Positions 1 through 64,000 of a stretch of 64,000 bases of DNA are shown piece by piece. The notes under the pieces were generated by a model. The model did no database searches and was not told the DNA's origin. It saw nothing but the letters and a program-made list of their open reading frames with translations. Made by a program: the position numbers and the translations under genes. Origin of the DNA: Fonticula alba ATCC 38817 (Eukaryota; Protista; Nucleariida). Position 1 is the stretch's first letter. Each line of letters starts with the position of its first letter. The stretch lies in NCBI GenBank assembly GCA_000388065.2, contig KB932202.1, one strand, 5' to 3'.

Positions 1-47
1 AAGGAAGATTACACCCCCCCCCCACCCCCCCATCGCTGAACACGCAC

Positions 48-2526
48 TGAAGAGGGAGGGTGGCCGTGCCAGAGACCCAAGTCCCGGCGGCGGGCGGGGT
101 CCACTCGAGGACCGGGCGCCGGCCATACCGGTGGTCCAGCAGAGCCGAGCGCTCCGTCGTCAGGATCAGCGTTTCGAAGGGCCCGGTTGGCCCGGTTTTG
201 GCCAGCTGGCAGATGGCCTCGGGCCGGCCGGCCCGGCGCTTTCGATGGTGAGACCGCTGTGCATCGCGCAGGTCCACCCCGGGATTGCGTGGCGGACAGA
301 CCCACAATGAGCGGCTGGCGCCGAGCGTCGTGTTGAGAGCGTGGCGGGCTGCCCGAGATCCGGAGGAGCCGGGCGCGTCGGCCGACAGGCCAGACAGCTT
401 GAACAACGGCACGGTCGCCTCGCGCGGCGGCGTCCGCAGGTCCACCAGGCAGAGAGCCCGCGAGCTGGCCACCTCCAAGACCAGCGGATGGGAACCGAAG
501 GCGCAGGTGAACGGCCCATCCGGGGAGTAGAGCGCATCGGCCGAGCCGGCCAGCTGGAACACCTGCCGGCAGGCGGCCACATTGGGGCTGGCATGGGCGC
601 TACCGCCGGCCAGCGCCGTCGGGCCCTCCAGCAGGTAGACACATCCGCGGCTGGAAATCGCCGCGGCAACCGGCGCGCCGTCCCCGGCCCCGGGCCACGG
701 ACTGAGGCAGGCATCCGACCAGCGGCCCGGCCCGGGCAGCTCGAAGTCCCCGCTGGCCATGAAGCTCAGCCCGGAGAGGGTCGGCCTGCCGGTCCAATCG
801 CACAGGGGGCTGGTCCGCAGCGCGACTCCGGCGAAGCTGATGCGCCGGTCGTGGCGAGCCAAAAACCCGAAAGCATCATGGTCTGGCCCGAGGGACACAC
901 GTCCACCAGGAGACCCGGGTTAGTGCCACACCCTGACAGGAGCATGTGCCAGCAAAGGGTCCCCACGCACAGGCAAATGTCGGCAGGAGCTGATTGATAC
1001 TCTCCTCGACGGGGATGGCATCCACCAGCGGCGAGTGGCGCAGGGTACTGGCCGCCGGGGAGCCGCCCTGATCGGGAAACAGGGCGGGCAGGGGGTCGAG
1101 CGGAGCCGAACTGGCCGGCAGCCGGTAGAGGTCTGGATTGTTGTTATTTTTTTTGAGGCCCCACAATGAAGGAGGACGATCAAATGGATGGAGGGTGTGT
1201 CAGTTTCGCAGGCGACCATCGGTGCCATGTGCCCCGGGCGGCGGCCGCAGCCGGAATAGCAAGGGATTCCCCCCCCCCCCCCTCCCCCCCCACCTCCCCG
1301 CCCAGCGGAGGGGAAGCAAATGCGCACTGACAAAGCGCCCATGGCGAACCCCCTCCCCGCGCGTGCCGCCAGCAGCCAGTAGCAGCCCCTGGTCCAGCCA
1401 AAGGCTCGGGTCCGAGTGCAGGGCCTCAAGTCCCTCGGCCGGGCCGCAAGTGTGGTGGCCTTGGCGCCGCTTTGCGGTTTTGACATTCTCCGAAGTGAGG
1501 GTCGCCCCGAGGCCGGACGGCGAGAAGCCGATGCAGCTCCCGACATGCATGGCCTCCCGCCAGGGGTCCGCCTCCTGGGTTAGAGCTTCGGTGACGAGGG
1601 ACGTCAGCAGGTCGTCCGGCACGGCGCCCGGACCAAGGCGCGACTGGGCGTACGAGACCTATCAACGAAGCAGCACAGCCGGATGTCAGCACCAAGGCAT
1701 GCGGCGAGGGAGGCGAGGGAAAGGGAGGAGGGGCGAGAGAAAGGAAGACAGCCGATGCCCATTGTCACGGGGAGGGGGCGAGACGGCGGGGGGGGGGGAG
1801 CCTTCTCACCTGGGAGTTGATCAGATATTCGGGAGGCTCTCCATGTGACACGAAGCGCCGAAAGCGCGTCGGATACACGGTGCTGGCATTGGTGTAGTGG
1901 GTGCGGTCTTGGTGCTCGGCCGGGTGGTGTGGGGTACACAGCGTGAAGGACCCATGGCTGGAGGAGGTGTGGCTCGGATACAGGCGAAGGGACCCTGCGC
2001 CGTTTGGAGAGCGTTTGTCAGTCAGCCAGCCGCCGAGGGAGGCAGCAGCACAGGCAACAGGAGGACCCGGCCAGGACCGAGGCAACATACCGCGAGTGGG
2101 TCGTCCACTGGTGACAAACGGATCGGAGGGGTCACACGGAAGGGAGGCCAGATCGTCGGCCTCATCCGGATGGCAAGTCGCCGCCTTGTCATCTTCTTCC
2201 TCCCCTGGCTGGTGCCCATCCTCGTCGTCGTCGTCGTCGTCGTCACTGTCCTCGGCTCCACCTCGGCGACGTTTGGCGCCCCGGCCGGGCTCATGCAGGG
2301 GCAGCGACCCATCGCGAATGCCCGCCCGAAGGCTTTGAACCAAGGACCCATCCAGGTTGTAGAGGGCCGAGGAGCGTAACCCCGGCGCTGGGAGTCGAAT
2401 TGGCCGCGGGCCGTTCACCGACCGGAAGGATAGCCCATCGAAGGCCCCGGCCCCGCGCGGTAGCAGATCCAACTCAACCAGATCAACATTCCCGGGGCCC
2501 GGGGCGGCCGACGAGCGGCCGGGCAT
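48..2526 (-). CDS. TAF1C/Rrn6-like RNA polymerase I initiation factor subunit (beta-propeller); multi-exon, continues beyond the left edge
   Basis: Manual splicing gives exons ~2526-1810, 1658-1328, 1132-971 and 882-48, with phase-compatible GT..AG junctions at the later introns. The last exon translates to SDACLSPW..AAISSRGCVYLL, CAFGSHPLVLEVASSRALCLVDLR and LILTTERSALLDHRYGRRPVLEW. As recalled, these resemble TAF1C/Rrn6 blade motifs (LSPHLPGELAICSRSGAVCLW; HPRVLTVGDR; LVDERLPLVPMLKW). The supplied ORF track does not show this exon as an ATG ORF. Confidence 0.62.
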
Positions 2527-3342
2527 CGTTTGCGTAGTGGCGTTGGTCTTTTTTTTTCCCCCCTTTTCGGCGGCGATGATGGAGCGACGGCGACAGTGCC
2601 GGCGGCAGTGCGGCAGAGGTGAGGGCGGAGGGCGGAGGGCGGAGGGCGCGCAAGAAAAAAAAAGGGGGGTGGGGCATGGAAGGGAGGACTCTGGCTCCCG
2701 CGGAGAGGGCTCTCCTGCTGGATTGTTTGGGCGCCTGTTGAGCCAGGAGGGATTTCCTCGGTCCCTCGCCCTCGCGGGAGATCCCCGGGCCGCAGGCCCG
2801 TGTGTGCCGGCGCATGCGTGCACGCATGTGCCAAGATCCCGCCGGCCCCCCGAGGACGATCTCGCTGGGGCCCGACGTGGTCTGGTGCCAACGCATCGAT
2901 CGCCGCCGCTATCGCCGTTAGCCTTCCACGTGGACTTCCCACCTGTGGCGGGGGGGGGGGGGGGAAGACGCGCGGCGCGGGCCGGCGCGGGCGCACTTCG
3001 GCGTGGTATCCCCGGATCGCGCGCGCAGCCCCCGCCGTCGTCCTTTTTATTTCTTTTCCTTGCCTCCTCCTCTTCTCGGCGTCATCCCGCGGCCCCGCGC
3101 TGGCTGCGGGGCGAAACACGGCCACACCTGCCGAGGAATGCCCGAGACTTGAGCAAGCATGGTAAGCGGCTGTCGCCCGGGTGCCAGCCATCATCCGAGC
3201 TCCCACCCTTTGCCTCGCCTTTCCGCTGCCACTCTTTCTCCCTCTCCCTCCCCCCCCCCCNNNNNNNNNNCCCGCCCTATCTCAACCTCCCTTCCCGGCC
3301 CACCCCCGCCTCCTCCTTTATTTGGTTCTCCCCCCTCCCGAT

Positions 3343-5721
3343 ATGCGTGTCCTTGTCGGCGACGAGGCCGGCTTTGTCCGGACGGCCAGCATCGAGCAGC
3401 AGACCGTCACCCAGCGCTGGGGCGAGGCTGTCGACCGGGCAAACTATGTGGACCAGGTCCGGCTTCTGGATGACGTCCATGACCCGCTGTCGCGGACGGC
3501 CGAGCGCTACGCGGCCGTGGCGCGCCGGGTGTCCGGCGTCATCCAGCTGCACGACACCCGGAACGGGTCGATCGTGTGCGAGTGGTCCGACGAGGAGGGC
3601 CACCGGCTGCCGGAGGGGACCGACCCCTCCCGGGCGCACATGAACGCGCCGGCCTTTGTCGGGCTCGAGATCAACCGCCACCACCTGCTGTCGGCCAATG
3701 AGAATGGTCGAGTGATCTTCCGGTCGCTGGATGGCGTTGAGCTGCTGGATCCCCTGCCGGAGGGCATCGACGCCGAGTCGCACACGCGGCCTTACGAGTC
3801 CGTCGGTGATATGGTGCGTGCACGCTCGAAATCCGTTGCAGCCCGCGTGGTGTACCTTTTCCATTTATCTTTCATTAGACCATCCTTCTTGCTTGTTTCC
3901 TCGCCACTCCCGCGCTGCCTTCTGCCCTCTGCCTCCGGCCTTCCCCTCGTATTTTCTTGTCTCCCGCTTTCCCTCGCCCCCCCGTGGGCTGGCAGTGTGT
4001 CTGACTTGCCCTGTCACTCANNNNNNNNNNNNNNNNNNNNNNNNNNNNNNNNNNNNNNNNNNNNNNNNNNNNNNNNNNNNNNNNNNNNNNNNNNNNNNNN
4101 NNNNNNNNNNNNNNNNNNNNNNNNNNNNNNNNNNNNNNNNNNNNNNNNNNNNNNNNNNNNNNNNNNNNNNNNNNNNNNNNNNNNNNNNNNNNNNNNNNNN
4201 NNNNNNNNNNNNNNNNNNNNNNNNNNNNNNNNNNNNNNNNNNNNNNNNNNNNNNNNNNNNNNNNNNNNNNNNNNNNNNNNNNNNNNNNNNNNNNNNNNNN
4301 NNNNNNNNNNNNNNNNNNNNNNNNNNNNNNNNNNNNNNNNNNNNNNNNNNNNNNNNNNNNNNNNNNNNNNNNNNNNNNNNNNNNNNNNNNNNNNNNNNNN
4401 NNNNNNNNNNNNNNNNNNNNNNNNNNNNNNNNNNNNNNNNNNNNNNNNNNNNNNNNNNNNNNNNNNNNNNNNNNNNNNNNNNNNNNNNNNNNNNNNNNNN
4501 NNNNNNNNNNNNNNNNNNNNNNNNNNNNNNNNNNNNNNNNNNNNNNNNNNNNNNNCCCGTTGTCGGTGTACAGGAAATCATTTTTGACGGCGCCGGGCCG
4601 AACCTGTGCACCATGCGTGGTCTTCAGTCGGACCTGACCACCTTCCTGACTGGTGGTCGGAACAACGACCTGAAGCTCTGGCATTTGACCCCCTCCGGGG
4701 AGGTGGTCTCCAAGTGGGCTGCCAAGAACGTGCGCCCGGACAAGTTCGACCTGCACGTGCCGATCTTTGTGCGCGACGCGCGCTTCCTCGACGAGTCCGG
4801 CCACAAGATCGCCACCATCACTGGCCACTCGCAGGTCCGGGTGTATGATACCCGTGTTCAGCGGCGCCCGGTGCAGGACATCACCCTTGGCGAGCTGCCG
4901 CTCACTTCGTTCGATGTGACGCCCGATGGCTCGTGCGTGGCACCTGATCGCCATTTTGCCCCTCTCCCCCGAGGGCGCGCCCTCGTTCCACTAGCCCCCC
5001 CCCCCCAACACTGACCCTTTGCTTCATGCGTCTGCTCCGGGCTGCTTCTCGTGCGTGCACGCATTTGCGCATGCAGCCATGCGTTCATCGGCAACTCCAT
5101 CGGAATTGTCACCAAGCTGGATATGCGCAAAATGGTCCCCTGTGGTACCCTGAAGGGTGAGTTGCTTCCTCCCTCTCCCCCCCCCCTCTCTCTCTTTCTC
5201 TCTCGATCCATCTCCCTCTCCCTCTCCATCTTCATCTCTTTATGTGTGTCCGGCTCAATTCACTGACCCCCTGGCGCACAGGCTTTGCCGGCTCCGTCCG
5301 GTCCATTGAGTGCCACCGTTCGTTGCCGTACGTGGCGTGCGCCGGCCTGGACCGCTTTGTGCATGTGCACAACACCGACACCCGGAAGGAGGTGATCAAG
5401 GTGTACGCCATGCAGCGGTCCACCAGCGTGGCCTTCTCCAAGGAGCGCGTGGTGGCCATCAAGAAGAAGGCCGGCGCGAAGGCCGGCGCAAAGGCCGCCG
5501 TCGCTGCTGATGACAGTGACAATGAGGAGGAGTTCCTCGGGAGCGATGAGGACGAGGAGCCGGAGCAGCTTGCCTCTGCCGAGAAGGCCGGCACGTCGAC
5601 CAAGCGCACGCGGAAGCCCGCCGCCGAGGTCGACGAGCAGGACGAGGACGAGGAGGCCGACGATGTGTGGAAGGCCATCCCCAAGAAGCTGAAGAAGACC
5701 CGCGCGGCTGCCTCCACGTAG
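3343..5721 (+). CDS. WDR74: WD40 60S ribosome biogenesis factor WDR74/Nsa1
   Basis: Exons ~3343-3813, 4574-4932, 5077-5156 and 5282-5721. Motifs: MRVLVGDEAGFV, FLTGGRNNDLKLW, WAAKNVRPDKFDLHVPIFVRDARFL, GHSQVRVYDTRVQRRPV, GFAGSVRSI, YVACAGLDRFVHVH. Acidic/basic C-terminal tail. Confidence 0.93.
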
Positions 5722-5822
5722 ACATCGAGCCACCACCATGGGCTCCTTGTGCTTTTGGGGAGCGGCCATGGGGCCGTCATCTTCCTCGCTTCTCTCCTCC
5801 GGCCGTCGGGGCCCCTTCCCTC

Positions 5823-5857
<35 letters not shown>

Positions 5858-6283
5858 CTCGTTTGTGTGATGTCAGAGAGTCTGCTCTTCCATGCATATG
5901 CGTTTGTACCCCCCCCCCCCCTCCCCCTCTCATTTGCTGGCTGGAAGAAAAACCCAATAGAACCAACAAAGTTTCGCCGCGCCTTCATTTCCCTCGCCAT
6001 CTGGGTGGTGATGGCGGCAGAGCAGAGTGCGTGAGGCTTGATCATGGGGTGTCCCCAGGGGAAAAGGATTCCGAGGAAGGAGCTTGGTTCTCCTTCCCTC
6101 GCCGCGGCTCCGGAGAGAGAGAGCATGCAGTATGCGTGTCCTTTTTTTTTTTTTCCAGGCGGGCCTTCTTGCTCTGTCCCAGCGTCGTGTGAGCCTTTTT
6201 TTTTCTTGGTCCCCCATTTCTTCCAGCCTGCCGAGATAAATGCGTGAGGAGGGTGCCACTCGGGCCCGCCTTCCTCGTAGCGT

Positions 6284-6373
6284 GCACCGCACCGCACCGC
6301 ACCGCACCGCACCGCACCGCACCGCACCGCACCGCATCGCACCACACCGCACCACACCGCACAGCATCGCAGC
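6284..6373 (+). repeat. (GCACC)n pentanucleotide microsatellite, degenerating at the 3' end
   Basis: Direct reading: gcaccgcaccgcacc... changing to gcatc/acacc variants. Confidence 0.95.
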
Positions 6374-6484
6374 AGGAGGGGAAACAGCACGCTCGGGCAT
6401 GCATCCTCCTCCCCCCCCAGGCGGGGGCGGCGTCTCCCAGCGGATTGCGGCAAAAAGGGGCAAAAGAAGATTGGGGTTGAGATG

Positions 6485-6557
6485 CGCTCCCGCACGGGAT
6501 CGAACCGCGGACCTTGGGATTAACAGTCCCACGCTCTACCTACTGAGCCACAGGAGC
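6485..6557 (-). tRNA. tRNA-Asn, anticodon GTT
   Basis: Reverse complement GCTCCTGTGGCTCAGTAGGTAGAGCGTGGGACTGTTAATCCCAAGGTCCGCGGTTCGATCCCGTGCGGGAGCG. It has a 7-bp acceptor stem, D arm, anticodon stem GGGAC/ATCCC with loop containing GTT, and a GGTTCGATCC T-loop. T-runs lie downstream. Confidence 0.97.
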
Positions 6558-6757
6558 CAGCACATACCGAGAGGTCCCGTGCCCGGCTGCACATACCTGT
6601 GTGTACCGAATATCTCTTAACATGCATTTTTGCCCCACGCAGTGGCCCCCACACCCGGGGCCCCACCCTCGGGCGGGGCGCGGGCAAGGGGGAGCATGCA
6701 TTCCGTCAGTGACAACGGTCGTGCCCCCCGGGGCGCGGCGAGCTGGGCCGGGCCAGG

Positions 6758-6791
<34 letters not shown>

Positions 6792-7093
6792 CGGAGGGGT
6801 GAGGGGGCGAAAGGGGCGCCCGGGCCGGGGGACAGGCCACAAGGGGCAGGGACAGGCAACAGGGAAAGACGGCCTCCGGGGCGGGAGGGGGTCTCTGTGT
6901 AAACAGCATTGCGGAAGAAGGGCAGCCGTGGCGGGCTCCCCACCTCCTCGGCGGTGTCGACACCCCTCTCCCGGCTCCCCTCCGCCCTGCCTGCCTTTCT
7001 CTCTCTCTCTCTCTCCCTCTCCCCCCCCTCCCGTCCGTCTTTGCTTTTACTCCCCCCGTTGGCCGCCCCCGGCGGCTCTCCAGACTCTTAGCC

Positions 7094-7681
7094 ATGGCCT
7101 TCGCGCGCTCTGTCCGCACCATGCAACTGATGCACGTCTACCAGCGCCAAATGCTGGTGGTCACTCCGCGAGTGACACTGACGCAAAGCTCCAACGAGCT
7201 GTTCTACCCCTCGGCCGAGGGGTTCGATACGTCGGCCGCACTCGCGCCGATCGAGCAGGACCGGCAGCACTCGCGCGCGGCCGCCGCTGCCGCCTCCCTG
7301 GCCCGGCCTGGGGGATATTATGCGTCGTCCATCTCGACGGCCGAGCCGGCCGATAGCATCGCCCGTATTATCACATCCTTCTCGCTGTCTCCCGAGAGTG
7401 CCGAGGCGCCGGCTGCCGGGCCGGCCCCGGCCACGGCCTCTCCCGCCGCTGAGCCGGCCTGGTCTGCCGTTCCGGCCACGGGCCCCATGCGTGTCCCGTC
7501 GGCGACTGATCTGAATGCCGCCGCCATGTCGGCCGTGGTGTCTTCCTCATCGTCGGGGTCCTTGCCGGATCTGGCCGCCCGTGCGCCGGTGCACCAGGCC
7601 GCGGTGGCCGTCGTGGATTCCACCCTGCGTTTGTTGAACACCCTCTCGACCTCGGTGGCTCGGACTGTGCAGGGTGGTGCG

Positions 7682-7727
<46 letters not shown>

Positions 7728-8302
7728 TCTCTCTCTCTTTCTCTTTCTCTCTCTCTTTCCCTCTCTCCTCCCCTCTCTCTCCTTCCCTATCTCCTTCCCT
7801 CTCTCTCTCCCTCTCCCTCTCTCTCTCCCTCTCCCTCTCTCTCTCTCTCTCCCTCTCTCCATTTGCATGCTCTACCTTCCTACACTTGCTGACCGCCCAC
7901 TTCCTCATCACCCTTCTCCTGCCCACAGTCGTCCAGGTCTTGGCCGGCTCACACAATGAGGCGGATTCGCACTCCACCAGCACTGCCCCACGCTCGCCGA
8001 CGACCGGAGCCGAGTTCGTCGCTGGAGCCGCCCCGGCCGCCTCCCGCAATGTCCCTGCCAGCGAGCCATCCTCCGGTCCGGATATGGCATTGATTGCCCC
8101 GCTGGTGGGCCTCGGCCTGGTGGCTGCCCTCGGGCTGTATCTCTGCCCGTCAACTGCTGGCGGCCGGCGGCTGCCCCTGCTGGTGCACGCGCTTGTCCGA
8201 AACCATTTCCCCTCTTTTGGGCTGTCCTCCAGCGGCGGCCTTGGGCGTCTCCTTAGCAGCATTGGGAGGGGCTTGTGCCCGCGCGGTGCTACCGCCGCCT
8301 AG
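7094..8302 (+). CDS. Hypothetical Ala/Ser/Pro-rich protein with one hydrophobic segment near the C-terminus
   Basis: Coding-like ORF interrupted by a (CT)n intron at ~7672-7928. Hydrophobic stretch MALIAPLVGLGLVAALGLYLC near the end. No family recognised. Confidence 0.6.
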
Positions 8303-8528
8303 CCTGGCTTCTTGTCTGGTGTTGGAACTTGTGCCCTGCGAGTGCATCGCGCGCGCGCGCGCACACATACACACCACCCCGACTGGCCGGCTGGTTGGCA
8401 GGCGGGCACGCACACCAGCTGGCCTCTTGCACAACGGACCTCCCCCCTCCCCCAAACAAAATCCAATAATAATCTACACACATATCTCCCTTTCTCTCGG
8501 GCGCAGACGGGGAGGACTGCCTCGCTCG

Positions 8529-8566
<38 letters not shown>

Positions 8567-8816
8567 GTCTCTCTCCCCGTCTTGTCCCCCCGCTGCCAGG
8601 CCGGCCGCTGATTTAAGATCGCAGCTTGCTGCCGGGTGCTTGGTGCTGGTCGAGGCGTGGGATGGATCATCAGCAGGCCCAGGTGGGGGAGCGCGTGGCG
8701 AATCGCGGGTGTGCTGGGGCCACTTGCGCACACCAGCGCCCAGGTGCTGGTAGTGCAGCATACACGCCTGTAAAGGGTGCTCCATGGAGGCCTGACGTCG
8801 GGTGCCTCCCTTTCTC

Positions 8817-8825
8817 CGTCTCTCG

Positions 8826-8860
<35 letters not shown>

Positions 8861-8933
8861 CTGGCTTTGGGCCTCGGGGTAGGGCGGGATGATGGGGCGC
8901 GGGGCAGCATTTGCCCGCAGGCGTGCATGCTGA
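8817..8933 (+). repeat. 117-bp segment duplicated at 11070-11186; copy 1 abuts an N gap
   Basis: Identical by eye: cgtctctcgctccc(tc)n ggctggctttgggcctcggggtagggcgggatgatggggcgcggggcagcatttgcccgcaggcgtgcatgctga. Confidence 0.93.
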
Positions 8934-9969
8934 NNNNNNNNNNNNNNNNNNNNNNNNNNNNNNNNNNNNNNNNNNNNNNNNNNNNNNNNNNNNNNNNNNN
9001 NNNNNNNNNNNNNNNNNNNNNNNNNNNNNNNNNNNNNNNNNNNNNNNNNNNNNNNNNNNNNNNNNNNNNNNNNNNNNNNNNNNNNNNNNNNNNNNNNNNN
9101 NNNNNNNNNNNNNNNNNNNNNNNNNNNNNNNNNNNNNNNNNNNNNNNNNNNNNNNNNNNNNNNNNNNNNNNNNNNNNNNNNNNNNNNNNNNNNNNNNNNN
9201 NNNNNNNNNNNNNNNNNNNNNNNNNNNNNNNNNNNNNNNNNNNNNNNNNNNNNNNNNNNNNNNNNNNNNNNNNNNNNNNNNNNNNNNNNNNNNNNNNNNN
9301 NNNNNNNNNNNNNNNNNNNNNNNNNNNNNNNNNNNNNNNNNNNNNNNNNNNNNNNNNNNNNNNNNNNNNNNNNNNNNNNNNNNNNNNNNNNNNNNNNNNN
9401 NNNNNNNNNNNNNNNNNNNNNNNNNNNNNNNNNNNNNNNNNNNNNNNNNNNNNNNNNNNNNNNNNNNNNNNNNNNNNNNNNNNNNNNNNNNNNNNNNNNN
9501 NNNNNNNNNNNNNNNNNNNNNNNCCCCCCCGCTGCCATGCCACCATGGACTAAATATGCCGAAGGAGTCCCCCCAGGGGGAAAGAAGGACGCCCGTTCTT
9601 TGGCCTCGCCGCCGTGGCAGGCCACCAGATTAGCCTGGGCCAGCCCCCTGCTAGCGACCAGACGCCGGTCCCCCGCCGAGGGGAAACAAAAAGACGCCCC
9701 TCCCCCCTGCGGATCCGCCCGCGCGGAGGCCCGTCATTACCATTCACTCCCCTCTCCTCACAGCCCGATAGCCCCCTTCGCTTTCTCTCTCTGCCTCCCC
9801 CCCCTCTCCGTCTTTCTCTTTCTCTCTCTCTCTCTGTCTGCACTCCTCCCCCCCCCCCCTCTGCCCCTTCCCGCCCCCTGCCCTCTCGCGTGTGGCCGAT
9901 CCCCTCGTCCGCTTGCAAGGCTCGCCCGAACGCGCCCGGCCACGACACCCGCGTCCGTCCCTTGGCCCG

Positions 9970-11078
9970 ATGAACTACGGAGCCACCGTGCCACACGGGA
10001 CGGACGCCCCTCTGCCGGGTGGGACACCGGCGCCGGCGCCGGCGCCGCCCGACGGCGTTCCCACCACCACCACGCCCCTGGTGTCCGCGGCCGCGGCCCA
10101 GCCCCGACACCTGCGCACCTTTGCCACCCCGGCCGAGCTGCCCCTCAGCCCATCGCCCTCCTTCGTCGGGTCCGAGGGTGCTGACAGCAGCGTGGCCCCG
10201 GACAATGTGCAGCCCGACCCGCAGGTGCCATCTCCGGCAGCCGAGGCGTCGGCCCAGTTGGCCGGCGGCCTGGCCAGCCTGCCCACGCCGTACAGCGAGC
10301 GGGCGGTCCCGCTGCCGCGCACGGCCGCCGCCTGGGCCACCATGGCCACTCACAGCCAGGGCAGCTCCAGCAACGTGGCCTCCACCTCGGCCGTCTTCTA
10401 TGGCGGGGCCTTTTCCGGGGCATGGCGTGCGCCGCCGCTGACCTTCGGTGACATGGGTCTGGCCGTGGTGCTGACCATGCGCGATGTCGCCAAGCAGGCG
10501 ATCCAGGAGCTCAGCGGGACTGGCGCCAGTGAGGCCATCGGCGGATCGGCCGGCGGCACCCCCGGCGGTGTGTCACCCGTGGCGCGCTCCCTGCTCAGCA
10601 ACACGGTCCGCACGGCGCGCTATACCTGGTATGATTTCCTCCCCCGGCAGCTGTTGGCGCAGTTCTCCAAGGTGCGCGGTGCTTTCCCTGCCGCATGTCC
10701 ACAGCCGGCTGGCTGGCTGATGCTGGCGACGCCCGGCGCGGCTGCTCGCCTGCCTGCCTGCCTGCCTGCCTCGCCGGGTTCTCCCTCTCCGCCCCGTCTA
10801 ACTTTTTCCCTTGCCCCCCCCCCCCTGCAGATGGCCAACTTCTACTTCCTCCTGATCGGCCTGCTGCAGCAGATCCCGGGGATCTCACCGACCGGCCGGC
10901 TGACCACCATCCTGCCGCTCTTCCTTTTCGTCGGCTTCGCCATCCTGCGCGAGCTGTATGACGATTTCCGCCGGCACCAAGCCGACAAGGAGGAGAACAA
11001 CCGTCTGGTGGATGTCTTCCTTGAGGGGGTGCGCTCGCCATTTGCCCCCTCCTTGCCCCNNNNNNNNNNCGTCTCTCG

Positions 11079-11113
<35 letters not shown>

Positions 11114-14100
11114 CTGGCTTTGGGCCTCGGGGTAGGGCGGGATGATGGGGCGCGGGGCAGCATTTGCCCGCAGGCGTGCATGCTGAAGGTTGCGGGGGAG
11201 GAAGGCGCGCGGCCCCGGGCCAGGATCCGCAGGAATTATTCTGTCCTGCCGGGGGTAAGCCTGACACGATGGCTCCAGCGGGTGACCACAGCCCGTGGGG
11301 AAGGGCGGGGAGGCGGGGAACGAGGGGCCCCCGACGCCGGTCGCACGGCCAGATGCCCGCGCGTGTGGGGCTCCCCATCGGGGGGCCGATTTGAAATGCG
11401 CTCCCGGCCCCGGGGGCGAAAAAGGCGCACGCGCGAGATCTCTCGTCCCCCCCGGTCCGGGATAATATATGGCAGAAGCCGACAGTCAGAGCGCCCCCTA
11501 GACGAAAGGTCTCCACTCGCTGGTGCCTTTCTCGACCCGCGGGCCAGCCGCAGTTGTCTGCCCCGNNNNNNNNNNNNNNNNNNNNNNNNNNNNNNNNNNN
11601 NNNNNNNNNNNNNNNNNNNNNNNNNNNNNNNNNNNNNNNNNNNNNNNNNNNNNNNNNNNNNNNNNNNNNNNNNNNNNNNNNNNNNNNNNNNNNNNNNNNN
11701 NNNNNNNNNNNNNNNNNNNNNNNNNNNNNNNNNNNNNNNNNNNNNNNNNNNNNNNNNNNNNNNNNNNNNNNNNNNNNNNNNNNNNNNNNNNNNNNNNNNN
11801 NNNNNNNNNNNNNNNNNNNNNNNNNNNNNNNNNNNNNNNNNNNNNNNNNNNNNNNNNNNNNNNNNNNNNNNNNNNNNNNNNNNNNNNNNNNNNNNNNNNN
11901 NNNNNNNNNNNNNNNNNNNNNNNNNNNNNNNNNNNNNNNNNNNNNNNNNNNNNNNNNNNNNNNNNNNNNNNNNNNNNNNNNNNNNNNNNNNNNNNNNNNN
12001 NNNNNNNNNNNNNNNNNNNNNNNNNNNNNNNNNNNNNNNNNNNNNNNNNNNNNNNNNNNNNNNNNNNNNNNNNNNNNNNNNNNNNNNNNNNNNNNNNNNN
12101 NNNNNNNNNNNNNNNNNNNNNNNNNNNNNNNNNNNNNNNNNNNNNNNNNNNNNNNNNNNNNNNNNNNNNNNNNNNNNNNNNNNNNNNNNNNNNNNNNNNN
12201 NNNNNNNNNNNNNNNNNNNNNNNNNNNNNNNNNNNNNNNNNNNNCCCGTTCTATCCCATTCCCCCTCGCTCCCCGCTCCCACCTCCCCGCACCCCCTCGC
12301 ACCTTTCGCACCACACCCGCACCCGCACCCGCACCCACACCCACACCCACACCCACACACGTACGCGCCGCCGTGCACAGACGTGCGCCTTTCCCCCATC
12401 CCCCCGTTCCTGCCCTTCCCTGGGAAATCGGTTTGCAGCGGGCGCCCAGCCATCCTTCCCCCTCCCTCCCCGGAAGCACGGCGTCCCGTGTTCGTCCTCT
12501 CCGTTCGCACTCGCACCGGGGTCTCTCCTCCCTGCCTGTCTCTGCCTCCTCTCTCTCTCTCTCCCCCCCCCCCCCCCCCCCCCCCGCCCCTACCCCCACC
12601 GCACGCGGTGTCTCCCCTCCATCTGTCTGACCTCCTTGCCATGTCCGCGGCTGCTGTCCGAAGGCCTGGCAGCAGACCCGTTGGAAGGATGTGCGTGTGG
12701 GACACGCCCTTCGAGTCACCCGTGGCCAGCCGCTGCCGGCGGACTGCATTCTATTGGCCTCTTCGGCCCCGGATGGCAAGGCCTATGTCGAGACAAGTAA
12801 CCTCGATGGCGAGGTGCGTCTTTTGCCGATGGCCGGGCCTTGCAGTTGGCTTCTCCCTGGGTGCTTTGCCCTTTTTCGGCCGTCCCGGCCCCAGTCCCCC
12901 TGGGCGACACGGCCATGGCTCGTCTGTGCGGATGCGCCTCTAACATGCTGGCTCTTGGATTGACGGTCCCCATGACACCGCAGACCAACCTCAAGGAGCG
13001 CCGCGCCCTGGAGATCACGCAGGCCGCCCTGATTCCCAGCCCCGACGGGGGCGGATACGGCTCGTTGGAGACCGGCCTGCAAAGGCTGTCCGGCCATGTG
13101 CGCTGCCCGGCGCCCACTCGGCAGCTGGATGTCTTTGAGGCGACCATCTCCCTGTCGCCTGTGGCCGGGGGCGGGCTCGATGCCGGGCTCCCGGGGCAGG
13201 AGCTGTCGACCGCCGAGACGGCCATGCTACCGGCCTTCGAGTCCTTCGGCCTGAACCCGGAGCAGCTTCTCCTGCGCGGGACCGTTGTCCAGGGTGTCGA
13301 CTGGCTGGTGTGCCTGGTGGTGTATACCGGCGAGCAGACGCGTGTCCGGCTGAATGCCACCCAGGCCCCGACAAAGGCGGCCTCCTTCGATCGGGCTGGC
13401 AGTCGATTGGTCATCCTGACCTTCGTCTTTCTCTGTCTCATGGTGGTCCTTTTCGCCGTCAGCGGGTTCACCTGGCAGCAGCGCTTCCAGGTGGGGAGCT
13501 GGTTCCTCCCCGGGGCCGGGGTCACTGTCTTGGAGTTCTTGACCATCTACCTGATCCTCTTCAATGGCATCATCCCCATCAGTCTCTATGTGACCCTGGA
13601 GTTTGTGCGCTTCATGCAATCCAGCTTCATCGGTGCGTGTCCCGGGCATCTGGCCATCCCCCGGGCATCGGCGCATGTGCCGCCTCGCAGAGGAAGCTCA
13701 CCTCCCCCTCGTTTCCTCCCTGGCAAGATGTCGATCTACAAATGGCCATCCCCCTGGAGGAGGACCCGTCTCATGGCGCTGGGCAGGTGACGGCCCGGAC
13801 AGACTCGACCATCGGGGCACCACTCAAGTTTGCCCGCGCCAACACCAGTACCCTCACTGATGAGCTGGGCCTGGTCCGGCACATCTTCGTCGATAAGACT
13901 GGCACCCTCACCGAGAATGACATGCTCTTTAAGAAGTGCGCCACTCTCGGGGCGCGCCCGCGGATTTTCGCCGTGCCCGATTCCACCGGTCCTGCCGGGG
14001 ATGTGGACCAGCCGGCCGATGAAGGCACCATGGCCGACCTGCTGGAACAGGTGCGCCTGCACGGCCGTCTCTCGGTCTTTCTCCCACGGTGCAATGCACT

Positions 14101-14116
14101 TGCTGACACCCATGCG

Positions 14117-14177
<61 letters not shown>

Positions 14178-15363
14178 CAAAGGCCCTTTACAATCCCCAA
14201 ACCCTGGACTTCATCCTGGCCATGGTCCTGTGCCACTCTGTCCTGCCGATCACCGAAGACCAAGAGGCAGGCCCTGCCTCCACCTCTGGCAGGGCCCCGG
14301 CTATTCCCCAATTTGAGGGCACCTCGCCCGATGAGATTGCCATTGTCCGGGCCCTCTTCCAGGCCGGTGTGCGAGTTGTAAATGTCACTGCCACGCACAT
14401 TGGTCTGGAGCTGCCACGCGCATTGGCCGCAGCCGCAGGCTTCCCCCTGGACAAGAGTGGGTCCGGCTCGGTGGCCACCGTGCGCATGGGTGTGGACCTC
14501 CTCCATGTGTTGCCTTTCTCGTCGGACCGCCGGCGGATGTCGGTGCTGGTTCGTCTGCCGGGCGTTGGGGGTGATCTTGCCGGTCGCGTGCGCCTGATCG
14601 TCAAAGGGGCCGATACGGTGCTGACCGAGCGGGCTAGAATGGCTCCCGGTCCGGATTCTCCGATCGAGGCGCTGCTGGCTCGCCTGGCCGGTGACGGCCT
14701 TCGGACGTTGGTCTATGGCGCGCGCGATCTCGATGCGGACTTCTATCGCGATTGGTGCCTCGTGCGTAAGCCTGAGGGTTTCTTCTTGACCGTGCTTCAG
14801 CTGCACTTCCTGTCTCTCCTGTTGTATTTCTCCCGGCCTCGCGCTTGCTGCCAATGGCAGCCTCTCGCTTTCTCTCTCCCTCCCTCCCTCTCTCTCTCTC
14901 CCCATCCTTTCGACATGCTCTGACGTATACGTTCGCCCCCTGCTGGACTGGGTGGTTGGCTGAGGCAGGCCCTTCGTGATGCGTCTCTGACGGTCGGCGA
15001 CCGAACTCGCGCCGTGCGCGCGGTCTTCGACCGCCTCGAGTGGGACCTACACCAGGTCCCGCAAGCTGGCGTTCCCATGCAGGGGGGCCTGGAGTTGATT
15101 GGTGTGACGGCCATCGCCGACCGCCTGCAGAAGGACGTCCCTGAGACGGTGACCGCCTTGCAGCGCGCCGGCATGTCCCTCTGGATGCTGACCGGTGACC
15201 GGCGCGAGACGGCCCTGCATGTGGGCCGCGCTGCGCGACTAATTGCCCCGAGCACCGGGCGCCCCGCGGCCTCCACCTCGACCGCCGTGCGCACCACCAT
15301 GTTCGACACCCTCTTCCTTTCCGGCACCAGTCTTCCGGCCATGGCGGAGTCAATTGTCGGGTA

Positions 15364-15400
<37 letters not shown>

Positions 15401-16595
15401 CCTCTCTTTCTTTCTCCTCCCCTTTCGGACCGTGGTTTTTTTTTTCCTCAGTGCCGCATGCAAATGCGCTTCCGTGAGGATGTACGCGTGCATGTGTGCA
15501 TACACATGCACACATGTGCACGCACGTGCAGGCATACGTGCACATGCGCATCTCCACCACTCCGATTTGGCAAGACTCACATGTCCCCTTTTGCCGGTGC
15601 GATTGGAACAGCTCCTTTGCCATGATTCGCGACATCCAGGACATGGGTCAAGCAGCGCCGGCCCTGGTGGTTGATGGCACGGCACTCCAGCTCCTGATGG
15701 ACTTCCCCTCGTGCACCGTCCCGCAGGCAGCGCAGCTGGCATACGGGCGCCTGCCCACCGGCGCGGCCCTCGGTCTGGGGGGCGATCGGCCGGTTCGCAT
15801 CGAGGATCTGGGCCTGCCATCCGGCCAGGACCCGGTGGCTGCATTGGCCGAGGCCCTCGACCGCCAGCAGGACACCCTGTTGACGGAATTCCTGCGGCTG
15901 TGCTTCAGCGCATCGACCGTGGTCTGCTGTCGGGTGGCCCCGCTGCAGAAGGCGGCGGTGGTGCGCCTGGTCCGAACATATACGGCGGCCCGGCCTGCCG
16001 AGACGGACCCCATCCGGCACCGGTCTCCCCCGGGCGGGGTGTCTGGCTCGTCGACCGGGGCCACGGCCGGCCAGCGGCCGGCGGCCATGCTGAAGCAGAT
16101 CGGCCAGCGCCTGGCTGCCGGGGTCCTTCCCCCTTCCCCGGCGCCGGTGACCCTGGCCGTGGGCGACGGGGCCAATGATGTGGCCATGCTGCAGGCGGCC
16201 CATGTGGGCATTGGTCTGTCGGCCGGCCGCGAGGGGCTGGCCGCGGCTCGCGCCGCCGACTATGCCGTTCCCGGCTTCCGGCATCTGGCCCCGCTGCTCC
16301 TGGTCCATGGCCACTGGAATGCCGTCCGGTCGCGCATCTTCTTCCTGGAGACCTTCTACAAGTGTGCCGCCATCAATGCCATCCAGGCCCTCTTCCAGCT
16401 GGCTACCGGTGGCTCTGGGGCCAGTCTCTTTGATGGGTGGACTCTGGCCTGCTACAATGTGCTCTTCACCTCGTTCCCGGTCATTGTCCTGGGCATCTTC
16501 GAGAAGGACATCCTCTCGCGTCGGGTCCTCACGTCTCTGGCTCCGGAGGTTTACCGCCATGAGGCTCGTTTCGGGGGCCTCAACTCGGTTGGTAT

Positions 16596-16639
<44 letters not shown>

Positions 16640-18156
16640 GGGTCGCGTGAGCGTCCCTTTCCGTCCTTCTCTTTCATTCCCCGTCGGGTCCTTTCATTCC
16701 CCCCCCCCCCCCACCCCGTCTCTCTCTGCTTCTCTTTCTCCCTTNNNNNNNNNNNNNNNNNNNNNNNNNNNNNNNNNNNNNNNNNNNNNNNNNCCTTTCT
16801 CACCACGGGATGTCTCTCATCAAACACGGTAGCCTTCGTGCGGACCTTCTTTGAGGGTATCCTCCATGCGGCCCTGGCTTTTGGCCTCGTCGCCGGCGCC
16901 CTCAAGTGTCTGGGGGAGGATGGCGAGTCGCATGAGGCCCTTGGAATGATCGTCTATTCGGCGGTGGTGGTCCATGTGACGCTCCGGGTTCGTGCCATGC
17001 TCTCCGGTTGCCTTCCTGCCCGCCTTGCCTTTGTCCGCGTTTGCCCCTGGCCCGATCCATCTTTGCCCGCGTATCTTGCTGCCGGGCCGCGTGTCCTGTC
17101 ACTTACCTTTTCTTCTCCCCTTGCTGCCGTCCCTCGGCCATGGCTCAGATTGGCTTCGTGACAATCAGCTCCTGGTCCATGCCGACGATCGTGGCCAGTC
17201 TCGGCTCTCTGGCGCTCTGGGTGATTTATCTTTTCTTCTATTCGATGGTGCGCTCACAGGTGTCCCCTCTTCCTTCCGAAAGTCCCCGATGCCCCTTGTA
17301 CCCTTGACTGATGGTGCCCACCGTTCCCTTTCTTTCCCCCTCTCTCCCTCCCTCTCCCTCTCCCTCTCTGTCCGCCTCTCGCCCAGCTGCCCAACTACGC
17401 GTACAAGGCGTACGGGCTCTTTACCGCCATATTTACCGGGTCCATGGGTGCGCGATCCACCCTGGCCGTCATTCTGGTGGCGGTAGTGTGCGTGCTGGTG
17501 GCCCACATCGCGGTGCGCCTCTTTGCTCAGGAGGTTTGGGGCTGGTGGCGCGCATCCGGCACCTGGAACGGCTCTCCTGGCCCCGGGGACACGAGCATCG
17601 TCCGGGAGTTCCTTCATCGACATCGGCGCAACTTCAACCCCGAGGTCTCGTCTTGCGACCTGACGGAGCGCTTCAGTATGGCGGTACGCGCATGGCCGCA
17701 CGAGTCTCCCTCTCAGCCTGCCTTTCTCTCAGCCTGCCTGTCTCTTTCTGACTCCTTTTCTCTCCCGCCCTCTTGCTGCGTATGCCGTGCCCGTCTTCCC
17801 TGGCCCTGTCACGCCTTGCCTCTGCCCTGTCACGCCTTGCCTCTGCCCTGTCACGCCTTGCCTCTGCCCAGCTCTCCTATGGACGCCAAGTCGATCGGGA
17901 CGCCAGCTGCGACTCATCCATCCACTCGACCGAAGAGCTCAGTTCGCGGGACTTCCTGCCAACCACCGGCATCGCCCGACACTCGGTCTATGATGACCAT
18001 GCTGTTGATCACCATGTCAGCACCAGCAACGTCAACAGCGAGCCTCTGACGCCGCCTATTAATCCCCTCGCGACCGAAGGGACCGCGGTCTATTCCTTCA
18101 ACGCCTCGGGGCTCAGCCTGGGCAGTGATTCCCCTGGTGGAGCCTTCGCCGACTAG
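9970..18156 (+). CDS. P4-type ATPase phospholipid flippase (Drs2/ATP8A-like); multi-exon
   Basis: Motifs in order: NTVRTARYTWYDFLPRQL; LLQQIPGISPTGRLTT; ETSNLDGE|TNLK split by an intron (12813/12985); FNGIIPISLYVTLEFVR; DKTGT at 13892-13906; FEGTSPDE; LPFSSDRRRMSVLVR; KGADTV; IADRLQKDVPET..WMLTGDRRETA; CCRVAPLQKA; GDGAND at ~16162; LLLVHGHW. Stop at 18154-18156. Confidence 0.97.
11070..11186 (+). repeat. Second copy of the 117-bp segment, directly after a 10-N gap inside a flippase intron
   Basis: Identical by eye to 8817-8933. Confidence 0.93.
17804..17866 (+). repeat. 21-nt tandem repeat x3 (ccctgtcacgccttgcctctg) just before a splice acceptor
   Basis: Three consecutive copies followed by cccag. 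Confidence 0.9.
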
Positions 18157-19129
18157 CGGCGCTCAAGCACCCTCTTCTCTCTCAGCTTCCCTCGCGCCTT
18201 TGGCGAGCCAAAAGGAAGGGGCACAACGAGGTGACGAGGCAGGCAGGAGTTTCTACACCCTCCTTCCCGCTGGAGGGGGGGGGGGAGTATGTACGCGCCC
18301 GTTCCGCTTTTCTCCCGGCACCGTCCGAAATATACATTTTTATATCCAGCTTTTTCTCCCTCTCGTGCCCCTCCAGAGGGCTATTACTGTTGGCGAATTG
18401 GCGCTATCGCGAGTCGTTCATGTGACCGTATTTCAGAGGATGGCAACATCACACGACAACGCCACCGGGTCAGCTGCATGCCAACCGCGGTTCGTGTTCC
18501 CACAGTCGGGGGGCCTGGCAGGCAGGCAGACAAAAGACGAGCATTTGAATTGCCCGAGGGGGGTGGGCTACGGTGCCGGGTCATTGGGAGGCTCTCTTTC
18601 CAGGCGTGTACATGGCTCTCAATGTGTGTAGTCTATATGCCTGTGTGTGTGTGTGTGTGTGTGTGGACATGTATTTGCCTGGGTGCGCGCGGGTGCCCCG
18701 GCGGCCACATGCGTGCGCATAAATGAGGGCGCACGCGCGGATTTCTGCGTGCGATGGCCGCCAGACCGGACCGCCCATCCCCGGACCCAGGCGCACATGC
18801 GCACCTGTTCCCTCGGCCGTGTCCCGGCCTCCCGGGCCGCAGTCCGCTGTCCCCCCCCCCCCCTTTCCCGGGGGACCGAGCCATCCGAGAGCGCAGCAGC
18901 CGTGAGGGGGATGCGTGGCCCGCATCTTGAGGCATTTAAGCAAGCAGCATTGGGAGAAACGTGTACCACTCCAGCCTGCCAAGGGGTACATATGTGCTAG
19001 GGGCGGGGGCGGGGGGGTACATAATTCCGGAGCTTCGCTGATTCATATCCGGTGGTGCTGGAACTCTCTGCCTCCCTCCTCTGATCGGGGCTTTCTCCCA
19101 ATGTCGGGTTCTCTCTTCGGTGTGTGTCC

Positions 19130-19162
<33 letters not shown>

Positions 19163-19398
19163 TCTCTCCCGCTCTCGGCCTTGTCCCCCGTCTTTCTGTG
19201 TTTGCGCGGGTTTATTTTTCCCGCACTTCCTCGCGCCCCCGTCGTCCTCGGCCGCCCGGCTTGGCCCGGCCCCCTCCCGGTCTCTTGCTAATATCTGCGT
19301 GGTATACTGGTCGATCAGGATGACCGATCGGATGACTCACCAACCTGGGGATGGCTCTTCGCTTGGTCTCACCAAGGCGCAGGGGGGGGGGGGGGGGG

Positions 19399-19435
19399 GC
19401 ACACGTCTGAACTCCAGTCACCTGAGAATCTCGTA
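19399..19435 (+). other. Illumina TruSeq indexed adapter fragment (sequencing artefact)
   Basis: GCACACGTCTGAACTCCAGTCAC + CTGAGA + ATCTCGTA matches the layout of the TruSeq adapter AGATCGGAAGAGCACACGTCTGAACTCCAGTCAC[index]ATCTCGTATGCC. It follows an 18-G run. Confidence 0.95.
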
Positions 19436-20911
19436 GACAGAGGGAGGGGGAGAGAGGCCCTCAGAAACAGTGCCAGCCCGCGCCGCGCGTCTCCGTGAGA
19501 CGGGGCCCGAGGGCCTGCCGGGGATCTGGCAAAAGGGGGCAGCCCGCTCGCTGGCACAAACATCCCTGCCCGACGGTGTGCCGACCCGGGGAAGAAAAGG
19601 CGCCAAATGAGGTCCAACAGACCCCCCCGCACCGGGGGTGACTGGGCCTCATCCCTCGCCTGATGCTCCCTCCCCNNNNNNNNNNNNNNNNNNNNNNNNN
19701 NNNNNNNNNNNNNNNNNNNNNNNNNNNNNNNNNNNNNNNNNNNNNNNNNNNNNNNNNNNNNNNNNNNNNNNNNNNNNNNNNNNNNNNNNNNNNNNNNNNN
19801 NNNNNNNNNNNNNNNNNNNNNNNNNNNNNNNNNNNNNNNNNNNNNNNNNNNNNNNNNNNNNNNNNNNNNNNNNNNNNNNNNNNNNNNNNNNNNNNNNNNN
19901 NNNNNNNNNNNNNNNCCCCCCCCGGGCAGAGCCTCGGCCAGGCATCCTCTTCGGCCAGATCCCATCTCCTCGAGGAGCAAGGTGTCCGGCTCCTGTCCCG
20001 CCGGTGCCCCGTCCCCCCGGCCTTCCCCCCCTGCCGGAAACGTGCCTCTGCCTCGGTCGGGGGCGATCCATGCGCCAGTATTCACGCTCGAAGTAAAACA
20101 TGCCCCTCCTGGCGTATGGCGACCGGGGGCCAACCTCCGATACCCCATACCCCCCAACCTCAACGCCGCGTCCGTCGCGCCAGTGTTTGCGCGCACATCA
20201 GCGCGTCCCTCCGCCACCCCCGCCCCAGCAGAGACACCTCTTCCCTCTGTGCCCCGCCCCCCTCCCGCTCGGGCCCCCTGACTTGGTTGGGACCTTGCTG
20301 GCAACATCTCTGCCCGCCCAGTCCCCCCTCCCCCCCCCCTCCATTGGACCCTCTGTCTCGCCTCCAGTCCTCTTCGCTGTTCGCGACTCCAACCCTCTGC
20401 TTCCTGAGGCTGCGGCGGCCGAATTCACGACGGCAGTCGGTAGATCAGCGCCTGGCTCCACTGAAAGGATCCTGGCCGCGGAACACAGGAAAGCCCNNNN
20501 NNNNNNNNNNNNNNNNNNNNNNNNNNNNNNNNNNNNNNNNNNNNNNNNNNNNNNNNNNNNNNNNNNNNNNNNNNNNNNNNNNNNNNNNNNNNNNNNNNNN
20601 NNNNNNNNNNNNNNNNNNNNNNNNNNNNNNNNNNNNNNNNNNNNNNNNNNNNNNNNNNNNNNNNNNNNNNNNNNNNNNNNNNNNNNNNNNNNNNNNNNNN
20701 NNNNNNNNNNNNNNNNNNNNNNNNNNNNNNNNNNNNNNNNNNNNNNNNNNNNNNNNNNNNNNNNNNNNNNNNNNNNNNNNNNNNNNNNNNNNNNNNNNNN
20801 NNNNNNTAACCCCATGCCGATCCCACGCTACCCATCCCGTTCTATCCCATTCCCCCTCGCTCCCCGCTCCCCGCTCCCCGCTCCTACCCCCTCCTCACGC
20901 AGCACCACCGC

Positions 20912-22965
20912 ATGTCGGTCGAGCTACTCAGTGGCGGCGGCGGCGGCGGCGGTGGCCCCACCGTCTTCCTGCTTGGCGTGCACGATTACCTGGGCATCAC
21001 GCTGGTCATCGTGCCCGCCCTGTGCATTGCCTTGGTGTTGGCCATTTCCACCTGCCTGCGGAAACGCGGCCCGGCCGAAGTCCTCAGCCAGGTGTCGCCC
21101 TTCCTCTTTTGCGCCAGCCTGGCACAAACATGCGTCTTCCTGTCGGACGTCGGGGCGGCGGCCGTCGGCGCGCTGGACTCGGCGGTCGACGAGGGGCCGT
21201 CCATGATGGCCACCATGGTCGGCGACCCGGCCACCGCCACCGGCATCCCTCCCGGCCGGGAGCTGCTGGTCCTCTTCCTGGTGGCCGCCTCTTTCCTGGG
21301 CCTGTCCTACTTCCTGCAGCTGCTCATGAGCATCCCCCTGGCACAGGCGGTCTTCATTGACAACCCCTCCTGGGTGATTGATCGGGGCTGTGCCTTCCTC
21401 TCGTGTACCCTGGCGTCCGGGTTCCTGTGTGGCAATGCCGGCTCCCTGCGCATCCTCAGCGGCCACGCCGAGGGGAGGGCCTGCATGTCCGGAGGCGCGC
21501 CCAGTGGCCAGCATGAGGCCTATTCGGTGCCCGCATCTGCAGTCGCCTCGGCACCGGCCACCACTGTGACCCCCAGCGTCGGCGGGGGGGTTCAGTTTGG
21601 TCGCGAAAGCCGGCGCTTCTACCAGCTGAGCGTCGTCCTGTATGCCTGTCTGCATGTGGTCCCGCAAACGGTCCTGGCCCTGGCGCTGGTGGCGCTGATT
21701 GCTCGCGGCCGGGTGCCGGCCATTGCCGCGGCCTATCCCGAAGTCCCGGTGTGGCTTGCATGCTGCCTGGTCAATCACATGGCCGTGGTCGTGGCCTGTG
21801 CCGGGGGCTTCCTGCTCGACTGGCCCGGGGGGCTGGGCTCGGCTCGGTCCGAGGCCCATGGGTCCAGCGGCCTCGGGTGTCAGTCCTCCGAGCGGGGATC
21901 CTCACTTCACTTGGACCAGTTCGGGTCTCGGGAGAATCTCCTGCTGCCCGGGGGCACTGCCGGCGATCCGCTCGGGCGCCTGTTGCTCGCCACTTCCGGC
22001 AGTGCGCTCTTCCCACTGGGGTCCTCCTCCTCGGCGGCGCTTCTCAGTGGCGGCGGCGGCACCGGCAGTGGCCAGCTTGCGTCGGCCTCCGGGTCGGCCT
22101 CCATCTACAAGGGCCGCTTTTCGGCCGGCAGCGCGCACGACTCCTCGGACCTCGGCGGCAGCGGTGCCATCTACAGCAGTGGGGCCTTTCTAATGGAGAC
22201 TTTCCTGGCCGGCGCCCCGGGGACGCGCATCAGTGACTTGTCGGCGGCGGCGGCGACGGCCGCCGCGGCGGCGGCCCTTGCCGCCGTGTCCTCATGCCCC
22301 CCGCCGGCCCGTCCGGACTGCTGTGATCCCACATGTGCCCTGTGTGGATCCAGCAGCGATGCCTCTCGCATCGGCCGACCTGGGGCCCCTGGCTGGTGGT
22401 CCGGTCGGCGGTCAATCGGCCTGGCAGCCGGCGTTCCCCCGTCCGAGGGCGCCTCGACCGATGCCACAGCCACTGTCAGTGGCCGGGCACATGCCTCTGG
22501 CTGGCTGGACGATCCGGAAGCGGGACGCCCAGCCGGCGAGCTCCCGCTTGGTGGCGCCCGGCCCGGGGAAGTTGCTGCCCCCCTGAGCGAAGTGCAGTTC
22601 CTTCGCCTGGCTGGCGCTTCGCCCGCGGGTGCCATTCCACCCGGGAGTAGCGTCAAGTGCGTGGTCCGGCATGCTTCCGGCGCTCCATGCCCTGCCACCT
22701 GCAACTTCCCCGCCATTCCTCGCCCTCTGACCATTCCGCTTCCCGCGCCGGTCTTCTCCTTCCCCTCCGTCCTTCCCCGCTCCCCTGTCACTCCCTATCT
22801 CCGTTTCTCCCGTCGGTTCTTCCCTCCTTTTTTTTTAATAGGATATTGGCCCCTGCTGCTGTCCCCTCGATCGACGAGGAGTCGGTCCCTCTGACCGGTG
22901 ATGAGGCGGACTCCGAGTTCACCGCCTCCGAGAGCCTGTCTTCCCTCTCATTGTCGGAATTGTAG
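20912..22965 (+). CDS. Hypothetical multi-pass membrane protein (~6 TM) with a long Ser/Gly/Ala-rich C-terminal tail
   Basis: Long ORF from 20912. An intron at ~22657-22841 (aa|GTGCGT..TAATAG|g) joins in frame to ILAPAAVPSIDEE..LSEL*. About six hydrophobic segments lie in the first ~300 aa. Confidence 0.75.
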
Positions 22966-23649
22966 TTGCGTTCGGCCGTGCTTCCCCGGCCGCGCTTCCC
23001 CTCCCGCCTTGCTCTCCTTCCGCCTCCTGAGAGCCGGATGCCGCCAACCACACGACAAAGACGGCCAACCCCCTTCTATCCCCCTTCCCTTTCCCGCACA
23101 CCCCCACATACATATAGACGTGCCTGTTCTCGGTGGTTTTCCCTGGTCGGCGCAACTCCTCGGGGGAGGGGGGAGAGGCTGGACGCGTTGTGGGCTTAGT
23201 GAGGGAGATCACGTGTGCCCGCCCACCATGTGCTGGCAGCCGATCTGGGTCCCCCCCCCCTGGTTTGGGTTCTGTCCGCCCTTCTGCCAGGCGCCTGGGC
23301 GGAGTCTCTCCAGTCATGGTGGTGTGCTTTGTTGTTTGGTCATCCAGGCAGGGCGATCTCTCAAAGGGGCGAGATGGGTGTGCCCCCCCCCCGCCCCCCG
23401 CCCCCCGCCCCCCGCCCCCCGCCCCCCGCCCCCTGGAGCCGTGTGGACGAGGGTGCAAATGAGCGGCCACCCTACTTATGTCGAGTCCCCGGCCTCCCAA
23501 GCACGCCTCCCTCCCCCTCCTGCGCGCCCTTCTTCCGCCGCGTCCCGCACTGCGCCCCGCCCGGCCACTCCCCCCCCCCTTTTTTTCCTGCCGTCCCTGC
23601 GACCCATCTTCGCCCTTGCCTTCACTCCCGGCTCCTGCCTCTTCGCGCA

Positions 23650-24716
23650 ATGATCCCCGGCACCGGTCGCCTCGTGGCCATGCGCGCTGGCATGGCTCTA
23701 CGCTTGCTGCGCGTGGGGTCGGCTGCCCCTGCTCTGCGACCCCGCTGCCTGGTGGCGCATGGCCGCCCCAGTGGGCTGAGCTTCCAGATGACGGCGGGGC
23801 GCCTCTTCTCCAGCGCCACTCCCCCGGGCCCGGGGACAGTGTGCTGGGGCTGCGGGACGGCGCTCGCCCCTGGGAGCCACCAGTGCGGCGCCTGCGCACG
23901 TATCAACCCCCAACTTCCGCTCACCGGCGAGCCATGCCCCTTTGAGGTTTTGGGCCTGGCCACCTCGCCTCCGGGGGCTGCCTTCGATGTGGACCTGCGC
24001 GCGCTGCGGAGCCTCTTCCTCGAGCAGCAGATGCTCATGCATCCGGACCGCCTGGCCGGGGCGGGGGCCCACCTGACCCCGGCGCAGGTGGAGTATTCCG
24101 AGCGCTTGAGCAAGGCCGTGACTGAGGCGCATCGTGTCCTTCGGGATCCGGTGCAGCGTGCCTTTGCGCTGGTACGGACACACACACACACATGTGCACA
24201 CGTACATGCCCGGAGACGAGCCCCGCCCCTCCCCTTTCTCTCCTCTCAGAGACACCTGCGGCGGTGCTGCCTGTGCCCCTACCCCAAGTCTGACAGCATG
24301 CCCCTGGTCCCTTACCCTTCAGCTTCGAGCGCATGGTCACCCCATTGATGACGGAACAACCAATGTCGACTCGGAACTTCTCATGCTGGCCTTCATGGCC
24401 CAGGAGACCATCGAGTCCGGGGATCCGGACGAAATGAATGACCTGGCAGCCGAGAACGATCGTGCGCATGCTCCTTGCCCGCACTGCCTGCCTCATCACC
24501 CTCTCGCCCATGCCTGGGGCTGCCGCTTGCTTTCTTCTGACACTGTCCGGCCGATGCCGCCCTCGACCCCACCGCGCAGAGCGCACCCAGGAAGATCTGG
24601 AGCACTTCCGGGCCAGCCTTGCGGCCAACGATCTGGAGCAGGCCCAGAAGGTGGCCCTGCGTCTGCGCTACTGGCAGACCATCACCAATGGCCTGCGCGA
24701 GAAGCAGGACATCTAG
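23650..24716 (+). CDS. HSCB: Mitochondrial Fe-S cluster J-domain co-chaperone HSC20/HscB/Jac1
   Basis: Arg-rich presequence-like N-terminus, CWGC..CGAC tetracysteine motif, FEVLGL..FDVDLRALR..MHPDR J-domain, SKAVTEAHRVLRDPVQRA and C-terminal LRLRYW. Three exons. Confidence 0.93.
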
Positions 24717-25296
24717 CGAGTCACGCTGGCTCCCGGCGTCCTACTTCCTGGCCAGGACGCGGGCTTTTTGCGAAAAGCCCCCAACACATGTGCACACACA
24801 CACACACACACACACGCATGCACGCGCGCATAAACGCTTCCCCGCCTGTGTGCGGCGCAATAGACCAAGCCCCGTGCTCGAAAAGGAGAACTCTCGTCCC
24901 GGATGTCACATGATCTCACACATCGCGTGTCGCGAAACGGTTTCCCTTCCTTTTGAACCCCGGGCGTAGCTTGTCTCCTGGATGGGGGCCCGGCTTTCGG
25001 GGAGATCTGATCGTGTGTGTGTATGTGTGTGCCTGTGTGCCTGTGCGCCTGCGCGCCTGAGACAGCTGGAGAATCTTGAGCCAGCCCGCCGGCGGGTTCC
25101 CCCCCTCGCCTCGCCTGAGTAGACCATAGCGCCACCACCACCACCACCACCACCGGCTATCTACCTCTCACCCTCTCCTGCATTTTCCTTCTCGCCGCAT
25201 TTCGATGCCTCCTCAGCCGCCTCCATCTGCGCGCCATCTCTCTTTCCTCCCTTCTCCTGCCTGTCTTCCCCTCTCCTGCCCCTCTTCTCCCCGAGC

Positions 25297-25926
25297 ATGG
25301 CATCCAGCCTGAAAAGGAGACTCAGCATTTCGGAAGGTCCATCCGGCGTGGCCGGCGACATGCTCGGCCCAGGTGAACTTCACCGGCGTGAATCTCTCGG
25401 GTCACCCAAACGCCTGCGGTTGTCCTTTTCCCAGCAGCAGCGCGAGCAGGAGCAGCAGGAGCAGCAGCAGCAGCGCCCCATGGACTTCGATGGCGAGCGC
25501 AGCTCGTCTTTTCTTCGGAGCAGCCAGCCGCCCCAGCCCTCGGCCGGAGGCTCCTCGCTAGCCAAGTCCACTGATGCCTCCCAAGCCAGCGCCAGCGCCA
25601 GCGCCAGCGCCGAGGACAACCTCGTGGACTCGCTCTCGCAGGAATCCGACCAGCTCATCCAGGAGATCCGGTCGGTCCTGGCCGGTATCCAGGCATCCTT
25701 CGACCACTGGGTGATGGACGTGGTAAATGGCGATGCGGCGGCCGAAGCCCGGCATCTGGATATTGTATCGGCTCGACACGGTATGGCCATGGCTGTGGGC
25801 TTTCGGCTGCGTGCATGTACTGCCCCCTCGCTTGATGACTGACGGTCTTCTTGTCTGCTTCTTCTCTCCTTCTCCCTTCCTCGGCCCCTGCCTCGTCGCC
25901 GTCGTCGCCGTCGTTCCCCTCCGCTT

Positions 25927-25967
<41 letters not shown>

Positions 25968-26343
25968 CCCCCGCCTCCTCCTCCGCCTCCTCTTGCTGGG
26001 CATCCTGTCGGCGTCTCAGCCGAGATCGAGTCGATTGGCAGCCTCTCCGAGCAGCAAAGCCAGCAACTTGAGGTGTACAACCGAGCCATCCACCAGACCG
26101 AGGGCCTGGGCGAGCGACTAGCCGAGCTGGAGGCTTCGCGCGCAGCCACCACCGAGCGCCTTGGGCGACTTGAAGCCCAGGTGCAGGAGCTCCAACGCGC
26201 CATCGCCCAGGAAGAGCAGGGTGCGTTTCGCTCAGAGTGAAGCTCACTCCTCCCCCCCCCCCTCTGTTCCGCCGCTATTTTCCCCCTTTTGCCTGGGGGC
26301 TTCCTCTTCAACCTCCGGGACTGTGCCCTTTAATTTGCTTCTT

Positions 26344-26381
<38 letters not shown>

Positions 26382-27154
26382 CCCCCCGCCACCCGTTTGC
26401 TGACAGCCCCTTCTCCTTGTCCCTCTCTGTTGTCCTACACCCCGGCTGCCGCAATGCCCCGCCCGGGCCCACATGCAGATCTTGAGGCCATTCGGGCAGC
26501 CCAGCGCCGGAAAGAAGCCCGTGCCGGGGCGCTACTCGACCGGTTTTCTCAGTTTCTCGGGCTGCGCATCCACAAAAGCCGTGAGTCAAAGTATCCTTCA
26601 TGTGTCCCTGCCTTTGCGGCCCCGGTTATTTGCTGCTGACTCTGCCCGATTGTCTCCTCCCTCTGCCCCTTCATCTTTCTTCCCCCCCCCCTCCTCCACA
26701 TGCACCCAGGATCGACCTTCTCCTTCATATTCTCCAACATCGATGAGCTGGATCCCAATCGGGAGTTTGTTGTGACACTCGCCCTGAACAAGGGCAACTC
26801 ACTCAATGGTGCGCCCGGTCGCCTCATCTCCCCGCATATGCCCCCCCGCCCCCCTCCCGTACCCCGGCTGTGCCTGCTCGGGTGCGATCGCCGGTCCCAT
26901 GCTTCCCCCCTTTCGGGGCATCTCTGGCCAGCCTTTTCTGACCGGGTTTCCTGTCGACAATCCGGCCCCCCGCCCGACACCCCCGCTCGGCCTCCGCCGC
27001 GTCCCCGCGCCCCGTCGCCGCAGTCCTGGAGTGCACGCCCCGGCTGCCGGGGCTCGAGCCCATCATGGCCCAGCTCCGCAAGGACCGGTCGCTGCATGCA
27101 TTCCTCCTGCGTGTGCGGCGGGAGTTCCGCGGGTTGGCGGGGCCACGTGCATGA
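25297..27154 (+). CDS. SPC25: Kinetochore Ndc80-complex subunit Spc25
   Basis: Coiled-coil exons, then RFSQFLGLRI, FSFIFSNIDELDPNREFVVTL and VLECTPRLPGLEPIMAQLRKDRSLHAFLLRVRREF, matching the Spc25 RWD-like head pattern. Stop at 27152-27154. Confidence 0.85.
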
Positions 27155-30100
27155 CTCTAAATACACATGATCCCTTCCTCCTAGACCTGCAAGCTGCCAC
27201 ATCAGATCGGGCTTCGTCCGTGGGGATGCCGGGCCGAGCTCCATTCTCGGCCGGCGTGTGNNNNNNNNNNNNNNNNNNNNNNNNNNNNNNNNNNNNNNNN
27301 NNNNNNNNNNNNNNNNNNNNNNNNNNNNNNNNNNNNNNNNNNNNNNNNNNNNNNNNNNNNNNNNNNNNNNNNNNNNNNNNNNNNNNNNNNNNNNNNNNNN
27401 NNNNNNNNNNNNNNNNNNNNNNNNNNNNNNNNNNNNNNNNNNNNNNNNNNNNNNNNNNNNNNNNNNNNNNNNNNNNNNNNNNNNNNNNNNNNNNNNNNNN
27501 NNNNNNNNNNNNNNNNNNNNNNNNNNNNNNNNNNNNNNNNNNNNNNNNNNNNNNNNNNNNNNNNNNNNNNNNNNNNNNNNNNNNNNNNNNNNNNNNNNNN
27601 NNNNNNNNNNNNNNNCCCCCCCCCCCCCCCCCCTGGGGGTGGAGAGCACGCCTCGGCCTCTCCAAGCAGATGGGTCTGCGAGGCCTTGGCGGGCCGGGCG
27701 GTGTGCCTGGTCGCTGGTGGGGTGCTGGCGCCCCCGCCAACGCCCCCCTGGGCCCGATCGATTCTCGCAAACGTGCTGGGCTCTCCCGTGCTTCGGCGTA
27801 GCCCCGTTTCCCGGGCCGGCAGACGGCCCCGCGGCGGGGGGGGGGGCTGATCCGGGCAGGAGGGCGGGGTACTGCCGGGCCCGGGCCGGCCGACACGGAC
27901 ACGCGTCTGTTTTCCCGGGAAGAGGCCGCGCCCGGGTGCCGCCGGGCACATTTGCGCATGCGCGCCGGGCCCCGGCCGGCTGGAACTTGAGTTGTTCGCC
28001 CTCGGCATTGACACGCCTCTCGGGTCCGCTCCGGTGCGCCTTCGCACCTTCCTGGGGGCCGGAGAAGGGGCAGGGGGAATGTCCTGGCATCCGAGATCGC
28101 GTTGCGTTTCTTCCAGCAATTCCGCCACACACGGCTGTGGGACATCCCCCGGGCCTTGCCTCCCTCCCCCCCCCCGCCCCCGCCCCCCATTGCTGGTCCA
28201 TTCACACGCTCCCCAGGGGGAATGTGGGAATCTAGTTTGTTCGGCGGCTGTGCCGTGCGCGCTTTTCCCCGGAGCCCAGTGTAGCGCAAGAGGACGCCCA
28301 TCTGCTTGGCCGCCTCGCATCTGGCTGCCCCTCCGGTCCTCCCTCCGGGGCAGGGCCATGGACGCTTCCGGGGGCCCGGCGCAGCCATCGAGGGGGGGGG
28401 GGGACGGAGACTGGCTCTTCGGTGCCAGCCGGGCGCGGCGGGGCGCGGCGCGCTGGGGAGAGCGCGTAAAAGCACCTGCGGCCGAAGGCCCGAGGCCCCA
28501 GGCCGGACGCGGTTGACCCAGTCTGACACACACGGGGCCGGGCACTCTCTCGCGGCTGGCCGGCGCGATGGCGCGTTCCTCCGGGTCGGGCCGCGCGCGC
28601 GTGCGCTCGCGCGGGGCCCAACTGGGTTTCACTGCTCGTAGTTCGACCGACAACCCCCACTTCACCCTGGGCTCAGGGGGCGTGGGGGGGGGGGGCGGGG
28701 GGCCGGGGCTCGGCAGTGCGGGGCTGCTGGCTACGGGGGCGGCGCCGGGCGCCAGCTTTCCCGCGGCCAACAGGTGTCCCTCCCCTTCTCCAGGGGGCGG
28801 CGCCGGGGCGTTAACTCCCCGTCGCGGACGAAAGCGCGGGCCACCACCGGTCCAAGTGAACCCGCTGGTGCCTTCGGGACAGGCCTTGGTGCGTTCCAGA
28901 GCCCCCCGGCGAGGCGCATCTTTTTTTTTGTTATCGCGATCGCGCATTCCCTCCGCCGGGCCGACCGCCATCCATCGCGGGCGCCATATCCGCCGCCCTC
29001 CGCCCGTTCGCATCCCCCCCGCCCCCCGCCCCCCCCTCCCCGGCCGATCTGTCAAAGGTCTCTTGGCTGTTGACAGTTCGGAGTGGTGGTGCGCGGGCGG
29101 GGGTGTCGGCACGCCGCCGCACCCAAGGGCTCTCGCTTGCCCCGGTCCGTGGCCACCCCGCGCGGCTTCACATCCATCCTCACAGGGCCAGCCGCGCCCC
29201 GGGAGGCGCGGAGAAGCGGACGGAGAAAAAGAAGAAGGCCGAGGCCCGACACAGAGAAGCATCCCCCCCCCCCCCCTAACCAGGGCGGCACGGCTGGCGC
29301 CGAACGAACAGCGGGGAAGCTGCCCGCTCTGCATTAGGCCAGGGGGGCCTGCCTCTTTTGTCGCCCCCGGGGGCGCCTCGCCGCCCCAGTCGGGGGCCGG
29401 TGAGGGGCGCCCGGAATATTGGACTAGCGGGGCAACGTCGTTGCCATCTCCCTCTCCCCACCGTCGCTGCCTCTTCCGCTTGACCACCGGGGGCGGGACC
29501 AAACCCGGCGGAGCGCCCCTCTCTTCCTACGGCGCCCCTCTCAACAAGGGGAGGAAAGGGGAGGACGGGAGGGGGGGGGGGGGGGGGGCGGGAGAGAGAG
29601 AGGAGCAGAGCAAAGGACAGACCCTCTCCTGAATGGCCGGGCCTCGAACAAGCCAGGGAGCCTGGACGCGATCTGCCCGACTGGACGCCCCCGCCCCCTT
29701 CTCGAGGGCACAGGCTCGGCGCCTGCCAGCCGCCCGGCCGCCCCGCTGGCTGTGTGTGTGTGTGTGTGTTTGTGCGGGGAGGGGGGGCCCGCGTGAAGAC
29801 CCACCTGGCGGATCCCCTGAAGTGACCCCCCGGTGCAGGGCCAACACCTCTGTCGGGACCGGTAATACCTCACCGCTCCCCCCCCCCCACCCTCGCCCGC
29901 TGTCCTCCCCCTCCTCCCCTCCCCCCTCCTGGCACACCCCTTCCCCAGCCCTCTTTCTCCGCCCCCCCCCCTCCCGTTCTTGGGTCTGGCTTAGCTTCTC
30001 GCCGCCGCCGTTCCTCCTCGTCTCGAGGGACACCACCATGCCCGCGCCCGGCCACGGTACTGTCCTGTCTGCCCGCCCATCTCCGCCCCCCTCTCCCACT

Positions 30101-30173
30101 ACTCGCCTCCGCTCTCCCGGCTCCGGCTCACCCCCCCTCCCCCCACCCCCCAGCCCAAGGCGCGCGGCCAATC

Positions 30174-33100
30174 GTGGCGTTCCTCGTGCTCTTCACGGCG
30201 GCCGTTGCGGCGGTCGCCTCATCGACACACTCGCGCTCCCTCGCCGCCGAGCACATGATGGGCCCCGCGGCGGCGACCACTGCGACAGCTGCTGCCTTGG
30301 TGCCCGGCGCTCGGCTGGCCGCCCCGGAGGGCGTTTGCCCAGCCGCCAAGGCCGAAGCCCTCCTGGCTGACCAGTGGTGGTGCCCCGCCGCGGCCCCCGT
30401 CGTTCTCTCCCACGCCGGGCCCCACTCGCACGGGCCCCACCCGGACGAGGTCCCCTGGCCGATGGTCGATCACCAGCGCTGGCGCGCCGCCATGCACACC
30501 AGCCTCCAGGCGTTCCTGGCCGATCGGCTGGCCGGAACCCCGGCCTCCGAGCGCCTCCGACGCCTGCGTATCGAGGATGTGGACTTTGCGGAGCAGCCGG
30601 CCGAGGCCCAAGACTCCCGGTGCCGGGCTCTCTTCGCGGCGCAGGCCGACTTGGCCGACCGGTGCGAGCGCCTGAGTCAACTCCTCCTGCAGCAAGTGCG
30701 TCTCCTCGGCCCGGCCGAGGGGGCCCTTGGTGCCTTGCCGGAGATGTTCCTCCCCTCGGCGGCCGATGGCCTGGTGGTCCTCCTGCGTGAGGGGCTCGGG
30801 ACCCTGCTTCGCGGGGGGCCTGACGCCGGCGCTGGCCCCGGGCCCGGGCGCGCTGCCGGCCACGGGGATGTCCCCTTGGAGCAGCCGGACCTGGCCATGG
30901 CCGCCACCCCGGTGATGCCCGGCAGCCCGGCGGCGGCGGCGGCGGCGGCGGCGGCCGTCTCGCCGATTGGGGATCTCTTTGGCTCGGAGGCCGAATGCCC
31001 CATCGCTCGGGCTGCGCATGCCGGGCCCGGTCGGCATTACTTCGGCCCGCCGGACAATGTGTGCATGCCTGCAGGGGGCCCCGGCAGCCCGGCGGCAAGC
31101 GCGGCCCCTGCCGCCGCAGCTCCCCGCGATCCCTTTCTCCATTCGGCCTGGCGGAGCAGCGGCCGGTCGCAATTCCGGCCCTTCCTCCACGACGGCCTGC
31201 AGGTGCTGGACACCGAGGCCCGGCGCCTGCTCTTCCGCCTGGCTCCGGCTGATGGGATCCTGCTTCCCCTGCGCCGGGCACCGGAGATGTATTCGCCCCT
31301 GCGTCGGGCCGTGCGCACGCGCGGCTCGGCCGCCGGTCAGGGTGCCGCGTCACTCGTGCGGCTGATCCGGCCGGCCCCGGGCGCCCGGCCGCAGGACGAT
31401 GCCCAGCAACCGGGCGCCTGCCATCCCCCGGCCGCGGGGCCGCGCCACGCACATGGCCACCAGGGCTGGACCCCGGTGCACCCGCTGATGGCGGCCGCCC
31501 CCCCCACGACGCCGGCCGACAGCCCGGCGTGCGTCCAGCCGCCCGCATCGGGAGATCCCCCGCGGCCCCGGACGCGCTTGGCCGTTGCCCGGCCCACTTG
31601 GCTCGGGACCGCGCTGTCCCTCCCCTTGACCGAGGCCGAGATCGCCGAGGCCGAGTCTTCCTTCACAATTCGCCTTGTCCGCCGGCTGGTGGATCTGGCC
31701 CTCGGGCGCCTTCGTCGGCCCCTCTCGGCCGAGGGGGTCCTCTTGGTCCCGCCCTCCGGTGGCCGACTTCAGCCGGCGCGCCTGCTTGCCTCTGCTGTGG
31801 GTCGTCCCTCGGGCGACCATCGCATTGGTGTGTCCCCCCTCCTTTTTCTCTCTCTCTCTCTCTCTCCCTCTTCCGAAGGGGCCTTGCTCTGGGCAAGCGC
31901 GCGCACACACACACACACACCACTCTACTCCTGGATGCCTGTCGTTGCCGCCGCCCCCTCGCGCTCTCCTCCCACTCTCTCTTTCTCGCTCTCTCTCTCT
32001 CTCTCCCGTCAACTCCTACATTTGGGTCTCTCTTTTCTGACCAAGCCCTTTCCACCTCAGAGGAGATGCTTGCCCCGGCCCGTGCTCCGGCCAAGGGACG
32101 CGGGGCGGTCCCACCCGCCGGGGCCCTGGCCGTGCCCTTCCGCCCCCGGGCCAAGCATGTGGCCTCCGGGTCGCCTGCGCCGGCCTCAGCAGCAGGGCCA
32201 CACCCCCGCCATGGGCGTCCCGGGGCCCGGGGCCAGCCGATCCCCCGGACCGGGGCCTCTCCGACCATTGCCACTGCGGCCGCCCTCCCGGCCAATGTCA
32301 ATCCCCTGCCCGCATCCTTGCTCCACTGGTTTGAGCGCCGGTCGCTCGAGCTAGATCAGATATTCCCGCCAGCTCCACCGGCCGCGGCCGAGGCCTTCCT
32401 CCGGCTGGCACCGCTGCACTACGGTTGGGACCGCTCGGACTCGCAGTTTGTCGACGCCGGGGTCTTCTCGGTGGAGGCTCGCCCGTTGGGGTTCCATTCG
32501 CTCAGCTCCCACACCTCCTTCCCGGCGGTCAGCAAGCAGCGGGTGTATGGCTCCCCCGCCTCGCGGCCGGGGGGGCCCCCTGCCCAAGGCCCGAATGCAG
32601 GCGCCCGGGCCCCGGTGGTGGCCGGCCATCTGGATGCTGGCCCTTCCGGCGGCTCAGCCTGCCAGGTGGCCATGTGCCCTTGGCCGCCGGGTCCAGCCCT
32701 GGATCGCACCTGCTCTGCCAGTGACCGGTGCTCGGGCGGCCCGCCGGCGGTTCAGTCCTCGAAGCCGGTGCCCGGCGGTCCCGGCTCCAACTCCACCCCG
32801 CGACAGCCGTCCCCCTGGCCAACCGGCGACACAGGGCACTCTGGTGGCGCGGGCGACCCCAGCACCGGGCCGGTGCCCCATGGGCGTCCCCTGGACGGGC
32901 TGCCCGCCGCCCAGCGCCGGGTCCTGCAACTGGTATCCGGCGTCGGGGCCCAGGCGTGGAATACCTACGGCCGGCGGTATCTCGGCATGGAGGTGGTTCT
33001 GCTCCGGCAATGGGACCCGAGTGCCGTGCTGCTGTGGCTCATTATCATCGCTTCGGCCGGGTGGCTGGTGGCCGTGGCGTCGGCTTGGTGTGCCGCCGGG

Positions 33101-33673
33101 GATGCCCTGCTGGCTCCCTTCGCCGGCGTGCCCAGCCATGGCGCCCCTGCGCTGGACTCGGATCGGCGGCGCTTCGCCGCCAGCCTCCGGCCCTTCGGTG
33201 CCGGGCTCATGCCACTTGGCGTGGCTCGGGATCTGGCTCTGGCCGGGATGGAGAGCCAATTCGCCGCCCACCTCCGCGAGGAGGAGGAGCGCCGACTGGG
33301 GGCCGTCCGCCGGGCCTTCCTTCGGCCGGCCGTGGCGGCTTCCCCGGCTGATGGTGAGCCGGCTGTCAGGCTGCCCGGGCCCGGTGGACCGGGTCAACTG
33401 GCGGCCTCGGCGGCACTTGACTCGCCGCCCTGCTCGCCGCTTGCCGTGTCCGATGGCCTGCTTGCCGCGGCTCCCGGGCGCGCCGGGCGACTGTCCATCT
33501 CCCTGCCATCAGCCGGCCAGCCCGAGGGGGGGGCCCGCCGGCAGGACGATGCCGACGGCTCGGATGTCGCCCCTTTCATGTCGAATGATGTCTCCTCGAC
33601 TCTCGATGCCATGTCTCCGCAGCTGGCCACGCCCTGTCTGGGCGCCTGCATCGCGGATGTCCTCTGCCAGTGA
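30174..33673 (+). CDS. Large orphan protein (~1090 aa) with an N-terminal signal peptide and a TM segment; weak PA-domain/SPPL2-like resemblance
   Basis: Exons 30174-31827 and 32061-33673 are phase-compatible (g|GTGTGT..CTCAG|ag). Signal-like start MAFLVLFTAAVAAVASS. TM segment SAVLLWLIIIASAGWLVAVASAW. Confidence 0.65.
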
Positions 33674-34310
33674 GAGCTGACGGCAGGCGGCAAGGAGGGC
33701 GAGACCCATGTCGGCCGTGGAGATGCAGAAGGCCTGAGGCCCACTTTTCGATGCGCGGAACCCTGGGAGCATGGGGGGAAGTTGCAAGCAGCGGACGCCC
33801 TGACCTCCCTTCTCCCCCAGCTTAGGCCCCTCCCCCCCTCCCCCCCTCCCCCCCNNNNNNNNNNNNNNNNNNNNNNNNNNNNNNNNNNNNNNNNNNNCCC
33901 ACATCCAGACATTTGCCCCCACCCCCGCATCCCATCGGTTTAGGTGGGAGTGAGTGTTCTCAACGCGCTAGCGCGGCCAGTTTGCCGCACCTTGCGCGTG
34001 TACCGCCAATCATGCCTCCAATATATTGACCTTGAGAAATCGCACGCGGCGTGTGTGTGTCCCCCCCTTGCCCCGTCTTATGTGCGCGCATTACCGGGCT
34101 TCGCCGGCTCGGGTGCGGCACGCATGCACATATATCTCGAGGGTCGCCAATGGACAAGCGAATGGACATGGACACATGTCCTGATCACACAGGACAGCGG
34201 GGGTGTATTCTCAGCAGGCGTGAAAGAGGAACAGCGATCGAGACAGGGGGGGGGGGGGGGACGAAAGACATGGAAGAATGCATCGTGTTTTGTGGAAAGA
34301 CCAAGCGCTC

Positions 34311-35473
34311 TCACATGGAGATCGGCAGATCGGGCTGGACGATCTCAATGGCATAACCGTCCGGGTCGTGGATGAAAGCCACACCCTTGATCATGCCGTC
34401 ATCCGGGCGCTTGGTGAACTTCACCTTGTGGTCGTCAAAGTGCTTGCAGGCAGCAGTCAGGTCGGGCACCGACAGGCAGAGGTGGCCTGAAGAGGCGGAC
34501 CCAGCCAGGAGGGGGGAGGGGCGAGGGGACGAAGGGCGGCAGTGGGGTGGCAGGAGAGGGTCAATGGCCTATCGGGGTCGGGGAGGGGGGACAATTCAGA
34601 GGGAAGGGAAGAAGGAAAGCGAAGGACCCTCCACGCGCGGGCACATCCACCGAGTGAAGGAGGGGGAGGCGGGGAGGGGCTGGCAAGGAAAGGTACGCAC
34701 CAAAGCCGCGAGGCTCGGAGTTGCCACCATGGTAGCCCTTGAAGGACTCGTCGGACTCGGTGCCCCAGTTGCTGAATCCCGGAGTTAGGCCAATGGTGGG
34801 AAGATCCTGTGCAGAGGCATGAAAAATGCGAGGGCCGGGAGGGGGAAGGGGGAGATCGACGTACTGGCACAGCTCCACGAGAGCCAGGCGCCCGAACAGG
34901 AGCTTGAGCTTCTCCGGGGAGTTGTTCTCGGCCGCGCCGAAGCTCTGGTAAAGCTCGTACTCCTCATCCGTCACATGGCCCATGAAGTAGTTGGTGAACT
35001 TGGCCATCTCGACATCCATCTTGTAAAGAAGGCTACAACCGAGCAGTGTTCCGGTAGAGAGAGAGAGAGAGCGGGAGAGAGCGGGAGAGAGCGGGAGAGA
35101 GCGGGAGAGAGCGGGAGAGAGCGGGAGAGAGGGCGCAAGATACATCGGGGTCAGACCTTGTCGCCCGATGCAGAGGATGAGGCTGGGGGGGCACAGGACA
35201 GGCGTAGGGCGGCAGGAGGGAATGGACTGATGACGAGAGAAGGGCTGGTGACGCACCGCATGCCAAGAACCTCCTGGTAGAACTTCAGGGAGGGCTCCGG
35301 GTCGCGGACGCGGATCATGACTAGCGAGTGCAAAGGGGAGGGCAAATCGACGGACGAAAAAACAGTCAGAGTGGGCTCCAGGCGATGGCATCACATGCGG
35401 GATCGCCGCCGGCACAGAGGCGGCGAAGGGGAAACGCACCATGGTTGAGCTTGAAGCCAGAGGTAGCAGACAT
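34311..35473 (-). CDS. GLO1: Glyoxalase I (lactoylglutathione lyase), single-domain type, 5 exons
   Basis: Spliced translation: [99 protein letters not shown]. The metal-ligand motifs are intact. Confidence 0.96.
35071..35130 (+). repeat. (GCGGGAGAGA)x6 decamer repeat in a GLO1 intron
   Basis: Six perfect copies read directly. Confidence 0.95.
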
Positions 35474-35988
35474 GGTGAGTAGTAGGGGAGGGGGGATATG
35501 ACAACCGCAACGAGGGCCGACAGGGAGGGGACAGGAGGAGACGAAAGCACACAGCAAGATGGAGGGCTCTGGCAAAATGACCGGGAGAAGTTGCATGTCG
35601 AGCGCCTCCTTATATCCCGGCGCCCGGCAGATCTCGCCGAGGCGTGACTGATGGCGCAGCCCCCGCCCCCCGTCCCCCGTTCCCTGTCCCGCGGCATCAG
35701 ACCCCACCATCGTGGGATTACGCCGAACCACACCGCAGGGGGCCCACCACCCCAGATGGCCGGGTGTGTCACCGCCGTGGGCACCCCGCTTAGTCTCCCA
35801 CCCCCCCCGCCCCCTGCCCGATCAGCCACGAACCACCTAGAACGCCCAGCACAGAGAACGATGGGGTGGTCATGTGGTTTGTTTGGGATCACGCCGGTCT
35901 CTTGGTAAGAGACTCCTGTCACGCACTCACGGGACCATGCATGTGGGGACGCCATGCCAGCCCGGGCGAGGAAGAGCGCCGATCGGAA

Positions 35989-37637
35989 TCAAACCCCGCC
36001 GTCGCCGCCGCCGCCGCCGCCAGTAAGCACCACATCCACGATGTCCTCGTCCTCGATGTCCAGCGAGGCGGGGGTCTCCTCCGGGGAGAGTACCTCCCCA
36101 TCAAAGCGCAGGGATATCCCCTGGGCGTGGGGGAAATCCACCTCAAGGAGTTGAGAGATCAGATCGGCGACCGTGGCATTCTGGGAGGATAGGCGTGTGT
36201 GTGTGTGTGCGCGACGTGGGGCGCATGGGCAAATGACGATGTCAGTGTCCTGCCTGTGCTGGCGCATGCGAATAAAGGATCACAGAGGGGCGGGGCCGAG
36301 GGAACATGGGGGGGGGAGGAAGTCACACGTACTCGTGACACGCGCTTGGTGATGGAGGCCCGAGTGGCGGAGTTGAAGCGCAAGAGGACGGTCTCCTCCT
36401 CGGCAAAGGCCGTCAAGCTCAAGAGATCATCCAACAGGGGCGACGGCCCGGTGGCCGAGTGATCAGCAGCCTGCCCGGCAGACGATGGAGAGGATGCCGA
36501 GCCCGGGGCCATCCCCCCGGGCTTCGGGGACAGGTCGCCGCCCATGGGCTCCAGGGCCAGGGGCGACTGGCTATCCGCGGCATCGGCCTCCTCGTCGGAT
36601 GTCAACAGGTTGACAATCGACTCGGCCCAGGCCAGGGAAAACATGCCGGTCTCCGGGACGGCCGGCGGCTCGGGCAACGGGCCCCGAGGACCGGGCGAAG
36701 CCCCGTGCTTCGTGTCGGGGGATGTCTGCCCATCGGGAGCTTCGAAGGCGCTCTTGCCCTCGGCCGATGAGGGGTTGGTCAGCTGGACGATGGCCGGCAG
36801 ATCGGACTGCTGGCCGCGCAATGCCTCGGCCGTGGGCCAGTAGGGGTATGGAGCGACCAGCAGCTCCACGGGCGAAGGCAGCCCCGGCTGGCTGGGGTCC
36901 GGGATCATGCCGATCATAAAGGGATACATGCTGGGGTTGAGCCGGCGCCCGCGCCAGAAAAAGTAAAGACCGCCGATGGCCGACCGGTCGAGCTTCGGGC
37001 CCGGCCCATCCGGGCTGCCCGGGTCCGTGACGCGCTGTGGCAGGAGCGACAGATCCAGATCGGCCGACAGGCCCAGGGGTGTTTGCCCGCACGCGCGCCC
37101 GTACGCCGCGAAGGGCAGCGACAGAGGCTCGACAGTCGACCCGTCGACCGTGCGCACCGGCAGCGTCGGCGCCGGGGGGACCTTCCCGCGGAACGGCTCC
37201 AGCAGCGGGGCCAGCGGGGCCGGGGCGATGTTGATGATCAGGCGCCGACCGCGCAGGCGCATGGTCTCGGTGCCGGTGGACGAGAAGACCGACGAGGAGG
37301 CGCCGCTGTCGCCGCCACTCGAACCGAGGTATCGCTCGGACGTGGCACGCAGCTTGGCCACGGACTCCTGCAGGGTGGGCTGCCGGCCGGCGTACCGGTG
37401 GCTGCTGTAATTCGAGGGGTGATACTCGTCGCTCGGGCTGGGAGACCGCCGACGACGGGAGCGGGTCGATGAAATCGCCGGAGGTGCTGCCTCGGCCCCG
37501 GCCGGCATGGGGGCTGCCGCGGCCGCGCTCGCATGCCGGGACCCGGGGCGGCGGAGCCGGGCTGTGGCCACCTGACGCCGGTCCCCCTCCTCATCGGAGG
37601 AGGAATCGACGAGATCGATGACATCGGGCCCGGCCAT
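35989..37637 (-). CDS. RENi-family (Rad60/Esc2/NIP45) protein with SIMs and two SUMO-like domains
   Basis: N-terminal SIM VIDLVDSSSDEE and a second SIM-like IVNLLTSDEE. SLD1-like LYFFWRGRRLNPSMYPFMIGM. After an intron (~36332-36182) comes SLD2: ISLRFDGEVLSPEETPASLDIEDEDIVDVV. Confidence 0.8.
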
Positions 37638-38464
37638 GTTGGCGAGACGGAGGCACTCCGGCTCGGGGAGGGCGCGCGCGCGCGCGGGAGGGCGAGGGAC
37701 CGTGGCGAGAGCCTTCGAGACGCCGGTGGGGGGGGGGGCAGAGGGGGGCGGGGGAATGGCAGGCGAAAGAAAAGGAAGGAGGAGAGCACGAGCAAGGGAG
37801 GGGGGGGGGAGGTGGGGGCAGGAATCAAACTGCCCGGGCCCTTGGGCGCGCCGGGTGCGGGCTGGTGACCGAAAAAAAGGGCGCCCGCCGGTTGGCGCGC
37901 ATGCGCTGGCACCTCTCCTTCCGGTGGGAGTGCCTGGTGGTGGAAATAAAAACAGCTCCCTGAAAGGGCAGGGGCACCTGGGCGCGATATTTTTATATTA
38001 CCGACAATATTGAGCGCGCATGCGCCTTCGCACACGCTTTCATGTCTCGGGTCAAGGACCTCACTGAAGGACTTGTTTCCCCCCCCCCCCCCTTGGGGCC
38101 CTCCAGGGGCTTTCGGCGCAACAGACTGACCCCGGCCCGGGAGGAGCGCCGCAAGCAGGGGCAGATTCTGCCGAGGAATGCGTCCGCCTTGCCCCCCCCC
38201 CCCCCCCCCCCCCCCCCCGGCCCCCAGGCCCGTGGCCAGGGCGGGACCGCGTCAGCCGGCCCCCCCTCCGGGCGAGGGCTGCGATCGATCTTGAGGGGGG
38301 GATCAACCCGACCCTTCGTGGGGGCTTTTTCGGCCGGCGCAGGACCGGCGCCCCTGCGGCCCGGGGCGGCGACATCCCGCTCCTCCCCTTCCGCGATTGA
38401 TACACTTCGCTCCCCCTTTCCCTTTCCCCGTCTTTCTCCGCCCTCCTCCCTTCGACGCATCATC

Positions 38465-41400
38465 ATGTCCTGGGGCTCTGAACTCTGGGTGCGTGGTTCC
38501 CCCCTCCTCCGGGAAATGGCCGGATGCCCGCCTGCATGTGCCATCTCTGTGGTTCCCCGCCGCACTCAGCACAGCGCTGCTGCTGTGGACCTGTTCTTCC
38601 TTCTCTTCCTCTCTCTCTCTCTCTCCCGTCTTTCTGGCCCTGACGCCTGTTCTCCCTGCCACACGCAAAACAGGACAAGTTCCGCGAGCTGGACCAGGTG
38701 ACCAAGGAGAACTCCGACTCGGTCAGCAGCTTCGTGGACTTCCTCCGGAAGAAGGCTGCCCTGGACCTGGAATACTCGCGCGGTCTGCAGAAGCTGACCA
38801 AGGCCACCCTATCGATGGGCGTCTTCTGCGGGGAGGCTGTAACCATGACGCCCGGGTCCTCCGGCGGCTCGAGCTCCTTCGGGTCTTTCGGCCTTGGGCA
38901 GTCATCGAGCTCCGGATCGACCAACCCCAAGTCGCGCATCACTTCGCGCATTGACGAATTCCGCAGCACGACGTGCGTATTTGGGTGCATCTGCATGTGC
39001 ACACCCACCCACATGCACGATGCATGCCGTCGGCTCCACTCACAAGCTCCCTGACTGACATGCGCCCTGTCTCCAATGGTCCCGCGCTCGGTTAGCTCCC
39101 TGTCGACCGCGCTGCGGTCCATGCTGCAGGAGACCTACGAGGCGGCCACCTGCATCGAAAGCCACTCGATCACGCTCAATGACGAGGCTGCCGACCTGAG
39201 CGCCAAGCTCCTGAAGGATATTGAGGCCCAGCGCAAGTCGGTGCGTTTGTCCCTCCCCCCCTCCCCCCTCGGTGTTGCTGGTCACATCTCGCCCTATTTT
39301 TCTCCTGCGCTCAGACTGACTCCTCACCCCATGTGTCTTGCCTCCGGCCTGTTGCAGATCAACAATGAGTATGACTCCAAGAAGACTGAGCTTCAGAAGA
39401 ACATCAAGCAGCTGGAAACCTACCAGAAGAACTACCACTCGGTGGCCAAGGAGGCTGACCGCGCACTCGCTGCCTTCGAAAAGGTGGAAAAGGACCTGAA
39501 GTCTTCGAAGTCCGAGCTGGAGAAGGTTCGCCGCCGGTGCCATCTCACCGTCCACACTTGCGTTCCCCTGCTGTGGCCGCTCACCCCCCTTCTCTTTGCT
39601 TCCCTTCTCGTCTTCTCTGCGCTCTTTTGCCGGCCATCCCTCCCCTCTCCCTGGCCCTTTGTCTTCCTCGGCTCCTGCCTCGGTGCAGGCTACCGCGGCC
39701 TACCGTGCTCAAACGGAGAAGCTTCGAAATGCCGAGGAGTCGTACGCCTTCATCCTGGAGAAGACCAACCAGCACCAGACCCGACACTACCGCGAGGAGA
39801 TCCCCAACATCATCAACAGCATCCAGCAGCTGGAGATCGACCGGATCCTGCGCCTGCGCGAGGCCATCCTCCTCTACTCGGATTCGTATCTGCTCCAGGC
39901 ACCGAAGATCGTCACTGCCTTCGAGAATATTGCCCTGCTGGCCGGGTCCATCGACGCGGCATCCGATTGCCAGGTACGCCACCGGGGCCCACCTCCGGCC
40001 CCCCCGTGTGAACCGGCCTTAGTGTCTTCGGTCCTCTCCGCCTCCTGACTGTGGTGAGCTTTCGCCCTTTGTCTGCCCCCCTCTCCGCCTCTGCCCTCCT
40101 CCGGTGCAGATCTATATCGACGCCTTCGCCTCGGGCGGCGCATACCCGCCGGACATGGTGTTCGTGCCGCACCGCGTGGGCGCCCCCACGCCGGACTCCT
40201 TTGTGGCCTTCTCCTCGATCGGTGCCGATCGCCTGGGCCCCGACGCGGCTCCCGGCTCCGGCGGGCCCTCCGGCACGGCGGCATGCTCTTCGACGGCCGA
40301 CTTGACCCCGGCCACCAAGCGCTGGATCGACTTCGCCGACCATCCCCTTTGGATGGACCCGGCCTCCGGGATCGTCACGCCGGAGGAGCAGGCCGACATC
40401 TTGCGTGATGAGGTGGCCCGCACGCACTTGGAACTGATCTCGCTGGAGAAGGCCCGCTGGGCCCTGCTTGACCTGCTGGTCGAGTCGTCAAAGCGGGTGC
40501 GTGCTGCTATTCCCACCGTCCCTGGAGGGCGTTCGCCGGGGGTTCGCCACTGGCCCAGGTCCCGCGGAGGGCGTCCACCGGGCTCCTGTTCTTTGGGTCT
40601 ACTTTCTCCCTCCTTCGCCCTTTCCCTCTGCCCCCCCCCCCCCCCCCCGGCCGTGCCATGTTTTGACACTCAGCCTCCACTCCCCCCCTCTTCCACATAC
40701 GCGCATACGCCCCTACACCCAGGGCGACCCCTCTCCCTCGGTGCCGGTGCCCAATTCACATGGCACCCAGTTGCTCTCCTCGCGTCTGGAGGACATTGAG
40801 GAGCAAATTGACTCCTTCACCACGGAGCTCTACCGGTGCCAGTGCTTCTTGGCGGCGCTGGCTGGGACCCGGCCGCCGGATGGTCCCATGAGCCCGGAGG
40901 AGCGCCGGCAGCTGACGCTGGCCTCATCGCAGCACCACCTTCCGGCGGCCTCGGTCCATGGGCCAGGCACCAGCGACGCGTACCTTCACTCGGCTGCCGC
41001 CCACAAGACGGCGGTCATGGGGTCCGGATTGCGGGGGCTCCAGGGCACCGGCAACCGGGGCTACATGACGATCGCCACGCACTCGACGTCGGGGCAGGCC
41101 GGGGCCATGCACCGGGGGGCCACCACCGGCGGCGGCTACACCGCGGGCGGCCTTGCCGGAGGCGGGGGCCCTGCGCGCGTGGTGGTCTCGGTGGGCTTGA
41201 ACTCGGGCCACGGATCTGACGGCGGGACCTCCTTCTCGCCGCCGCCCTCGCCCGGGAACACCGGGGCCTCCTCGCACCACAAGCACTCGAATTCCGGCGG
41301 GCCGCTGCGCGACGTGCTGACCGACCTGCACACCCTCACCCCGGCGGTCCGGGCATATGGTGCGTATCCCAGCCCCCCCCCCCCCCCCCACGTGGCCATG

Positions 41401-41696
41401 TTGTTCCCCTTCCCTTGGCTGGGGCTGTTGCTGACTGCCATTCCCACCTGGCTTCCCCCTCCTTTGCGGGATGCCCCACAGCTGTCATGAGTTGTGACTT
41501 TGTGTTGCCCAACTCGGGCCACAGCTTGTCCGCGGGCTCCGTCTTGGAAATTGTCAGCCTGTTGGATGAGAGCGGGGCCGAGCTGCCGGTCGAGCTGCCG
41601 AACTTTGATGTGGCTGCCACCTTCCTGGTGCGCACTGGCTTCCCGGAGAGTTCGGTCGTGCATCAGATCCCGGCGTCGGTGGTCCACTGTGTGTGA
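38465..41696 (+). CDS. CIP4/FBP17/TOCA-type F-BAR protein with HR1-like and degenerate SH3-like domains
   Basis: MSWGSELW|DKF start; FLRKKAALDLEYSRGLQKL; HYREEIPNIINSIQQLEIDRILRL; SIDAASDC; HR1-like helices (LISLEKARWAL..RLEDIEEQIDSFTTELYR); SH3-shaped final exon. About 8 exons. Confidence 0.88.
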
Positions 41697-42029
41697 GGGG
41701 ATCGCCCCTTCGCGTGCGCCGTCCTGTGCCTCGCCCTCTCTCTCTCTCTCTCTCGTCCCCTCTCCCCTTTGTATTTCCCTGCCCCCTTGCTCCTTTCTCC
41801 CCTCCCTGCTTTTCTCTCTCTCTCTCTCTCTCTCTCCTCGCTTTCTGGCTCATGTGCTTGAAAAACCGGTGTCTTTCCAGCCTTCTGTTCGGTCGCTTTT
41901 CGCACCAGGCGCGGCGTCGGCCTACCGCGTGTATTCCCCCGCTCTCGGGTCGCCTGCCCCTGCCCGGTTGCATGCGCGCCCCCGCGCGCAGGGGGGGGGG
42001 GGGGGGGGGGGAGGGGGACGGACCGGCAT

Positions 42030-43511
42030 CTAGCTACAGCAGATGGTCAAAAGCGAGGCCGGGTAGGTCCCATCGGGCCCGGGCGCGGGAATGTGCATGG
42101 TATAGGGAGCTGGGCGCATTGGCAGGGCCGGAGGGATCCACATCAGTGTGGCTGTGTAAGAGTGGGGCAAAGAGAAGGAGGAAGGAGGCCCTGATGGGCC
42201 CCCTTGCCACATCGGCGGTGGCGTGGGTTCTCGTGGCGGATGAATCGGGCGCACCACTGGATCCGGGTCGCCAGAAGTCCAGGCAGTTTCGGAATATCCC
42301 CCTATCGAAGGGCAGCACGCCATCTGGCACGGCCTTCATGTATGGCACGCGCTCTGGGGGGGGGGGGAGGGGGACATGCGACGGGAGGAGAAGCACCACC
42401 ACGCCATGGGGCCGATCGTCAGTAGGAGGGTGGAAAAGGAAAGAAGGAGAGCAGGCAGAGGGGGCCCAGGAACAGGTGGCAAGCACGCACGCGACGCATG
42501 CTCCCAGGTTGTCTGCGCCGTGGCGGCCAGGAAGAGATGGAAGAAAAATAGCCCAGACACCAGGACCCCGAAGACCAAGACCAGTCCGAATAGGGCCAGG
42601 GTCAGGTAGTTGGAAAGGACCCAGGCCATGGCGTAACTGGGCCCGGCCAGGTCCTCCACACGGAAGAGGCGTCGCAAGACCAGCCGGCCGAACGACCCGG
42701 GCGGCTGGAGCATCGCCGCCAAGAAGGGCAACAACTGCAGGAGCATGGTCCCTAGCAGAGCGCAGAAGATCAAGAAACTCGGGTGATTGGCCTGGCCCAC
42801 GCAGTTGCCGATGAAGGAGCAGTGGTGATCGAAGCGCCGGACGCAGCGCCGGCAAGACCGGCAGTGCCGGGCGCGCAGGGGCATCGGCGACTGGCAGGGC
42901 TCACAAAAAGAGACATCCAGGGCCGGAGCCAAGCCCGAGACCACATGGGCCGGGAGCAGGGGCGATGCCCCGGCTGGGGAGGCCCGGTGCCGGGCCATCC
43001 GATTGGCCCGGAGCCAGACCTTCAGTCGGACCGGCAGCAGGCGCCGGACCCGGCGGGCGAGCCATTGGCCAGCCGCAACCAGCGGCCGCGCGAATACCCA
43101 GCCCGATCGAGCCACGGATGGGGGCCCGTCCGGGGCCCTGGAGGGGGGGGCTTTGGCCAGGAGCACCTCCGGACCGGGGGCCGTGAATCCCGGATCGGAG
43201 TGAAGCAGCACGAAGTAGTGCCCCGCGCAGAGGCCCATGTGCAAATGCAGGTACATCGTGTAGGTGGAGCCTCGGTCGAAGAAGGAGGACCCGCAGTAAA
43301 AGGCATACAGGAGCCCGAGGAGGTGGGCCGCCACGTAGAAAGTGGCCGCGGCGGCCGGATTATGCACCAGCTTCTCGCCAGTGATCTCCAGCTCCTCCGT
43401 GGCCAGGGGATCCTCCCTGGCTGGCGGTGAGCCCGGCCGGCGGGCATAAAACTGCCTCAGGGTATCCTGGTATTGGGAGTGGATTTGCCGCTCGGCATCG
43501 GGAGAGATCAT
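42030..43511 (-). CDS. DHHC palmitoyl acyltransferase (ZDHHC12/PAT10-like); exact 3' end uncertain
   Basis: [41 protein letters not shown] cysteine-rich domain, TTWE (TTxE) motif, and next exon [16 protein letters not shown]. Flanking TM segments present. Confidence 0.93.
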
Positions 43512-45328
43512 GTCCGGGTGCGGCCCCGAAGAAAGCCTGCGGGGGGTGTGGTGGGGGCCCTTTTTCCGTCTTCCGTTGCTGTTGTTGCTTTGCTGTTGTT
43601 GCTGTTGTTGCTGTTCAGAAGAGGGATAGGAGGGATGCGCTGCACGTCCGGTTGCGATGGCTCATGTTGGCGCCCGTCCTGAGGGCCGAGAAGCGAGCAG
43701 GGTAGACGGAGGGACAGAGAGATAAGGGGGAGTGGGGGCGACGGATGGCAGATGCGCGGGCGGTGGTGACGGGACGGGAGGGTGCGGGCTTGAATGGGTG
43801 AGCTCCCTTGCGTCCGGGCGAGGTGCCTTTCGGAGCGGCGCCCCCTCGGGGTTGGTCGCCCCTCCCCCCAAGGCCCAGGGAAGCCCCACGACTTCACGAT
43901 GCCCATGGGAGGCGACTACTCTCTGGGGGGGGGGGGGGGGGGGGGGGATCGACGGGCCTCCTTGTGGCTCGGGGGGATTCCCCTGCGGGATCTTCACGCA
44001 GATCTCGCTCACGGCGGGAGACCGGCCGGGAGGCCGGGGGACGGCGGCCGGCAGGGCCCCGTCCTTGGGCTGGCAGCTGGCCGGGCTGGGCGATCGATTC
44101 CGTTGGAATGTGTGCATTTCCGGGGCGCCGCGAAAAGAATGCAGAAATTACGTGTGGGCGGGCGCAAATACGGATGTCAAATGGCGTTACATGCTCCTAA
44201 AGGAGCATCGCGTCTTGAGGGTTGTTCACGAGGGTTTCTCTCAGGGGCGGCTGGGGAGCCTTGTCCTGCCCCGCGCCCAGTGTGTCCGTGCCCTCCCCAC
44301 TCCTTTTGTCCACCTCCCGGGACATCGACCGGGTGGCAGAGGCCCGAGGCAAGTCAACCACCGTGTGAGCGGCCCCTCCGTCTTTGGTCCCCGTCGTGCG
44401 TGGCAGCTGGGGATGGTGGGGGCGGGGGGGGGGAGGGGGGGGGGGGGGGGGGATGTGTCATCAGCCAGTCCAGCCCTCGGACCGGTGGCATGGGTGGGGA
44501 GCTCTCCGTGCCGGCGCACGCGCTGCCCACCCCGTGCCTGTTAGAGGCGCGCCCCGTTGCCCCCTTGTCGGCCGTTGCGTCGCGTGGGTGTGGTGGGGCC
44601 TTCCGCCGGCCGCCGGCTCGCGGCCCTCTTCCCGGTCCCCCCCCCCGGTGGCGTTTTCCCCAAATGCGCAAGTGGGAATGAATCTCGCTGTGGGGAGGCA
44701 CACGTGTGGGGTGTGTGGGTGTGCCCGCGGCGGGCGTCCCGCGTTTCGAGCGCCGCCAGCTGCCTGGGGATGCCCGGCGCAAGGGTGCCCTCTGTATTGG
44801 TCACCGGCCGGGGGGGGGGGGGGGGGGAGCGGGAAAAATGGTTGGCTTTTCATGTGCGTCTGGGCCTGGTGTGGATCTCCAACCATGCGGACTTTGCCAC
44901 CCTGGGCTGGGACGAGCACGAGAGGGGCGCAGGGACACACGGGCCGAGGGGATGTGCGAATTTTTCGGCGGCCAGTCGCCTTGTCAGCCTCCCCCGCTGG
45001 CCCTGCATCCCCCCCCTCGAGAGATTTGTTGCCACCCCCACAAACACTCTCCCCCCCCTTCTTTGTACCTCTCCCCCCTGTCCTTTCTTTGTTGACCCGC
45101 TCGCCCTTGCCCCCCCCCCCCCCCCCGTGCCTTCTTCTGTCTCCCTTGCCACATGACTCCTTTGCTGCCGCTGCTGCTCTTTTTGCGCCTCCCCCTGCTA
45201 TGCATCTTTCCCTTCCCGCCCCATCTGTCACTTGCGGTGGTCCTGCCCCTCCCTTTCTGCATGACTGATGGCCATCCTCCTTTATCTTTTCCCCCGTTCC
45301 GCCCTCCCCCGTCCTTGTTTCGAAGACC

Positions 45329-47480
45329 ATGAGCTCCGAGGACCTTGCTTCTATCCAGGCTGTGGCCGACGCCCCCGTTGTCCAGGACATCGCCTCCGAT
45401 TCGGAGGAGGCCATTGTCGAGACTGTTTCCGAGACCACCGAGGTCGCCGAGGAGGTTGCCGAGGAGGCCGCCGAGGAGGTTGCCGAGGAGNNNNNNNNNN
45501 CGCCGAGGAGGTTGCCGAGGAGGCCGCCGAGGAGGTTGCCGAGGAGACCGCCGAGGAGGTTGCCGAGGAGACCGCCGAGGAGGTTGCCGAGGAGACCACC
45601 GAGGAGACCACCGAGGAGACCACCGAGGAGACCACCGAGGAGGCCACCGAGGAGATCACCGAGGAGACCACCGAGGAGGCCGCTGAGGAGGTCGCTGAGG
45701 AGGCCGCTGAGGAGGTCGCTGAGACTACCGAGGAGACTACCGAGGAGACTACCGAGGAGACTGCCGAGGAGACTACTCAGGAGACCACTGAGGAAGCCGC
45801 CGAGGTCGCCGAGGAGGTCGCCGAGGAGGTCGCCGAGGAGGCCACCGAGGAGGTCGCCGAGACCGCTGAGACCACCGAAGAGGTCGTCGAGGAGACCATT
45901 ATGGTCATCGAGGAGACCGTTGTGGTCGTTGAGGAGACCGTTGTTGTCGTCGAGGAGACCTCCGAGGAGGTGGCCGACGTCGCCGAGGAGGTCGTCGAGG
46001 TTGTTGCCGACGCCGTTGACACCACCGAGGAGGTTGTCGAGCTCGATGCCCCTACCATTAGTGCGACCATTGTGGACACCGTCGTCGAGACGGAGGCCGT
46101 CGTCGAGATCGCCACTGTCGAGGACGAGGAGGAGGAGATCATCATCTCCTCGACCGGCGCGCCGGAGGACGACGCCGACATGAATGTCGATGACGCCATG
46201 GCCAAGGCCATGGTGGATGCCATCATCCGCGCCGCCGTCATGGCCAAGGCCGAGGGCGCCCCGGCCGGCTCTTCCGTGGTCCTGTGCGCCAACCCCTCCT
46301 TCTGTCACGCATGCGCATGCATCATCATCCGCGCCTTCCCCTTGCTTGCTTCTTTCTCCCGGCCTCCCCCTCTCCCCCTATCTCTTTCTCTTTCCCTGGC
46401 GCGCGCGCCCCCCCCCCCACTAATGGTCTCCTTTTCCTTCCCTCCCTCTCCCCCCCCCAGTGATGAGGATGACGCTGGCAACACCATCGTTGTGACCATG
46501 CCCGCTGGTGCCGGTGCCGGTGCCGGTGCCGGTGCCGCTGCCCCGACTGCGCAGTTCACCGTCGTCGAGGCGGAGGATGCCGAGGACGAGTCCGAGGAGG
46601 AGGTCCAGGAGATTGTCCGCCCGGCCTATGGCCGCGCGCCGATCAAGTCCCTCCTGCGCGCGCATGATGACTCCGAGACCGAGGAGTCCGACGACGATGA
46701 TGATGATGACGATGAGGACTTCGGCTCTGATGATGATGATGATCTGGATGAGAGCGACGAGCATCTTGCCCTGGAGTTCGCCGAGATCGATCTTGATCGT
46801 GACATCGCCCGCGAGACCTTTGTCGATCGTGTGGTCGCCCTGCGGGACATCGTGCCGCTGAACGTTCGCCGCCAGATCGGCGACGTCATCAGCCCGGTCA
46901 CCGGGGCCGTGTCGTCGATCACCTCTTGGGCTGGCTCGGCCGCCTGGTTCGCCGGCACCTTCGCCGCCGTGGTCTTCATCCCCTTCGTTCTGTCGATGGA
47001 CCGCGAGAACCAGCTGAACATGGCCCGCGAGCAGGAGGAGCGCATGCAGATGGAGCAGCGTGTACGTCCTCATGCGGGCGCTCTCCCCTCCCTGCCTTTT
47101 TGCAAAACCCGTCCATCATGCTGCCCTCGCATCTCTCGTCGCCCCCTTGGCCCTGCCTCCTTCGCTCGACTGACGTCTGTTTTGCCCTACTGTCTTTCTC
47201 CTTTTCTCTTTTTCTCCTTTTTCTCCTTTTTCTCTTTTTCTCCTTTTTCTCTTTTTCCCTTTTTCCCTTTTTTCTCTTTTTCTCTTTTTCTCTCTTCCTC
47301 CTTTTCTCTTTTTCTCCCTTCCGCCTTTTCTCTTTTTCTCCCTTCCGCCTTTTTCTCTCCTTCTCTCTCCCCCCCTCTCCCCCTCTCTCCCTCCACACAT
47401 AGTCCCTCATCAACACCAGCGTCAACCCCTCGGTGGCCACCAACGTCTTCGGCTCCCCGACCCTGCCCGTCTCCAAGTAG
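45329..47480 (+). CDS. TOM22: Mitochondrial import receptor Tom22 with a very long acidic repeat N-terminal extension
   Basis: Core ETFVDRVVALRDIVPLNVR..SAAWFAGTFAAVVFIPFVLSMDRENQ matches the Tom22 pattern (yeast ETLLDRIVALKDIVP..LAWTLTTTALLLGVP..EQQ, as recalled). Exons ~45329-46283, 46461-47061 and 47403-47480. A 10-N gap lies inside exon 1. Confidence 0.88.
45440..45860 (+). repeat. Coding 12-nt tandem repeat encoding EE[TAV][TA] units
   Basis: Repeated gaggag(acc/gcc/gtt/gtc)(acc/gcc) units, translating to AEEVAEEAAEETTEE... Confidence 0.93.
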
Positions 47481-48595
47481 ACGGTTGTTGGTTGATGTGT
47501 AGGAATGATGAAGCCCCCTCGTCTCTCGCCTTTCCTCTCCGATGCTCTCATCACCTTGACCTATGTTCCCCCTCCCTCCCCTCCCCCTCGTCTCTTTTCG
47601 TGCGCGTGTGTCGGGGCCGGCACTTTGTCCTTGTTTTCTTGCCCCCCCTCCGCGCCCGGGGTCGGGAACGAAGGAAGAGGGAAATATGGATAAAGGGCAC
47701 GTGCGAGAGGGAGGCAGGGCCCAAGAGAAAGAGAGCAGGGGAAGGGAGCTCAGGCAAGCGCTCTGGTGCGAGGGGAATGCGTGCGCGCCCCCCTCCCCCT
47801 CCCAGCCCCTGTGTCCCTCTCTCTTTCCCTCCCCCTCCCCACGCTATCTCTCCCCTGCACATGTGGTGGTGCCTTTCTGCCCGTCCTCTCTCCCCCTTCC
47901 CCTCCCTCCTCCCTCCTATGCCGCAGTGTCAGAGATAGGCAACCCCCGTTTTAGATCTCACCCTCCCCCCTTCCCCTTCCTGATAATACAAAAACACTTT
48001 CCACAGCCTCCCCCCCTCTCGTCTGGGCGAGCACGCGGCCCTCTTTCTTTCTCTTTCCCCCCCCCCCCCCCTCTCTCTCTCTAGATGAAGGTGTACATTC
48101 TCCCGACACTTCTTGTGTGTGGAGGGATGTGCGGAGGGAGGCGCCGCCACACGCGCAACGCCTCACCCTCTCCATCTGCCCCCCTCCCCGCGAGCTGATC
48201 TCCCCCCTCCCGGCCCGCGTACGGGGTGTGTGTGTGTGGGAGAAAAAAGAAGAAGAGAGGAGGCAGCACATCACACGGTGGAATCTTGGGAACATATTCA
48301 TGTTGGACAGAGTGTTGGCATGCGCACAGGCGGGATATTATCCCCTACTCCCCCCCTCCCACTTCCCGAGAGAGGCGAGGCGGGGGAGCGGCACAGCAGG
48401 GGGGCCGGTGGGCGAAGTAGCGCGAGGAGGAATGCTACACATGCGCGGAGCGAGGGGGATGATGGGGGCGAGGGAAGGGGTCAAGCCGCCGCATGTGGGC
48501 CTCACACACGATAAGTTGGCCATCCACACGCGATCGGAGCGAGATATGTGCGCGCGCGCGCGCGCGAGCGCGGGCACGGCCGCGCAGGCAGGCTG

Positions 48596-48764
48596 CTAGT
48601 GCTCATCAAAAGAGCGGTGGTTTGTGGACTGCTGCTGCTTCAGGCGGCGCTGCTGCCGTGCCCACTCGGAGAACTCACGGAGCTGCTCCTGTTGGTTCAT
48701 CTCGTCCTGGTGGAAGAGAGTCGGTGTGGAGTCTGACCGAAGGTCTATACGTGTTGGCACGCGC

Positions 48765-48803
<39 letters not shown>

Positions 48804-49235
48804 CATGTGGTTAGACAGGTGCGCGTCACACATCCGCGGCAATGCCAAGGGGTGCCGGGGATTCCCCCCCCCCCCGACGTAGGGGAGAGCACCATAAAGA
48901 GGGTGAAAAAGCAAGGGAAGAGGGAGAGGCGGGCCCAAGGTCAGTATGCACATGTTGGTGAGCCTGGCGCGAGTGGATCTCACAGGTACACTTCCAGGAA
49001 GGACAGCATACGTGTTTTTCAGAGACGCAGAAAGGAGGGAAAGCGGGGGGGGGGGGGGGGGCTGGAGGAAATGCATATGTTTGGGAAGGGGCCCCAGAGG
49101 GGGAGAGGGAGCCTCCGGACACAAAGGGGCAGCTCTCCCTTTCCCCCTTTCTTCAATTGTTATGGTGATTTTTCGGCCCCTCCCCCCTCTCAGCCTGCCC
49201 TCCCGCCTTGTTCTTCACATTCTCCCTCCCTCCCT

Positions 49236-49281
<46 letters not shown>

Positions 49282-49913
49282 GTCTCGCTGTCTCGCTGTC
49301 TCGCTGTCTCGCTCGATCTCCCTCTCACGGCCACACGGGCGCGCGTGCGCGGTCCCCCCTCTTTCACCGGCGCTGGTCAGGTGCAGGCCCGGGTCCGAAG
49401 CCGTGAGGCGATGGCAGCCGGGTATGCCGCACTTGACCCCCGCCGATGCGATTGCTGGGTGCCTTGTCCACTCGGGCTTCGGTGTGCAGGTCCATCGAGG
49501 ACCCCAACATCATGGCCCGGTCGGCCGAGGTCACCATGGCCGAGGTGGTAGTCGGGGCCGCGTCGGGATCCTGAGCCCGCGGGTGGGGGCCCCAAGCTGT
49601 GGTGTCTACCGTGAGGCTTGTGGCCACACCCCGGGGCCAACTTGCTGGACCTTCCTCCCGCCGAGAGGCCTGGCCTGTGGGGAGAGAGGGCAGCAGAGAG
49701 AGCGGAAGAGCGGAAGAGCGGAAGAGCGGAAGAGCGGAAGAGCGGGAAAGCGGGAAAACGGGAAATCGGGAAATCGGGAAATCGGGAAAGTGGAAAAGTG
49801 GAAAAGCGGACAAGAGAGGAGGGCAGGTGGGAAGGAGGGCGGGAGAGGACGCATTCACACAGGAGTGAAAGGAGTCTCAGTATGATTTGGGAAGGAGAAA
49901 TGTTCTGATCCAT
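48596..49913 (-). CDS. Probable small multi-exon hypothetical protein; 5' structure uncertain
   Basis: Terminal exon after TATAG| reads [42 protein letters not shown]. An upstream coding-like exon at ~49674-49370 is bounded by CCACAG| and |GTGAAA. Microsatellite-filled introns lie between them. Confidence 0.4.
49700..49811 (+). repeat. Graded 8-nt tandem array, 14 units
   Basis: GAGCGGAA x5, GAGCGGGA, AAGCGGGA, AAACGGGA, AATCGGGA x3, AAGTGGAA x2, AAGCGGAC. Confidence 0.93.
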
Positions 49914-50595
49914 CCGTCACAAGCATGTGTGTGTGTACGTGCGTGTGCGTGCGTGTGTGCGTGTGTGTGCGTGTGCGTGCGTGTGTGCGTGTGTGTGCGT
50001 GTGCGTGCGTGTGTGCGTGCGTGTGTGTGTGTGCTCAGCCGAAGAGTGCCTTCATTTGTGTCCTTGCCTGCTTTCTCCCGCAACATACCCGAAAGCCCCC
50101 AAAATCGGGAAACACACACTTACACACACACATGGACCTTCGCAAGCCCACCCGACCCCCCCCCCCCCCCCCCTCGTATTTGTCCCCCTTGACAGTCCCA
50201 TCCTCCATGACGCCACACAGTGGGCCGGCTCGCGAGACAGACCCCTCGCGCCATGAAGGGAAGGGCCTCAGGCACTCTCGGCGCACTTCCCGGCTCCTCG
50301 CGGATTGCTGCCCCTGGCGTCACACGGGGTAGACAGGAGTATTCAATCCCTCGCCCTGGACATCCACAGCACTTTCTCCTCCTGGGCCTCCCCCCCCCCC
50401 CCCCCGAATGCTCCCCTCAGCACACTGAGGGGAGAGGGGGCCGGAGGGAGAAGAGGAAAGGGCTAAATGGAGAAGGCACGCGCACAGCAAGAAATGCACA
50501 CACACACACACACACACACACACGCTCGCACGCTCACACACTCGCACACATGGACGCATGCACGCTTGCGCACATTGGGGAAGGAGAGAAGGAGC

Positions 50596-50814
50596 TCACG
50601 CACCACGAGACTGTTGCTGAGGAGTAATCCTCCCACCCGCGGTGGTGGTGGACGGCGACTTGCGGTGCGCCTGGGCACGGCGGCGATGGCGGTCATGGTC
50701 GCGAGCCTGGTCATCGACCGGCGGCAGCCCGGCATACCCACGGGCTGATGTCGACGTTGGCATGGTTTGCAAGATGGCATCGGCCTCGGCGTCGGGGCTC
50801 CAGCGCCAGGCACC

Positions 50815-50874
<60 letters not shown>

Positions 50875-52722
50875 CGTGGTGGGACTGTTGCCGGGGTTCG
50901 GAGGGGCGGACATGCGGCGACTGCCAGCCGAGCCGGAGCCCGGCTGGGCGTCCATCTGGTTGGCGCGGCCTGGCGCCGCCTGGGCCGAGGCCGCGGGGGC
51001 GGTGTCATGGCCATGGATGTCGGCCTGCTGCGGGCAGCACTGCTCCTCTTCGTCCGCCCCCCCGTCCGAGTGCTGGGGCCGGGATGGGGCTGCTCCACCA
51101 TGGTGGCCGAAGGTGGTGGCCACATTCTCACACTGAGCCAGCGGATCCAGGTCCAAGCCGCGGCCGCTGTCTCCGGACAGGGAGGAGCTCTGGCTGTCAA
51201 TGCCAGGGTGCTCGGCAGCATGGGGGCTTGTGTCCAGCTCGTCCTCCATCGGGGGCTGGGCAAAGCGCTGGGTTGCCGGATTGCCCGCGCCCGAGGCTTC
51301 GGCGGCGGCGGCGAGGGCGGCCGCGGCCGTCGGCGACACCGGCCCCGAGGGGATCAGCTGTTCTTGCTCCTGCTCCTGCTGCGAAGGGACGAGCGACCGC
51401 GGCTGCTGGCCAAAGGGAATCGACTCACCCGGCGGCCGGAGATGCCCTCCTGCCGGGGGCAATGATGCAGGCATGGCCGAGGGGCGGGGCCCCGGGGCAA
51501 AGCGCCCGCCCGGGCTACCCCGCTGCGCTTCCAGCTGTTGCTGCAGGCGCCCGCGATGGGCCGCATCGCCGGCGCTGAAGGCCGCCCGGCACTCCTCATG
51601 CTGGATGGCCATCTCGTCGTCGGTTCGCCGATGGCATACATGCGAGAAGTGCTGCTCGCCGCCGGGGGGGACCATCCCCGGTTCCGCTGCAGGTGCGGCC
51701 ACCATTGGTGCTGACGTCGCACCGGCGGCCGGGGAATCCCCACGAGAAGCGGGGGCGGCGGCTGCCGCCGGGGGGCCGCCACTGCTGCTCTGCACCGAGG
51801 ACGGCAAGCTTGCCCTTTGCAAATAATCCTCCGAGTCTGGCAGGCCAAAGAGACGCTCCGTGCTGCTGGTCGGCCCGCGGCCATCCGGCGACCGGCTCAC
51901 GTCCGAGAGGACCTGATTGCGGATGCAATTGGTCGGAAGGGAGCAGTTGTGCATATTCCGACCCGGGCCCGGGCTCTTCTTCGATGACAGGGGTGGCAGC
52001 GGGGCCGCCAGCCGGGAGGCCAGACGCGACCCGCCGCTGCCGCCAGTGCCGAAGGCGCTGCCAGTCTGCCGCTGGCACTCGACCAAGACCAACGCATCGT
52101 CATCACCATCAGCACCGGCCGTGACGACCGAGGCATGGATTGCCACACGCTGGGGGGCTGCTGTCATGTCGGGGGCCGGGCGCCGGCCAGAACCGCCCGG
52201 TTGGCTGAGGGAGGTTTGGTGCTCCCGCTGCGAGTGGTGATGATGATGGTGGTGGTGGTGGCGGTGGCGGTGGGGGTCCGGCTGCTGCTGGCCGTCGCCG
52301 CCGTGGGGACGGCCCCGGTGGCGGGCGTCCGCCTCGTCGGCCGAGTGGCCCCGGGTGGCGATGGTGTGGGAGGCTGTCGACCCGGCGGGCGGGGACGACA
52401 GCCTGCCAGCAGCAGCGCCGCCCGGCCCGATCTTGATGACATGCTGGTGGACCGGGCATTCGATCAGGTCATTCAGTTGGTCGGAGGCCGAGCTCCCGGG
52501 GCCCATGCCATCCGGCGCCGTGCCGCTGTAGCAGAAGGGCGAGGAGTTCTTTCGGAAGGGCTTCAGCGACTGGGGCTGATTCGACATCTGGTGAGTCTCC
52601 GAGCAGGGGGACAGCGATCTCGAGGTGGCGAGCTGCTGCACCGGCGGTGGCTGGGCATCTCCCCCCCTGCGGCGGGAGGTGGGGCTGTCCGCCATCACGG
52701 CGAGACCGTACCGGCTGCTGGG

Positions 52723-52761
<39 letters not shown>

Positions 52762-55700
52762 AGTGGTGGTGGTGGTGGCATCGTCAGCACCACCACGACC
52801 ACCACCACGGCGGCTTCCTCCATCACGCGAGGGCTGCTGCTGTTGCTGGGACGGCGGCGGCGGCGGCGGCGACGGCGCCGACGCGTATGCTTGCGACTGC
52901 ATCTGGCGGGCGGCGCCGCTGGGGCCGGCCATCACCGAGCTGCCGGCAGCATCCTCAGCCTGGGGCTGGTGGTGAATCTCCAGGAACCTGTTTCCCCCGG
53001 TGCTCGGGGGCGGGCTGATCCGTCCACCTGCATGGGGACAGGTCGACCCGCGGCCAGGGGACAGCGGCCCGCAGGTGGCCGGCCCGGCCGCCTGCTGGCG
53101 ATGCTGCTGGCACCCCCCCGGGCGCATCGGGCGGAGCTCCATCGGAGTGGCCATCGGGCCGTCTACCAGGCCGTCGATGGTGGCCCCGACCGAGTGGCGC
53201 CGGGCAGCCGGCGACCCGGCCCCTGGCGCCAGGGGGCCCTGGGGCGAGACATTGGCATCGCCATGGCGCCACTGACGCTGCTGCTGCTGCTGCTGCTGCT
53301 GCTGTGCAGCGGCCTCAGAGCCGGGCCCTCTGCCGAGGGTGGGCAGCAATTCGGGATTGGATGTCTGCTTGCGGCCGAGATTGCGCATGACCGTGGCCGA
53401 CGGCTTGACCATGCGCTCGCCTGCGCCGGCGGTGGCGGCGACCGCGGCCGCGGCGGGGCCCGATGCGGCAGAGGCCCCCGGCGATCCGTACGTCGGGAAG
53501 GATGTCCGCCGGGCCTGGGTCGTGGCGGCCGGCGGGTTGCGACCACTTGCCGGGTGATACATTGGGCAGGAGGTCTGCCGAGGATCGCCGGCGGCCATTG
53601 GGCTGCCTCCAGACCCATCGGTGGCGGTGGCGGCCTCGGCCCTGCGCGGGGCCCCGCCCATGGGGCCTGCCGTGGCGGCGGTGCCGGCCGTGGTGGTGCC
53701 GGCCGTCGGCATGGAGGGAGACAGCACCGACGACGAGGAGGAGGACGGCGAGGAGCCCGCACCCGAGGTGCTGGGGGTGTAGTAGCCGCCGCGGCCGCCG
53801 CCGGGACGGGCGTCAGCCCGGGCGCCGGTGGCCGTCGACGAGGCGGGCGCCGCGGCCGCCTGCCGAGCTGGCGGCAGGCCGCCCAGCTGGCGCGCGGCCA
53901 GGTGCGGGTCACCTCCGGTAACCATGCTGCTGCCGCCGCCGGCGGCGGCGTCATTGACGGGCGGCGGGGCCCCGCCCGGCATGCGGGGGGCAGCTTCCGA
54001 GCCGGCCATGCGCCCGGGCGACACCGGCATGGCGCTCGGATCGCCGGCCATGCGGTCCTTGTGGGAGGTCGGGGCCGTGGTGGCCATCGGCGGCGGTGGT
54101 CCGAAGCCAGCGCCACCGGCCGCCGCCGGCGGGAGGCTGTGCAGCTCGCGCAGCGTCTTGTGCTGGGAGGACTGCCGGTCGGGGGCCGGGATCGGCGGCT
54201 GCGGGGCCGGCACGGCCGCCTGGCGGGCATCCTCAATGTGCCCGAAGGCATCGTATTCGTGCATCGGAGGGGTGTCATCCTCGTCGTGGGCCATCATCAT
54301 GGCCATGCGCGAGGAGGCCGGGTCCCCCCCCCCCCGGTGCGAGCCATGCCCATGGCGGTGATGGTGCTGCTGGTGGGGCGCCGGGCGGTCGCCGGCGACG
54401 GCGGCCGCGGCAGCCGCCGCGGCAGCCGCCGCCTCCGCGTCGGCCTTCTCCCGCATCTGCACCGATCGGCGGCGGTGGTTCAGGAAGTCATTGCGCGCCT
54501 CGCAGCGACAGAGGACCGGATCCAAATTGAGGCAGCCGGTGGATGCCGCTGCCCTGCCGGCTGGCCCCCCCCCGGTGGCCAGGTCGGCATCCAGCTGGGG
54601 CTGGCCGCCGGCCTGGCGCTGGGCCCGCTCGAACTCCTCCAGGCAGCAGCACCCCTCGAAGCTCAGCGGCCGGAGCTGCCACCCATGCAGGTACCCGCTC
54701 CAGGAATCGGCATTCAAGGCCTGGCGGCGGTTTTCCGCCTCGCGGTCGGAGGGGTCCTCCACACGGATGAGCTCCCACGAAGACCAGTAGTGCGGGTCCG
54801 GCTTGAGGGTGATCACTCGGGTGCGGTTCTGGAAGTCCACGGTCGTCAGGCGAAGGTAGGTGCTGTCGACATCGGTGTCCACCACCGGCGACGAGGGCGG
54901 CAGGAAGAAGGAGGCCCGGTCGGCGTGCGAGGCCGGCGGCTGGCGATGGTGGCGCTGGGCCGCCTCGTCGTCCTGGCCGGCGGCCGGGGGGAGGCCCCGG
55001 CGGTGGGCGGAGTCCTGCTCCAGCTGGCGCTTGCGCTGCAGGCGCTCATACTCGGCCACACGGCCCTCGGTGGCCTGGCGAATGGCCTCCACGAAGGAGT
55101 CCAAATCCGGGCAGGGGAACCCATCGCAATCGGTGATCCACACCGTGGCACGGAGCCCGTACATCTGGGCCGGCGAGCCGGTCGACCACCAGGACGAGTA
55201 GACCCCCCCGGGGGGGGCCGTGCGCCGGAGCTGGAACACCGGCCGGTGGGGCTGCTGCAGGGCCGCACCAGCCCACAGGATGACACGCTGGGTGCCGATG
55301 GTGTTCACCTCCACCAGGGGAATGCGGAAGGACATGACCAGCCCATCGCGGAGGATGGTCAGCACCACCTTGTTGGGCTGCTGCATGCGCATCGCGGCCA
55401 GGCGCTTGGCGGTGATGTGGCCCCCGCCGCTGCCATTGACGCCGGAGCTGCTGCCGCCGCTGCCGGGGCGCCGGTGCGGCGGCCGCTCGGCCCCCTCGTC
55501 ATCGGCCGCCGGGTAGCCGCCGCCGACCGGGGCGCCGCTCTCATCGTCGGCCGACGAAAAGGCATAGTCCTCCTCGTCGGTCAGCGAAAGGGCCTCCAAA
55601 TCCGAGGCATTCAGGTCCAGGTCGCTGTGATCACTCAGGTCCGAGGCCATGGCCTGGTCATGGAGGCGGAGCCAGGCGCGCTGCTTGCGCCGGCGGTGCT

Positions 55701-56824
55701 CCTCGCGCAGCTGGCGCACCATGTACCCATCGAGGCCGTCGCCGCCCTGGATGCTGGCCCGGCGGGCGGCCTTGGCGGCGATGGTGGCCGCGCGGGCCGT
55801 TGGCGAGGGCGGCGGCTGGCCCGGCGCCGGTCCCGTCACCCCGATCGAGGGGGCCGCCGGGTGGTGGCTGTCCTCGGCGGCCAGGCTGGCCGAGTCCGTG
55901 CTGGAGGTGGGCTGCTCGCGGCGCGAGCGGCGCTTGATCCGCTCGCGACGCTGGCGCCGGCGCTGCTCCCGCGTCTCCAGGTGGAACTGCTCCAGCACGC
56001 CGTCTCCCAGGGAGCCGATCTTGCCGCCGGGCGGGCGGCCGCCAGGGGGGGCACCGGCCCCGGCCCCAGTCGCCTCCCCGGTGGCCCGGAACAGCTCCAA
56101 ATCCGTGCTGCTGCGCCACCCCTCGCGGGACACATCCTCCGGACGGGGCAGGAGCACGGTGTCATCGCACTCAATCCCGGCCGTGAAGTCCCCTTGGAGG
56201 ACACTGTCCAGGGCCCGGGCCGTGGGCACGATGCGGCCATCGCACGCCAGGATCAGGTCGCCCTCGCGCAGGCACATGCTGGCCGGGGTGCTGGCCGCCA
56301 CGCGGCGCACCGCCAGCAGGCTGTTCCGCCGGGGGTTGGCCCGGGCAATGAGGGCCAGCCATTCATCGCTGACGCCCAGGGCGCGGGCATTCAGCACGGA
56401 GTTCGGCCGGACCTCCACCTCCAGGCTGAAGATCTTGGGCACGCGCACGCGCAGGTCATTGGTCTGGCGGCGCTGGCGCCGGTGTTGCTGCTGCGGGCGC
56501 GGCACCCGCTGCCCCGGGTCCGAGTCGTCCATGCCCGACGGGGTCGGGTCATCGAAGTTGGCCGTCATGCGGCTGACCACCGGCTGGATGATGCCGGACG
56601 GGATGCCGGCCCACAGCTGGGCGTCATTGCCGTCGGAGTCCTGGAAGGCGAAGGAGGCCCAGAAGGCCCGCATGCGCCCGGTCACCGGGCACAGCAGGAC
56701 ACCACCATCCGCGCGGGGGGAGTTGTCCACATCCACCACGTCGATGTTGGTGGCGCGGTACCGGGGGGGGTTGGTCTCGCGCAGGAGCAGCTCATAGGAG
56801 TTGGAGATGGTTGTCAGCCGGAAG

Positions 56825-56901
<77 letters not shown>

Positions 56902-57473
56902 TTGTCGGCGCAGGGCAAGGGCACATGGCCGGGGGTCCCCGTGGGGTTTTTGCGCGCCACAGCATCGATGGTCGTCGAAGTTGCGAAGGGAAGCCAGGGC
57001 CGGGCAGGGCAGGGGCGGGGGGAGGCGGCATGAGGAGGTGTTAGAATCGTGTGGGAGACTGGCAGGAGCGACAGGCCGCCGGCAAACCTTCCGCCAATGG
57101 AGGAGGAGAATGCACGGAGGTCGCCACCAGGGGTGGAGGAGAGGAGGGGGAAGGGAGGCAGAGAGACGCACCAACACGCGAGCCATTCAGGCCCACAAAG
57201 AGAACCCTGTCACCCTGCTCCAGCTCGCCGGACGTTTTAAGTGCATCGGCCGAGAGAGCGGCATTGGCCGCGGCCTGGCCGCTGGTGAGGGTGTTTTCCA
57301 GGCGACAGATCTCCTCATCGGAGGCCAGATCGCAGGAGATGGGCACCCGGCCGCATGTCTGACCGGGGAGCTCCATTTCCACCTCCTCCACCGGCGAGTC
57401 CAGCAGCAGACGCGGATCATACTGAATGATGACATAGTTGTGGTTCGGGTGGATGAAAACTGCGCGCGCATGG

Positions 57474-57520
<47 letters not shown>

Positions 57521-60500
57521 GGCGGCAGCAGCAGCAGCATGGTGTCAGGTCACCATCCATCCCCACGGTGTGCGTGTGTGCGTGTGTGCGTGTGTGTGCG
57601 GTGAGTACACAGGTTGGCCGGGGGAGAAAATGGCAGGGCCGGGAAAAGGAAAAAAAGCCCCACACACAGCCTGGCAGGCAGCCCACACAGGAGCACGCAC
57701 CAATACGAGCCGGGAGCAGGATCGACGCGGCGAAGGAAACCGTCACATCTCCCAGGGCGATGGGCACGGTGTTGGTGTCACACATGACCAGGCCCTTCTC
57801 CTTGCTGACGATGACACCGGTGCCATTGAACCGCGTCCCATGGACACCATCGATGGCGTACGGGCAGCTGAAGCCCACGGTGACCAGGGCGCGCACCGTG
57901 CGCTCGGCCTCCGGCGGCATCTTGGCGCTGGTCTGCGGGAAGGTGACCACCGCGGCCTCCGGCATCATGGGCGGCAGCGCCGGCAGAGGGACCTGATGGC
58001 AGAGCCAGGTCCCGAGGCGATCATCGCGCACCCACTTTTCCAGCGGGTGCCAGCGCCGGTCGACCACGATGATGGTGGCGCAGGCGCGGTTCAAATCCCC
58101 GAGCGACACAAAGCGCACCGGCACCCGGGCCCCATCCGGCAGGGCGCTGAACACCCGAAGCCACTCGTCCAGCGTCGGGGTGGGCATGTTGTCCAAGTGG
58201 GTGATCACATCATCCGAGCTGAGCCCGGCCATGGACAGCATGTAGCCCGAGGAGGCGATGTACACGCCGCCCACCGGCACCGAGTAAGCCCGGGCCATCT
58301 GGTAGGACAGGGTGTGCACAATGCCGCCCGACACACTGACAAACCGATCCGGGGTAATCTCATGCAGGTCGCCCACTCGGACATTGATCAGCTGCGAGGA
58401 GGGGGACGCCCGCAGGGTGCTGACCAGGTCCACCTCGGCATTTGTCAGCATGCGCCCGGTGAAGGGGTTCTCGATGGCCGACGGCAGGAGGTCCAGGTCC
58501 AGGCCGCTGCTGCTGGCATCCGGCCCGGCGCTGGCCTCGTTGGAGCTGGTCGGCGGCGTCGCCGACTGCAGCCGGGCCCAGGTGTCGGCCGCATGGCCAT
58601 GGGCCGCGGCATGGTCCTCGCCCTGCTGCTCAGCCCGGCCCGGGTCGTCGTCGCCGGGGTAGCCGCCGGCGCCGGCGGCCGCGTCGGCCGGAGCAGCCTC
58701 CTCGGGCGACTCCAGGCTGGCCTGCATGCCGGGGAAGGGGGGCAGGCTGCCGGTCCCGTCGGCCGGCAGCCGGGCCAGGCGCTGGCCACCGCGGTCCACC
58801 ACGATGGCCACCTCCTGGCCGACATTGTCATCGAGGATGGACTCCAGGGTGACGAAGTCCACCACAAGCTGGCCATTGATGGCGATCAGGACGTCGCCCG
58901 GGCGCAGGCCGGCCTGGTCGGCCGGCCCGCCGGGGATCAGCTCATCCACCACCAGCATGCCGGTGGCACTGGGCCGCGCCCGGCGGACGCGGCGCTCGAC
59001 CATGGCCGGCAGCCCCAAGCGACGGGCCTCATCGAAGGGCTGGTGCACGAACACCGCCTGCAGGGTCCCGCGCGGGATGTGGATCTCCCCCTGCTCAAGC
59101 AGGCGGAGGGCCCGGGCCACGCGGTCCAGCGGCACATAGTACGAGGCGGCGGCCTTGCGCTGGCCACCGGCATTCAGGGCGATCGCGTGGCCGGAAATGT
59201 CCAGCACCGGCGAGCCGGAAGACCCGCCCGAAGTGCCGGAGCTCGCCTGGATGTAGAAGGTGTTGAAGTCGTTGTACCGACCGAGGCCGTAGTTCGGGGC
59301 CTGGCGGTCCAGCCGGGCGATGGTGCCGGCCAGGATGGACAGCTTCTCGCCGGCGTCATTGCCGACGACGCGGATTTCGCAGCCCACACGCGCGCGCTCC
59401 GGCGACAGGGGAATCGCCTCGGCCCGCTGGTACCGGAGCTTCTTCGGGTCGAAGCGCAGGAAGCCGAAATCATGTACCGGGTCCCGGTACACCGGCCACA
59501 CCGGCAGCTCCTCATGGTCATGGAAGATGGCCTCGGCCGTGATGGGACCCGGCGTGACAACATGGCGGTTGGTCAGGATGATGCCCATCTCGGCATTGAC
59601 CACGAAGCCGGTTGCCTGGGAGGAGGACGCGCGCTCGGTGTCGAAGGACCGCACGAGGTTGATCCTGCGCCGGGTTGCGGCATCAGCGGGGCACAGGGAG
59701 GGAGGGAGGCAGGTGCGGGCGTTCGGTCCGGCGGTGGGCAGCGCATGGGGGGCGTGCCGGTGCCGGGTTGCATGGGGGTCATGATGATGATGATGATGAT
59801 GGAGGAGGAGGAGGAGGAGGAGGAGGAGGAGGAGGAGGAGGAGGAGTCGGCCCCAGGGGCGCGCCGGGGGGCGCACGGCGGCGGAAGGCCGGGGCACGGA
59901 GGGGGGTCATGATCATACCGGCAAGTCAGGATACCGACAGGCGACAAGGGGGCAGGGAGGGGGGGGGGGGGCACGACGAAGGAAGAGCCGGGGGAGGAGG
60001 GACATGCCCCCCCGGGGACAGGCAGGACACACGCACCGCAGGGACACCACCGATTGCACACAGCGCCGGAGGGTGGACTCCCAGTTCTCCACCACATTGC
60101 CGGTGGAGTCCATGGCAGCCCGGGCGCAAAAGTGCAGCGTCGCATCGCTCAGGTCCACCTCCAGCAGGGAGTCCGTGCTGGACACGGCGCCCAGCTGGTC
60201 GGGATCGGTGGCCGGCTGGCCGGAGATGGCCTGGCGCTGGCGCGACTGTATGAGATTCAGCTTGGCCGGGCTGTGGACCGAGGAGGCGCCGGCCCCAGCA
60301 GCAGCCCCGGCGGTCGCGGCCTTGTGCCGGCCCAAGGGCGGGGGGGAGCTGACGGTTGGCTGGGCCGGCAGCCGGGCGGCAGGAGGCCGAGGAGCGGCGG
60401 CGGCGGCTTCCTGCTGCTCGGCAGCGCCCTCGCCAGGGTGGGCCTCCGGCGTGGGGTAGGCCTCACGCGGGGGAGGGAGATGCGGCCCGGCCGCAGGGGC

Positions 60501-61259
60501 CCGGGCCACCGGCAGGGTGGGCAAGGTGTCCGGGGCCGCCGGGACGCCGACTGGCATCGGGTCCGGGCGCTTGTCACGCGGGTGCAGGCCCCCGGTATGC
60601 GGGGCCTCCGACCGCGGCAGAGGGAGCTGCTGGCCGTCCGGGCGCTCGCTGCCGCTGGAGGAGGCGGCCGAGGGAGGCGGCGGCGGTGAGGGATCCCCCC
60701 CCCCTGGCGATCGAGAGGACGAGGAATCCCCCCCCGATTCCGGGGAGAAGTCCCGCGGGTTGAGGCCCGGGGCGTTGAGCGCCGGGGTGGGGCGCCCATC
60801 GGCCCGGCGGTCCTGGTGCGCTCGGAGGAGGACATTCCCGGCGGCCCCGGGCCGGAAGGGGTCGGACCCGGCCGGCGGGCGCTGCCCAGGCAGCGGGCTC
60901 ACCGCCGCCTGGACCTCATCGGCGGTGGCCACCCGCCCGCGCGCCGACCGGGCCGCCGCCTGGCTGCCATAATAGTCATTGGTGAAGAGCTGCGTGCTGC
61001 CGCTGGCGGCAATCGGCTCGAAGGTGCGCTCCGGCGGGTTGTCGTGGAACTGCGGCGCAGGGGCCGCGGCGCCCGAGCCGAAGCGCGAAGAAGCGCCCCC
61101 CGGCGGCGGACCGGAGTTGGGCGTCAGCAGGCTCGGCGGCGGGGGGTTGGTGGCACCCGAGGGCGGGAGCCCGGAGCCCCTCTCCGGGGCGCGTGACGGC
61201 GCCCGACCGGCGTTCGCTCTGCGCGGTGGGATGAAGTCTGAGCCAGACGAGGGCGTCAT
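50596..61259 (-). CDS. NMA111: Nma111/Ynm3-type tandem HtrA serine protease (active protease, PDZ domains, pseudo-protease), greatly expanded
   Basis: Exons ~61259-60037, 59664-~57700, ~57450-57190 and 56825-50596. Catalytic triad motifs ILTNRHVV, RDPVHDFGF and GTSGGSSGSPV. PDZ GMLVVDELIPGGPA..LRPGDVL. A second protease-like domain (FNGTGVIVSKEKGLVMCDTNTVP) lacks the His. WAGAALQQPH and VITLKPDPHYW match the family pattern. Confidence 0.95.
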
Positions 61260-61341
61260 ATATGGCTAAGGTACTCCCTCTCTGCTTGTCTCTCTCGGTC
61301 TGTCGCGGTCAGAGAAGGGGGATTCCCCGGGTGTGAGAGAA

Positions 61342-61417
61342 GGGGCGGGGCCGGGAGGGTGAGGCGGGGCCGGGAGGGTGGGGCGGGGCCGGGAGGGTGG
61401 GGCGGGGCCGGGAGGGC
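61342..61417 (+). repeat. 19-nt G-rich tandem repeat x4 (ggggcggggccgggagggt) about 85 bp upstream of the NMA111 start
   Basis: Four near-perfect copies, each containing a GGGCGG or GGCGGG GC-box-like core. Confidence 0.88.
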
Positions 61418-63493
61418 GGGGCGGGGCTATGTGTGCATATGCGCAGGGGGCTGTGCGTGCGGGCGAGGCAGCGAGGCCTGGGGGCGGGTGACGCACCAAA
61501 AGGATGTCAGGGCTACCTTCCCACGGGCGTATACCAAGAGGGCGGCGGAGGAGGAGAGTCCCGGCCAGTTGCACGAACGACGGCGAGAGAGGCAGCAACA
61601 CGGCGGTCAGTAACAGGGCGCGGCCCAGTGAGGGAGGGGAAAGGGGGCGCAAGGGCGGGGCAGAGATCTCGCGAAGGCGCCGGCGACCGGGCCACAAGCG
61701 CGGGCAAGGGTCGGTTCGTGTCACAGGTGCGCAAACTGGCGAGGCAACAGCGCGTGGTACACTCACACAGTGGGGAATAAAAAATGTGGAAAAGGGCGAA
61801 TGTGTGTTTTTGGAACTTGGGAGGTCTGTCGCGTTGAGTGACAAACAAAATGGTTGGAGAAGGAAGCTAGGCCTTGTGTCTGGCCGGCCGGGCGCCGGGG
61901 CACCGGCCCACATAGCTCCCCTCCTGGAGGCGGGGGCGTCCACGGGGCCCGATCCATTCAGGTGTGTGTGTGTGTGTGTGTGCGTGGATGTGTGCGCGAG
62001 CGGGGGCTGTGTGTTGCCATCCCTCCGGTAGGAGGGCGAGGTGGCGCCGGGGGACAGGCGAGACGACCTCCCCACCAGGACCCATGCCCGGGATCTACAC
62101 AGCCCCGCACACCACGGCTGCGGGACCGGGGGCATGCGGACATCCTCGGCCTCTGTTCGGTGCCCCCTCCACCAGTTGCTGCCCCCCCCCCCTGTGGCGT
62201 GGCTTCCACATCGCGCCATCGGCTCCCTGCTCGGCCAGCTGCCCCTCTACACGGGCATCCTGTCGGGGCGTGGAGGGGGCTATCTATCTATAATCCGGAT
62301 CTCACCCGGCACCATGGGCGGCCCGGATCGTGCGTCCAATGCCCGAAGTGAAGACCGGCGACGACCCCTCCGCGCCCCCTCGCCCCGAGCTGCAGCGAGC
62401 CGAGACGCACGCTTCAGCAGCCCCGCCAGGTAGCGACCGCAGGAGCGCGCACATGGGGGCAAGAAAGGGGACAAACACCCCCCCCCCCCCCCCGCGTTCA
62501 GGATCTTGAACACATGCGACGACACGCGACGGCCGATGGTCCGGCACCAAAGCGGGGCCGCATCGAGGGGCAGGCCAGAAAAATGATATTTTTCGATTGC
62601 CGCGTCTCCCCACTCGCGGATCGACCAAAGGGCCGCCAGAGACCGTTCCGCGGAAGCCCCTGCGGGGGTCGCCGCAAACCGGCCGACCTGAGGGGGTATT
62701 CATGGAGGCGGCGCATACTCTCAGGCAGCGCGCACACATACACACACACACACACAATACGCACAGGGAATAGCGGCATATCTGAGAAGGGCCCCCCCCC
62801 CCCCCACCGGGGGGGGGGGGGCGGTCCAACAGGCAGAGGGACATGCTGGGGGAGAAAAAAAGGTGAAAGCCATTCCCCAAGTCCGTCCTCGCCCTGGCCC
62901 CCTCCCCGGCCCCAGCCCCGGCCCCGGCCCCGGCCCCGGCCCAGCGCTTTATGCACGACCAGCCGGTGTTGGTGTGATCGCGGAGCCCCCCGCCATCGTG
63001 CGGGGGTAGGCGGAAAAAGCGAGACAGCCTGAGAAACAGAGGGTTGGGGCTCATCGACCTTCCCCCGCCGTCCCCGGCCCTCGCCGTTCCCCCGGGCCAG
63101 GGCACGCCGATCATACACATGCAGACACACAGACACAGACACAGACACACACACGCACACACACGCACACACACACACACACACATGCAGACACACACAC
63201 ACACATACAATCGGCGAAATGCGGAGGGCCGCGCGAGACCGCGGGGGCCGGGGGGCCGGACACGGGGCCCAGCTGCCGGCGGACTCGGACGGCATCTATT
63301 TAACCCACCCGCGGGGCGATGCGGACAATGGCCGGCGAGGACCGGTTAAGGCGCGGGTCATGTGGATGCTCCGGGCACGTGGAGGATGAAATCACGCAGC
63401 CATGCCGGAGCTGTAGTGGTATCCCCCAATCTCTATAAACCAAGTCACAGGTTGAATTACAAGATCCCCACGTGAACGGCCCCGTGGAAGATT

Positions 63494-64000
63494 ATGGCAT
63501 GCTTGAATGGCATTCCTCCTCAGGAGGAATGCGGGGTAGATCGACAGCCAGATGGCCGCCGAGTACCGGGCCAGTTCGGTGGCCCAGGAAAGGAGGGAGA
63601 CACGCGTGCGCGCGGGGTTCTCAGATCCACCCCACGACCAACCCAAGGTCAAAAGGGGGACTCCCTGCGGGAGCCTCCTGAGAGCGAAGACCTTAGCAGC
63701 TATGACGATGTTGACTATGTTGACGATGTTGAAGTATACGCTTGTATGCTAAGACAACCTGACAGAGTCTCAGCCCAGCCTGCGAACATCTGTTCTAAGG
63801 CTTCCTCTCGAACCCCTTTTGTTACACGAATTGCTTTCTATTTTGCTCGCCCCGCTAACTCGCCCCCTAGGTCGAGTTACCTTGTCTCGTCGCTAGTAAT
63901 CTCATCACCCTTCTGGTTCGGTACGCCCTCCTTCATGCCCGAGCGGTCCCTAACCAGTAGTAAGATTTCCGGTATAGCTTCCGTCAAAGCTTCACTCCTT
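63494..64000 (+). other. Lower-GC block with an unstopped ORF (~169 aa) running off the window; identity unknown
   Basis: Manual translation from ATG 63494: MACLNGIPPQEECGVD..EPPESEDLSSYDDVDYVDDVEVYACML..SVKASLL, with no stop before 64000. The block lacks microsatellites and looks about 50% GC by eye. Confidence 0.35.

Follow-up and report, generated by a model that had tools for sequence, protein, structure and literature searches.

Does a single gene at positions 45329-47480 on the plus strand of the window (the whole 64,000-nucleotide stretch of Fonticula alba contig KB932202.1 analysed here) encode a Tom22 with more than 400 residues of acidic sequence in front of its conserved core, and if so, does all that sequence serve a function? 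To our knowledge, just two TOM subunits are universally conserved. Tom22 is one of them, and debate about what its acidic cytosolic head does goes back to the 'acid chain' hypothesis. Should the long protein be produced, its head would be more extreme than any other natural one in this survey and would provide a natural test of whether the charge and length of the head matter. A repeat-inflated disordered region of this kind also matters for genome annotation and for studies of protein-size evolution. The analysis presented here indicates that the locus most likely holds a member of a well-known family that is new in its size and architecture, and in which a repeat expansion has been tolerated.

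Gene model and Tom22 core

The model of the gene consists of three exons and two introns. Exon 1 (45329-46283) encodes 40 EEXX units and Val/Glu-rich sequence. Its first part (45329-45490) opens with an ATG at 45329 that has an A at -3 and contributes 54 codons, of which 37 are non-repetitive and the remainder form the first EEXX units. An assembly gap of 10 N (45491-45500) follows inside the 12-nt repeat array, and the part beyond the gap (45501-46283) holds 260 full codons, counted from 45502, and two nucleotides of a junction codon. Intron 1 (46284-46460; 177 nt, GTGCGC...polyC-CAG, phase 2) leads into exon 2 (46461-47061), whose 200 full codons begin at 46462 and run in order through twelve codons between the acceptor and an internal ATG at 46498 (DEDDAGNTIVVT, 46462-46497, with a coding-like codon score), a (Gly-Ala)6 tract at 46507-46542, clusters of Asp and Glu, and the Tom22 core. 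Intron 2 (47062-47402; 341 nt, GTACGT...CATAG, phase 0) contains a C/T-rich microsatellite, and exon 3 (47403-47480) supplies 25 codons of intermembrane-space tail and the stop codon TAG at 47478-47480. The ATG at 45329 is the first one past an in-frame stop located 21 codons upstream. Further upstream, a DHHC-type ORF on the minus strand (42336-43511) points away from this gene, leaving 1.8 kb of promoter space before 45329.

Judged by its sequence, the core encoded by exon 2 is a genuine Tom22. Exon 2 matches Pfam PF04281 with 68 bits (gathering score 28.7; E 1e-18) across profile positions 9-135 of 141, and six distinct solved Tom22 sequences match it with E values from 2.6e-10 to 5.9e-07. 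The acidic cluster of yeast-type Tom22 is present as an Asp/Glu run directly before the cytosolic helix motif ETFVDRVVALRDIVP (46813-46857). That motif, placed by translation and by alignment to residues 54-124 of yeast chain 8hco_B, fits the ET-L-x-E/D-R-x-x-A-L-K/R-D-I-x-P helix just before the membrane-proximal segment and aligns to yeast Tom22 residues 54-70, with residues about 56-70 as its counterpart; the E, R, A, L and P columns of the helix are invariant in alignments of 11 and of 12 sequences. Here the helix to which Tom20 and Tom70 bind in yeast is kept as ETFVDRVVALRDI. A single transmembrane helix, WAGSAAWFAGTFAAVVFIPFVLS in translation (46927-46995), carries the conserved Trp, Thr and Pro of the family, the W82, T86 and P94 columns being invariant in alignment A1. 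Beyond the membrane, the Gln/Glu-rich end of exon 2 and the 25 residues of exon 3 make up a short C-terminal intermembrane-space domain according to the predicted splice, and the NVFGSP of exon 3 resembles NVFGAP, which the best relative (P0001) carries in its tail. The conserved working parts of the protein (acidic cluster, amphipathic helix, transmembrane helix and tail) would lie in exons 2 and 3. Homology suggests that this core works as it does in fungi, as an anchor beside Tom40, with which the proline-containing transmembrane helix would bundle, flanked on the cytosolic side by the amphipathic helix that in yeast binds Tom20 and Tom70 and displaces precursors, and on the other side by the intermembrane-space tail.

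Size sets the predicted protein apart. Ahead of ETFVDR the model places 54 residues from before the gap, 260 from after it, one junction codon and 117 residues from exon 2, which gives 432 plus whatever the gap contains. In the 430 residues that were counted, with the junction codon and one flanking residue excluded, 160 are Asp or Glu and 8 are Lys or Arg, for a net charge near -150. For the long protein the calculated mass would be about 57 kDa, with a pI near 3.3; a short form would have about 22 kDa. The first-pass annotation had described a hyper-acidic, repeat-built domain of about 430 residues ahead of ETFVDR, and with at least 432 residues, 160 of the 430 counted being acidic, that description holds. 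So does its placement of an EE[TAV][TA] array and further Glu/Asp/Val-rich sequence in the frame of the Tom22 core, which repeat detection with TRF and translation both confirm. The protein is most likely some 3.5 times the usual Tom22 size, with an extra front exon adding about 315 residues. Tom22 proteins are typically about 100-200 aa long with a head of about 20-100 aa, and this one, at 540 aa or more with at least 432 before the motif, lies outside both ranges; the Pfam family is not defined by size, so membership stands. Nor does it have the short cytosolic domain lacking acidic clusters that characterises plant-type Tom9 and ATOM14.

An exhaustive HMMER search of 1.84 billion representatives, a collection that is without this Tom22 and from which other eukaryotes may be absent too, returned 246 relatives, the protein itself not among them. 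The best 150 of these 246 are 86-296 aa long and have at most 202 residues before the motif, most of them 20-60; the named relatives are fungal Tom22s from Hypoxylon, Gaertneriomyces and Syncephalis. A scan of metagenomes for close relatives with the same architecture came back blank. The spliced model was searched exon by exon, and word-indexed protein searches gave zero matches with the whole of exon 2 as query, which was swamped by low-complexity words, with the core within a 520-aa straight translation at a length window of 286-910 aa, and with the core within exon 2 at a length window of 110-350 aa. None of the searches in the two protein collections recovered an annotated or transcript-derived copy of the protein, long or short.

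Coding signal, splice sites and the assembly gap

Whether exon 1 belongs to the same gene as the core was addressed with codon log-odds that compare in-frame codons with those of the remaining five frames and that were derived from the DHHC ORF and an ORF of 2196 aa, two further genes in the window. In the proposed frame, every part of exon 1 (the non-repetitive segments 45329-45439 and 45880-46281 among them) lies between +0.45 and +0.66 bits per codon, and the same frame gives +0.58 for the Tom22 core and +0.63 for exon 3. Before the gap, the other five frames of exon 1 reach at most +0.12; after it, the array scores +0.66 and the non-repeat part +0.50, with the other frames ranging from negative values to +0.3. 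A sliding codon profile is positive throughout the post-gap part of the exon, and both the 300 nt upstream of 45329 and intron 1 lie at about 0 in all frames. The EEXX frame contains zero stops from 45329 to the Tom22 core, and only a splice could therefore let exon 1 end as a separate gene. For the twelve codons preceding ATG 46498 the in-frame score is +0.51 bits per codon, while the other frames give -0.61 and -1.14; among 1199 non-coding windows from the surroundings of the gene, only 0.17% score as high as +0.51 (p about 0.002).

The donor of intron 1 follows the local splicing grammar. All five introns examined in the window, both Tom22 introns included, obey a GTNCGY donor rule, as seen in three of three introns of an F-BAR-like neighbour gene, whose donors are GTGCGT, GTTCGC and GTACGC. 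Between ATG 45329 and the point where the coding signal ends, GTNCGY occurs only once, at 46284, and joining this donor to the first AG past the polypyrimidine tract keeps the frame. The intron-like segment of 177 stop-free nucleotides that had been proposed to link the two parts is thus recovered at 46284-46460, with a GTNCGY donor and an in-frame splice. Its length is a multiple of three and it is free of stops in frame, and retention would also keep the frame. The lack of stops was itself considered as evidence and set aside, two of the three frames of 46284-46460 being open.

The assembly gap lies within the repeat array and was counted among the signs of recent slippage. Taken literally, the 10 N would carry the frame of ATG 45329 on past the gap as PRRLPRR to a stop at 46183, and the EEXX frame beyond the gap would be offset by one; this literal continuation scores -1.18 in codon log-odds and was rejected. 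In the EEXX frame the score is +0.52 bits per codon up to the gap and +0.66 beyond it. The 10 N represent a placeholder length, and the true gap must be 2 mod 3 nt to keep the frame and 2 mod 12 nt to keep the repeat register. GAGGAG lies in phase 5 (mod 12) ahead of the gap and in phase 1 beyond it; for the array to run on without a break, the gap has to measure 2 mod 12 nt, and such a length restores the frame as well. Both flanks bear the same 24-nt repeat in the same coding frame, and continuity across the gap, though unread, is strongly implied by the sequence on its two sides. Of the two uncertainties that the first-pass annotation had attached to the gap, the one about repeat length stands; the other, about the frame of the first ~55 codons, gives way, as codon usage and repeat register favour the EEXX frame on both sides. 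Sequence from 45501 to 47480 is gap-free, so at least 378 residues before ETFVDR are physically contiguous with the core.

These observations can be weighed against two other readings of the gene. Translation from ATG 46498 would yield a short Tom22 of about 213 aa, with 105 residues before the motif, as the real or main product, and exon 1 would then be a leader or a separate transcript. The context of this ATG (ACCATG) is as good as that of ATG 45329, the AQFTVVEAED that follows it weakly resembles the conserved N-terminus of fungal Tom22 (MV-x-L-T-E-V), and 213 aa falls within the 86-296 aa spanned by the best 150 of the 246 relatives. However, exon 1 is clearly coding and in frame yet has no stop of its own, which a separate gene would need, the codons just before ATG 46498 are coding-like, and the sequence between the end of exon 1 and that ATG, a mere 214 nt, looks like an ordinary intron with a consensus donor. 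We therefore regard a short-only Tom22 as unlikely, while a normal-sized form of 213 aa is plausible from the sequence as an ancestral or alternative product, and a short isoform beside the long one is possible. It is far harder to accept that the long frame is an artefact, arising from a wrong scaffold join at the gap or from a phase-0 donor that would make TGA the first triplet of exon 2 (46461-46463) and so end a separate acidic protein. The gap does lie inside a repeat, where scaffolding is least reliable, and a phase-0 donor such as GTGGTC at 46276 would indeed place a TGA as first codon after the acceptor. Against this, the two gap flanks agree in repeat and in coding frame, no error in the join could detach the 260 post-gap codons of exon 1 from the core, and GTGGTC breaks the rule that five of five examined introns obey and that 46284 fits; we consider this reading extremely improbable.

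The long gene model is made probable by the coding frame, the consensus in-frame splice sites, the absence of a stop and the coding-like codons ahead of the internal ATG. With considerable confidence, we read the locus as one three-exon gene that would encode an opisthokont-type Tom22 of at least 540 aa, and the long mRNA and protein are probably made. Four sequencing runs from 2012 hold 57-61% of the sampled words of the stretch, a share that cannot separate the long model from the short one.

Origin and possible function of the extension

Tandem repeats make up much of exon 1. The array that TRF detects at 45440-45861 has a period of 12 nt (35 copies, score 303), and a 21-nt repeat with a VVEETVV-like translation lies at 45882-45960. 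A 21-nt probe taken from the 12-nt array has 9 matches against 0.03 expected by chance. EEVA (11 units), EETT (8), EEAA (5) and EETA (3) lead among the EEXX units in translation; the EEXX array reaches to about 45861, and sequence rich in Val, Glu, Thr and Ile follows the 21-nt repeat. Units are grouped into blocks, which are identical or show synonymous differences only (GTT GCC, ACC ACC four times, GTC GCT, ACT ACC), and the array contains runs of identical 12-mers and 24-mers. Blocks of this kind are a signature of recent local amplification, and on this sequence evidence the EEXX array looks evolutionarily young.

The product of exon 1 has little that would suggest a folded domain. Pfam gave no match on exon 1, and an Atlas look-alike search with it gave no usable match. 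AlphaFold2 predicts long low-confidence helices for exon 1 without a tertiary fold (pLDDT 58.8, pTM 0.23), and the extension is best read, from such modelling, as a disordered and non-globular polyanion. An Ala-rich amphipathic stretch at 46189-46260 bears the only three basic residues of exon 1, which are also the sole three Lys/Arg of its post-gap part (45501-46283). A hydrophobic-moment scan for a second functional helix did not discriminate.

What is known of the acidic head in model fungi bears directly on what such an extension might do. In yeast, deletion of Tom22 residues 2-54 has minor effects only, and electrostatic binding between Tom22 and presequences is seen at 20 mM KCl and gone at physiological salt; the essential yeast element is instead a transient helix, E55-D68 ('PPDE'), that binds Tom20 and Tom70 (PMC12871108). 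In Neurospora, growth was still rescued when 15 of 18 negative charges were replaced, as Nargang 1998 is reported in PMC5240110. The first-pass annotation had pictured the extension either as a long polyanionic antenna for presequences, one that might offset divergent or absent Tom20 and Tom70, or as a tether or spacer at the mitochondrial surface. The extreme charge (160 acidic against 8 basic in 430 residues) speaks for the antenna idea, as does the extension's cytosolic location on a receptor with an acidic patch that binds presequence at low salt. The idea sits poorly, however, with an acidic region that is dispensable in both yeast and Neurospora, with binding that is abolished at physiological salt, with an array that looks young and with the conservation of the Tom20/Tom70-binding helix, which, judged from its sequence, argues if anything for receptor partners being present. 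An adaptive antenna or tether is very unlikely in our estimation. Of the earlier proposal of a giant Tom22, the single gene is thus retained, on the strength of its coding frame, its splice sites and the lack of a stop, and the antenna function has weak support.

Other functions can be imagined for the extension. Some 315 residues of polyanionic brush on every Tom22 could alter the approach of precursors, ribosomes or organelles, or the stretch at 46189-46260 could be a second, presequence-like element with a receptor-binding or autoinhibitory role. We hold a functional extension of either kind to be decidedly unlikely; were the element at 46189-46260 to prove real, it would extend the newly proposed 'displacement' mechanism of Tom22. 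At physiological salt, where an acidic patch of yeast size loses its electrostatic effects, a net charge near -150 could preserve them, and a residual electrostatic or steric effect of the extension may persist.

We favour, as the likely explanation, a slippage-driven and tolerated expansion of a disordered region within one Tom22 gene of at least 540 aa. Exon 1 would have added about 315 residues or more ahead of the apparent ancestral N-terminus, built by recent amplification of 12-nt (Glu-Glu-X-X) and 21-nt units through replication slippage or unequal crossover. Because the acidic head of Tom22 is disordered and dispensable, growth by slippage would be least costly there. The extension appears to have arisen, and to be kept, mainly by relaxed constraint and not through a new receptor function; we infer that it is neutral, and at most it might act as a charged entropic brush above the import pore.

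Comparison with known Tom22 proteins

The Tom22s of Saccharomyces cerevisiae (152 aa; PDB 8hco, 6ucu, 6jnf) and Neurospora crassa (PDB 8b4i) belong to the same Pfam family and share the plan of the core described here. In both, as in this protein, an acidic cluster stands directly before an ET-x-x-D/E-R-x-x-A-L-x-D-I-x-P helix, a transmembrane helix with a conserved Pro follows, and past the membrane there is a short Gln/Glu-rich stretch and then a short tail. The proteins differ in what precedes the motif, which amounts to at least 432 residues here compared with about 55 in yeast, as read from the alignment, and about 40 in Neurospora. The excess consists of tandem repeats on a separate upstream exon, and identity within the core is only 30-40%.

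A second comparison is with the longest-headed relatives among those listed, namely P0146 (296 aa, from a JGI metagenome and named TOM22), P0007 (244 aa), P0033 (Syncephalis, 222 aa) and P0094 (214 aa). The head of P0146 partly looks like an over-extended ORF. The N-terminal regions of these relatives are variable, acidic and low in complexity, as is the one described here, and variable acidic heads of this kind show that the region expands and contracts freely within the family. Unlike this protein, these listed relatives carry 202 residues or fewer ahead of the motif and lack a tandem EEXX array.

At the other end of the family stand the short plant-type Tom22 (Tom9) and trypanosomal ATOM14, in which the transmembrane segment and its flanking core are homologous and the acidic cytosolic cluster is missing; it is this cluster that separates yeast-type from plant-type Tom22 (PMC5240110). 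With respect to the acidic head, the Tom22 predicted here occupies the extreme opposite to Tom9 and ATOM14.

Donor sites in a neighbouring gene

An F-BAR/FCH-like gene on the plus strand (39076-40130), recognised from its translation as judged by eye, is interrupted by three short introns whose donors read GTGCGT (39242), GTTCGC (39526) and GTACGC (39975). All three introns end in GCAG at the 3' side, and the three donors together provide an independent check on the unusual +4C donor rule of this genome, under which introns begin GTNCGY.

The upstream region shared with Tom22

The minus-strand ORF at 42336-43511, 391 aa long, carries a DHHC-Cys-rich motif and probably encodes a palmitoyltransferase; a look-up in the protein collection for exact copies of this ORF found none on record. 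The DHHC ORF and the Tom22 gene (45329-47480, plus strand) are divergently transcribed and have about 1.8 kb of upstream DNA in common. Poly-G and poly-C runs are abundant in this shared region, the long ones including about 18-20 G at 44811-44828 and about 20 C at 45107-45127.

Repeats, low-complexity sequence and gaps

Within the Tom22 gene, a plus-strand (GGTGCC)6 microsatellite at 46507-46542, just after the internal ATG at 46498, is translated as (Gly-Ala)6 and forms a second repeat inserted in frame into the head of Tom22, smaller than the first. Most of intron 2 consists of a C/T microsatellite (47195-47366, plus strand) of the TTTCTCTT type, with periods of 8 and 25. Further along the window, a 2196-aa ORF on the minus strand (50596-57186) represents another very large protein in which low-complexity sequence is abundant, with His-Thr repeats encoded by (CA)n and runs of poly-Gln, poly-Ala and poly-Gly. 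A 1588-aa ORF lies antisense to it at 52135-56901, as is typical for such GC-rich composition. The window as a whole contains 2831 N, and assembly gaps therefore exist beyond the Tom22 locus.

The closest relative of the Tom22 core

Among the matches listed, the closest relative of the conserved Tom22 core is P0001, a protein of 192 aa with 36% identity, located at 1-1065 of L001, a transcript-like Logan contig of 1065 nt from run SRR32944841. Its N-terminus, MAAAAQKLVRVVAEDG, bears a faint likeness to the Fonticula sequence that follows the internal ATG at 46498, and its acidic head is of normal size.
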